From Squalus acanthias (lineage: Eukaryota): a stretch of 64,000 nucleotides of DNA. The stretch is taken from contig CM059432.1 of NCBI GenBank assembly GCA_030390025.1, forward strand, positions 6,572,001-6,636,000. The letters run 5' to 3'. Shown here piece by piece: positions 1-64,000 of this stretch (positions within the stretch are counted from its first letter, which is position 1; every line of letters begins with the position of its first letter). The position numbers were made by a program, and so were the translations under genes. Under the pieces are notes generated by a model, which had not been told where the DNA came from, made no database searches, and saw nothing but the letters and a program-made list of their open reading frames with translations.

Positions 1-255
1 GGGACGATTGGTGGCAGGGGTCCGGAATCCGGACACCCTGAGGGAGGCTTACCAAAAACCGGAAATAGCGCGACCTGGGCCCAGGCATTTCCGGACTTGG
101 CACGTGTTTCTGATGTCCGAAGTCCGGAAATATCGCAACCTGGGCTCGGGCGTTTCCGGATTTCGGACATCAGAAACACGTTCCGAAGTCCGGAAAATCC
201 CGAAAACCGGCTTGGCCTCGGTCCCGAGGTTGCTGGATTCGGGACGCTCATCCTG
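1..255. mobile_element. Right end of a non-autonomous Tc1/mariner-pogo (Tigger-like) DNA element
   Basis: Terminus reverse-complements to CAGGATGAGCGTCCC (Tigger/MER46-like TIR) and is followed by TA at 256-257. Body is CpG-rich with repeated TCCGGA/TCCGAA subrepeats. Left end lies outside the window. Confidence 0.6.
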
Positions 256-257
256 TA

Positions 258-1080
258 CTTTTTAAATGTGGTTAGGGTTCCTGCCTCTACCACCGTTTCA
301 GGCAGTGAGTTCCAGACCCCCACAACCCTCTGAGTGAAGAAATTTCCCCTCAAATCCCCTCTAAACCTTCCACCAATTACTTTAAATCTGTTCCCCCTGG
401 TTTTTGACCCCTCTGCTAAGGGAAATAGGTCCTTTCTATCCACTTTATTTATGCCCCTCATAATTTTATACACCTCTAAGGTCTCCCCTCAGCCTCCTCT
501 GTTCCAAGGAAAACAGACCCAGCCTATCCAATCTTTCCTCACAGCTAAGATTCTCTACTCCCGGCAACATCCTTGTAAATCTCCTCTGTACCCTCTCTAG
601 TGCAGTCACATCTTTCCTGTAATGTGGTGACCAGAACTGCACGCTGTACTCTAACTGAGGCCTAACTAGTGTTTTATACAGTTGAAGCATAACCCCCCTG
701 CTCTTGTATTCTATGCCACGGCTAATAAAGGCAAGCATTCCGTATGCCTTCTTAACAACCTTATCTACCTGGCCTGCTACCTTCAGGATTCTGTGGACAT
801 GTACTCCAAGGTCCCTTTGTTCCTCTACACTACTCAGTGTCCTACCATTTAATGTGTATTCCCTTTCCTTGTTAGCCCTCCCCAAATGCATTACCTCACA
901 CTTCTCCGGATTGAATTCCATTTGCCACTGTTCTGCCCACCTGACCAATTTATTGATATCTTCCTGCAGTCTACAGCTTCCTTCTTCAGTATCAACCACA
1001 CAGCCGATTTTAGTATCATCTGCAAACTTCTTAATTATACCCCCTATATTCAAGTCTAGATCATTGATATATACCACAAA
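258..1080 (-). mobile_element. CR1 LINE, RT C-terminal fragment
   Basis: ORF 466-1176 contains KFADDTK, QWQMEFNPEKC, LVRPQLEY, QRRFTRM and RRLRGDL. Confidence 0.92.
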
Positions 1081-4000
1081 ACCATTCGTAACAAGGTAGA
1101 TGAATTGATGGCACAAATAGAAATAAATGGGTATGATATAATAGCCATCACAGAGACGTGGTTGCAATGTGACCAAGGCTGGGAACTGAATATTCAGGGA
1201 TATTTGACATTTTGGAAGGATAGACAGAAAAGAAAAGGAGGTGGGGTAGCTCTGTTAATAACGGATAAGATCAGTACAATCATGAGAAATTATCTTGGCT
1301 CGGAAGTTCCAGATGTAGAATCAATTTGGGTGGAGGTAAGAAATAGTAAGGGAAAGAAGGCACTGGTGGGATTCGTCTATAGGCCCCCTAACAGTAGCTA
1401 CACTATAGGACAGAGTATAAATCAAGAAATAATAGGGGCTTGTAAGAAAGGTACTGCAATAATCATGGGCGATTTTAATCTTCATATAGATTGGACAAAT
1501 CAAATTGGCAAAAGCAGCCTTGAGGACGAGTTCATAGAGTATATTCGGGACAGTTTCTTGGAACAATACGTTGTGGAACCGACCAGGGAACAGGCTATTT
1601 TAGATCTGGTAATGTGTAATGAAACAGGATTAATTAATGATCTCATAGTAAAGGATCCTCAAGGGAAGAGTGATTATAACATGATAGAATTCCACATTCA
1701 GTTTGAAGGTGAGAAACTTGGGTCTGAAACTAGAGTATTAAACTTAAATAAAGACAATTTCAAAGGTATGAGGAGAGAGTTGGCTAAAGTGGACTGGGAA
1801 AATAGATTAGAAGGTAAGACGGTAGAAAAGCAGTGGCAGACATTTAAAGAGATATTTCCTGACTCAACAAAAATATATTTCAGTGAGAAAGAAAGACTTG
1901 AAGAGCAGGATGAACCAACCATGGCTAACCAAGGAAGTTAAGGATGGTATCAAATTGAAAGAAAAGGCACACAGTGTTGCAAAGATTAGTGGTAGGCCAG
2001 AAGATTGGGAAAATTTTAGAAACCAGCAAAGGATGACTAAAAAAATAATAAAGAGGGAGAAACTAGCTTATGAGAGTAAACTAGCAAGAAAACTGACAGT
2101 AAGAGCTTCTACAAGTATATAAAAGGAAGAGAGTAGCTAAAATAAACGTTGGTCCCTTAGAGGATGAGACTGGGGAAATAATAATGGGAAACAAGGAAAT
2201 GGCAGAGGCATTGAACAAATATTTTGTATCTGTCTTCACAGTAGAGGACTCTTTATAAAAAAAAAAAAAAATCCCAGTAATAATAGAAAATCAAGGGGCA
2301 AAAGGGAGGGAGGAACTTAAAGCAATCACTATCACTGGAGAAAAAGTCCTGGGCAAACTTATGGGTCTAAAGGCTGACAAGTCCCCTGCCCCTGATGGCC
2401 TGCATCCTAGAGTCTTCAAAGAAGTGGCTACAGAGATAGTGGATGCGTTGGTTGTAATCTTCCAAAAATCCCTTGACTCTGGAAAAGTCCCTGCAGATTG
2501 AAAAACCGCAAATGTAACGCCCTTATTCAAAAAAGGAGGGAGACAGAAAGCAGGAAACTATAGGCCAGTTAGCCTAACATCTGTCATTGGCAAAATGCTT
2601 GAATCCATTATTAAGGAAGTAGTAGCAGGGTATTTAGAAAATCATAATACAATCAAACAGAGTCAACATGGTTTTGTGAAAGGGAAATCGTGTTTGACAA
2701 ATCTATTAGAGTTCTTTGAGGAGGTAACGAGCAGAGTGGATAAAGGGGGACCAGTAGATGTCGTGTATTTGGATTTCCAAAAGGTATTCGACAAGGTGCC
2801 ACATAAAAGGTTACTGCATAAGATAAGAGCTCATGGTATTGGGGGTAATACATTAGATTGGATAGAGGATTTGCTAACTAACAGAAAACAGAGAGTTGGA
2901 ATAAATGGCTCATTTTCAGGATGGCAATCTGTAACTGGTGGGGTGCCACAGGGATCAGTGCTGGCGCCTCAACTATTTTCAATCTATAGTAATGACTTGG
3001 ATGAAACAAGCGAGTGTATTGTAGCCAAATTTGCAGACGATACAAAGATAGGTGGGAAAGCAAGTTGTGAGGAGGACACAAAGAGTCTGCAAAGGGATAT
3101 AGATAGGTTAAGTGAGTGGGCAAGAATTTGGCAGATGGAGTATAATGTGAGAAAATGTGAAATTATCCACTTTGGTAGGAAGAATAGAAAAGAAAAATAT
3201 TATTTAAATGGAGAAAGACTACAGAATGCGGCAGTACAGAGGAATTTGGGTGTCCTCGTACATGAAACACAAAATGTTAACATGCAGGTGCAGCAAGTAA
3301 TTAGGAAGGCAAATGGAATGTTGGCCTTTATTTCAAGGGGGATGGAGTATAAAAGTAGGGAAGCCTAGCTACAACTGTATCGGGCACTGGTGAGACCACA
3401 CCAAGAGTATTGCGTACAGTTTTAGTCCCCTTATTTAAGGAGGGATATACTTGCATTGGAGGCAGTTCGGAGAAGGTTCACTAGGTTGATTCCTGGGATG
3501 GAAGGGTTGTCTTATGAGGAAAGGTTGGGCCTATACTCATTGGAGTTTAGAAGAATGAGAGGTGATCTTATTGAAACATACAAGATTCTGAGGGGGTTTG
3601 ACAGGGTAGATGCTGCCAGGATGTTTCCCCCTCATCAGGGAATCTGGAACGAGGGGGCATACTCTCAATAAGGGGTCGCCCATTTAAGACGGAGATGAGG
3701 AGGTATTTCGTCTGAGGGTTGTGAATCTTTGGAATTCTTTACCCCAGAGAGCTGTGGAAGCTGAGTCAATGGGCCGTATTTTCCGATTGGAGGCTTCCTG
3801 CGTGTGGAGGCCTCCAATCTGGAAAAAATCTACGGACTTACCCGAGGGCTCCCAAGGTGTGTATACTTCCGCACCTGGGCCTCTCCAACTCGAAATGTGC
3901 AGGGCCCACGTATCCCAGAGGCGCATGCGGTTCACAAGCGTCCCTGGGATCACGTGGGCCATGGGGAGCCAATAGGAGAAGGGAATCACCCTTCATACAC

Positions 4001-4662
4001 TTGACAGATCGACCTGTCAAATATATGAATAGGGATCACCCCAAAAACACTGTAAAACATTAAATAAATTTAAAAAATAATCACATTTTTGAAATGAGTT
4101 GAAATTACAATAAATTAAATATTTTAAACAAAAAATTAATTTTTTGAAAAAAAGAATTAAAGTTTTTTATGGGGCTAAAAATAAATTTTCCTTTTATTTT
4201 AAAATGATAAATGAGTGAAAAGAATTTTTTTTTTTACTTTTTTCAAATCTTATGCTGGTAAAAGCAGGCCTGCTTTTACCAGGCGTAAGATTTTCTAAGG
4301 GTTTTCTGCGAGCGGAGGTTCTCCAGAAAGCGGAACTATCCGCCCGCCGAGGCCCTTCTCTAGGGCCGGCGTCCGATCTGTCAAGAGCATTCTTGACAGA
4401 TCGGAAATGCCCGTTTTCAGCATTTCCTACGGGTGTGTACAGAGCGCGTACACACCTGTAGGGATCGGAATATACGGCCCATTGAATATATTCAAGGCTG
4501 AGATAGACAGATTTTTGAGCAACAGAGGAGTCAAGGGTTTTGGGGAGCGGGCAGGAAAGTGGAGTTGAGGCCAAAATCAGATCAGCCCATGATCTCATTA
4601 AATGACGGAGCAGGCTCGAGGGGCCGAATGGCCTGCTCCTGCTCCTATTTCTTATGTTCTTA
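1081..4662 (+). mobile_element. CR1 LINE with nearly complete but frameshifted ORF2 (APE endonuclease + RT) and 3' tail; interrupted by a MITE at 3771-4480
   Basis: APE motifs ITETW, YRPP, GDFN, LDLV (1105-1941). RT motifs [16 protein letters not shown] (2595-3368). Ends in the (ttcttatg)n tail. Confidence 0.95.
3771..4480. mobile_element. MITE family A (probably PIF/Harbinger-type)
   Basis: TIRs gggccgtattttccgat / atcggaatatacggccc. 3-bp flanks aat/att. It interrupts the CR1 sequence gagtc-att-gaatata. Confidence 0.85.
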
Positions 4663-4699
4663 TACCACTTTTGCAGCTGTCACCTATTCACAGCAATGG

Positions 4700-4995
4700 G
4701 GAGATATAGAGAACCCGACCTACTTACCTGACGTGATCTCCGAATAACGTGAACCTCGTTAAGAGTGGTAAAATATAAATAGGCTGGCAAAATAATATTT
4801 AACGAGCATTTAACTATCTTCAATGCCTCCCCCACCGCTTGATGTCAGGCCTGTTCTGAAGTCGCAGACCCGACACTTTGGAAACTTACATGGAGGCGGG
4901 TTCAGAGCAGGCTCCCAACCCGCTGTCGATCATTTTGACTTTGACAGCGGACCCGCCTCCGAACCCGCCCTCTGAATGACAGCAAAATCGTGGCC
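4700..4995. mobile_element. Partial Harbinger-type MITE
   Basis: End reverse-complements to ggccacgattttgc...ggcgggttcggaggcggg, resembling the left end of the 49081-49801 element. Confidence 0.5.
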
Positions 4996-5397
4996 TTTTT
5001 TTTAATTACACCTCTGTGAACCATCTTGGGACCATTTTCTACATTAAGTCTGCTCTATAATTGCAAGCTGTTGTTTGGTCATTTAAATGAAGATTTATTT
5101 TTGTGCTTTCCAGTTTTATTTTGGTAAGTCACAAGATTTGTTAACTTTTTTAAGGCCACTTAATTTTGCTGTCTGTGCTTGTCCATGGATGAGGTACGGT
5201 GAAATACCCAGTCTTTTTTTTTGCTGCGATGACCGTCAGTTACGAAATAATAGTGGTTGAGTTTTGGATGTGGATCCTGACTCCGTGAACAAGGTCTCTG
5301 AGGAGCAAAGTGAGAATATTCTGCACCGAGCTGTTGTGGTGGTTTAGCGCACTTAATGTGAGCAGGTCTGTCTGGGACCAACGTTATAACAATTGTT

Positions 5398-5733
5398 CAA
5401 AAGCAAAATACTGCGGATGCTGGAAATCTGAAATAAAAACAGGAAGTGCTGGAAATACTCAGCAGGTCAGGCAGCGTCTGTGGAGAGAGAAACAGAGTTA
5501 ACGTTTCAGGTCAATGACCTTTCGTCAGAACTGGAAAAAGTTAGAGATTTAACTGATTTAAGCAAATACAGAGGCAGAGAAAGGGGAGGGGGGAGGAAAG
5601 AACAAAAATGAAGGTCTGTGATAGGGTGGGAGGCAGGAGAGATTAAATTACAAAAGGGATGATTGTACAAAGTCCCATTACCATCTCCTTTTGCTTTGTA
5701 CAATCATCCCTTTTGTAATTTAATCTCTCCTGC
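5398..5733 (-). mobile_element. Penelope-like element terminus (family 1) with hammerhead motif and terminal inversion
   Basis: Homologous to 27620-28000. Hammerhead core at 5500-5528. 40-bp perfect inverted repeat at 5633-5672 / 5694-5733. Confidence 0.85.
5500..5528 (-). ncRNA. Minimal hammerhead ribozyme motif
   Basis: CUGACGA-A-AGGUC-AUU-GACCU-GAAA-CG-UU, with stem I AGUU/AACU. Confidence 0.75.
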
Positions 5734-6639
5734 ATCTCCGGCTTGCCAATGATCAAGAATCTATTGGGCGGAAAAGGTATTTAAAAAAAAAATCAGAGCC
5801 AAGAGTTGAACAGATTAGCACAGGTGGTGAAAAAAAGTGACTGTCCAAAAGTGAGTCTGAAAATCCTAAAAGGGAAATATTTCCAACTTTACTCTTCCTC
5901 CAGGTAATAGATCTTTCCAGTTTCTTTGGGCAGAGAAGATTTGGGTGTTAGTATCTGTACTGACTAAGTTCAAGTCTGTAAGAGAGCAAAAGTAGTCTAG
6001 GCAGCAGGTTGGTGAGGTAAATAAAATATAAGCAAGAGATGAATATGCCTTGATAAACATTTTGTTCACCATTGAATTCAAATCTTCTGATTGTCGATGG
6101 GACGCGGGGTAGTGTTGTACTGATCGGCAGTTGCGGAGACAAAATACGAAATCTCACCAGTTTGTTTCAGATGGACAGCCTTTTTTGCTATGTATGCCTG
6201 ATAAATACCCACTACCTTTCCCAACTGAATTTCTTCTTCCATGATTACTAAAAGAAAATCTGCACCATTGAAAGAATTATACTGCTAAACAAGAGGTACC
6301 ACAGCGTGGTGTGACACTCCTTCTCCCTGCAGTCCTCACACTTCTGCTGGACCTGGAGGATACATAGATCATTGATTCTTCCCATTACAGAGGGGATGGT
6401 GGAGAGATATGTAAGAGTAAGACTGCCTCAGTTTTTCCTTCCTCCTAAAATGCACTTCCTTTCAAATTCAAGTAATGGTTCCTTAAGTACCACCCCTTGA
6501 TTTGTCTCATTATGTTTCCTACTCATTAACATCTTGCTCGATGACCCTTGGCCTTTCACCCAAGTTTATTTTAAAGACAAAAGTCAATCCAAGCACATCC
6601 TAATGGATGGTCAAAGAGAGCTATTGGTCATGGTGAGAA

Positions 6640-7268
6640 TCTGCCACCTGTCTGCTCTTTGCCTCAGCTCATCCGCTGCTGAAACCCTCATCCGTGCCTT
6701 TGTTACCTCTAGACTTGACGATTCCAATGCACTCCTGTCTGGCCTCCCACATTCTACCCTACGTAAACTTGAGGTCATGCAAAACTCGGCTGCCCGTGTC
6801 CTAACTCGCATCGCGTCCCATTCACCCATCACCCCTGTGCTCGCTGACCTACATTGGCTCCCGGTTTAGCAATGCTTTGATTTCAAAATTCTCATCCTTG
6901 TTTGCAAATCCCTCCATGGCCTCGCCCCTCCCTATCTCTGTAATCTCCTCCAGCCCCACCCCGAGATATTTGCGCTCCTCTAATTCTGCCCTCTTGAGCA
7001 TCCCTGATTATAATCGCTGAACCATTGGTGGACGTGCCTTCTGTTGCCTCGGCTCTAAGCTCTGGAATTCCCTGCCTAAACCTCTCCGCCTCGATACTTC
7101 TCTTTCCTCCTCCTAACCTACCTCTTTGACCAAGCTTTTGGTCACCTGCCCTAATTTCTCCTTGGGTGGCTCGGTGTCCAATTTTTTGTCTTAAAATACT
7201 CCTGTGAAGCGCCTTGGGACGTTTTACTATGTTAAAGGTGCTATGTAAATACAAGTTGTTGTTGTTGA
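6640..7268 (+). mobile_element. L2 LINE 3' fragment
   Basis: Peptide AAETLIRAFVTSRLDDSNALL...QNSAARVLT...LHWLPV. Tail aaggtgctatgtaaatacaagttgttgttg. Confidence 0.9.
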
Positions 7269-7789
7269 ATGCTGTCATGTGTTTGGCTGATATAAAGGAG
7301 TGGGGGGAAAAGTAACAAATGGAGGAGGGGAACATAATTTTTCATTTAAAAAATCTGCACCCCCAAATTCTGATAGAGGCCATGGTGGACACTTCTACAG
7401 TAATGGCCGGGTTTAAGATATTTTAAAACATTTCTGAGTTTCAGATTTCATTTTGTAAAACTACTACAATTCATTATTATGCATCATACCAGCATTTGTA
7501 CTGTAGCAGGCAGTAGTACAAAGGTTCTGTTAGCCAAAAAGTTTATTTGTCAGCTTCTGTTTCATTTTCTTAGTGATCTGTTCGATGCCATCATTAATTG
7601 GGCTACTGGACCAAATATAGAGCTTGGAACTGTGTGTCACAGTGCTCAAGAACATATTAAATGCAATTAACGCGGAAAATCTATGTAATTAAAAACATTT
7701 TGCCTGGTGCGCAAAATATACTGATGGGCTCCCAGCTTTTGTGAACGACGAATAAAACTGCAAAACAATTGTGGTACTGTATATGAATC

Positions 7790-8010
7790 TTAGGAACAGG
7801 AGTCGGCCATTCAGCCCCTTCAGCCTATTCCACCATTCAATTAGATCATGGCTGATCTGTACCTCAACTCATTTATCTGTCTTTGCTCCATATCCCTTGA
7901 TACCCTTCCCTAACAAAAATCCAACCATTTTAGTCTTGAAAATTTCAGTTGACCCAGCATCCACAGCCTTTTGGCAGAGTTAGTTCCAGATTTCAACTAC
8001 CCTTTGTGTG
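7790..8010 (-). mobile_element. CR1 3' tail fragment
   Basis: Reverse complement of the 3' UTR seen at 4481-4662. Confidence 0.75.
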
Positions 8011-8109
8011 ACAGTGTGCAAAAGAAGTTTGGTTGCTGATTGCAGACAATGATGGGAAAAATTGTATCTTGGGAAGAAAATTCAAATCCTGCAAAACGAA
8101 GGGATATTC

Positions 8110-8397
8110 TTCGAAGGCACTTCCCAAACCTGTGACTTCTACCACCTAGAAGGACAAGGGCAGCAGGGGCATGGGAACACCATCACCTGCAAGTTCCCCT
8201 CCAAGTCGCACACCATCCTGACTGGGAAATATATCGCCGATTCCTTCATCGTCGCTGGGTCAAAACCTTCACCACAAGGTCTGCAGCGGTTCAAGAAGGC
8301 GGCTCACCACCACCTTCTCGAGGGCATTTAGGGATGGGCAATAAATGCTGGCCTTGCCAGCGACGCCCACATCCCATGAACGAATAAAAAAAAAAAT
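8110..8397 (+). mobile_element. 3' end of a second LINE family (here called LINE-X)
   Basis: Matches the reverse complement of 61015-61320. Ends ggcaataaatgctggccttgccagcgacgcccacatcccatgaacgaat followed by an A tail. Confidence 0.85.
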
Positions 8398-8459
8398 TGC
8401 AATCTGATTAAATTTATGAACTGTGTTTAATTTTATGCAGCTTTGTGGTCTTGTATTGG

Positions 8460-9083
8460 ACAAGGGGTATGGAGTATAAAAGTAGGGAAGTTTTGATGCA
8501 ACTTTACAGGGCGCTGGTGAGACCGCACCTGGAGTACTGCGTACAGTTGTGGTCTCCATATTTAAGGAAGGATATACTTGCATTGGAGGCAGTACAGAGA
8601 AGGTTCACTAGGTTGATTCCTGGGATGAAGGAGTTGACGTCTGACGAAAGGTTGAGCAGGTTGGGCCTATATTCATTGGAGTTTAGAAGAATGAGAGGTG
8701 ATCTTATTGAAACATATAAGATTCTGAGGGGGATTGACAGGGTGGATGCTGAGAGGATGTTTTCCCTAGTGGGGGTATCTGGAACTGGGGGGCATAGTTT
8801 CAGAATAAGGGGTCGCTCATTTAAGATGGAGATGAGAAGGAATTTCTTCTGAGGGTTGTGAATCTTTGGAATTCTCTACCCCGGAGAGCTGTGGAGGCAG
8901 AGTCACTGAATATATTCAAGGCGGAGAGTGACAGACATTTGAACTACAAGGAAGTCAAGGGGTATGGAGAGAGAGCGGGAAAGTGGTGTTGAGGACAAGA
9001 TTGGATCAGCCATGATCTTATTGAATGGCGGAGCAGGCTCGAGGAGCCGATTGGCCTACTCCTGCTCTGTTTCTTATGTTCTT
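8460..9083 (+). mobile_element. CR1 3' fragment
   Basis: ORF 8445-8852 (LVRPHLEYCVQ...RRMRGDLIE). Ends in a ttcttatg tail. Confidence 0.92.
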
Positions 9084-9309
9084 GTGATGGCATAAGATAT
9101 AAAACCTAAAGGTGATCCAGTGAATCATCAGGGCTTTAAACAAAAATAAATTCAAGTTTAAAAAGTTGGCTTTGGACGATATGCTGCTATATACCGTGAG
9201 TTTTATTTTGCTGCGAAGCAGAAATTGCATTTCAGGCACTGAGCTGTGTTGTATGATTGTGCTAGTAAATCAAACGTACATAGCTTCCAAATTTTCTTAC
9301 TGTAACGTC

Positions 9310-9532
9310 AACTTTTTTACTCAGCGAGTGGTGAGGACCTGGAACTCGCTGCCAACGGAAGTGGTGGAAACGGAGACTCAAGGGGGGACTGGATAGGCAC
9401 TTGAGGGAAATAAACTTGCAGGGCTACGGGGGGAATGGGACTGACTGGAATGCTCCACAGAGAGCTGGCATGAACTCGATGGGCCGAAAGGCCTCCTTCT
9501 GTGCTGTTATGACTCCATGACTATGACTCTAT
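9310..9532 (+). mobile_element. CR1 3' tail fragment
   Basis: FFTQRVVRTWNSLP followed by a (ctatga)n tail. Confidence 0.8.
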
Positions 9533-9570
9533 AATACACTAATGTATCATTCTGTATTGGTTCAAATAAT

Positions 9571-10061
9571 GGGCCGTATTTTGCGACCCCTACTGGGTGC
9601 GTACGCGCCCGTAGGGGCCGCACAAGTGCCGGGGTTAGGCATGCGAAGCGCATGCGCTGAAACCCGGCATTTGCGATCTGTCAAGAATTCTCTTTTGTTT
9701 AAAATATTTAATTAAATGCCATTTTAATTAATTTTATATATGTAATTAAAAAAAAAATTATTTCATGTGTGTATATTTTTAAGTCATCCCCATTCATACT
9801 TATGACAGTTCCGTACGTACGGAACTCGCATAAGTATGAATGGGGATTCCCTTCTTTCATTGGTTGGGCTGGCCCATGTGATCCCAGGGGCGCTTGTGAA
9901 CCGCATGCATCCCTGGGATACGTGGGCCTCTACGCATTTCTACCAGGAGAGGCCCAGGATCGCAAGCCTCCGTATCTCCTGGACCACCAGGTAATTGCGC
10001 AGAAAATGTGATGATCGGAGGCATCCGCCCGCGGGAAGCCTCCGATCGCAAATTCAGGCCC
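9571..10061. mobile_element. MITE family A, opposite orientation to 3771-4480, internally deleted
   Basis: TIRs gggccgtattttgcga / tcgcaaattcaggccc. Flanks aat/agt. Internal homology to the reverse complement of 3771-4480. Confidence 0.85.
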
Positions 10062-10830
10062 AGTGTCTACAATGGTACAACCGAGTGATTCAAGAAATGC
10101 AGTTTTTTCACGAGTCAATATAATTCAGTGTTGTGGTTCTGTTATGATCTTATCAAGACACCTTGATTGAATTACAGCCTGTAACTCTTTCAACATTAAT
10201 TATATACACGACTTTAAAAAAAAATCCAATGGATTATGTCTGAGCAATAGAACATTTATAGTTTATCCAAAAATAGTACATCAAAAATAAAGCAGCCTTG
10301 TTCTTTCTCATTATGCCTTTGTCTTTCAGCATTTAACTTTTTTTTTTAAGAGGTTGTAATTTAAAAAAAATATCCTTTTTGATGAAAAATATAGCTCTTT
10401 ATCTTTGGCTGTTACTGTGATTTAAACGCTGAAGCTTTGTTTTAGCTTTTTCGATTTTAAAAAATTTGCTGTCAAAAGTCGTTCAAACCCCATTTACTTT
10501 ACAGGCTTGCCTCTCGTGGTAAGAGTGTATTGGCGGCACCCAGACCCCTCAGAAAATGGTTTTCCTGTGGTGCCGACAACCGCTGGATGCTGCCTGCAGC
10601 AAAGATCGAGCGTTGCCATCGAATCATAGAGATTTCGGTACAGGAGGAGCTGTTTTGCCGATTGTACCTTGGCTTGTTACTAACTTCCCCACCAAATCTA
10701 CCGTCATTCAATTTCTCTGCTGTCAAATTCCCGTCAAATGTTTTGATTGACTCTGCTCCAATAGTCATGTGGTGTGGTGAACCATTTCATATTCTCATCG
10801 CCCTTTTCGTGTGGGGAAAAAAAATTAATT

Positions 10831-11586
10831 GGCCTGTAATTTGCGGTCAGCGGCGAAGCAAAGGCGTTCACCCCTGTCCCCGAAGTAAGCTTCCCACAAA
10901 GATCTCGCCAACACTGTGGCGAGAAGTTCGGGCTTTTCCGAAGTTCAGTTGAGATCAGTGTAAGTTAATGGGGAATCCCTGACGCGAGCTGCTGTGGCGT
11001 CAACAAGCTGTTTATACAGCCAATCACAATGCAGAACTCTTACAGACCGAGAAGTGAATAAGCTCCTTTTATTCTAACTTTTTAAAAATGTTAGAGCAAA
11101 ACAAAGGTAAACCTGAAATAAAGATGAACAAACTTAAAAAAATTATATATATTTTTTTGAAGTTTCTTAAAATGTTTTAATTTTTATTAAAATGGATAAA
11201 TTTGACAGTCTACAAAATTAAAATTAGTTTTTCAGGGCCATGGCGTTTGTTTAGCAGTCAATGCGCTGCTAAAACCCCAGCTACACCTAATCCAAAAGGG
11301 TCCAACTTTTAATGGGGTATTTAACAGCGATATTACTGCGGAAAAGCAGAAGTTTTAGTCAGTTTCACTGATTTCCCTGATTACACTGATTGCCGGCTTT
11401 GGGGAGGAGGGAGGGGGTGGGGCCACAGCGCAGCCAGCGTCGGAGCAGTGAATGACTGACCGTAACTTCAGTATTTCCACGTTAGAATGCGCAAGCGCTA
11501 AATCCTGCAGTTGTGGTCAGTTTCAAAGGGGTAATAACAGCAAACGCTGTTCGCTCGCTGTTATTACCCACCGCAAATTCCGGGCC
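10831..11586. mobile_element. MITE family B (Harbinger-type), inserted in an old CR1 tail
   Basis: TIRs ggcctgtaatttgcgg / ccgcaaattccgggcc. Flanks att/atc. Confidence 0.8.
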
Positions 11587-11659
11587 ATCATGTATTTAGT
11601 TTTAATCCTGAGTTTACGCCTCTTGTTGTTGAAACACGGTCTAATATAAATAACGTTTC

Positions 11660-12410
11660 ACTATTTGAATGGTAGGACCCTAGGAAGGACAGAGGATCAG
11701 AGGGACCTTGGTGTGCATGTACATAGATCCCTGAAGGCAGCAGGACAGGTAGATAAGGTGGTTAAGAAGGCATATGGGATACTTGCCTTCATTAGCTGAG
11801 GCATAGAATATAAGAGCAGGGAGGTTATGATGGAGCTGTACAAAACGCTCGTTAGGCCACAGCTGGAATACTGTGTGTAGTTCTGGTCGCCACACTATAG
11901 GAAGGATGTGATTGCATTGGAGAGGGTGCAGAGGAGATTCACCAGGATGTTACCTGGGCTGCAGCGCTTCAGCTATGAAGAGAGACTGGACAGGCTGGGG
12001 TTGTTTTCCTTAGAGCAGAGAAGGCTGAGGGGGGACCTGATTGAGGTATACAAAATTATGAGGGGCACAGATAGGGTAGATAGAAAGGAACTTTTCCCCT
12101 TCGTAGAGGGGTCAATAACCAGGGGGCATAGTTTCAAGGTAAGGGGCAGGAGGTTTAGAGGGGATTTGAGGAAAAACTTTTTCACCCAGAGGGTGGTTGG
12201 AATCTGGAACTCACTGCCTGAAAGGGTGGTCGAGGCAGGAACCCTCACAACATTCAAGAAGCATTTAGATGAGCACTTGAAACGCCATAGCATACAAGGC
12301 TACGGACCAAGTGCTGGAAAATGGGATTAGAATAGGCAGGGCTTGATGGACGGCGCGGACACGATGGGCCGAAGGTCCTCTTTCTGTGCTGTATAACTCT
12401 ATGACTCTAT
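11660..12410 (+). mobile_element. CR1 3' fragment
   Basis: ORF 11908-12330 matches the RT C-terminus. Ends in a (ctctatga)n tail. Confidence 0.92.
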
Positions 12411-12739
12411 TTATTTTGTCAAATTCCTATAATTATTTAATGTTTCTATTACATTCCCCCCTTAGTCTTTTCCACTCCCGTGATTAAGTCCGTTTTAAAA
12501 AAAAATCTTTCTTATTATATCTGTATTTTCTCGCCCCTCATATATTTCCAAGAATCTACGGTTTTATCATTCAGGGTGGATAGATTTGTTCCTATTACTA
12601 GTGGATTTTTTCTGGAATCTGAACATCTCTGGATATCAAAACACCAACGTGTTCAGTTTTTACTAAATACTGTTCATTTTAATAACTGCAAATCTCCCAC
12701 CATGTCAAGTTGTGGAATTGAACACAACAAACCTAGTCA

Positions 12740-13075
12740 GTTGTGGGCTGGCACCCGAACAAAATGCCCATGAAACCTGCCCAACTAATGTCTTTCAGCA
12801 GAGAGAGTCCAGCAGCTCTACCTAGTTTGGCCAACTCCAGTCCCACTATATGTAGTTGACTCTTGATGCCCTCTGAAATGACCGAGTAAGCCACCCAGTT
12901 ATAAAGTAGCTGGTACAAAGTATAATAATAAGACAATCAGCAAAATTCCCTACCCAACATCATCGTGGTGGCACCATCACTACACGTACTGTAGCGATTC
13001 TCAGGGCAGGTTGTGGTGGGCAATAAATGTGGCCTTGCTAGCATTGCCCACATTTTGTGAACAAATATTTTTTTT
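12740..13075 (+). mobile_element. Degenerate SINE-X copy (LINE-X-related)
   Basis: gttgactcttgatgccctctgaaatg body and gggcaataaatgtggccttg tail. Confidence 0.65.
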
Positions 13076-14099
13076 AAAAACCTTGAACCAACTGGGAATC
13101 ATTTCTGTTTTAATCGGCATTTTAAGGGAACAGTATGGTATTTTTTTGATGGGATTAACTGCCAAACTGATGTAGAACCACTAATCATTTTCTATATACG
13201 TACTAAGTTAGTGACTTTCTAGTAGAGAATTCGTATGAATTTATGCATAGCTGGAATTACTGGACTTCTGATTGGTTTAATTCCAATCTAAACTGATATT
13301 CACACCTGGGTTTATCCTGGAAGCTGAATCCCTGGCAGGGTTGGCTGGAGCAAGACAAAAACCAAGGTGGAGGTGGGCAGCTTGGGGAAGGCCAGTGCAT
13401 CTTTCCTGTTTTGCTAATCTTTAGCATCTGGACAGTTGAACAAGGAATAAGATTGGCTTTCATAAAGCTGTCTGCTGCTTGGAATATTATATTTCTTATG
13501 ATCAAGGGGGTGGGGGATGGCAAAGGATAGACTTTGATTCTGTGAGAAAATGGGGGAAAATTACAGTTAAATGGCGGGGTTGGGGGAGGGGGAAGAAAAA
13601 CTCCTTTCTGCTAAAATATACCAGAGGTTCCCTTGTTGAATGATGGTTACACTTTTGATTTAATAAGTAAGCTGAAGACAGAACTTCTTTAATGCAGGCT
13701 TGGCATGGTTTTGAAGTTTTGTTTTTTGTGAGAAGGCAATTTCTAACGGCACTGGATTTCAGTAAAATGGAAGTTTTCTAATTCTTCAAAGGTTTGCAAT
13801 TTGAAAATATTAATAATCTTCTGGTTATAGATTTGAAATTTCCGTACACGGGTAGCCTGTCTGCCAGTGACACAGTCGGTCTCTCAAGTTGCAAAGTGCA
13901 TCATAGATGAGTTTTATATGGCGGGCATAATTGTGCAACAGAGAATCGAATAAGGGACATTTGCTGTGCGGCAGTTGAAGTTCTGAATCAGAATTTACTG
14001 TTTCACTTTGTATTCAACTTCTGAGGAATTGATTGGGGTTTCTTAAAGTGGCACTTAACAGCAATAGAGCCCTGGAACCTTCGGGGTTAATAAATTATT

Positions 14100-14413
14100 T
14101 TGTGTTTAAGATGATTAAAGATGATAGGGTAGATAGAGGAAAAAAACTATTTCCTCTGTTGGGGTGGTCCAGAACAAGCGGGCGTAACCTTAAAATTCTT
14201 TACACAACGGGTAGTGGAAAGCTGGAACTCTTCCCCCCAAACAAGCTGTTGAGGCTGGGGGTGAATTGAAAATTTCAAAACTGAGATTGATAGACTTTTG
14301 TTCGGCAAGGGTATAAAGGAACCAAGGCAGGTAAATGGAGTTAAGATACAGATTAACCATGATCGAATTGAATGGGGCTGAATGGCCTACGCCTATTCCT
14401 GTTTTCTTATGTT
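14100..14413 (+). mobile_element. CR1 3' tail fragment
   Basis: DRVDR-K-LFPL coding remnant and ttcttatg tail. Confidence 0.75.
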
Positions 14414-14481
14414 TCTATTTCTGCCAATCTTTCAGACTTTGGTTGAATGTTGTCAGGCAGTACAAACTCTAAAATAGTAGA

Positions 14482-14633
14482 AGTCGCACAACACCAGGTT
14501 ATAGTCCAACCTGACGAAGGAGCAGCCCTCCGAAAGCTTGTGATTTCAAATAAAGCTGTTGGACTATAACCTGGTGTTGTGCGACTTCTCACATTTGTCC
14601 ACCCCAGTCCAACACCGGCATCTCCACATCATG
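14482..14633 (+). mobile_element. Penelope-type mini-element (family 2) with hammerhead core and 5' inversion
   Basis: 14-bp TSD tctaaaatagtaga (14468-14481 / 14634-14647). 32-bp perfect inverted repeat 14479-14510 / 14558-14589. Core at 14511-14539. Confidence 0.85.
14511..14539 (+). ncRNA. Minimal hammerhead ribozyme motif
   Basis: CUGACGA-A-GGAG-CAGCC-CUCC-GAAA-GC-UU. Stem I is reduced to about 2 bp by the inversion. Confidence 0.65.
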
Positions 14634-16240
14634 TCTAAAATAGTAGATTTTGACTGAGGATAATTTTGGATGTTATTTTTCTCTCGCTCTTTAATCTCCT
14701 GCATGCCGTGTACCATTCCTCAATTGGCTGGGGAGGAGTCCTGTAACAAGCCTTTGCCAGTATCATTACTGAACTGGCTATTACATGCACGAGAATCTGG
14801 CGTGTTAACTGACCTCTTTTCCTTTTTTTAAGAGGCACTCTTAACATTTTCCTGAGGTGACACTGTCAAGATCAGCAACTTACATGGAAATTTTCAAATG
14901 AGAGCTTGCATCTTGCCACACCCTGGTACGATTATTTTGTGCGCAATTGCTGTCCTCCACTGGATCACCTGCCTAAGTAGATATTGAACAGTAGTAGAAA
15001 AATATTAGCACCTCGAAGTGCCGCTGAAAGATCCATTGAAAAATTACAGTTTTGTTAAGTAAGTTGCAAAAGGTATAATTTCAACACTTGGATACAAGTG
15101 TGTGAATAAGCTTATAAAACTGTATTGCTCTATATTTATAATCCTTTGAGGCAAAGTAGTAGTATTTCATTTAATTCAATGTAATGGAGCGAATTTTTTT
15201 TTTAAAAATTGTGTATTTTTCAATTTTATTTTATATAATTGCTGAGATCAAAACTTACAGAATAAATGGTTTGCAGATGTAACTTGATAGAAATGGCATA
15301 TTTTGATACTTGCTAATGAACCGTGATACTCATAAGATTTAAGTGTTTATTGCAGAGCAACAGAAAGAAGAAAATAGTCTAAGTGCTTTTCAGTACAAAG
15401 AATGCAACTAAATTTAATGTGGCTGGTCTGGAAACCATTTCAAATTTTTCTGTGAAAGGTTTTTTTGGTGAAGCATTCCCAGTTCTGTCCCATTATAGGA
15501 CGCTGTCAGGTGGTGGACTAAAAAGTAAAGCAAGGCATCGGACATAGAATGCAAAGCCTTTTATATTATTTTCTCTATGAGCTGTGACATAGCAGTCCTA
15601 TGACTAATATGGTGCCGTAAGGGATGCAATGTCCATATGGATTCTCTGGAACATTGCCAGCAAGTGCATGTGAATGATTGCTTTTAGAGGGAATAGAATA
15701 CTTTATAAAACATATGGAAACATTTCACTAAGTTCTCATAAGGACTTCGTCCCCAAGCACATCTATGATCACCCTTCCTGAAATTACTTGACTACTTGAT
15801 TGTTCCAGAAATGTAGCATAAATTTGCATATTCAACATGAATTCTTTTACAGAATGCTGCATTGCTTATAAAACATTATTTTTAACCACTTAGTCATACT
15901 GTGTGAGTTGATGCACGTGCAACAAACTTTCTTGAATTATAATGAAACATTGAGGTCTCGTCTTGTCATATGTAAGAAGTGTTCTTTTTCTTTAAATAGT
16001 TGAATTGGAAATATATCGTCCATAATGCCAAGATTTTAGTTTCCGAAATGTGAATAAGAAGTTGCAGTAGCAGGAAATAATGGTTAACCTCTCAGACAGA
16101 CAATATTAAATAATTGAAGGACATAAAGCATAGAACAAAAATAGGGCATTTGTTCCACAAGATCAGCCCCTTCCATGCACAAGCTATTCTAACATGCATC
16201 ACCTTTACTTATTTAATATTCGGAATGAAAATTAATGCCT

Positions 16241-16443
16241 ATAGGCTGACACTCCAGTGCAGTACTGAGGGAGGGCCGCACTGTCAGAGGTGCCGTCTTT
16301 CGGATGAGATGTAAAAACGAGGCCCCGTCTGCTCTCTCGGGTGGACATAAAAGATCCCATGGCACTATTTTGAAGAAGAGCAGGAGAATTATCTCCGATA
16401 TCCTGGCCAATATTTATCCCTCAATCAACATCACTAAAAACAC
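16241..16443 (+). mobile_element. Deu-domain SINE, partial
   Basis: ggtgccgtctttcggatgag...aagatcccatggcactatt...cctggccaatatttatccctca, the Deu-domain as recalled from the AmnSINE1/SacSINE1 group. Confidence 0.85.
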
Positions 16444-16858
16444 CAGCGGACGTCCCAAAGTGCTTTACAGCCAATTAAATACTTTTGAAGTGTAGTCACT
16501 GTTGTAATGTAGGAAACGCGGCCACCAATTTGCGCACAACAAGCTCCCACAAATAAACAAAGTGATAATGACCAGATAATTTGTTTTTAGTGATGTTGAT
16601 TGAGGGATAAATATTGGCCAGGACACCGGGGATAACTCCCCTGCTATTCTTCGAAATAGTGCCATGGGATCTTTTACGTCCACCTGAGAGAGCAGACAGG
16701 GCCTTGGTTTAACGTCTCATCCGAAAGACGGCACCTCCGACAGTGCAGCACTCCTCAGCCCTGCACTGGGAGTGTCAGCCTAGTTTTTTGTGCTCAAGTC
16801 TCTGGAGTGGGACTTGAACCCACAACCTTCTGCTACCAAATGAGCCACGGCTGACACT
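16444..16858 (-). mobile_element. Deu-domain tRNA SINE
   Basis: B box ggttcaagtcc, Deu-domain and L2-type tail on the minus strand. Confidence 0.9.
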
Positions 16859-17156
16859 TGACATCTCCAGTATTCAATTCTGGCCCGCTGCCTTCCACAG
16901 ACCAAAAACTATTCTCCCACCCCTGTTCGATGCAGCAGTACAGCAGCCAGCCTCCATCATGTTCTGTGAGAAATGTAATCATCACAATTTATAGCTGTGC
17001 TTGTAACTTCCCGTCCTAACCTGCTATTTATCCAGCTCACCTTTGAAGCAGTTAGTTGACACAGCCAAAGTTTTTGTTGGGAGCCTATTCCACTTAACTG
17101 TAAGTTGGAATTTGTGAATCCACATTTTTAAAGTGATGAAGATAGTACTTTATAAA

Positions 17157-17342
17157 AGAACATAAGAACATAAAAAATAGGAGCAGGAGCAGGCCATTCA
17201 GCCCCTCGAACCTGCTCCGCCATTCAATAAGATCTGATCTAGACCTCAACCCCACTTTCCCGCCCGCTCCCCATAACCCTTGACTCCCCGTAGCTCAAAT
17301 ATATGTCTATCTCCGCCTTGAATATATTCAGTGACTTCGCCC
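17157..17342 (-). mobile_element. CR1 3' tail fragment
   Basis: (agaacata)n start, i.e. the reverse complement of the CR1 tail. Confidence 0.8.
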
Positions 17343-17373
17343 TTTATAGAAGAGGGCATCCATGTATGAAACC

Positions 17374-17410
17374 AGTGTTCTGCTGAAAGGTCATCGACCC
17401 GAAACGTTAA

Positions 17411-17447
<37 letters not shown>

Positions 17448-17544
17448 CCGATGCTGCCTGACCCGACCTGCCGCGTGTTTTCCAGCATTTTCTGTTTTTA
17501 TTACAGATTCCCGGCGTCCACGATTGTTGCGCTTTTATTTCAGC
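17374..17544 (+). mobile_element. Penelope-type mini-element (family 1) with degenerate hammerhead and (CT)n expansion
   Basis: TSD gtatgaaacc (17364-17373 / 17545-17554). Core at 17380-17408 reads CUGCUGA (A6 mutated). Confidence 0.8.
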
Positions 17545-17689
17545 GTATGAAACCTGTTCAGTGCAGGAAGAATATGCAAAATAACAATTTGTCGTTTACA
17601 GGGTGACGCTTACTTTTTAAGTTGGTGTAGCAATTCCAGAGTTGTACTTTGTTGGACTCTGTACTTCATTTCAGTTTAACTTTAGTAAC

Positions 17690-18141
17690 CATAAATAAAA
17701 ACAGAAAATGCTGGAAATGCTCAGCAGGTCAGGCAGCATCTGTGTAGAGAGAAACAGAGTTAACGTTTCAGGTCGATGACCCTTCGTCAGAACTGGAAAA
17801 AGCTGGAGATGGAACAGGTTTTTAAGCAAGTGTAGGGGCAGGGAAAGGGTGGAGGGGAGGAAAGAACAAAAGGGAAGGTCTGTGATAGGGTGGAAGGCAG
17901 GAGCGATTAAGAGACAAAAGGGATGATGGTGCAAGGCAAACAGAGATGGTAATGGGGCAAGTTAAGAAACAAAAGATGACTCTAGATGAAGTGTAAATGG
18001 CACTGGCAGAATGATCGACAGCTGCCATGTGAGAGAGAGAGAAAAAAAAAAATGGAAAAAAAAGATAGGGGCAGAGGTTATGGTCTGAAATTGTTGAACT
18101 CGATATAGAGTCCAGAAGGCTGTAAAGTGCCTAATCGAAAC
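17690..18141 (-). mobile_element. Penelope-like element 3' end (family 1)
   Basis: 13-bp TSD taactttagtaac (17677-17689 / 18142-18154). Encodes FRLGTLQPSGLYIEFNNFRP*. Intact hammerhead at 17762-17790. Confidence 0.9.
17762..17790 (-). ncRNA. Minimal hammerhead ribozyme motif
   Basis: CUGACGA-A-GGGUC-AUC-GACCU-GAAA-CG-UU, with stem I AGUU/AACU. Confidence 0.75.
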
Positions 18142-18221
18142 TAACTTTAGTAACTTCTGGGTAGACTACCTTTGTTGCTAGATTTGGGTAACATTCTGAA
18201 CCTCACGAAACAAGTCTTGCT

Positions 18222-18755
18222 CACACCTGGAGTACTGCATGCAGTTTTGGTCTCCTTATTTAAGGAGAGATACACTTGCATTGGAAGCAGTTCAGTGAAG
18301 GTTCACTCGGTTGATTCCTGGGATGGAAGGGTTGTCTTATGAGGAAAGGTTGAGCAGGTTGGGCCTATAATCATTGGAGTTTAGAAGAATGAGAGGTGAT
18401 CTTATTGAAACATATAAGATTCTGAGGGGGCTCGACAGGGTAGATGCAGGGAGGATGTTTCCCCTCATGGGGGAATCTAGAACTAGGGGGCATAGTTTCA
18501 GAATAAGGGGTCGCCTATTTAAGACGGAGATGAGGAGGAATTTCTTCTGAGGGTCGTGAATCTTTGGAATTCTCTACCCCAGAGAGCTGTGGAGGCGGAG
18601 TCATTGAATATATACAGGGGAGTCAAGGGGTATGGGGAGTGGGCGGGAAAGTGGAGTTGAGGCCAAGATCAGATCAGCCATGATCGTATTGAATGGCGGG
18701 GCAGGCTCGAGGGGCCGAATGACCGACTCTTGCTCTTATTTCTTATGTTCTTATG
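18222..18755 (+). mobile_element. CR1 3' fragment
   Basis: Near-identical to 8525-9083. Ends in a ttcttatg tail. Confidence 0.9.
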
Positions 18756-18867
18756 CAAGAGAAACTGGAAAAGGTGTGTAAATGTCAGTCTGACCACCAG
18801 AATCTGAGATTTGGTACACCATATTAAGTTAGATGAGTAAAAGTGATAATGCATTCTTACTCATATT

Positions 18868-19130
18868 AGAAACATAGAAAAATAGGAGCATGAGTAGGCC
18901 ATTCGGCCCTTCGAGCCTGCTCCGCCATTCAATATGATCATGGCTAATCCTCTTTCTCAATACCATATTCCCGCTCTCTCCCCATACCCCTTGATGCCTT
19001 TTGTGTTTAGAAATCTATCTATCTCCTTCTTAAATATATTCAGTGACTTGACCTCCACAGTCTTCTGTGGTAGAGAATTCCACAGGTTCACCACCCTCTG
19101 AGTGAAGAAATTTCTCCTCATCTCAGTCCA
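18868..19130 (-). mobile_element. CR1 3' tail fragment
   Basis: EMRRNFFTQRVVNLWNSLP on the minus strand. Confidence 0.88.
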
Positions 19131-19204
19131 ATTTCTCCACATCTTAGTCCTTACAACATTAGTACACAGTGTTAAATGCAGTCAGTGGTTGGGACAGTCT
19201 CATT

Positions 19205-19600
19205 CCCCACCCCAGAGACTTGAGCACAAAAATCTGGGCTGACACTCCCAGTGCAGTACTGAGGGAGCGCAGCACTGTCGGAGGTGCCGTCTTTCGGATG
19301 AGACATTTAAACCGTCTGCTCTCTCAGGTGGACGCAAAGGATACATGGCACTATTTCGAAGAAGCGCAGGGGAGTTATCCCCGGTGCCCTGGCCAATATT
19401 TATCCCTCAATTAACATCACCAAGACAGATAATCTGGTCATTATCACAGTGCTGTTTGCGGGAGCTTGCTGTGTGCAAATTGGCTGCCGCGTTTCCTACA
19501 TTACAACAGTGACTACACTTCAAAACAATTGGCTGTAAAGCGCTTTGGGTCGTCCTGAGGTCATGAAAGGCACTTTATCAATGCAAGTCTTTTTTCTTAT
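19205..19600 (+). mobile_element. Deu-domain SINE
   Basis: Deu-domain plus L2-type tail. Confidence 0.9.
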
Positions 19601-20204
19601 TACATTTTCTTCTTTCTTCCTCCCCCGCATCCCTGAGTCCCCAGCATGTTAAATTTTAGGCCCACCTACAGTGCACATTACTTTTTAACAGCGATGGTAA
19701 GCAGTCAATCTACTGTCAGCCTCTGCTTTGCAATTCCATACCTGCTTGCTCGGAGGTGCAGGGGTAACATGTTGACTGAATTTCTAGCTCGTTGTGTGTG
19801 GGAGGGAGGGAGGGCGGGCTGCTTAACATTAACATTTTTATATTGCTCCTTCCCTTTCATGATCAGCATCAAGAATTTTATTGGGGTGGGGAATTTAGAC
19901 TGTCCCAACTACTGGCTGCATTTAATACTGTGTAGTAAAATTTGATTTTTTAAAATGTCGCCATATATTAATAAAATGCGCTACTGTCATTATATACCAA
20001 TGCATGGTGCAGATAAGATGGGAGCCATTCCACTGAATAATAATGTTCAAAATGGATTAATTTTCAAAATCTGGCTCTGCTAAAATTTATTACTTGTATC
20101 AAGTTTGTCGATCTGGTGCGCGGACACTTCCATTAAATTAACACTCACGCTGCTGAGCCAATTGCTTTGGATGCACAAGTACGTAGAAATACATAGAAGT
20201 TACA

Positions 20205-20565
20205 ACACCGAAACAGGCCATTTGACCCAATCAGTCAATATCTGTGTTTATACGCCACACAAATTAATAGTTCGAATCACAGTTACCCACCCTGTTCCCA
20301 TATCCATTCAATCCAGTTGCTTTCATCCACCGATCCAATCTAATCCTGAGTGTTGGTGTAGTTTCTGCCTCAACCACCATCCCGGGAAATGAATTTTAAC
20401 AGCCTCATAACTCTCTGCTGTAAAGGAATTTCTTCTGCCCTCTGTTCTAAATCTCTTACATTTAATCTTGTATCTATGGCCCCTTGTTCTTTGGCCCTCA
20501 AGTACTGGAAACTGTCTTCTTCTATCTATCATGTCCCATCCTTTCACAGTTTTTAAACACTTCTA
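20205..20565 (-). mobile_element. Old CR1 3' fragment
   Basis: TRGHRYKIKCKRFRTEGRRNSFT on the minus strand. Confidence 0.75.
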
Positions 20566-20574
20566 GCATTTTTT

Positions 20575-20980
20575 TAATTTATTCGTTCCTGGGATGTGGG
20601 CGTCGCTGGCAAGGCCAGCATTTATTGCCCATCCCTGATGGCCCTTGAGCAGGTGGTGGTGAGCCGCCTTATACAACTGAGTGACTTGCTAGGCCATTTC
20701 AGAGGGCAGTCAAGAGTCAACCACATTGCTGTGGGTCTGGAGTCACATTTCGCCCAGACTGGGTAAGGGCGGCAGATTTCCTTCCCTAAAGGACATTAGT
20801 GAACAAGATGGGTTTTTACGACAATCCGGTAGTTTCATGGTCACCATTACTGATACTAGCTTTCTATTCCACATTTAAAAAAATTTAATTAACTGAATTT
20901 AAATTCCCCAGCTGCCGTGGTGGGATTTGAACTCATGTTCCCCAGATCATTAGTCCAGGCCTCTGTGCTACTGTACCCGA
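20575..20980 (-). mobile_element. tRNA-headed SINE-X (shares both 5' and 3' segments with LINE-X)
   Basis: B box gagttcaaatcc, body and LINE-X tail on the minus strand. Confidence 0.85.
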
Positions 20981-21827
20981 ATATTGTAATCTGGGCTGTT
21001 CAAATGAAAGGCGACCCAATTTTTTAAGTCTTTCTTCATACCAGGCAGCTTTCTAATGAGTCGGTGTTGTACCCTCTCTAAAGTCTCAATAAAGTGTGGA
21101 GCCCAATATTGCACACACTACTCCAACTGAGATCAGTGCTTTGGGGATGTTTTACTACATTAAAGGCACTATCTAATTGCATGTAGTTGTTGAGGTCTTA
21201 TTCAGTAGCCATGTGTACAGGTCAGCTGTTGCCCCTTTTGTGCATCTGTACCCATCTTGCATATATATATATTTAATATAAGTAGTTTTCCCCCTTTAAG
21301 GATGCTGTTCAACAATATTAAATTACTATACATGGTGCAAATATAATTGGTGCCATTCCAAAAATGTAATTTTCTTTCAGTCATGTGTTTTGGTGGAATG
21401 AAGATCTTCACTTTCAAGAATGGGTGGCAACTTGGGCTATCATACTGTCCTTGCACCTTTGGCATTCAGCCCAGCAATGGGATATGTTTTTTTAAAATCT
21501 TTCTTGATTATACAGAGATTGAGTTGGAGTAGGCTTGAGCAAAATTCCAAGTGGGAATTGATTTATGACTTCTAAATTCTCGCTAAGAAAGGCCAAGAAT
21601 ATTTTTGATGTGAGCTATATAAATACGAGCTTGGTACATTTTTCTAGGGTAAAGGCACATTGTTTTAGGCAGATAGAGGAAGCTTCACTTTGCAATCTGG
21701 CTGTGTTATATCTGCCCTGCGAATGCTTGATGCTGGCACTTGGCATAAATGTTCCATTCTCCAGCACCAAAATCCCTCACTTTGAACAAGTTGGTTGGTC
21801 GGTGGTTCATCAAGAGAGGTACATGGT

Positions 21828-21928
21828 GAAATAAAAACAGAAAATGCTGGAAATACTCAGCAGGCCAGGCAGCATCTGTGGAGAGAGAAACCGAGTTAAC
21901 ACTTCAGGCCGATGACCTTTCGTCAGAG
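21828..21928 (-). mobile_element. Penelope family 1 mini-fragment with degenerate hammerhead
   Basis: Ends exactly at the CUGACGA core. The GAAACG segment is mutated. Confidence 0.75.
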
Positions 21929-21959
21929 TTCATACTGTTCTTGGTGTGTGCGCACCCAT

Positions 21960-22320
21960 TGATGATCAGTCCCATAGAGGCCGGCATTTATTCCCCATCC
22001 CTAATTGCCCTCGAGAAGGTGGTGGTGAGCCGCCATTTCAGAGCGTAGTTAAGTGTCAACCACATTGCTGTGGGTCTGGAGTCACATATAGGCCAGACCG
22101 GGTAAAGACAGCAGATTTCTTTCGTGAACCTAACCTTCATTAGTGAACCAGATGGACAAAGCTGATACTTTTTATTATTCCAGATTTATTTAATTAACTG
22201 AATTTAAATTCCCCAGCTGCCACAGTGGGATTTTGAATTTTGAACTCATGTCTCTGGGTCATTAGTCCAGGCGTCTGGTTTACTAGCCCAGTAACATAAC
22301 CACTGTGCTACCGTATCCCG
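21960..22320 (-). mobile_element. SINE-X
   Basis: A box tagcacagtgg, B-box-like gagttcaaa, and LINE-X tail. Confidence 0.85.
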
Positions 22321-22329
22321 GTATTATGA

Positions 22330-23480
22330 AATAGAAGGAAAAAAATAAATGATACAGAAGGGCACCGAATTCATTAAACTTTTATCCGAGCAGCCAAAAG
22401 GACACTGGAGAAAAGGATAGTGGTTGGTTGTAATAGCAAGATCTATGTTTGGAGTCAGAGGGCAATTAAGGACTGTATAGGGCAGTTGAAGGATTGCTCT
22501 GGGCAGATTTGTGTGGACTCCCAGGATATGGCAGAGGTTTTAAATGGCTACTTTGCATCAGTATTCGTGACAGAAGATGATGGTGAGTTACCAATAATAC
22601 ATTGCTGCTAAAATTGAAAGTGTCAAAGTGGGTGCGGTTATAGTCCTGGCTAGAATAAGGGATCTTAAAACATATTGGACTGATGGCATTCATTTTATGC
22701 AGTTCAAAGAAATGCAGGTGGTGCTCTGTGAAACCCTTGCTCATAATAAAATTAATAGCTAGCTGGCGTCTAGATTGTCCTGTGATCTGGACCGAGGTCC
22801 ATGTGGTAGAGACTCGTGTGGAGTATAAACATCAGCACAGACTAGTTGGGACGAATGGCCTGTTTCTGTGCTATATTTTATGTCATTCTATATTTAAAGA
22901 TTGAAATACTTGTAAGTCCGAACTGGGAAATTACAAGCCTATTAGTTTATCTTCAGTTGTACGCAAGTTGCTGGAAGGGATCATTAGAGATACAGTGTAT
23001 GAGCATCTTGACCGAGTTATTAGAAAATTTCAACATGTCTTGTGGAGAAGAAAGTCCTGTCTCACCAGTGAACAGTGAATTTTACTAGGCTGGTGGTTGT
23101 CATTTAATCACTGTATCTTGATTTTCAAAGAGTTTTCGACAAGGTGCCACAATAAAGGCCTGAGTACTGTGGAATTAGCAGGCAGAGTTTGGCTTGGATG
23201 AAAAACTGGTTGCATTCTCATGGACAGAAGGTAGTTATTATTGGTAGTGGAGGCCAGACATGAGCGGAACCCTGCAGGGATCGGCAAGCATGTATACCCC
23301 ATGCAGTGTTTCATGCTTCGGACTACTGAATGGGAGAAGGATCTGGGTGTGAGCGTGTATGAATTATTGTAGGTCCATGCCCATACTTCAAGACTATTAC
23401 AAGAGCGAATAGAGTGTTATGATGTGTTCCCCTGACGATGAAATACAAAAGAAATACTATGGGAGTGGAGAGGAATTTCC
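22330..23480 (+). mobile_element. Highly decayed CR1 ORF2
   Basis: Remnants DMAEVLNGYFASVF, PNWE/NY-P-SL and DFQRVFDKVP-like. Confidence 0.55.
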
Positions 23481-25327
23481 CAGAGTTTTTTTTCCTTCGC
23501 AGGCCTCTGTTTTTTTTGGCTTTCTTTGTTGATTGCATGACTGGTTGGTGGGGAGGAGGGGAAGATGGGGGTTTTAGATGGACCTGTCCTTTGTTTTTGT
23601 ATGTTCATATAAAGGGCAACGATTGCTTGCAATTGTTATGGAATTTGACTTCAGAGTTGGAAATCTGATTGAAAGGGGAGACAAACTGGTGCTTTTTTCT
23701 GGACCTGCCAGATTTTGTGTCTACTCTCTGTGCTATTTATTATTTGAAGACTTCCTAAATAATGATCTTGGTTACCTTGTGTACTTAAAATTGTGGGTGA
23801 TTCCTCATTCTGATTGTGTATAGTACATTAATATTGCGACTGTTTAATTAAAGCTTTTGACATTGGCGCAGGCTTTCAATAGCACACAGTGCAATGGCTG
23901 TGAACATCTTCGCCACTTCTCTGTAGGAAACAGTTTGGTTGTAGACCTCTCTATATGCTTTGAGCTAAGGATCCTTCAGTTGATTTCATATAATTTGTAA
24001 TTCTAATTCTCTTCTCTGCCCTCCTTCAATCCACCCTTTGTTTAATGAGGAGGTGGGGAATGTGCGGGCTCACGCATGGGTTTTTCCATGAACACTATTC
24101 TTGTTGCTATTAGGTTGACTTGGTAAGTGGTGATCTTGATGTCTAGCTTTCCCTATTTTTGATTCCAAATCAAATTTGTTTATTTTGCTCGTCAGGTGTA
24201 TCCGGTTGTTTAAGCAGTCCAATGTATACTGAAGTAATAATACTAATATTTTAACTTGTATTAATATCATAAGTTTAACCACACCAGTCTTGTGTTCATT
24301 TTATTTATGTTTGAGAAAAAATTGTTCGGCTTTACTTTATCTATCTTCACCAAGGATTCAAGTCTCCTCAAATTAATGTGCTTCAAACAGAATAAAATAA
24401 CCAGCCATCATCGAGTTTTTGGATGCGTAATTGCGAAGATGTATCCATTAGATCTCTTCCTAATTATCCAGTTAGATAAAATTTGAAACACGTATGGTAT
24501 TGCTGCATCCAGAATGATTTTTCAAAATAAAATACAGCAATCTTTAATACTTTTACATACTTCAGCATCATTTGCGATTTAAGCAATGCCTTATTTAATA
24601 TTAAATATTTCTGAAGGACTGGTTTGATCTATAATATGATGCAGATTCTTTTCTATGCAGCCACAGAGGTATTTTATTGGGGGAAAAAAGCTTCAAAGCG
24701 CTACTTTATTGTTATTGGCCAGTTGTGTCAGAGCATGAGCTAAATTCTGGAAAGCAATTTTGTAAGGACCAGATTATATACTGTATTGATAATTTAGTGT
24801 ACGATTACACAGGGTATTTATACAATTTCTGTGGCATCATGTACCTGGAAATAGGAGTTTTACAGCATCCAGTTCCAATATCCATGGCCTTGCTCTGCAC
24901 AAATAAGTTGCACATTTCAATTTGCAGTGCTAATTTTGATAATTGACTTTTAAAAGGCGTTTCTAGTCAAAATATGAAAGGAATCAAACCGAATTGGCAA
25001 ATTGTCCTTTTTAGTGGTTTGATTGTAAATTTTATTTTGGCTACTTCAAGGAACTTGTTACTTGAGCACGGAGTCGTATTTTAGTTGTCTGGATTGGAGC
25101 CCCTTTGATTCTGCTTGATTTTATTAGCGCATGCCTAATTTCCTCTGCCAGTGCATAGATACAGCATTACATAGCGGCAAGCTTTTCATCGTTCCTAAAT
25201 AAGGGATCCAATTTGGCACAACTGTGGCATTTTCTTGTGTTTATGGTGGCCATCTTAGCACAAGCTAATGAAGTCTATTTGATGAAAGCTTTCTGAAGAA
25301 CTTATTGTCTGTGAGACGATACACTAA

Positions 25328-26129
25328 GGGGGAAAAAATTCGGTTTCGCTCATTTTGGGCCGGGTGCAAAGTTTAGCGCCCGGCACTAATTATTGCCTCT
25401 GACTGCAAAATTCGCCTCGATCGGCCCTGGAGGTGATTGGAGCGCTAAATCAGCGCTACACACCTCTCTTTAGGCGCTAACGTCTGGGAGCGAGGCGCTA
25501 CCTCAGAACCCTACCGAAGCTCAGGCGATGTCAGTTACCATGGAAGCCAGAGAGACTGGCGCCGTCCAGTTCTTAAAGGGAAAGGGGAGGGGCCATCTTG
25601 CTGGCCAGCCACACCCTGCTCATTGCAGCCTTGAATCTCGGCCTGGAGAGACCTCTAAAGCAATTGTGTTGGCGGCACTAATGGATAGGCCCAGGGAACG
25701 AGCTCGGCGCTTAGGAACCTCAAAAGTGGTGCTGAGGGCCAGAACTTCTTAGGACAGTGTTAAATCTTTCCAGACATCTCTCTCCCCCTCAACCTGCGTG
25801 TACCAAAAATTTTGCCGGCAAGATGAGGCAGGGAGCACCCGCCTTTAAATAGCGCTCCCCCAGCCGTTTCCCGACTTGAAAACGTTCCCCTCCGCCTGTC
25901 GTTCTTAGCGGCAGGCGCTAAGGCAGGGGGCGCGACTCAATATCTGGTCCAGGGCGTTGCACGCTCGACTGATGTCACGATCTGCGAGCGCAGGAGATCG
26001 TGGCGGTAGTGTTTAGCGACGCCGCAAAACGACTGGTCAATTTCGCGAGCGGCGCTAAACTCGCCATGCTCGGGTGCTAAGTTCCTAGAGGCGCTAACGG
26101 GAAGCGCTAACCAACTGAATTTTTCCCCC
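25328..26129 (-). mobile_element. MITE family C (Harbinger-type)
   Basis: TIRs gggggaaaaaatt / aatttttccccc. TSD taa/gaa. Rich in gcgct subrepeats. Reverse orientation of 45615-46505. Confidence 0.88.
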
Positions 26130-26811
26130 GAAGTACCTAGATAACAAAGGAGAGGATGACAAAGGAAGTATGAAAAGGTTAGGAAAAAAGTTTTTTTTAA
26201 AAATTAGGAAGGCAAAGAGAAACTACAAAATTAAATTATCAATATGAAAAGAAATATTGAAGTATTCTACAGGCACATAAATAACAAAAGAAAAATCAGG
26301 ATAGGGATCGGGCCACTCAGGGAAACACCTGAGAAACTCTCGGGTAATGACAGCGAAATGGCAGAAATATTAAATAATTACTATGCCTCGGTATTTACCA
26401 GAGACACTAACGTTGTGGGCATGACATTAGAAGAAGAGAGAAACAAAGATTTTAAGATGGAAAGAGGGAGATAATTGATAAACTGATCAATAATCGATAA
26501 AACCCCTCGTCCGGATGGATTGCATCTGTGCATATTAAAAGAGGTTATGGAAGAGATAGCAGAGGCGCACTATTCCATATCTGTAAAAGTTCATTAGAAA
26601 AGGGAATAGTGCAAGAGGACAGGTGGATAGCTAATGTGATTGGATTCCTGTATGTAAAAAGGGAGATGGAATAAGTCCAGGGAACTGTAGACCAATTAGC
26701 TTAACGTCAGTGGTAAGAAAGATAATGGAACCCTTACTCAAAAATATAATAAAGAATAGTCAACACTGATTTCAAAAGGGAAGGAATGGGTAAGGAAGGC
26801 TAATGTAGTAG

Positions 26812-26948
26812 ACATAAGAATATAAGAATTGGGAGCAGGAGTAGGCCATACGGTCCCTTGAGCCTGCTCCGCCAGTCAATAAGATCATGGCTGATCTTCG
26901 ACCTCAACTCCACTTTCCCGCCTTATTTCCATATCCCTTGATTCCCCT
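26812..26948 (-). mobile_element. CR1 3' tail inserted in CR1
   Basis: Reverse complement of the ttcttatg-family tail, interrupting the VDVIYLDF-like codons. Confidence 0.75.
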
Positions 26949-27397
26949 AATATATTTGATTTTTCAAAAGGCCTTCGCTAAGGTAACACATAGTAGACTC
27001 GTGACTAAGGTCAGAACATGTGGAGTCGGGACAAGTAGCAGAATAGATAGCAAGCTGGCTACAAAACAGAAAACAGAGAGTAGAGGTTAAAGGTAGTTAG
27101 TCAGACTGGCAAAAGGTGGGAACTGGTGTTCCACAAGGATCGATGCTGGGACCACTGTTCAGCACTTACGTAAACAATTTGGACTCTGGAATCGGAAGTA
27201 CAATTTCAAAATTTGCGGACGACATCAAATTGGGGAGTGTGGTTAATACAGAGGAGGACTGCAATAAAATACAGGAAGACATTCATAAACTTGCAGAATG
27301 GGCATGTAATTGTCAAATGAACTTCAATATAGATAAGTGTGCTGTGGTATATTTTGGTAGGAAGAATGAGGAGGCCACAAACACCTTGGAAAATAAG

Positions 27398-28000
27398 CTT
27401 TGCGGAACACCTCCGTTCAGTCCGTAAGGGGGACCCCGAGCTCCCGGTGGCCTGTCACTTTAATTCACCGCTTCACTCCCACTCTGACCTCACCGTCCTC
27501 GGCCTATTACACTGTTCCACGGAAGCGCAGCGTAAGCTCGAGGAACAGCACCTCATCTTTCGTTTAGGCACGCTACAGCCCTCTGGACTCAATATCGAGT
27601 TCAACAATTTTAGATCATAACCTCAGCTCCAATCACATTTATATTTTATTTTTTCCACCCTTTTATTTGCCCCCCCCCCCACCTTTTTTTTCCTCCTAGA
27701 AGCTGGCAGCTGTCCTTCATTCTGCCAGTGGATTTCACACTTCTTTCAGCCTTAATCTGTCACATTAACACCACCTCTAGCCTTGCATATCTCTTAATGT
27801 CTCTTAATGTCTCTTCATCTCCCCCTTTGTTCTTTTATCCCCTCCCCCTTTTCCCAGCTTTACTCTGGCCTTAAATCTATTTGATTTCCGGCTCTTCACA
27901 GTTCTGACGAAAGGTCATCGACCTGAAACGTTAACTCTCTTTCTCTCTCCACGGATGCTGCCTGGCCTGCTGAGTTTTTCCAGCGTTTTCTGTTGTTATT
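27398..28000 (+). mobile_element. Penelope-like element: GIY-YIG endonuclease C-terminus plus pLTR
   Basis: 12-bp TSD ttggaaaataag (27386-27397 / 28001-28012). Encodes FAEHLRSV...VACHFNSPLHS...RKLEEQHLIFRLGTLQPSGLNIEF. Confidence 0.92.
27904..27932 (+). ncRNA. Minimal hammerhead ribozyme motif
   Basis: CUGACGA-A-AGGUC-AUC-GACCU-GAAA-CG-UU, with stem I AGUU/AACU. Confidence 0.78.
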
Positions 28001-28351
28001 TTGGAAAATAAGTGTCTAACTAAGGTAGATGAGCAGAGGGATCTGGGGGTACAGATATACAAATCACTAAAAGTAGCTACGCAGGTTGATAAGGACATAA
28101 AAAAGCAAACCAAGCACTGGGGTTCATTTCTAGAGTGATAAAATTGAAAAGCAGAGACGTTATATTAAACTTGTATAGAACCTTGGTTCGACCATACTTG
28201 GAGTACGGTGAACAGTTCTGGTCTCCATATTCTATGACGGATATAGAGGTGCTTGGGAAGGTGCAAAAAAGATTTACCAGGATGATACCAGAACTGAGAG
28301 GTTATACCTATGAAGAAAGGTTGAACAGGCTGGGGCTCTTTTCTCTAGAAA

Positions 28352-29790
28352 GAACATAAGAACCAGGAGCAGGAGTAGGCCAATCAGCCCCTCGAGCCTG
28401 CTCCGCCATTCAATAAGATCATGGCTGATCCAATCTTGGCCTCAACACCACTTTCCCGCTCTCTCCCCATACCCCTTGACGTTCAAATGTCTGTCAATCT
28501 CCGCCTTGAATATGTTCAATGACTCCGCCTCCACAGCTCTCTGGGGTAGAGAATTCCAAAGATTCACGACCCTCTGAGAGAAGAAATTCCTCCTCATCTC
28601 CGTCTTAAATGGGCGACCCCTTATTCTGAAACTATGCCCCCTAGTTCAGATACCCCCACTAGGGGAAACATCCTCTCAGCATCCACCCTCTCAATCTCCC
28701 TCAGAATCTTATGTTTCAATAAGATCACCTCTCATTCTTCTAAACTCCAGTGAGTATAGGCCCAACCTGCTCAACCTTTCGTCATACGTCAACCCCTTCA
28801 TCCCAGGAATCAACCTAGTGAACCTTCTCTGCACTGCCTCCAATGCAAGTATATCCTTCCTTAAATATGGAGACCAAAACTGTACGCAGTACTCCAGGTG
28901 TGGTCTCACCAGCGCCCTGTAAAGTTGCATCAAAACTTCGCTACTTTTAAATTCCATACCCCTTGCAATAAAGGCCAGCATTCCATTTGCCTTCCTAATT
29001 ACTTGCTGTACCGCAGCATTTTGTAGTCTCCCTCTATTTAAATAATTTGCTTTTTCATTCTTCCTCTACTCCATCTGCCAAATTGGTGCCCACTCACTTA
29101 ACCTATCTATATCCCTTTGCAGACTCTTTGTGTCCTCCTCACATCTTGCAAACTCACCTATCTTTGTATCATCAGCAAATTTGGCTACAGTACACTCAGT
29201 CCCTTCATCCAAGTCATTAATATAGATTGTAAATAGTTGAGACCCCAGCGCTGATCCCTGTGGCACCCCACTAGTTACTGATTGCCAACTGGAAAATTAC
29301 CCATTTATCCCGACTCTCTTTTCTGTTAGTTAGCCAATCCCCTATTCCATGCCAATATATTACCCCCAACCCCGTGCACTCATATCTTGTATCTTTTATG
29401 TGGCACCTTATCGAATGCCTTCTGGAAATCCAAATACACCACATCTACTTGTTCCCCTTTGTCCCACCCTGTTTGTTACATCCTCAAAGAACTCTTGCAT
29501 TTTTGTCAAACACGATTTCTCTTTCATAAAACCATGTTGACTCTGCTTATGATTTTCTATTACCTCCTTGATAATGGATTCCAGCATTTTCCCAGTGACA
29601 GATGCTAGGCTAACTGGCCTATAGTTTCCTGCTTTCTGTCTCCCTCCTTTCTTGAATAGGGGAGTTACATTTGCGGTTTTCCAATCTGCTGGGACCTCTC
29701 CAGAATCCAGGGAATTTTGGTAGAGTACAACCAACGCATCCACTATCTCTGCAGCCACCTCTTTTGAGACCCTAGGATGCAGGTCATCAG
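28352..29790 (-). mobile_element. CR1 RT/3' fragment nested antisense in CR1
   Basis: ORFs 29408-29758, 29066-29266 and 28709-28981. Same family as 1081-4662. Confidence 0.92.
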
Positions 29791-30293
29791 GTCCAGAAAA
29801 GAGAAGACTGAGGGGTTTTCTGATAGAGATCTTTAAGATTATAAAAGATGATAGGGTTGATGTAGAGAAGATGTTTCCACTTACGGGGGAGACTAGAACC
29901 AGGGGCCCTAAATATTATATAGTCACTAATAAATCCAATTGGGAATTCAGGAGAAATTTCTTTACCCAGAGTGTTTAGAACATAAAACTCACTACCACAA
30001 GGTGTAGTTGAGGCGACGAGCATAGATGCGTTTAACGAGAAGCTAGATTATCACATGAGGGAGCAAGGAACAGAAGGATATGTTGATGGGGTTAGATGAA
30101 GAAGGGTTGGAGGAGGCTTGTGTGGAGCATAAACCGGCAAGGACCTGTTGGGCCGAATGGCCTGTCTCTGTGCTGTAAATACTTTGCAATACTATGTCGA
30201 TATTGTAAAAGGAAGCAAAATTAGTACTTTCCTCCTATTTAATAATACTTAAGAGGGATGGTAAAAACGGTCAGACAGAAAAATGCCATAAAG

Positions 30294-30569
30294 CAGTGGT
30301 TCTTGAAGTTTTCAGTGTGGGGGACCCTTTACACACACAAACATACACTCATGGTTTCACCTGTCCTTCATTCCAAAAGACAGCGGCAGCCCAGAGCAAA
30401 ATAATGCGATGAGCGCAGAAAACATGCGTTATTAGCATATAGCAACAGAAGGAATGCACTTCTATATTAACAAATCAAGAGAAATTTAGAAATAGGATGA
30501 TGGATGACCAGCACTCTGACTCGAGGGACCATTTGAGATGGTCTGCAGATCTCAATTGGAAAACCTATG
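30294..30569. mobile_element. Possible decayed hAT (Charlie-like) MITE
   Basis: Starts cagtggttcttgaagtttt and ends ttggaaaacctatg. No clean 8-bp TSD. Confidence 0.35.
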
Positions 30570-33054
30570 TCATGCAGTCGGCACCACCTGATACTGCATT
30601 CAAATGTAGCCATATCTCAACGCCAATGTGCCTTTAGGCTTTCGAGATCTGTTCTAAAACAAAAAAGACTGCAGACGAATGAAACCCTCCATCATTTATT
30701 TGGCCAGCTAATCTTATCCACGTCTTGGCTTTATATATGTGTGTGTGTGTGTTTTTTAATATAACCTGTATTGTTCTTCCTGGACCTGAACTTGGATGGT
30801 TGCTACAGCTGTGGAGATACCCCTGGGTGTTGGATGGAAATTCTGGACAGCTCTACTGCAGCTGCTGATTTCTTCTCCGCAGCATGCACCTGCGATGCCT
30901 GACTGGTAACTGCTGTAGGCAGAGCAGACAAAAATGATCCCAGCTAAGTGACAAATAAGGAAGTTTCTTTTGAAATCCTTGTGTGTCAGTTTCAAGTGCC
31001 AGCTGTTGTGGTCAAGTAGCATTGCACAGGTGCAGAGCTTCCTGCTGATATTACAGAAGAGACATAGCTTTTATTTATTTCTACATTTAGCACCGAGCTT
31101 TTCCTAACCGTAATTCTACAGATCTGTACCGCGGTCTGTTAAGCTATTTTAAATACTTTTTTTTAAATTAAAAGCAGAACGAGATTATATTGGAAAAAAA
31201 ATCTTTGAAGGTTAGCAGAGGGGAGAGAAAAAAAAGCATTCCTAGCAGTGAATGTCCTGCCTAGGTCTGCTGTACAGGCTTCTGACACCATGTTCGCAGC
31301 ATATTTTCCCATGTGTGGGAAACAGGAAACCAGCGGAATTGTGGTGGCCTGCTTTCTACCAAGCAATTTGGGACATGGTGGCATAATCTTTGATTGTTAA
31401 AAGGCCGTTTCCATAACATTGCAGATTTCTGGCACACAGCATTTTTATTGCAAGAGCTGAGATCAAGTTCCAAAGTAGAATAATGCAGAGGCAGCTATGC
31501 CAATAGCTGATCCTGATCTTCTTGCAGTAGGTATCACTTCAAACGTTTTTTGCCGCTTCTACAGGTTGCAAGCATATGATTGAGTGCTTTTTTTGCTCTT
31601 GCACAGATGTCCTTTAGTAACTCTAGCCAGTAACTTCTTACAATTGTTCTGCATATCAGCACCACATGTCATCAATTGTGAATGGTGCTTGAGTGGAACG
31701 GAGAATCTAGCCTGACTTGCAAACAGGTGAACAGGCACAAAGCAAATTGCGAAACATAGTGGCAGCAAGACCAAAGGCAAGGAAATCAACTACAGGTACT
31801 ACTGGAACCGCAAAGGATGAATTGGAAGAATTGAAAATTGTTCCGATTCCATTTATTTTTCTCTCTGCTATTTGTTTGCTCCAAAAGAATAGTGAGCTGT
31901 CGTCTTCTGCCAAGAATTAAAAAAAGACTGCTTGTAATATTGGTCTTTCTATATATTTATTTATATATATGTATTAATCAGTTTCAATCAGTAATTGAGT
32001 TACTCACAGCAAAAGTTGACTACAATATATAACTCAACCAAACAGAAAATGACAGTAGACGACATTAGCAATCTGCAAAACATTAACATTCTAAGTTTTA
32101 GAAAAACACAATTTTGTGTTGGTTCCCACATTTCCTTAAGGAATTAAAGGCCAACATATAAATTAGGATAGATTTCAGTTTGCTGCCTTTATACTATTTT
32201 ACATTCATTCTGTGCCATTAGTGATGACTATAACTATAAAAATACATTTGGATTCTTGGAGAAGCTATGAGTGGAAAATGCATACAGGATGAATGATGCG
32301 GATCAGAAAATAAACCAGTAATTCTGGTTGTACATTATTTTTAAAAGCCCTTCCACATCAAGATGATAATTGAGTCTGAACAGGATCACCATAATACAAA
32401 TCAGCGCTGTCCAATAATAAAAAAGGCACTTGGGTTAGGCATGAGGCAGTTGCAGATCTATGTGCAACCTCTGAGTGTTCCATCGGCACTGGGTGACCTG
32501 ATGATTCTAAATCCTTGACGATTCTCAACAGAATATGAACCAAGAGCATCTGGAATAAGTATACGAGTACGGGAGAATATTCAACTCGAGCACCTATCGA
32601 CAATGACCGTGATTTCCATTGGGCTGAAATCATGTTAAATTGTACGTAAGGTAGGGATTGGGTAATTGGCCATGTAGAGAAGAAATAGATGGTAAGGGAT
32701 CTGCAAAACCAAGTAATTCCCCTGTCTGTTTGAACATTTTGGAAACTAGGGGCAGGGGAGACTCTCGGGCCATTGCCTCAGTCTTGATCTAGTTATCTTA
32801 CACCTGAACAGAGCACTGTACCACTTGATGGGTTCCAACATCATGGCAAAGAAGTGCCAAATCGGTAATTAGTGTATGATGGCATGGAATCCATGTAAAG
32901 AGAGAGGTTGTGCTTCAGACCTGCAGGGAGATAAACCCTGCAGTTCTTGGGTGGGACATGAATACACTGAAACCGTTAAATCACTGAAACAAAGACCATT
33001 GATTGCTCGATTTAACGATGTGCACTGTAAAGTTGATTCATTTTGACAGCAGTA

Positions 33055-34650
33055 TAAGTGCCACATTATAGCACTGTTGATGACTTCTTCCATCACTTTG
33101 CTGCTGATTGGGAGTGGATTGAAGGGGCGGTAATTGGCTGGATTGAATTTGTCCTGCATTTTGTGTGCAGGGCATACCCGGGCAATTTTCCACATTGTTG
33201 GGTAGACGCCGGCTAGAGGTGCGGCTAGTTGTGGAGCACAGGTCTTCAGCACTACAACTGAGATTTTGTTGTGGCCCATACATAACCTTTTTTGTGTCCA
33301 GTGCACACAGCGGTTTCTTGATATCACGTGGAGTAAATCAAATTGGCTGAAGACTGGCATCTGTAATTGTGGAGACCTCAGGAGGAAGCTGAGAAAGATC
33401 AGTCAGCACTTCTGGCTGAAGATGGTTGCGAACACTTCAGTCTTGTCTTTTGCACTTACATGCTGGGCTCTGCCATCATTGACAATGGTGATGTTCAGCA
33501 AGTCAACTCCTTCTGTTGGATGCGGCAGGGTTGCAGCGCTTTGACCTGACCCATTGGTTGTGGGATCGTTTAGCTCTGTCTATTAGCATGCAGTTTTCGC
33601 TGTTTAGCATGCATGTAGTCTTTTGTAGTTTCACCAGTCTGGCACCTCATTTTCAGGCAGCCCTGGTGCTGCTCCTGGCATTCTACACTCCTCTTTGAAC
33701 CAGGCTTGGTCACCTGGCTTGATGGTGATGAAGGAATAAGGGATATACCAAGTCATGAGGTTACAGATTGTAGTGCTATACAGTTCTGCTGCTAGTGATG
33801 GCCCATAGCGCCTCATGGATTCTCAGTTTTGAACGGCTCAATTTGTTCTTAATCTATCTCATTTGGGACACGACACGATAGAGGGTTTTCTCCGTGTGAA
33901 GGTGGGAAATTGGTCTCCATGAGGACTGTGCAGCGGTCAATCCTACCAATGCTGTCCTGGACAGATGCATCTGCCACAGATAGATTGGTGAAGCTGGGAT
34001 CAAGTAGGTTATTCCCTCGTGTTCGTTCTCTCACCGCCTGTTGCAAGCCATGTCGGGCTTCCGTCAGGTAGCATTCAACATGGAGGAGTACTGATTCATC
34101 AGCTGAGGGAGGACATTAGGTTGTAATCAAGAGGAACATTTCCATGCTTTGTTTAAGCTGAAACTCTGAGACTTAATGGGGTCAGTGTTGAGGACTGTCA
34201 GGTCTTCTCCCACCCGACTGTCTACCTCTAGTGGATCTGTTCTACTGGTGGGTCAGGACACAACCAGGGTGGATGGTGGAGTCTGGAACATTGGATGATG
34301 GGTATGATTCTGTGAGTATGACTATGTTGGGGTAGCTGCTTGACTAGTCTGTGGGGCAGCTCTCCCAAATTCGGCACCAGTCCCCAGATGTTAGTGAGGA
34401 GGACTTTGCAGGGTCGACTGGGCTGTCTGTGCCTTTGTGCTGTCCTGATTCGATGCCTAGGTTGCAGCTGATAGATCCGTCTGATTTTTTCCCCCCCTTT
34501 CTAGTGATTTCATACAACTGAGTGGCTTGCTGGGCCATTTCAGAGGGCTTAAGACTCGACCACGTTGGCGTGGGACCTGAGTCACCTGTTGGGCAGACCA
34601 GGTAAGGACGGCTGGTTTTCTTCCCTAAGTGAACCAGTGGGGTCCTTACG
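33055..34650 (-). mobile_element. LINE-X 5' half: SINE-X-like 5' UTR, APE and start of RT
   Basis: LKTCAPQLAAPL...WKIARVCPAHK...NPANYRP. APE start NIWGLV...IVILTESY near 34310-34400. 34510-34650 is homologous to the SINE-X body. Confidence 0.85.
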
Positions 34651-34654
34651 ACAA

Positions 34655-37600
34655 TGCGATATCTGGGTTGCAGAGCTGACTGCTGCATACAGTACTCTAA
34701 CTGATAACTTACTGAGGATTTATAGAAACCCATTATTATCTCTTGGCTTTTATCTGCTATACCTCGTGTCATAAAACTGAAAATTTCATTAGCTTTGGTT
34801 ACAGCCTTATCAACGTGAGGAGCTGCTTTTAATCTTTTGTGAAGCTGTACCCCCAATCCCTTGGCCATTTCACAGCACCAAAAACCTACTTCCATTCAGA
34901 GTGTAATTGCTGCTGGGGTTTTTTTTTTAACCGAAATGGATCACCTTGTACTTATTGTCATTGTCACTTTTTAGCCTATTCTCCCATCTAATCAATATCC
35001 CTTTACAGCTTCTAAAGAATTAATTATACTTCCTATCTTGGTGTCATTCTCTCTTGTTCGGTTTCCAAAACATTGATGTGCACAATGAACTGAAATGGCC
35101 TTCGAAATGAATCCTGCAGGCCATCACTACATACTTCCAACCACTCTGGGAAAAACTGCCATTGTCTCCTTTCTAACCAATTTTTAATCGGGTTTGCTAT
35201 CCTCCCTAAATCCACATCCCTTAACCTTCTCCAGTAATCTCCCATGTGGTACCTTGTCAAAGGCTTTTCTAAAGTCCTACATTTCTCCCATCTACCATAT
35301 ATGTTACATCCTATGAGGTTTGTCGAGCATAATCATCCCTTTTAAAGTCTATGCCTGTTACTTCTTACTATTTTCTATTTATTTAAATATGTGGTAATAT
35401 CGTCCTTAATTAAAGACTATAACATTTTCCATACCACAGTTGTTAAGCTAACTGGCCTGTAATTACCCAGATTAGCTCTGTCTCCCTTTTTAAAAATGGG
35501 TACTACTTTGGACACTCTCCAGTCCTCTCGCACACATCCACATTTAATAAAACCCTGAAATATAAGTTCTGCAATTTTTTCCTCCTCCTCTTCCTCAGGT
35601 TCCTAGAGTGTATCCTTTCAAACCCTGGCATTTTGTCTTCCTTTAGCTTAAATAACTTAACTAAAATTTCCCTTTTATCCATAATAATATCGCTCATCTT
35701 GCTGTCTCAACCACTCCGGGATTCACCTCTTCTCTGATAATCCTTCTCTTCGGTAAAGGCCAGTGCAAAATACTTCTTAAATACAGTACCTGTGCCATTT
35801 TTGATCATCCATCTAGAAATTGACAATCTTCTTCTTTAAGTGGTACCACCTCATTTTTAACAGTTCTCTTTTTGTCCTGTTCTTTTTCATAGTTTTTGAG
35901 CGTTTTTTCCCTCATACTCCCTTTTACCTTTCCTTGTCTTGCTTTTAACCTCTCTTCATTTTCTCATGATCTTTTGTTTTTTTCATTATTAATTTAGTCC
36001 TCATTGTCTTTCTTCAATTTTAATTGGTTTCTAACCTCTTTATTTAACCATGGATTCCTACAACTACTAGTAGTTTCCTTCTTTTCTAATTGAATCGACT
36101 TATTCGATACCTTTGTAATCCCTTTAAAAAAAAAAAATCTCACCAACGTTGCTGTACAGTCCTGTGTGGGAATTTCTTTTTCCACTTCACCACGGCTAGC
36201 TCTCGCATATTCCTAAAATCCACCCTCATCCAATCTGGTGTTCAAGATTTTGCACTGACTTTTTCTAGTTGTATCTTAAACCGTATCATATTATTGTCAC
36301 TGCTGCCAAGGTGCTTACCCACACTTAGCTCATCTACCTGATTTATTTCATCATTCATAACCAGGTCTAGCAATGCCTTACATAGAATTGCATCGAATAT
36401 TACAGCGCAGAAACTTTCGGCCCAACAGGTCTGTGCCGGTGTTTATGCTCCACACGAGCATTACCTCCTCCCTCCTTACTTCATCTTACCCTATTTACAC
36501 ATCCTTCCATTCCTTTCGCCACACGTGTTTATCTAGCATCCCCATAAATGCATCTATGCTATTGGCCTCAACCACTCCATTTGGTAGCGAGTTCCACACT
36601 CTCACCACTCTGAGTAAAGAAGTTTTTCCTGAATTCCTTATTGGATGTATTAGTGACTATCTTATGTTTATGGCCCCTCGTTTTGGACTTCCCCCAACCC
36701 CCCCCCCTCCCCCCCACTCTATCGAAACCTTTCATCATTTAAAAAAACCTCTATTCGGTCACCTCTCAGTCTTTTTTCTAGAGAAAAGAGCCCCAGCCTA
36801 CTCAGTCCTTCCTGATAGTTGTATCTTCTCAGTTCTGGTATCATCCTTGTAAATGTTTTTTGCATTTTCTGTAGTGCTTCTATATCCTTTTTGTAATATG
36901 CAGATCAGAACTGTGCACAGTACTATATGGTCCACCCAGGGTTCTGTATAAGTTTAACATAATTTTGCTGCTTTGAATTCTATTCCCCTAGAAATGAGCC
37001 CCACTGCTTTGTTTGCATTATTTACGGCTTTGTCAACCTGCGTTGCAATTTTTAGTGATTTGTGAATCTGTACCTCTAGATTCCTTTGCGCCTCTACTCC
37101 ATTTAGACACCGATTTTCCAAGCAGTAGATGGCCTCTTTATTCCTCCTACCAAAATGCACCACCACACACTTATCTATATTGAAATTAATTTGCCATTTA
37201 CACAGCCATTCTGCAAGTTTGTTGACGCCTTCACTCTTTCCTCAAACATACTGCTTGAGGAAGGAGTTTTAGAAATTCCATTCCCTTTTCTCCATTTACT
37301 CCCTCTCTGTCCCAATCGATAAGTGGATAATTAAAATCTTTGAGAACAATAATTCCTGCACACCTGTAATCTGACTGCAGATTTCCTCTTCCATTACCTT
37401 CTGTGCTAATGTAGCAAGCCCTTTTTATCCAGGAGTCATATTAACCTGTTCCTCGTTTACATCAACCCACTCTACAGCATGTACTTGTTCTTTTTCCAAT
37501 GCTACCACTCTGCCGAGAATCCTACAGCACAAAAGTATGCCATTCGGCCCATCATGCCTGTGCCGGCTCTTTGAAAGAGCTATCCAATTTAGTCCCACAC

Positions 37601-38950
37601 CCCAGCTTTTCCCCCCCATAACCTTGCAAATTAGTCCTCTTCAAGTACGTGTCCAATTGCCTTTTAAAAGTTGCAATGGAATCTGATTCCACCACCCTTT
37701 CGGGTAGTGCGTTCCAGATCTTAACAACCCTCTTGGGTGAAGAAATTTCTCCTCATTGCCCCTCTAGTTCTTTTGCCAATTATTTTAAATCTATGACCTC
37801 TGGTTACCCGACCCACTTACCAGAGGAAACAGTTGACACGACTTGCTCTATCAAAACCCCTCATAATTTTGAATATAAGAACATAAAAATTAGAACACAA
37901 GAACATCCCTCCTAAATGTAATGTATCCTACTATGGTTATTTTCTATTCTTGTCCAGTTTGCAGTCAGGTGTCTATTGATGCTATTACATCTACTTCTTC
38001 CTGTAAAATAATTGCTTCTTGTTCTTCCAGTTTATTTTCAAACCTTGCGTGTTGTAATACAAGCATTTTAACCTTTTATTTTGCTTTTTTTTTTAAGCAC
38101 TACTGCTTTTCCCATTTATTTTCCCTCTGAGCTACTCCCTAACTTTACTTCAGTCTTTTCCCTGTTTATAACTTGTCCATTTGATTTGATTGCTCTACTC
38201 CACATCCCTCATGTTAAATTGTTTTCTGCATGAATATTATCCTCATCTATTTGTCCCTTCTCTATTCGTGATCATGGTTAGTTTTATTTTCCGAGAACTC
38301 CCTTCCTCCTATTTTATTTACTCATCACTTTCCTCTTTAATCATTTTTGCCAGTATCATAGCATTCCCCCCCCCCCCCCCACCCCCCCACTGTTCAGGTA
38401 TAGCTTGTTTTAGTGGAATAGAACAGCTATTCCATCTGTCCCAGAACTGATGCCACTGCCCAATAAAGTGGAATCCCTCTTCCTGACACCACACCTTTAG
38501 CCACGCACTAATTTCCTTAATCATCCTGTCCTTCCCAATTCTAGTGCGTGGCTTTGAATTCTGAAATCGTGGACCACGATAACTGGTTGCTCTCCCTCCC
38601 CTTGCACAATCTTTCCCAGTCTGCTCAATATATCCCTTACCCTTGCACCTGGGACACAACGACGTTTCCAAGATTATTAGTCTGGACTGGAAAAGATGGT
38701 GTCAGCCCCTCTAACTATTGATAGCTGTGTTTCTAATTCCACCCACCCCCTCCACCGCCTCCTCTGAGCCATCTGTTGGTACCACTGATATTTATTTGAT
38801 GGCTTGGATGGAGTCCTCATTTTTCCCGCAGGAAGCGACAGCTTCAAATCTTTTTGAGAGTATGATGCTATGGGTGCTCCTGTTCTAACTTTTCCTTCCT
38901 GCCTTTCCCCAGCCCTCAGATAGTCACCCATCATTCCTCCTCCACTGGTT
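34655..38950 (-). mobile_element. Old near-full-length CR1 (ORF1 SGNH/esterase-like region at 38320-38935, decayed ORF2) with younger CR1 insertions at ~36380-37230 and ~37515-37875
   Basis: ORF1-like IVRGADTIFSSPD...AWLKVWCQEEGFHFIGQWHQFW. ORF2 remnants NPWLNKEVR, LKEDKMPGFERIHSR and NWLERRQ. Confidence 0.75.
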
Positions 38951-39229
38951 GCTCTCTCACTCTCTCACACGCACTCCCATTTGCACAGCTCTCTGTTTAA
39001 CAAAAAACCTCAGTATGAACTTTACTTGCATAAAGCCCTGGACAAAAATATCAAGTCCCAGCCCAGGATTTTCAGAGAGGCTGAAATTTTCAAGGAAAAA
39101 CCTTAATTTAAGGTACTAACACGCAAAAAGTAATTCAATTAGGCCTTTGTGAACTGTATGATTTTTAAAAAGTCTTTCTTTTGTTTGAAGCCTTATTTTC
39201 GACATTAGCAAGGTCAGTTACTGAACATT

Positions 39230-39480
39230 AACTGCTGGTTGTCCCATGGCTCTGATTACACCTGCGTTGTTCAGGCGTGGTGGGGTTGTGGAGAGGTGTC
39301 ATCAGTCATATCTGTAGCGGGTATCCTTGTTCCCTAACGGCCATCCTCTGACGTTCTTGGATGGGTGGTAAAGTGTTGGGGTGTGGGGCAGGTGGGGATG
39401 GATGTGTCGCAGGATGAAGGCATCGTGGCAGCTGCCAGTGATACTGTCACAGATTTCCATGATCCTTCTATTCTTCACAC
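39230..39480 (-). pseudogene. Harbinger (HARBI1-type DDE) transposase fragment
   Basis: RIMEICDSITGSCHDAFILR...GWPLGNK...MTPLHNPTTPEQRRCNQSHGTT matches the Harbinger PGSxHDxxIL / GWLLGDxGY / LMTP...YNxxH motifs. Frameshifted. Confidence 0.85.
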
Positions 39481-39545
39481 GCAAATTGATTATCGATAGA
39501 ATGATGACCCTTTCTGTTGGAGGAAAAGTTCCTGACATCCTCTGT

Positions 39546-42500
39546 CATAGAGTCATAAAGGCACAGAAGGAGGCCATTCGAGTCCATGCCAGCTCTCTGT
39601 GGAGCAATCCAGTCAGTCCCATTCCCCCGCTCTATCCCCGGAGCCCTGCAAGTTTATTTCCCTCAAGTCTCCCCTTGAAAACACTGAGTGTCTCCGCTTC
39701 CACCACTTCCGTCGGCAGCGAGTTCCAGGTCCTCACCACTCGCTGCGTAAAAAAGTTTTTCCTCACACCCCCCTGCATCTCTTGCCCAAAACCTTAAATC
39801 TATGTCTCCTAGTCCTTGTACCATCAACTAGTGGGAACAGCCTTTCCCCGTCTAGCCAATCCAAACCCGTCATATTCTTGTACACCTCTATCAAATCACC
39901 CCTCAACCGCCTTTGCTCTAATGAAAACAAATCCAGCTTCTCCAACCTGTCCTTGTAGCTAAGATCCCCAATCCCTGGAACCATTCTGGTAAATCTTCTC
40001 TGCACCCTCTCAAGTGCCTTCACATCCTTCCTGAAGTGCCTTCACATCCTTCCTAAAGTGTGGTGACCAGAACTGGACGCAATATTCCAGTTGTGGCCTA
40101 ACCTGCGCTTTATAAAGGCTCAGCATAACTTCTCTACTTTTGTACTCAATACCTCTATTTATGAAACCCAAGATCCCATATGCTTTGCAAACCACTCTCT
40201 CAATATGTCCTGCCACCTTCAGGGACCTATGCACATTAACTCCCAGGTCCCTCTGTCCCTGCACACTCTTTAAAACTGTGCCATTAAGTGTATATTGCAT
40301 CTCCCTGTTCCTTCTGCCAAAATGCATCACCTCACACTTCCCTGTATTAAATTCCATCTGCCACTTGTCTGCCCATTCTGCTAGCCTTTCTATGTCCTGT
40401 TGCAGTCGATTGGTATCATCCTCACTGTTTGCCACACCCGCAGGTTTGGTGTCATCGGCAAATTTAGAAATTCTACTCTATTCCAATATCCAGATCATAT
40501 CAAAAAAAGCAGTGGCCCCAGCACTGACCCCTGGGGAACACCACTGTCTACCATCCTCCAGTCTGAAAAACAGCCATTTACTACAACTCGCTGCTTTCTG
40601 TTCTTAAGCCAATTCCTTATCCAAGCTGCCACTGCCCCACCTATTCTATGAACCTCAATTTTGTTAACCAGCCTTCTATGTGGTACTTTGTCAAACGTCT
40701 TCCAAAAATCCATGTAGACAACATCCATTGCATTCCGTTCATCAATCCTCCCTGTTATTTAATCAAAAAATACAATTAGATTATTCAAACACGATCTGCC
40801 TTTTACAAATCCGTGTTGGCTCTCCTTAATTAGCTTAAACCTCTGCAAGTGCCCGTTAATTTTTTCCTTGATTATTGTTTCTAAAACTTTACCCACCACT
40901 GATGTTAAACTGACCGGCCTGTAGTTACTAGGATTGTCCTTACACCCGTTCTTGAACAATGGTGTCACATTTGCCACTTTCCAATCCTCAGGCACCTCCC
41001 CGCATCTAGGGAAGATTGGAAAATTATGGCAAGCCCTTCTGCTATCTCCTCCACCAATTCCCTTAGCAACCTGGGATGCTAGCCATCTGGACCAAGAGAC
41101 TTATCCACTGTAAGCATACCCAGCCTTTCTAGTACATCCTGTCTGTCAATTTTCACCCCTTCCATTGCTTCTACCTTTTCCACTTCTACCGATATTTTGT
41201 CAGCATCCACCTCCTTAGTAAACACCAATACAAAGTACTCATTGAGTATTCTAGCCTTGCCCTGCGCCTCTAAGCATATATCACCTTCTTTGTCTCTAAT
41301 AAGCCCCACCCTGCCTCTTTCTACCCACTTACTGTTTACATGCCGGTAGAAGATTTTTGGGTTCCCTTTTATGTTAACCGCCATTCTACTCTCATATTCT
41401 CTCTTTGCCAATCTTCTTTTCATCTTCACTTCCCCTCTCAACTTATTGTATTTGGTCTGGTTCTCCCTTGAAGAATTCACCTGACATGCATCATACACCC
41501 TCTTTTTTTTGTTTCATCATCTTCTCTATCTCCCTTGTCATCCAAGGAGCCCTTGCTTTGGTTCCCTTACACTTCCCTCTTGTTGGAATGTACCTAGCCT
41601 GTACTTGGAACATCTCCTCCTTAAAGATCACCCATTGTTCCGTTACAGTTTTTCCTGTCAGTCTTTGGTTCCATTTTACCCTGGCTAGATGCTTTCGCAT
41701 CCCATTGAAATGAGCCCTATTCAGTTTTGAAGTTCCACGCTAGATTGTTCCTTGCTCCTCGCCATTGCTAATCTAAATCTTATGATACGATGATCACTCG
41801 TACCCAAGTGTTCTCCCACAGACACTTGGTCGACCTGGCCCACCTCATTCCCCAGCACCAGATCCAGTAATGCCTCCTTCCTAGTTGGGCCAAGAACCTA
41901 CTGGTCAAGGAAATTCTCCTGATCACATTTCAGAAATTCCTCCTCCTCCTTTCCCTTTACCCAAGCATTATCTCAATCGATATTTGGGTAATTAAAGACC
42001 CCCAATATCACCACTCTATAGCTCTTGCATATCTCTGCAATTTCCCTGCTCATTTGCTCCTCTACCTCCCTCTCACTATTTGGAGGCCTATAGAATACCC
42101 CCAATAGTGTGATCATACCCTTTTTACTCCACAGTGTCAGCTGTGGCTCAGTTGGTAACTCACTCGCCTTTGAGTCAGAAGGTTGTGGGTTCAAGTCCCA
42201 CTCCAGGGATTTGAGCACATAAAGCTAGGCTGACACTCCACTCCAGTGCAGTGCTGAGGGAGTGCTGCATTGTTGGAGGTGCCGCCTTTCAGATGAGACA
42301 TTAAACCCAGGCCCCGTCTTCTCTCTCAGGTGGACGTAAAAGATCCCATGGTACTATTTCGAAGAAGAGGAGGGGAGTTATCCTGGTGTCCTGGCCAATA
42401 TTTATCCCTCAACCAACATAACAAAAACAGATCATTATCACATTGCTGTTTGTGGGAGCTTGCTGTGTGCAAATTGGCTGCCACGTTTTCCACATTACAA

Positions 42501-42645
42501 CAGTGACTACACTCCAAAAAAGTACTTAATTGACTGTAAAGCGCTTTGAGATGTCCAATGGTCGTGAAAGGCGCTGTATAAATGCAAGGCTTTCTTTCTT
42601 TCTCAACTCTAACCAAATGGATTCTGTCCTTGTCCCCTCAAGAAC
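39546..42645 (-). mobile_element. CR1 LINE ORF2 (APE + RT), frameshifted, with SINE insertion
   Basis: ORFs 41973-42218 (YRPP), 40759-40995, 40495-40728 ([10 protein letters not shown]), 40010-40435 and 39763-40023. A 22-bp tandem duplication lies at 40012-40055. Confidence 0.94.
42133..42600 (+). mobile_element. Full-length Deu-domain tRNA SINE nested in CR1
   Basis: A box tggctcagttgg, B box ggttcaagtcc, Deu-domain and (cttt)n tail. Confidence 0.92.
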
Positions 42646-42939
42646 ATCCTCCCTGACTGTGCACTGCAGACTGGGAGTGCCTGCAGGCGAGTCCCCCCTT
42701 TAAGTCCAGCTTTCAGTCAACATTGGTCAGTTCAGTGGATTATGCGTTTTTCTTTTTTGGAAAATAGGAAAACTTATTACATTTACTTTTACCTCACTGG
42801 TTTAGAAGTGACGACACTCCAGTAGCTGCTGGCAAGACCATGATCGAAAAAGTCAATAGAAGTTGGTCTAAATTGGTAAAGGTTATTTTAATGATGTTTC
42901 GCTGAAGCCCCTCTATATAGATAAGCCAGGACCTAATTG

Positions 42940-43405
42940 AATGTCAGATTGATACCCGGACTCCAGGGGTTAAATTATGAGGATAGATTACACAAACTAG
43001 AGTTATATTCCCGGAATTTAGAAGCTTAAGGGGTGATTTGATTGAACTTTTCAAGATATTAAGGGGAACAGATAGGGTAGATAGAGAGAAACTATTTCCG
43101 CTGGTTGGGGTGTCTTGGACTAGGGGGGCATAGTCTAAAAATTAGAGCCAGGTCTTTCAGGAGTGAAATTGGGAAACCCTTCTACACACAAAGGGTGGTA
43201 GAAGTTTGGAACTCTCTTCCACAAACGTCAGTTGATGCTGGATCAATTGTTAATTTTAAATGGGCGATTGATAGATTTTTGTTAACCAAAGTTATTAAGG
43301 GATAGGGGGCAACGGCGGTTATATGGAGTTAGGTCGCAGATCAGTCATGATCTCATTGAATGACGGAACAGGCTCGAGGGGCTGAATTGCCTACTCATGT
43401 TCCTT
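42940..43405 (+). mobile_element. CR1 3' fragment
   Basis: GHSLKIRARSFR...FYTQRVVEVWNSLP. Confidence 0.85.
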
Positions 43406-44492
43406 CCTTTGTGAAGTGCTCAGCTGGATTTTCTGTACAGGAATCTATTTTGGGTCCATTGGGTCTGGATTTGTAGAATGCAAAACACAGTTTTGTTATA
43501 GTTTGTACACTGCTGTGAAGATTGAAGCTACTTTATGTGATGGCAAATGAAATGTTCCAGAATATTCACAACATGAAAAGTTTCCCAAACCACTAAATTT
43601 GTTGCCCTGAATTTCTCAAGAGGCACCGTGGCACAGTAAGCATGTTTTAAATCAAAAGACATCAAGAATACCTTACATACTAATCAGAGCGTGTTGTGAG
43701 GGAGAAAACTTCAGCGTGGAACAGAAGGTGGCCCGAGGGATTTTTAATGGCACTTTTGATATATGAAAATATACAATAAGTGAAAGTTAAGTATGCTTCT
43801 TCAAAGATTTCTTGAAATAGTTTCTTTTGGGGATCCATATTAAAAGAACTTAAGTCAACACCTGCCATTCATCAAATGTCTCTTCATTAGTTTGCTCCAA
43901 ATCAAGACCAGTGTCTCGAATGTTTGTTTTGCCCCTTAAATAGCTGGTTTGATTTTCATAAATTTAGCATTATAAAGCTTTCAAATAAAATTATTCTGCC
44001 TGCAAAGCTGAAAAACTTCAGTGGTTATAAATGTAAAGACTTGTGTCAACAGGTCAAAGAAATTTGAAATGAGTAATGGATATGGTATTTCATTTTTGAA
44101 ATGTAAACTTTTTAAAATTCAGCTAGATTTCCCTTGTACCAAATTAAATTTCATCATGTTTGCCGTACTCCTCAGAAGGGATTAATAAAAAAAAAAGTGG
44201 AGGGTTTTGCACAAGATGAAGAAGATAAACAAATAATAATTCTTAATGGACATAATTTTAACTCTTTAACATATACATATGCTTTTAGAAATCTCCCTTG
44301 GACAAATGCAGTGCAGTGGCGACTGTGTGCCTGATTGAATTGTTCATCGCGTGTGTTGACCTGAAGTGAACAGGGGTTGAAGAGTTACAGGAGGACTAAT
44401 TCCCCCTGTTCTTGAACACGGCTTTTGTTCAAACGCTTATAATCCTATTTCCTTACAGAGCGTCTTTTATTTCTCTGTCCATTCCTTTCAAA

Positions 44493-44672
44493 ATGCGGAG
44501 ATGCCGGTGTTGGACTGGGGTGGACAAAATTGAGAGGTCGCACAACACCAGGTTGTAGTCCAACAGTTTTATTTGAAATCACAAGCTTTCGGAGCTATCG
44601 ATCGCCCCTTCCTCAGGTGATTTCAAATAAAACTGTTGGACTATAACCTGGTGTTGTGCGACCTCTCAATTT
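44493..44672 (-). mobile_element. Penelope-type fold-back mini-element (family 2)
   Basis: 13-bp TSD cattcctttcaaa (44480-44492 / 44673-44685). 56-bp inverted arms 44527-44582 / 44617-44672 with one mismatch. Confidence 0.9.
44583..44616 (-). ncRNA. Minimal hammerhead ribozyme core closed by a 56-bp stem I
   Basis: CUGAGGA-A-GGGGC-GAUCGAUA-GCUCC-GAAA-GC-UU. Confidence 0.8.
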
Positions 44673-44924
44673 CATTCCTTTCAAATACAGTGTTAGTTTT
44701 GATAAAGCACTTTCTTAAACTGGATTTGCTTTTGTATCTGAACTAAAATTGTTGCAATCTCCACTTTACCATTTATGATGCTGACATTGATTTTTTTTTT
44801 CTTTTGCTGCTCCTGCAGTGCATTTTGCATTTTGGACATTTTGGCAATAAGACCTCTATCAAAGAATCAAATCCTATGGCGCCTCTTTGTGAGGACTTAA
44901 GGACCACTGTAGAGCTATCTTTAA

Positions 44925-45115
44925 AGTAGCAAAATCCTGCGGATGCTGGAAATCCGAAATAACAACAGAAAACGCTGGAAAAACTCAGCAGGCCAGGCAA
45001 CATCCGTGGAGAGAGAAACAGAGTTAGCGTTTCAGGTCGAAGATCTTTCGTCAGAACTGTAAAAAAGCAGGAAATGGAATAGGTTTTAAAGCAGGTTTAG
45101 GGGCGGGGAAATGGG
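44925..45115 (-). mobile_element. Penelope family 1 terminus with mutated hammerhead (45026-45054)
   Basis: Homologous to 5398-5560. The conserved U of the cleavage triplet is changed to C. Confidence 0.8.
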
Positions 45116-45614
45116 TCCTGGTGTAGGGTTGTTCTTTGGATGTACAGTTTAAGACTCTGACTCAGTGATGATTAAATAAGTTATTTTTGTTGCAATAAGT
45201 ACAAATAAATCAGTGTTTGGCCATGGCACTGGGAAAGTGGGCCCCACAACCAAATATTCTTCGGTCTCTTAGTTGACAACTTTAACTTGAATCTCTGACA
45301 TTGGCAACATGTAGAGAGCCTTTCCACTCCAGTGGAGTCCAAATATCTCACAAATCGACTTGAACTTGGAAGTACTACATTAAAGTATGGGCTTTCAAGG
45401 CTTGGTCCACATTCAATCAGTGCATCATTAAACAGATGACAAAGGGAAGCTCATTCACAATTTCTTTGCTCGTACACACTTCTGAAAAGCGTTTGCTTTT
45501 GATCCCAATTAATCATGACTTCAGCGCTTGATCTTGAGCTGCTGTGGGTATCAAGGCACCAAACTTTAAGTTCCCTGATAGTTCATATTTGTAACATCAT
45601 CTTTTAGAGACTTG

Positions 45615-46505
45615 GGGGTAAAAATTCAGTTGGTTGCGCCTCCCGTTAGCGCCTTAAGAGGGCGCTAATGGGGCGCAAAGCCGCTAACACCCGGGCGCAG
45701 CGATGTTTGCGCCGCTCGGGAACTTAACTAGAGATTGTGCTAAACTTTACCGCTGCGACCACCTGCGCGCGCAGATTGTGACGTAATTCCATGGTGCAAC
45801 GCCCTTGTGGCGCCCCGGAGCGGAAATTGAGTGGCGCCCCCTGCCTTACCGCCTGGCGCATCCAACGACCAGAAGACTGGAACGCTATCAATCGCTGTGG
45901 GGCTGGGGGGGGGTGGGGCGCTATTTAAAGGGGGCCTCTTCCTGCCTTTTATTGTTGGTGGCATTTTTGAACTACGCATTCTGAGAGAGAGAGGGAGAGA
46001 CTTCTGGAGAGATTCAACGTTGTGTGAAGGAGTTTTGGGTACTGAGCAGCACTTTGCAGGTTCATTTTGATTTGCCATTCCTTGTATCGATTTAGCAGAG
46101 ACTGTGGGAGCTGCACTCTGAGCTCTTTGCCTGGTACTCTCCATTGTTCTTTCCAGCACATTTGATGTGCAAGTCTCTCCAGGCCGAGATTCAAGGCTGC
46201 AATGAACAGGATGTGGATGGAAAGCAAGATTAACCATCCCCTTTAAGAACTGGCCCGTGCCATTGTGTGTGTGTTCCATTGCTGACTGACATTACATGAG
46301 CTTCGCCAGCGCTCTGAGTTAGCGCCTCACTCCTTGGCCTTTGCGCCTTAAGACAGGTGTGCAGCGCCTGATTTAGCGCTCCACTCACCTCCCGGGGCGG
46401 TAAAAGTGAAGTTTCCAGTCAGTGCCGATAATTAGCGCCAGGCGCTAATATTTGCGTCCAGACGATATTTGCGCCCCAAATGGGGCGCGACCTAATTTTT
46501 CCCCC
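45615..46505 (+). mobile_element. MITE family C
   Basis: TIRs ggggtaaaaatt / aatttttccccc. Perfect TSD TTG (45612-45614 / 46506-46508). Confidence 0.9.
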
Positions 46506-47916
46506 TTGGTGTTAACCACAGATATGCCTGTTTGCTGCTGAAAATGGCCATCAACTTTGAAAAAATATATTGGGAACAAGAAGAACTCAGCTGACTTGTT
46601 TCCTGGACTGTTCCTTTCTTCGGAACGTCGACATTGCTCTTTTTCTTAATTTCCTTTGATTTCCAGTGTGTTACATGCAGTCATTTGTAAGTCTTTGTTC
46701 TCAATGATCATTGCATTCAAATCTAATCTTCGTGTCCTATGGAAAGAGCTCATCATCTCCTTGTGAGGGTAAATTGCTCTTCCTGATCTTGGGTTTCTCC
46801 TTAATGGCCTTGCTACTTAATCAGAGCGACTGATAGCCAAAGGCATATTGCCCTTTGTTGTAGAGACACAAATTGTTCCCAAGAAATCGGTTGCCAGACT
46901 TACAATGCTGATAAAACATTTGTTTTCTGGTATTCATCTAACCAACTGGTTCCATCATTATGCAAGGTTTTTGGCTTCGGAGTAGCTTTAATATGTTCTG
47001 CACTTGAAGCCAAGTTCACTCAGGTTACACGTGGCAGCCTCTCATACTAGGTTTTCATTTGCTGGTTTTATTGTACTTTTGGCACCAGCGGTGTGCCATT
47101 TTTGCTGTGCCTGTGCCAAAATATAAAACTGTTGGCATGGGCTAGTATTAGAAGAATCGAAGGCATCTGAAAGAAGTGGACAAGTTTCCTTTTGCATCAT
47201 AGCATTGGTTACAGTGCACAGCCTACTTTTTAATATGACCTTTTCATTCATTTTTTTTTGCTCAAATCTAGCAGTACAGTGGCCTCTTTGAATTTTTACT
47301 TATTGAAAAAAGTTGACTATCCTGTTTATTTTTTCTTGCCAATTGGAAGAAACTAATGAGTTAGAGGATGGTAAGCAGAATTTTGTACGGGCATTAGCAT
47401 GTATCTGTCTGGCACTCTGCCTTCCCCTATTAAACATTAATGCAAATATGCGAGCTCCTTGTTTGTATAAAGAAAAAAAGGCTGATTTGAGGATGATCTC
47501 GGGACACCCCAAAGCATCTTCCACCCTCCATAAACTTTGAGTTCATCCAAAAGTCTGCTGCCATACCCTAACTCGCACCAAGCCCCGTTCACCCATCGCC
47601 TCTGTTCTCGCTGACCTACATTCGCCCCCGGTCTGGCAACGCCTCAGTTTTAAAATTCCTATCCTTATTTTCAAATCCCTCCATGGCCTTGTCCATCCCT
47701 ATCTCTGTAACCTCCTCCAGCCCTACAACCCTCCGAGATCTCTGCGCTCCTCCAATTCTGGCCTCTTCCGCAGCTCCGATTTTAACCGCTCCGCCATTGG
47801 CGGCCGTTCCTTCAGCTGCCTAGGCCATAAGCTCTGGAATTCCCTCCCTAAACCTCTCCGCCTCTCTACCTCTCTTTTCTTCTTTAAGGCGCTCCTTTAG
47901 AATAATAGAAGAGAAT

Positions 47917-49060
47917 CATAGAATGGTTACAGCACAGAAGGAGGCCATTCGCCCCATCGAGCCTATGCTGGCTCTCTGCAAGAGCACTTCAGCCAGTCCC
48001 ACACCCCCGTAGCCCTGCAAATTTTTTCCCTTCAGGTACTTATCAGACTCCCTTTTGAAAACCATGATTGAATCTGTCTCCACCCCCCTTTCAGGCAGTG
48101 CATTCCAGATCCTAACCACTCGCTGCGTAAAAAAGTTTTTCCTCATTGGTTCTTCTGCCAATCACCTTAAATCTGTGTCCTCTGGTTTTCGACCCTTCCA
48201 CCAATGGGAACAGTTTCTCTCTATCTACTCTGTCTAGACCCCTCATGATTTTGAATACCTCTATCAAATCTCCTCTCAACCTTCTCTGCTCTAAGGAGAA
48301 CAACCCCAGCTTCTCCAGTCTATCCATGTAACTGAAGTCCCTCATCCCTGGAACCATTCTTGTAAATCTTTTCTGCACCCTCGCGAAGGCCTTCACATCC
48401 TTCCTAAAGTGCAGTGCCCAGAATTGGACACACTACTCAAGTTGAGGCCGAACCACTGTTTTATAAAGGTGGTTCATAATTTTCTTGTTTTTGTGCTCTA
48501 TGCCTCCATTTATGAAGCCCAGGATCAACGATTTGTGCGCATATACCCCCAGGTCCCTCTGTTCATGCACCCCCTTTAGAATTGTACCCTTTAGTTTATA
48601 TTGCCTCTTCTCGTTCTTTCGACCAAAATGTATCACTTTGCACTTTTCTGTGTTGAATTTCATCTGCCACATGACTGCCCATTCCACCAGCCTGTTTATG
48701 TCCTCTTGAAGTCTATCACTATCCTCCTCACTGTTTACTGTACTTCCATGTTTTGTGTCATCTGCAAATTTTGAAATTGTGCCCTGTACACCCAAGCCCA
48801 AGTCATTACTATATATCAAGAAAAGCAGTGGTCCTAGTACTGACTCCTGGGGAACTCCAGTCCGAAAAACAACCGTTGACCACGACTCTGTTTCCTGCCA
48901 CTTAGCCAATTTCATATTCATGTTGCCACTGTCCCTTTTATTCCATGGGCTTCAACTTTGCTGGCAAGCTTATTATGTGTCACTTTCTCAAACATCTTTT
49001 AGAAGTCCATGTACAACTCATCAACTGCATTGCCCTCATCAACCCTCTCTGTTCCCGCAT
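47917..49060 (-). mobile_element. CR1 RT/3' fragment
   Basis: GVPQESVLGP, KFADDTK and RRLRGDL. Confidence 0.92.
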
Positions 49061-49080
49061 CTTTAAACTTTTAAACCTAC

Positions 49081-49801
49081 GGGCGTGATCTTGTCAGCCC
49101 TGGGGAGGCGGGTTCAGAGGCAGGACTGCTGGGAAAATGGCAGAATCTGGGGGCGGGTGTCCATCCCGCCTCCATGCCATCTTCCCGGGAGGTGGGTACC
49201 CGACCCATGCCGGGTCCCGTCTCCTGGAGGCAGGAAGGGGATTACAGCCACTTAACTGCCTGTTAACAGGTAGTTAACAGGCAGATAAGAGGATTATCCC
49301 CATTTTACCCACACAAGTGCGGGCTTCCTGAAGGCTGTGAACCCCGCCAGGGTCAGCGAGGCGAGCAGTGGGTCTGCGGGGTGCAGAAGTGCGCTGTGAA
49401 GGTAAGTGATGGGTGCAAGTGTGGAGAGCTAAGTATGTAAGGTGAGTGGAAAGTGATAGAAAATGTTTACTTCCCTTTGTTTCTTTCTGCAGGCTTCAAA
49501 CGTTGGGGCTGCGGAGAGGTTCGCATCTCACTGGCAGAGATGACAGATGGCTGCTGCATTCTCCAATGCAACAACCATCTAATTTCTGCTCACAAAAGAG
49601 GTTTAATGAGTCTTGAATACAAGGACTCATCAAACAACATAGAATGTCAGTGTTTGACAGTGCTTCACAGAGCTGGGCGGGCTTAACAAGGTCAATCAAG
49701 GGAAAATAGCGTGGGTTGGCCAGAAGTCAATGGAGGCGAGACTAAAACCCGACAAGTGGGAGTCCCGCCTCCAAAAGCTCCCCATTGGCAAAGTCCAGCT
49801 C
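49081..49801. mobile_element. MITE family D (Harbinger-type)
   Basis: Perfect TSD TAC (49078-49080 / 49802-49804) within the L2 tail. Imperfect TIRs gggcgtgatcttg / caaagtccagctc. Confidence 0.8.
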
Positions 49802-49934
49802 TACGTCTTTGACCAAGCTTTTGGTCATCTGTCCTAATATCTCCTTATGTGGCTCCTGTGAAGTGCCTTGGGACATTTTACTACGTTAAAGGCGCTATAT
49901 AAATGCAAGTTGTTGTTGTTTACTTTTGAAGAGA

Positions 49935-50266
49935 AGTTACTGTTGTAATGTAGGAAACCTGGCAGCTAATTTGTGCACATTAAGACCCCACAAACAGCAA
50001 TGTAATAATTACCAGATAATCTGTTTTTGTTATGTTGGTTGATGGTTAAATATTGGCCAGGACACCGGGGATAACTCCGCTGCTCTTCTTTGAAATAGGC
50101 CCTCCTGTTTCATCCGAAAGACGGCACCTCTGTCAGTGCAGCACTCCCTCAGTACTGCACTGGAATGCCAGGCTAGATTTTATGCTCAAGTCTCTGGAGT
50201 GGGATTTGAACCCATAATTTTCTGACACAGAGATGAGATTGCTACCAATTGAGCCACAGCTGACAC
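49935..50266 (-). mobile_element. Deu-domain SINE
   Basis: tRNA head and partial Deu-domain on the minus strand. Confidence 0.88.
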
Positions 50267-50734
50267 CTAATGAAATACTTTTGGTATTAGATCAGCAGAT
50301 GAAATATGAAAACCGCATTGGGGAATGATCCTCGTCCTCTCCATTTGTATCTTGTGTTAAATGACTTGAGAATTTACCCAAGTTTTTTTTCTATAATGAC
50401 TTTTAGTTTGAATTTAATTTATTATATATGAGCTTTTTTTATTAGCCCATTTTACTTTTAATTGGAAATTTATGTACAGCTGTGCTTTGAATCCTTGATG
50501 GGTACAGGATCACACGAATTCTGTGCCAAATAGCCTGAGGAGGCAGGTTACTGCTGAACTTGGCACGGACCATGCCACTGTTTTCATGAGCATGAGTTAC
50601 TTTACCCCAAGTTTTGCACCAGGAGTGACCGTGTTGTTCTTTGCTTTGTAGACCTAGGCAGGTCTATTTCAAGTTGGGAATGATCACCCTCAATCTTCAG
50701 GAGAGTAGTCTTTGTTTCAAAAGTCTTGCTTAGA

Positions 50735-51212
50735 GCCAGTGGCTCAGTGGGGAGCACGCTCGCCGCTGAGTCAGAAGGTTGTGGGTTCGAGTCCCAGTCC
50801 AGGGACTAGGATGCAAAAATCTAGGCTGACACTCCCAGTGCAGTGCCGAGGGAGTGCTGCACTGTTGGAGGTGCCGTCTTTTGGATGAGATGTTAAACCG
50901 AGTCCCTGTCTGCCCTCTCGGGTGGACGTAAAAGCTTCCATGGCACAATTTCAAAGAAGAGCAGGGGAGTTTTCCCCGCTGTCCTGGGCCAATATTTATC
51001 CCTTGATCAACTTAACAAAAACAGATGATCTGGTCATTATCACATTGCTGTTTGTGGGAGCTTGCTGTGTGCAAATTGGCTGCTGCCTTTCCTGCATTAC
51101 AACAGTGACTGCACTTTACAGCCAATGAAGTACTTTTTTTTTTTGAAGTGCTTTGGGATGTCCGGTGGTCGTGAAAGGCGCTATATAAATGCAAGTCTTT
51201 CTTTCTTTCTGT
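50735..51212 (+). mobile_element. Full-length Deu-domain tRNA SINE
   Basis: A box tggctcagtgg, consensus B box ggttcgagtcc, Deu-domain and tail. Confidence 0.92.
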
Positions 51213-51379
51213 CTTTCAAGCCAGTGTAACAGCTTTGCACCACAATCCTTCGTGCATCACGAGAGCCCGCGAGGCTCAGTTGATCGGCAGCCGAATTGCC
51301 TGCCCGAGAATCCGAGGTGGAAGATTATATATCAGTTTGCATATGCAGCTTTTGTATACTTTTGTATTCTTTGAAATCA

Positions 51380-51910
51380 AAATTTCTTGTACAGCAAAAA
51401 ATCCTTTTGTTATAACACTACCTTTTGCATTGGCAAATTGGCGAGCTCCGTACTGGTTATCAATCATCTGTACTTTATAAGGTATGATGACCTTCTATCA
51501 TGAGGCCTTACCCTAAATTACTTCTAAAGGTGGTGTCAAAACTTAATTTTAAACAGGAAATTACCGTTCCCTTTTTTCTATCCATCACCTCATTAGTCTT
51601 AGTTGGAATGCAGGCTTCATTATATGGTGTCAAAAGAGTTTCAGCTATGGTGTGGATAAACCTAAACCCATTCATAAAAGCAGGCACCCTTTCATGTTTT
51701 GTGGAGCATGTACCCTTGGATCTGAATTTGCTCAACAATGGCTTGTTGAGTATATTCTGCACAAGAACCTTTGAAGAAGCTGAAGGTTCATTCCACTCGA
51801 TTTGTATCTGCGTTTTGGCTTAATCTGAAGGTTATATTCATGTGATCTGCAGAACCCTCACTTGGAGGAATCCACTTGCTACCAACAAACATTATTCCTA
51901 ACCAAAGATG
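51380..51910 (+). pseudogene. DIRS-type tyrosine recombinase fossil
   Basis: Collinear motifs across frames: QIGELR (51434-51451), RPYPKLLLKVVS...QEITVP (from 51503), KVHSTR (HSTR at 51789-51800) and ICRTLTWRNPLATNKHY (51845-51895). Confidence 0.75.
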
Positions 51911-52722
51911 GTTTTCAGTTTTTAGATCTGTTCTGATTTACAAGAGATTTCATCCAGGTTGAGATGGCTACCTATTGGAGATGGTGGAAGGATTGGGTGA
52001 AAAATACTAATTTCTTAGATGCAGGGCCAGCAAATGACACTTTCCATCCACAGTGTGGACATCAAGTTAGCCCTGTAGAATCTTCTTCATTCGAAGAATA
52101 ATGCAGTCCCCTGTATTCCAAAATTCCAGCCAGCCCATCTGCCTTTCCTTCATTGAGAAAATTCATTGCAATTTTATAGCCGTCAATTGTTGTGTTTTGC
52201 CTCTCTGGAGAGAAATAAGAATCCTATGCCAGCCCAAGGGAAGTGTTTTCATATGATGTTTAAAAGTTGAGCCATGTGATTAAAATTACTGGCACCACAA
52301 ACACATTTAAAAGTTGCATCCTTTTGATTCAACATGTGGAGAAGCCACACAAACTGCGGTGATATGTGAAGGAGCTTTCAATTGAAAAATAGCAGAATGA
52401 TAGAAGGCAGGTAATCATACATAGAAATTAAAACACAGAAACCGCTCGTTCGGCTTCACCAGTCTGTTCTGGTGTTCAGCCTCCGCAGGAACAGTAGACC
52501 TCATCCCATACGCCATGCCTGTTCCGATATTCTTTTATTCTCCTTTCCTTCAACCACTGATCTAACCTATTCTTACAAGTTGACCTCGTCTATGTTTCTA
52601 GCACTACCTCTGAGGGTGCATTCCACGGTCTCACAACCCCTCATGTAAAAAAAAGTTTCTCCTACTCCCTCTGCTAAATCTTTTACATTTAACCAGTTTC
52701 CACCTAGTTTGCTCCAGTTCAT

Positions 52723-52880
52723 GGGGGAAAAATTTGCTTGCTTTGCGCCTCCCGTTAGTGCCCCACCTCCTGCTTGGGGCGCTACCATTCAATTTTGGGC
52801 GCGGAAGCGCTAACTTTTTCTGAAAGTAACGCCCCGGCGAAGTTAGTGCCCCAAAGGGGGCGCGACCCAATTTTTCCACC
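52723..52880 (+). mobile_element. 158-bp minimal MITE, family C
   Basis: TIRs gggggaaaaatt / aatttttccacc. Perfect TSD CAT. Both ends match 45615-46505. Confidence 0.88.
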
Positions 52881-53074
52881 CATATTTGTAAACTCCTCAA
52901 TCAAATCACCCCATAACCACCTCCGTTGCAATGAAAACAACCCCAATTTTTCATGTTCTTCATACTTGTATTTCCTCATACCAGATGGCGTCCTAGTGAT
53001 TCTGCGCTGCACCCCAACTATGGTTTTATGCAGATTCACCATTACATCTTGATTGGTATTTTCTATACCTTGTC

Positions 53075-53480
53075 AGTGTCAGCCTTGCCTCAGTGGTCGC
53101 ACTCTTGCCTCTGAGTCAGAGACTTGAGCGCATAATCTAGGCTGACACTCCAGTGCAGTACTGAGGGAGTGCTGCACTGTCGGAGGTGCTATCTTTCGGA
53201 TGAGATGTTGAACCGAGACCCTGTCTGCCCTCTAAGGTGGATGTAAAAAGATCTCATGGCACTATTCCAAGAAGAGTAGGGGAGATCTCCCCAGTGTCCT
53301 GGCCAACATTTATCCCTCAACCAACATCTATCTCATTGCTGTTTGTGGGAGCTTGCTGTGTGCAAATTGGCTGCCGCGGTTCCTATATTACAACAGTAAC
53401 TACACATCAATAGTTGACTGTAAAGCGCTTTGGGACGGCCTGGGGCTGTGAAAGGTGCTATAGAAATGCAAGTCTTCCTT
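53075..53480 (+). mobile_element. Deu-domain SINE
   Basis: A box region present, B box deleted, Deu-domain and tail present. Confidence 0.88.
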
Positions 53481-54021
53481 ATTTATTTTTTTTCTTTGCC
53501 ATAAAACCCAATATTCCATTAGGTTTTTTATGGTCTTATGCACTTGAGATGCTACTTTTAACCTTGCGAACCCAAACTCCCAAATCCCTCTGCTTTTCTA
53601 CATCATCCAGCCTTCCACCATTGAAAGTACAATTTTTTTAAAACCAAAATGTACAATCTCACATTTAGTGACATTAAATTCCATCTGCCACTGTTTCGCC
53701 CGTTCTACCACCTGATCAATATCCCCTTGCACCTTCTTTTGGTCCTCCAGAATTATTTATTATGCCTCCTATTTTCGTACCATTTAAATATTTGGAGTGT
53801 TTTCCTACTAGTCCAAAATCCAAATAGTACATGCACACAGTGAACAGAATCAGTGCCAGAACAACCCTGTGGAACCATGTTACCCATTTTGAACTGCTGA
53901 GAAATTGCCCTTAATTCTACTCTCTCTCTCTTGTTAAATGAGTTAATAGCTACTTCTATGTTTTAAGAACATTTTCTATGATTTTTTTTTCCTTTTATAG
54001 ACTAGCTTTGTTGCATGTGTA

Positions 54022-54364
54022 CAGGTAGCTGTAGCTTAGTGGTTGTGGTGCTGACAAACAACCCAGAGGTTATGAGTTTAAACCCCACCATGGCAAGTTG
54101 TAAAATTGAATTCAATAAATCTGGTAATTTGTGGGCTAGCTAGCACCAGTTAAAATGACCGTAAAAGCTGCTGGATTGCCGTAAAAACCCAACTGGTTCA
54201 TCAATATCCTTCAGATAAGAGACCTGCCACCCCTGCCTCATCTGGCCTACTCACCCTTACAGTCCCAGAATACGGAGTTGACTCTTAATGTCCTCAGGGA
54301 AACTGGAGATGGCAATAAATACTGTCTTGTCAGTGTCGCCCATATCTTAAGAACAAAAAAAAAA
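54022..54364 (+). mobile_element. SINE-X short variant
   Basis: A box tagcttagtgg, B-box-like gagtttaaacc, and ggcaataaat tail with A-run. Confidence 0.75.
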
Positions 54365-54844
54365 GTGGACTCCTGTTTGTAACTGACTTCACAACGTGAC
54401 TATAGAATGAGTGAATGTTTAGTGACCATTTATTGAAAATATTCAGTCAGTGCGAAGCTGTTTTCAATAAGGATAATAAAAATAGTGACATTTATATCAA
54501 GTTTGCTTTTAATTAAAAAAAAATATACACTCTGGCTTTGAGCTTTGCTGTACGCTTCAAGGAATAACTAAAATGAGTCGCTGTGTGCTGCTAAAACGTA
54601 TTTACAGTACCAAAGAACACTCTGCTCTGATAAGGAAATTCGAGCATCCATGTAGAAAATTCCCTCAAATAGAAACAACTGGATATTGGAAATGACTGTA
54701 CTAATAATTGGTAACTTTAATTTTACTGTTGTACGAATCACCTGTAAGTAAATGCAAGAGAAAAATTGAGTTGCGACGATTGGCAACAACGTTATAGAGT
54801 GCTAAAAGGACGAATAGAAAACTTTATCCGAAGCTTTCCTTTTT

Positions 54845-55247
54845 AATTAATTCACTGGATGTGGACGTTGCCGGCAAGCCAGCATTTATTGCCCATCCCT
54901 AATTGCCCTGGAGAAGGTGGTGGTGAGCCGCCTTCTTGAATACAACTGAGTGTCTCGCTCGGTCATTTCAGAGGGGCAGTTAAGAGTCAACCACATTGCT
55001 ATGGGTCTGGAGTCACTTAGAGGCCAGACCTGGGTAAGGACGGCAGATTTCCTTCCCTGAAGGACATTAGTGAACCAGATGGGTTTTTACGACGATCCGG
55101 TAGTTTCATGGTCACCATTAACGATGCTAGCCTTTTATTCCGGATTTATTTAATTAATCGAATTTCAATTTCCCAGCTGCCGCGGTGGGCTTTGAAGTCT
55201 TGTCTCCGAATCGTTCGTCCAGTAACATAACCGCTGTGCTACCGTAT
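54845..55247 (-). mobile_element. SINE-X
   Basis: Collinear with 20575-20980. Confidence 0.87.
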
Positions 55248-56117
55248 AATATGGTCAGCACTTATATTGGTAAAACTCTGTGTATAATGATGGTCACAGT
55301 TCCAACTTAGATTGAAATAAATTCACTGTTAATTTTGTATGCAACATGTGCTGGAGATAGATTAAGTTGAATTAAAAAAAAAAATAACAGGCTGCTTTAA
55401 AATGTAACTGCTTCAATTAAAATGTCTTTGTTTTAGTCCGTGATAACTATGGGTATTTCAAAACAAATTTGAAAGCACACATAACTTGCTGTTCCTCAGT
55501 TTGCCACTGAAAACCAAAAGATAAACAACTAAATCAGTAAGCATACTCATCAGCCAAGGTAAGACACGAATGAAGGTCCACCTGATCCTTCACAAATGCT
55601 GCTGATTTGCAAGTCAGGAACTGTAATCTATTTTAATATCATCTTTGGCGACGGTATAATCTTCTCCTCCCACAGCTATTCTTGCTCGGTAAATTTTGTG
55701 AGTTTCACGTTTGAATTAAGTCAGTGTCTTTTTAAAAAAGCTAGGTGAGGGTGAAGGCCTCTAGTACAGGGCAGCACCAAGATTAAAGAGAAATGGGGAG
55801 AGATAACTGCTCGTTGTCCATTGCTTGTTTGAAGCTGTTAAATCTGGTGTTAACATGACTTGCTTTTACCTATATTTTGAGATTTAGGTACTCATTTGAG
55901 TTCATTGTAGTGTTACTTTTTTTCTTCTTCCAACGTAAACTATTTAGTACATTTCCATGTGTATTAGTGATGCATTACATTGCTGAATATTAAATATTGC
56001 ACCTTATATCTTTCCCTCAGTATTTAAAAATATTTTAAATTGGTTTATTGGTCTTGTGAATTCCTGTCTTGTCTCGGTTGAGTCGGCATACGCAGCCTAG
56101 CTGTACTCCGCCAACTT

Positions 56118-56320
56118 TTGGTCAGGACGCCAGGGATAACCCCCCTGCTCGTCTTCGAAATAGTGCCATGGGATCTTTTACGTCCACCTGAGAGGGCAGA
56201 GGGGGCCTCATTTTGATGACACCTCCGACAGTGCAGAAGTGTCAGCATTGATCCTGGGAGTTAAACCCAACAACCTTCTGACTCAGAGGTGAGAGTGCTA
56301 CCCACTGAGCCACGGCTGAC
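56118..56320 (-). mobile_element. Deu-domain SINE, partial
   Basis: tRNA head and part of the Deu-domain. Confidence 0.8.
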
Positions 56321-56809
56321 CCCTGTGCTTGGCATAGAAGAAGCCACTGTGGAAGGTGGCTCATTGAAGAGAATTCTGTATTTTCCTCCTCGGTCTCAGA
56401 CTAAAGTTATTTGCATAGGTTTTTCTTGTTGAATTTTTATGCACTAGTCCTGGTGCTCTCAGCTGTCCCTTAGATCAGCTCTCATGCTGGACTTAAGTGG
56501 TGCTCGGGTTCTGTATTTCTCCCTCCTTTCCCTCCCTCCATTGTTATTTCTTCTCCCATCTCACGGTGTAGAAAGCCCCTGTGCCAAACATTATCCCAGC
56601 TTCATCTACTCCTCATATTATTAATTAGCTATTTCCTGCAGGCAAGATGTCACTTTTTCTGTCTCAAACACTCAAGTCAAACAAATAATTCTGTTTGATT
56701 CTTTTTGGAAAATCCAGAACTAAGATGGCTTACTGCTCTTTCAGACACTCCTGCCAAAGCCAGCTCGTGCGCATCTTTCAGTTGCTCTTGGCATAATCCT
56801 TATCACCAC

Positions 56810-57475
56810 AATACCTCACGTCTTAAGCTCCTATTCAAACCTAAGCTGAGCTTCCGACCCCATATTTATTACATCACAAAGGCCACCTATTTCCTCCTAA
56901 GTAAAATTGCCCGCCTCTGCCCCTGTTTCAGCCCATCAACAATTGAAACCCTCATCCATGCCTTTGTCACCTTTAGCCTCGACTATTTCAATGCTCTCCT
57001 GACTGTCATCACCATCCTCCGCCCTCCAGAAACTTCAGCTCATCCAAAACTCTGCTGCCTCTATCTTATCCCGTACCTAAGCCCTATCACCTACTGCTGA
57101 CCTACATTGGCTCCCAGCCCCCCAGCAGCTCAAATGTAAAATTTTTACCCTTGTGTTTAAATCACTTTTTTGGCCGATCTCTCTAACCTCGTCCAGTCCT
57201 ACATTCAGACCCCCCCCCGCCCTTCCGAATTCTCCACCCCTCCGACTCTGGCCCTTGCCCCACCATTACTGGCTGTACCTTCAGTTGCTTGGGCTACGCT
57301 CTGGAGTTCCCTCCCTAAACCTCTCCACCTCCCTCTCGTCATTTTAGGCTTTCCTCAAAACTCCTTGTATGTCCTTCTTTGACTTGGCATCCATTTTTGT
57401 CTGATTAGGCCTCTGTGAAGAGCCTTGGGAAAATGTTCTACGTTACAAGCACTATAAAATGCAAATTGTTGTCGT
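56810..57475 (+). mobile_element. Old L2 3' fragment
   Basis: KLSFRPHIYYITK...IARLCP...ETLIHAFVTFSLDYFNALL. Confidence 0.85.
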
Positions 57476-58311
57476 AGTAATTATTACAGAATTCAAATAT
57501 TCCAAAAATGTTATGTTTTAAAAAAAATAATCATAATTTAATCTTTAAGCTTCTAGTGTCCAATGTGAGACATTGTGATGTTGAGAGGGATGTCGTGTGC
57601 AAATAACCCAACAGGGGCTTTCAGACCACTTTACAGAAACGTAAATGGGCAGTGAAGAATGTTAAGGAACATTGAGCCACTTGCCTGATCTATGTCTTAT
57701 TTCGGGAAAAAGCACAGGCAGATATTTCAAAATAGCTTCAACTAGTATTACATTTAAGTGGTGGACTGTCGGTCATTCATCATCAATAGTTAAAACCGTG
57801 AATTCACATAAAAAGAAAATAGAAACATGGAATGTTTGCAGTGGTTTTTGCTCACATATGTTTTACAGAGCTCATGAAATAGAATTCAAACTAAAGGTGA
57901 GATCATCATTTTCTACAGTGTTTTTTTTCCATTTATCTTGCCACATCAGGCAGACATTACACTTGGAGACAGTATATTTTTGAAGGTTGCTGTCTAAAAT
58001 GAAAACGCATGATGGTAAAATCATACTTTTTACAGCAAACTTATGCTGTGCTATATATAATCCGATGTATGTAATGCAAGTGAGGGAAACTCTGTGGATG
58101 GTATCGGTTATTTACATTAATAAAAGTGCTACCGATTATTTAGGGCAGGAGCATTTTTAGGTGATTTTTTTTTTAAAGTATTAATACACTGGCTGGTGAA
58201 TATAGTTAACCTATAGTTTCTTTACTTAACTGTTCTGTTATATTCTTCACTAGAGCTTCCATTGTAAATATTTCTGCACCTGTTTGCTAAATACAACGGT
58301 ACAATATCTTT

Positions 58312-58450
58312 ACAAAAACAAAATACTGCGGATGCTGGCAATCTGAAATAAAAACAGAAAATGCTGGAAATACATTTCAACGTTAACTCTGTTTCTCGCT
58401 CCACAGATGCTGCCTGACCTGCTGAGTATTTCCGGCATTTTCTGTTTTTA
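58312..58450. mobile_element. Penelope family 1 inverted mini-element
   Basis: Arms aaaaacagaaaatgctggaaatac / gtatttccggcattttctgttttt. The second part begins at acgttaactctg. Degenerate TSD gtacaatatcttt / gtacgatattttt. Confidence 0.75.
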
Positions 58451-59221
58451 GTACGATATTTTTGATGATTATTGAGGAAAAATTAACTTTCTCATTATGG
58501 ATTGTGCGCAGGCAGTCAGTCCGTCCCACTGCTAAATTGATATGCTTTGCGCCTCTTTTACATCTGAAAAACGGGCGCAACGCACACCAATTTCTACCCC
58601 AGTGAAGTGACATTTTCGTTGCTAGCTTTTCCATCTGCACGTTTAAAAAAAAAAAGAGAACCAATCTAAACTTCCTAGCTGTATTTAATAAGTAGCCAGG
58701 TAAGGCAAAGGGTAAATGGAATAGAGTAAATGGTTAACAAAGTAACCATATGTACAAATACATTAAGTGTTTTATTAACTAAGTAAGCCTGCTGAGTTTA
58801 GGAGGAAGTTTGCGGTCACTTGTAAAAAAAAATCTGCAACTCAAGACCTCTCAAGACTGTAACAATATGGACTTCAGACTGTGCTTTCCAGAAGGTCATG
58901 GAATGAGCGCAAATTTAAATTTACAGTTGCTTTGCTAACATTGGATAGGGTCCTCCAAAAACAGATTTAAACTGTCAATACCTTTATCATTTCTGTGTGC
59001 CAGTTTTTCTTTCTTTGCGAGTCTGTTGCAGTTTTGAGGGCAAAATAATTTTTCAGTGTATTTTACAATATTGGTACAGCAAGGATCTCTGGCAAATTGA
59101 AGGCACTAATGCTGAAATAAGAAAAGTTATAATGACAATCTGCTACAAAGGTTCGAGTATAAATTCGGTCGAAGATATTTCGACGTGGGCCTTCATCCTT
59201 AAACCAATTACCATTGCTCAG

Positions 59222-59285
59222 TACTATATATCACAAGCCAACGCAAAGGGCCCTACTATATATCACAAGCCAACGCAAAGGGCCC
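59222..59285. repeat. Perfect 32-bp tandem duplication
   Basis: tactatatatcacaagccaacgcaaagggccc, two copies. Confidence 0.97.
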
Positions 59286-60242
59286 TTTGTGTCCTTTCAA
59301 GCCACTATCATACATCCTCTTAAAAAATGCTCTGCAGCGGTAGCTCAACACAGACACCATACTGTTGTGAACTGTTACAATGTGTTAAGACTGTAAAGGT
59401 AAGTGAGGTTTGTGGCAGAGTTCACTGGTTTGGATTGATGGTATGCTCGTTTTCTGACAGTTAGGGTGCATCTATTTCCAGCCAGGCGGAACCCTGTTTA
59501 CATTGCTTGGCTCCTGCCTGGCTGGAACTCTGACGTCCCATTGAGGAAAGCTCTGCGCAGGCCTGGATGCGTGCATGCACAAGCTCTCTTCCAACAGTTA
59601 GAAATCGAGAACGCTTAGAAGGTGTGGGATGGAAGAAACCCCGGCATTAAACATTTAACTTGAGCTAAGGTGGTTTTTAAGAAGTGCAGTGATCCACCTG
59701 AGCACTTTGTAAACCAGGTGTGACTGACCACCACGCTGGATTTACATACCATGCTGTGTTGAAGCGAAGCAATTGCGAGACTGCAGCCTCCAGAATCGGG
59801 GTCGTACCTCAACCCCAAATTTACACTGCCGAGTGGCAGAGCGACAGGATAGTGCTGGGGAAATGCACCTGAAGCTGCTGCCATATGATTTTACTGCCAC
59901 ATGACCTGGGATTAAACTGTCTTCATTATCTTTAACACTCACTCGCGCTTTGCCAGTTTATTTTGTTTGCGAGTCTGTATCTAACGGTGCAGTTTCGAAG
60001 ATAAAAACAGTTCCTCAATGTATTTTTTAAAATGTTCATCAGCGGATTGTATAGCTTCATATTTTTCTCTTTTATCTGCAACTTTTTGTAGTTCTGTGCA
60101 AAGCTTCCTAATGCATCTGTGTATCAACGTGTATTCTCCAGAACATTAAATATCTTAAGTGTTGAGAACTAACTCCTCTATTTTGAATTTCTGATTATTT
60201 AAATGCAGCAGACGACTTCATTTGCAGTTTTCTTTTTATTAG

Positions 60243-60377
60243 GTGTGAAATCCCAGAATCCATTGCCAACTCTGGAGGGTTCTATCCAAAATGTTGAGTT
60301 GAAGTACTGTAGCACATCATTGGTAAAATGTGTTTCGGGGACCATGGGATCAATAAAAGCTTGTGCCAAAGCCCCAG
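60243..60377 (+). CDS. VPS13B: Internal coding exon of VPS13B (Cohen syndrome protein), probably equivalent to human exon 18
   Basis: Acceptor tttctttttattAG at 60242 and donor CAG|GTATGT at 60378. The 135-nt phase 1-1 exon reads (G)VKSQNPLPTLEGSIQNVELKYCSTSLVKCVSGTMGSIKACAKAP, nearly identical to the VPS13B peptide as I recall it (GVKSKNPLPTLEGSIQNVELKYCSTSLVKCASGTMGSIKICAKAP). Neighbouring exons were not found in the window. Confidence 0.93.
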
Positions 60378-61014
60378 GTATGTGCAGCTGGAACATGTAA
60401 AATTTTATTGCCTGTACCGGAGAATTGGCCTAACCCTTTATAAGGGAAGTCACTGAAATTAGAGTTTACTTTGTCTGCCATGAATCAGCTTTTTCCCCCC
60501 AAAGATTTGTTGTTTTGTCAGTGGAAGACCTTATTGTGCTTACAATTCTACCTATAATGTACAATGATTGGTCAGTGAAAATATTCATTTTTTTTTTTAC
60601 TGTTTTGGCCAAAATGTTTTGGATGTTTGTTTGCATTTCCTACAGTTCACTCTTAAGAATTGTGGTACAAACTTTTAAGCACTGGCATCTGTGTAAGCCT
60701 GATTTAAGGTAAGTATTTGTGGTATGTCCCACATTGTTTAAAGCCAGAACATTCAGTTACATGCTTACAATAGAAAACAGGTCATTCAGAATGGCACCGG
60801 ACAGCATGCATTCAGAATTCCGTGTTGAATAATTTAAATTAACATGGTATTTAATAGAATGAATCTATTAATCAATCTTCCATATAAGCACAATTTAGTG
60901 AAAATCAGATTTAGCCCCACATCACATACATCCACAGAGCATTTCAGTAATCTAGGCGGAAGGCGGTTTGCATCATCTTAATGTTTACTTAAATTTAAGT
61001 AAACTGGTTTCCTT

Positions 61015-61889
61015 TTTTTTATTCATGGGATCATGTGCGTCGCTGGCAAGGCTGACATTTGTTGTCCTTGAGAAGGTGGTGGTGAGCCGCCTTCTTGAAC
61101 TGCTGCAGTCCTTGCGGTGAAGGTACTCCCACAGTGCTGTTAGGGAGGGAGTTCCAGGATTTTGACCCAGCTTCGATGAAGGAATGACGATATATTTTCA
61201 AGTCAGGAATGTGTGTGACTTGGAGGGGAACTTGGAGGTGGTGGTGTTCCCATGCGCCTGCTGCCCTTGTCTTCGAGGTGGTAGAGGTCGCGGGTTTGGG
61301 AGGTGCTGCCGAAGAAGCCTTGGCAGGTTGCTGCAGTGCATCTTGTAGATGGTGTACACTGCAGCCATGGTACGCCGGTGGTGGAGGGAGTGAATGTTTA
61401 AGGTGGTGGATGGGGTGCCAATCAAGTGGGCTGCTTTGTCCTGGATGGTGTTGAGTTTCTTGAATGTTGTTGGAGCTGCATTCATCCAGGCAAGTGGAGA
61501 GCATTCCATCACACTCCTGACTTATGCCTTGTAGATTGGAAAGTCTTTGGGGCGTTCGGAGGTGAGTCACTCACTGCAGAATACCCAGCCTCTGAACTGC
61601 TCTTGTAGCCGCAGTATTTATGTGGATGGTATAGTTAAGTTTCTGGTCAATGTTGACCCCAGGATGCTGATGGTAGGTGATTCGTGGATGGTAATGCCAT
61701 TGAATATCAAGGGGAGGTGGTTAGACACTCTCTTGTTAGAGATAGTCATTGCCTGGCATTTGTGTGGCGCGAATGTTACTTGCCACTTATCAGCCCAAGC
61801 CTGAATGTTGTCTAGATCTTGCTGCATGCGGGCACGGACTGCTTCATTATCTGAGGAGTTTTTGAATGGAACTGAACATTGTGCAATCA
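61015..61889 (-). mobile_element. LINE-X 3' fragment (RT C-terminus and tail)
   Basis: MQQDLDNIQAWADKWQVTFAPHKCQ...MECSPLAWMNAAPTT...LHHRR. Tail matches 8110-8397. Confidence 0.9.
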
Positions 61890-63068
61890 AACGCTGCCAA
61901 TGCACCAAGCATTTCATTGTGCATACCCATCAGCCGCCTTCTGTGGGCAGAACTCCTGTGCGACCTTGCACTCCGGAGAGCTGGCACCTGCGCTACCATT
62001 TCCCGCTGCCCTGGCTGCAGACCAGTCGTGCCTGGTGACTCCCCACGTGCAGATCCCACCTGTATGCTACCCTCTAAATTACAGGCAGTGTCAGTATCTG
62101 AGCTGGTGGCTGCTAGTGTGAAATCGAGTGACGGTGCTGTGTCTTCAGCATCACTTCCTTCTTCCTCTTGTAGTTCCTGCACCTCCACCAATGCCTGGCC
62201 AGGTTGCAGTTCTTGGCTATCTGAAAGGAGAAAGGCACAAGCGTAGGGTTGTGGTGAGGAGAGGGCAGGGGCGCGGGGGGGTTGCAAACAAGAGGTGCAT
62301 GCTTACACCATCTGCAGCTTGTCAATCGGAAGAGATTGTGGGATGAGGGGGAAGTGGGATGTGAGGAGGAGGATTAGGTATGAGGATCCCGTCATCTTGC
62401 ATTGTTTCAGCCGTGCTGCTTGCCATGGGCCCAGCGATGGCCACTCCAATAATCTCCAGCACCGTCTCCTCCATCAGGGTAAGGTCATGCAAGCGCGTCT
62501 GCTTCCCTGCGAGTAGCCCCTGCTGCCTCCAGTTATGAGCCATCTTGTCCTGCAAGAGAAGGGAAGTGTGTCAGTGAATGTGGTTCAATGTGATTGGGTG
62601 ATGTGCTTGTCATGGTTGAATAGCTGGCAGTGTGTGCAAGCTGAGAGATGTGGGTGTGCGGCTTGCAGTAGTAGTAAGTGTGTGAGGGTGAAGTGGAAGC
62701 TATGAATGTGACATATGAGTCGTGATTGATATTGTTGGTAGGTTCGTGAATGGGAGTGGTGAATTGAGCAGTGTCGAAGGCTAGTGGTTCAGTTGTAAGG
62801 ATATGGCATTTGAAGATACCTCACTGACCTTGACCACTCGTGTGAAGTCATTAAACTTCTTGAGACACTGCAACCAGGTCCTCGGGGCGACACTGCTGGC
62901 ATTGACTGCAACAGCTATCTACTCCCATTGCCTTCTCCAACTTTGTCTGGAGGGCCTCCTGGCCCCCTGTGGAAACAGGGCCTCTCTTATCGTGTCCACC
63001 TCCTGCACCAAGGCCTCCAGTGCTGCGTCAGCGAACCTTGGAGCACGCACTCTGCCATGTTGCACCAT
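61890..63068 (-). pseudogene. Harbinger Myb/SANT-like (trihelix) DNA-binding protein, 3 exons: 63068-62829, 62549-62390, 62220-~61890
   Basis: Exon 1 reads MVQHGRVRAPRFADAALEALVQEV...QWE*IAVAVN...RTWLQCLKKFNDF (RF...W...W.QC.KKF.D pattern, one stop). Donor AAG|GTCAGT; acceptors ttctcttgcAG and ctcctttcAG. The second donor reads GG instead of GT, but the phases are compatible. Confidence 0.8.
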
Positions 63069-63388
63069 TATTCAGTGTTGTTCCTGTTCATACTCTGTTC
63101 CCCGGCCAGTTGCATCACCTGCTGCAGCCAGAATGCACCTCCCCTTTAAGAGGTGCAGGCTGTCTTTAAGTAGTGCAGGCTGCCTTTAAGTGGTGCTAGC
63201 CTCCCACGAACTTGGGTCCCCTGCCGAGGCATGCAACCACTCAGCAGCGCATTCAGCGCAGGGCTGCATGCTACCAGCAGGCAGCATGAAGTTTGCATGC
63301 TGCCTGCATTACTTTTTTAACGGGCGTGGGTTGATCGTGCATCGCAAATCCCGCGCCCATTTTCGGGGGCAATCGAATTTTTAGCCCC
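61890..63388 (-). mobile_element. Harbinger transposon end carrying a Myb/SANT-like gene
   Basis: TIR reverse-complements to GGGGCTAAAAATTCG and ends at 63388. Contains the spliced Myb/SANT pseudogene. Confidence 0.82.
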
Positions 63389-63934
63389 TAGTCTCAAATG
63401 ATGCGATTAAAATCTTCTATCTGTGCTGCCTGCAATGGGTCCTCAGTGAAAGAGTTTTAAAAGTCTTCGCCCAGTTGCCAGTGACTGTGAGCTCACAGTA
63501 CAAAGCTATCTCCTACTTTTGCACTCAATTTGCAGTGCCTCTGTGTGAGATTGCAAGGGTGGCTGGTTTCATAAGCGGAAACAGTTTTGATTGTCCAACT
63601 GAGCATGCTGTTTTGAAGTTAAGGCACCTTGAAGAAATTAGATGGAGGTTCAACCTCTGTCCTTCAAATAACAGCTTTGCTTTTCCTTTGAGATTAGCTT
63701 CTCTAATAGGAAGTTTAAGTTGATTCTTTATCGTCGAGACCAACTGCCTGCTTTTCACACAGACATCAGCTTTTCCAGGCTCCGTTTGCGCTGTTCGTGG
63801 CAGATGTGGAAAATAACTGATTTGGACGTGCAGTGGATTATGGGGTGACTTTTAGCTAGCTTGAAAGTAGCTGTTTTCAGTTCAGGTGCACTGCGTGTAT
63901 GGCGCCTGGAAGTGGGTGGTAAAGAAAGCAAAAA

Positions 63935-64000
63935 AGGAACTTGGGTTTATACAGCATCTTTCACGGCTGCAGGACGTCCCAAAGTGCTTCACAGCCAGTG
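63935..64000 (-). mobile_element. Deu-SINE 3' tail
   Basis: ggacgtcccaaagtgcttcacagcc is the reverse complement of the SINE tail. Confidence 0.7.

Follow-up and report, generated by a model that had tools for sequence, protein, structure and literature searches.

A young fold-back insertion around a hammerhead core in Squalus acanthias, a likely minimal stub of a Penelope-like element

The locus analyzed here raises the question of whether a hammerhead ribozyme clamped between two long inverted arms is a specialized ribozyme-hairpin unit, or the product that a retroelement leaves behind upon insertion. The element occupies positions 44493–44672 of the window, that is, the whole 64,000-nucleotide stretch of Squalus acanthias DNA under analysis (GenBank assembly GCA_030390025.1, contig CM059432.1, positions 6,572,001 to 6,636,000 of the forward strand). 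We conclude that it is a young, target-duplicated insertion and likely a minimal pLTR stub of a Penelope-like element (PLE), the mirror-image half of which was likely made during insertion itself, and we predict that the stub is a dead end.

Anatomy, age and genomic setting of the insertion

The outer limits of the element are set by two identical 13-mers that lie exactly 180 bp apart (Table 1). No other exact 13-mer pair occurs at this spacing among the 63,400 window positions tested, and a flanking-repeat finder returned a score of 13 at the element, the highest score among 300 random positions being 9. The target-site duplication proposed in an earlier note on this DNA is thus confirmed, being exact and the sole such pair at that spacing. 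The same holds for the two 56-bp inverted arms said to enclose directly a minus-strand minimal hammerhead core: 55/56 arm positions are complementary, and 34 nt remain between them as a loop. The note's account of the 180 bp was nevertheless incomplete, as arms and core add up to 146 bp and a 34-bp tail had been overlooked. At the inner end of the inverted copy, positions 44617–44620 form a 4-nt overlap with the native helix I 5' strand. The sole non-Watson-Crick pair between the arms, 44555/44644, is G-U on the plus strand and A-C on the minus strand. Folding yielded z-scores of −14 and −15, with 0/200 shuffles folding as well, and a continuous 56-bp stem was predicted for the plus strand, both by itself and when 90 nt of flank were included, in line with the long hairpin with one G-U pair that had been claimed for the VPS13B-sense strand.

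Table 1. Coordinates of the focal insertion, its hammerhead core, related copies and the host exon within the window.
Feature	Positions	Strand	Remarks
Target-site duplication, left copy	44480..44492	+	13 bp, exact repeat
One-sided 34-bp tail	44493..44526	-	3' extension, sense copy only, unpaired; outer end is a recurrent family end
Sense arm	44527..44582	-	56 nt downstream of predicted cleavage site; 44579-44582 is the native helix I 3' strand
Predicted cut	between 44583 and 44582	-
Minimal type I hammerhead core (predicted)	44583..44616	-	34-nt loop between arms
Palindromic AGCU (helix III remnant)	44587-44584	-
GAAA	44590-44587	-
Helix II	44608-44604 with 44595-44591	-	5 bp, one G-U, 8-nt loop
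CUGAGGA	44616-44610	-
Inverted 5'-truncated second copy, tail-less	44617..44672	+	outer end near second recurrent family end
Target-site duplication, right copy	44673..44685	+	13 bp, exact repeat
Copy 2 of the focal family	14468..14647	+ (opposite orientation to focal)	element 14482-14633
Copy 2 target duplication	14468-14481 and 14634-14647		14 bp
Second hammerhead repeat family, seven end modules	5402-5539, 17377-17519, 17693-17801, 21828-21927, 27895-28005, 44928-45065, 58319-58450		helix III ACGU
VPS13B exon, about residues 840-890	60243..60377	+	protein matches and tblastn

Contigs from 4 of 24 sequencing runs were compared with the focal region at 85% likeness. In each of two other organisms, C and D, one contig joins 44482 directly to 44676 and thereby skips 193 bp (180 + 13 bp), and a single 13-mer stands at the orthologous site in 2/2 of these organisms. 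The flanks of the empty-site contigs differ from the window at 28/809 (C) and 20/683 (D) letters. Because the site is empty in both C and D, we regard the insertion as young. Run X5 comes from another individual of the organism that the window represents, and its contig 10 extends 23 letters into the element with no difference; this entry is shorter than our 31-letter bridging rule and is suggestive of the element's presence in that individual. Run X13, which may be an RNA run, gave a 155-bp contig at 44009–44163 that may itself be DNA.

Could the fold-back have been created by the assembly at a palindromic repeat? Among the contigs listed, none bridges the whole filled allele, and the X5 contig stops after its short entry with the right flank uncovered, a gap that we did not count as evidence. 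On the other hand, the duplicated 13-mer is identical to the sequence at the empty site, one base distinguishes the two arms, the offset of the tail and many similar joints are present in independent runs, and four runs of one organism A sample, possibly the sample from which the window derives, contain 0.92 of the sampled words. An assembly artefact is, in our judgement, barely credible.

The genomic setting was established through a single exon (Table 1). All of its 59/59 protein matches carry the VPS13 N-terminal domain, with the named ones being VPS13B or hypothetical, and the exon is 98% identical to shark and skate VPS13B proteins. Searches by tblastn with five proteins returned one match each in the window, all at the position of this exon, and together with the protein matches they confirm that VPS13B lies on the plus strand, as the note had stated. 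No further VPS13B exon was found in the window, positions 1–60242 included, while Pfam on four candidate exons produced a single weak VPS13_N match, and PDB and Atlas searches with the exon yielded nothing usable. As earlier exons are absent from the window, the element is placed in the intron upstream of the 60243 exon, and it would accordingly be intronic, about 15.6 kb upstream of the nearest exon found. Its ribozyme strand is antisense to VPS13B. The intron 5' of this exon would exceed 60 kb and is repeat-dense.

This setting bears on the idea that the element is a co-opted, functional hairpin of the VPS13B transcript, acting as a source of siRNA or miRNA or as an ADAR substrate. The continuous stem predicted on the plus strand would suit such a role, and Penelope inverted repeats match siRNAs in transgenic Drosophila, as described in PMC3681739. 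Set against this are the absence of the element from C and D, which makes it young and unconserved, its distance to the nearest exon found, and Rfam miRNA matches of 32 and 29 bits against cut-offs of 80 and 62, such as any hairpin gives. We consider co-option highly improbable; incidental editing or dicing of the hairpin, as opposed to function, is plausible.

The hammerhead core and its predicted activity

Read on the minus strand, the loop between the arms runs in the order CUGAGGA, one unpaired A, helix II, GAAA, GC and UU, with a palindromic AGCU. It thus contains CUGANGA, GAAA and UH, helices I and II, and a palindromic remnant of helix III. A structured minimal-hammerhead scan returned four matches for the window against zero for 30 Markov controls, which, together with the layout of the core, supports the PLE-type minimal hammerhead that the note had recognized. 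Rfam gave no match to the focal element at the gathering threshold, and none of the nine matches at E ≤ 10 came from a hammerhead family. The minimal type I hammerheads of metazoan PLEs described by Cervera and de la Pena (2014, PMC4209133) resemble the focal core in their conserved core, 4-bp helix I, unpaired base before helix II, G10.1-C11.1 pair and palindromic helix III remnant. Unlike those hammerheads, the focal core has a helix I of 56 bp, formed in cis through the inversion, and a helix II of 5 bp with an 8-nt loop.

The native helix I measures 4 bp, as family contigs in 4/4 runs extend upstream of CUGA and only the UCAC/GUGA segments pair. This upstream continuation supports the earlier estimate of a native stem I of about 4 bp, and the position of the focal joint, directly on the 4-nt complementarity of helix I, likewise supports the proposal that the stem was lengthened through inversion.

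Does the long clamp help the ribozyme? For minimal hammerheads, PMC4209133 describes inactive monomers and weakly active dimers (PMC6155905 provides background on hammerhead dimers), and a double-hammerhead geometry with helix I formed between two molecules follows from the former account. Since helix I of a double hammerhead consists of the 5' strand of one molecule and the 3' strand of the other, the 56-bp clamp must swap between molecules. Under a nearest-neighbour model, which omits tertiary contacts and protein assistance, the modelled double hammerhead reached −205.1 kcal/mol versus −206.0 kcal/mol for two hairpins (−210.0 kcal/mol at MFE), while an inactive dimer paired through loop II reached −219.3 kcal/mol; the probability of the A15.1-U16.1 pair in the modelled monomer was 0. 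The near-palindromic, long loop II favours the inactive dimer in the model, and, with the modelled active dimer having no stability advantage over two hairpins, the clamp is predicted to trap the ribozyme rather than to help it. We predict that the focal ribozyme is silent, being antisense to VPS13B, without helix III closure as a monomer, and folded into 55-bp hairpins, two of which would have to exchange strands. The special clamped ribozyme unit that had been envisaged is not upheld by these results, as there is one hammerhead, no tandem, and an active dimer that the clamp does not favour in the nearest-neighbour model.

A very abundant family with variable joints

Matching contigs in the four runs numbered 8193, 1855, 16471 and 2246, nearly all of them on the element, which is a member of a very high-copy family. 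Two family ends recur in 4/4 runs among the 24 of 421 loose-end entries listed: at the tail end, 44493, the number of contigs that exit into unrelated flanks was 117, 19, 243 and 22, and at 44666–44672 loose ends were seen in 35, 14, 247 and 14 contigs.

The inversion joints, in comparison, vary. Among those listed (15 of 57), 15/15 differ from one another and all are unlike the focal joint; we read them as joints of other family copies. They derive from contigs matched at 85% likeness that have 21–27 letters on the short side and unknown letters between. Thirteen of the 15 link 44580–44598 to 44620–44641, and of these, 10 have at least one shared letter and six have 2–4 shared letters at the joint. 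One 4-letter joint was seen again in 3/4 runs. A contig from D (44567–44650; six substitutions, six gaps) crosses the joint region and, as the orthologous site in D is empty, a near-identical joint must exist elsewhere.

A second copy of the family lies in the window in opposite orientation (Table 1). It has a 29–32-bp inverted arm, with arms identical within the copy (32/32), and a tail of 44 bp. Its joint falls immediately before the CUGA at 14511 and trims helix I to 2 bp, for which reason the structured scan passed over this copy; its hammerhead strand is VPS13B-sense. The sense copy begins within 4 nt of CUGA in 2/2 window copies; most of the listed joints do not show a 5' end just before the hammerhead. 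The two copies differ in the joint and at both ends. The AT content of their flanks is about 68%, versus a window mean of 57%, and no open frame runs through either copy.

Both focal arms share four differences from copy 2. Near-identity of the arms within each copy (55/56 and 32/32), combined with these shared differences, indicates that each hairpin was made from a single template. With summed contig depth not taken as copy number, one of the shared arm differences is a minority variant in organism A (at 44536, 1.29M of 1.50M summed depth differ). As a side observation, the summed depth for the 8-nt loop II variant (44596–44606) at position 44606 is 1.28M in A, 0 in C and 12k in D, a skew toward organism A that hints at a lineage-specific subfamily burst.

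These data allow us to weigh another possibility, in which the hairpin as such would be a non-autonomous unit of the retrozyme or MITE type and would propagate through transcription and re-insertion, always with the same joint. The D contig with its near-identical joint, the common start of the sense copy close to CUGA in both window copies, and the abundance of focal-like loop II contigs in A compared with their scarcity in C and D would all be expected of such a unit. However, the listed joints differ mutually and from the focal one, the two window copies are unlike in joint and ends, and there is one hammerhead and no tandem; moreover, complementarity within helix I can remake the same joint independently, as the 4-letter joint found in three runs suggests. 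A propagating hairpin therefore appears very unlikely.

In the account of Li, Clavereau and Pollet (2026, 10.64898/2026.07.22.740005), animal non-LTR retrozymes are defined by a head-to-tail tandem in which every unit carries a hammerhead, and they are reported also from the one chondrichthyan sampled. Like the focal element, they are small, non-coding and PLE pLTR-related, with a type I hammerhead. Both window copies depart from the tandem arrangement, showing a single hammerhead and a head-to-head inversion, so that the retrozyme-like family suggested in the note is not borne out: neither copy contains a second hammerhead unit. The note's choice between a one-off artefact and a propagating retrozyme-like family also proved too narrow in view of the many joints, the second copy and the published PLE layout with its tail, here of 34 bp. 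The focal element most likely belongs to a large set of independently formed insertions of one design, which would make it neither a one-time accident nor a hairpin that propagates. Exact-pattern scans for the family found 0 copies in metagenome contigs, viral contigs and prokaryote genomes, as expected for a vertebrate repeat. Our literature search returned no description of such stubs in cartilaginous fish; Repbase and Dfam, which lay outside it, may well catalogue the family.

The window contains a second hammerhead repeat family with seven end modules (Table 1), one of which begins 240 bp to the right of the focal element. A second-family stub at 58299–58463 (copy 58312–58450) consists of a tail, a short arm, an inverted joint and a sense copy; its hammerhead core is lost at the joint, and its degraded 13-bp flanking repeat (two mismatches, score 7) is within the null range. 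At 17377–17801, two second-family ends face each other tail to tail across about 170 bp of unrelated DNA, the usual arrangement being head-to-head. A further second-family copy lies 280 bp downstream of a GIY-YIG-like C-terminus, which was assigned by an Atlas lead (0.90, 26% of members) to a 72-aa frame open to its stop at 27402–27617; Pfam on this fragment gave 0 matches. We take 27101–27427 to be a LINE-like reverse transcriptase fragment, with the GIY-YIG-like frame fused behind it. Another short GIY-YIG-like piece occurs at 18084–18140. The second-family copy with tail and inversion and the GIY-YIG-like neighbour fit the PLE reading of the focal element as supporting context. Other palindromes and a 200-bp inverted repeat pair in the window (88–196, 4245–4293, 4372–4405, 5630–5736, 9786–9847 and 16242–16782) are unrelated to the focal family by BLAST.

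PLE architecture and the origin of the mirror-image half

As no reverse transcriptase or endonuclease ORF is linked to the focal family, its PLE identity rests on architecture and ribozyme. Every architectural feature tested for an endonuclease-positive PLE insertion was found at the focal element: a head-to-head inverted, 5'-truncated copy, a one-sided tail of 30–40 bp, a target duplication at an AT-rich site, and a pLTR with a minimal hammerhead located upstream of the tail. L1 twin priming also gives an inverted, truncated insert with a flanking target duplication, in which the two parts are non-overlapping RNA pieces; by contrast, both focal arms copy the same 56 nt and their offset is a short tail.

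The typical Penelope structure given by Arkhipova et al. (2013, PMC3846280) combines an inverted pLTR, a 31-bp tail and a 9–10-bp duplication, and Craig et al. (2021, PMC8557442) name an inverted 5'-truncated copy and a 30–40-bp tail at one end as characteristic PLE features; a tail of that length is also described in PMC11167929. The insertions portrayed in PMC3846280 and PMC8557442 thus match the focal element in inverted truncated copy, tail, duplication, hammerhead end module and variable joints. The focal tail of 34 bp compares with the published 30–40 bp (31 bp in Pen2a), whereas the 44-bp tail of copy 2 is outside that range, and the 13-bp duplication compares with 8–10 bp in the rotifer PLE examples. 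Unlike the insertions described in these sources, the focal element is an end module alone (180 bp, ORF-less), and its joint sits on helix I, leaving the hammerhead core as the whole loop.

Biochemical precedent comes from Frangieh et al. (2024, PMC11167929), whose account describes purified PAc protein (Poseidon of Anolis carolinensis) as cutting and extending both strands of AT-rich DNA, with two internal start sites of reverse transcription marking the limits of the tail. In the same account, the PAc hammerhead cleaves only with protein and is dispensable for insertion in vitro, and Anolis RNA-seq showed no ends at the hammerhead cut. The focal family is PAc-like in its AT-rich targets and in a hammerhead about 60–90 nt upstream of the reverse transcription start sites; the PAc ORF begins in stem II, in contrast to the window copies with their lack of an open frame.

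How, then, was the mirror-image half made? The route that we consider rather probable is two-site priming, in which a PLE protein would place one nick in each strand of an AT-rich target, with a stagger of 13 nt. The first 3' end would prime reverse transcription at the outer start (the tail end, 44493), and this first cDNA would run through the hammerhead and end just 5' of CUGA, while the second 3' end would prime about 34 nt further in (44672) and the resulting cDNA would halt close to the cleavage site. Annealing of both cDNA ends by the four complementary bases of helix I could then be followed by fill-in.

A fold-back route under the same PLE identity is a possibility that we hold tentatively, at somewhat less than an even chance. 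Here the first cDNA, or an antisense template, would prime itself at helix I and copy its own arm, and an endonuclease would resolve the resulting hairpin at a point 34 nt before the outer end, so that the tail remains. In keeping with this route, the arms are nearly identical and have private variants in common, and the 4-nt complementarity lies precisely at the joint; precedents exist in the self-priming proposed in PMC3846280 and the endonuclease resolution proposed in PMC8557442. Against it, DNA folding gives a probability of about 0.03 for pairing of the cDNA 3' end at helix I (any 4-nt annealing being weak), and the PLE protein described in PMC11167929 extends both nicked strands in vitro, with reverse transcription starts that match the tail ends. 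Two-site priming and fold-back copying would yield identical sequence.

A further, unlikely reading would take the joints as a log of the role of the hammerhead in PLE retrotransposition in vivo, with the sense copy stopping at the 5' edge of the ribozyme and the inverted copy ending at the scissile bond. The sense stop could arise where the template RNA starts or where the folded ribozyme halts reverse transcriptase, and the focal inverted cDNA would end at the scissile bond in the manner of run-off on self-cleaved RNA. If this were true, a genome-wide census of joints would test both two-site priming and cleavage in vivo.

The architecture has already been published for PLEs, and the focal element likely adds a further example rather than a new self-propagating ribozyme hairpin. 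The locus itself, a recent intronic remnant of a repeat that is very abundant, is of little importance. In genomes of this kind, insertion routinely leaves perfect hairpins around hammerheads, and, as a warning for similar cases, such a hairpin is no proof of a selected RNA. Stubs of this kind are nonetheless the most compact complete outcome of PLE insertion, a reaction whose inversion-forming step is treated as still unsettled in PMC8557442 and PMC11167929. With near-identical arms, two fixed ends and short shared letters at the joints, the family offers thousands of natural replicates in which two-site priming can be set against fold-back synthesis and cDNA ends examined at the ribozyme cut.
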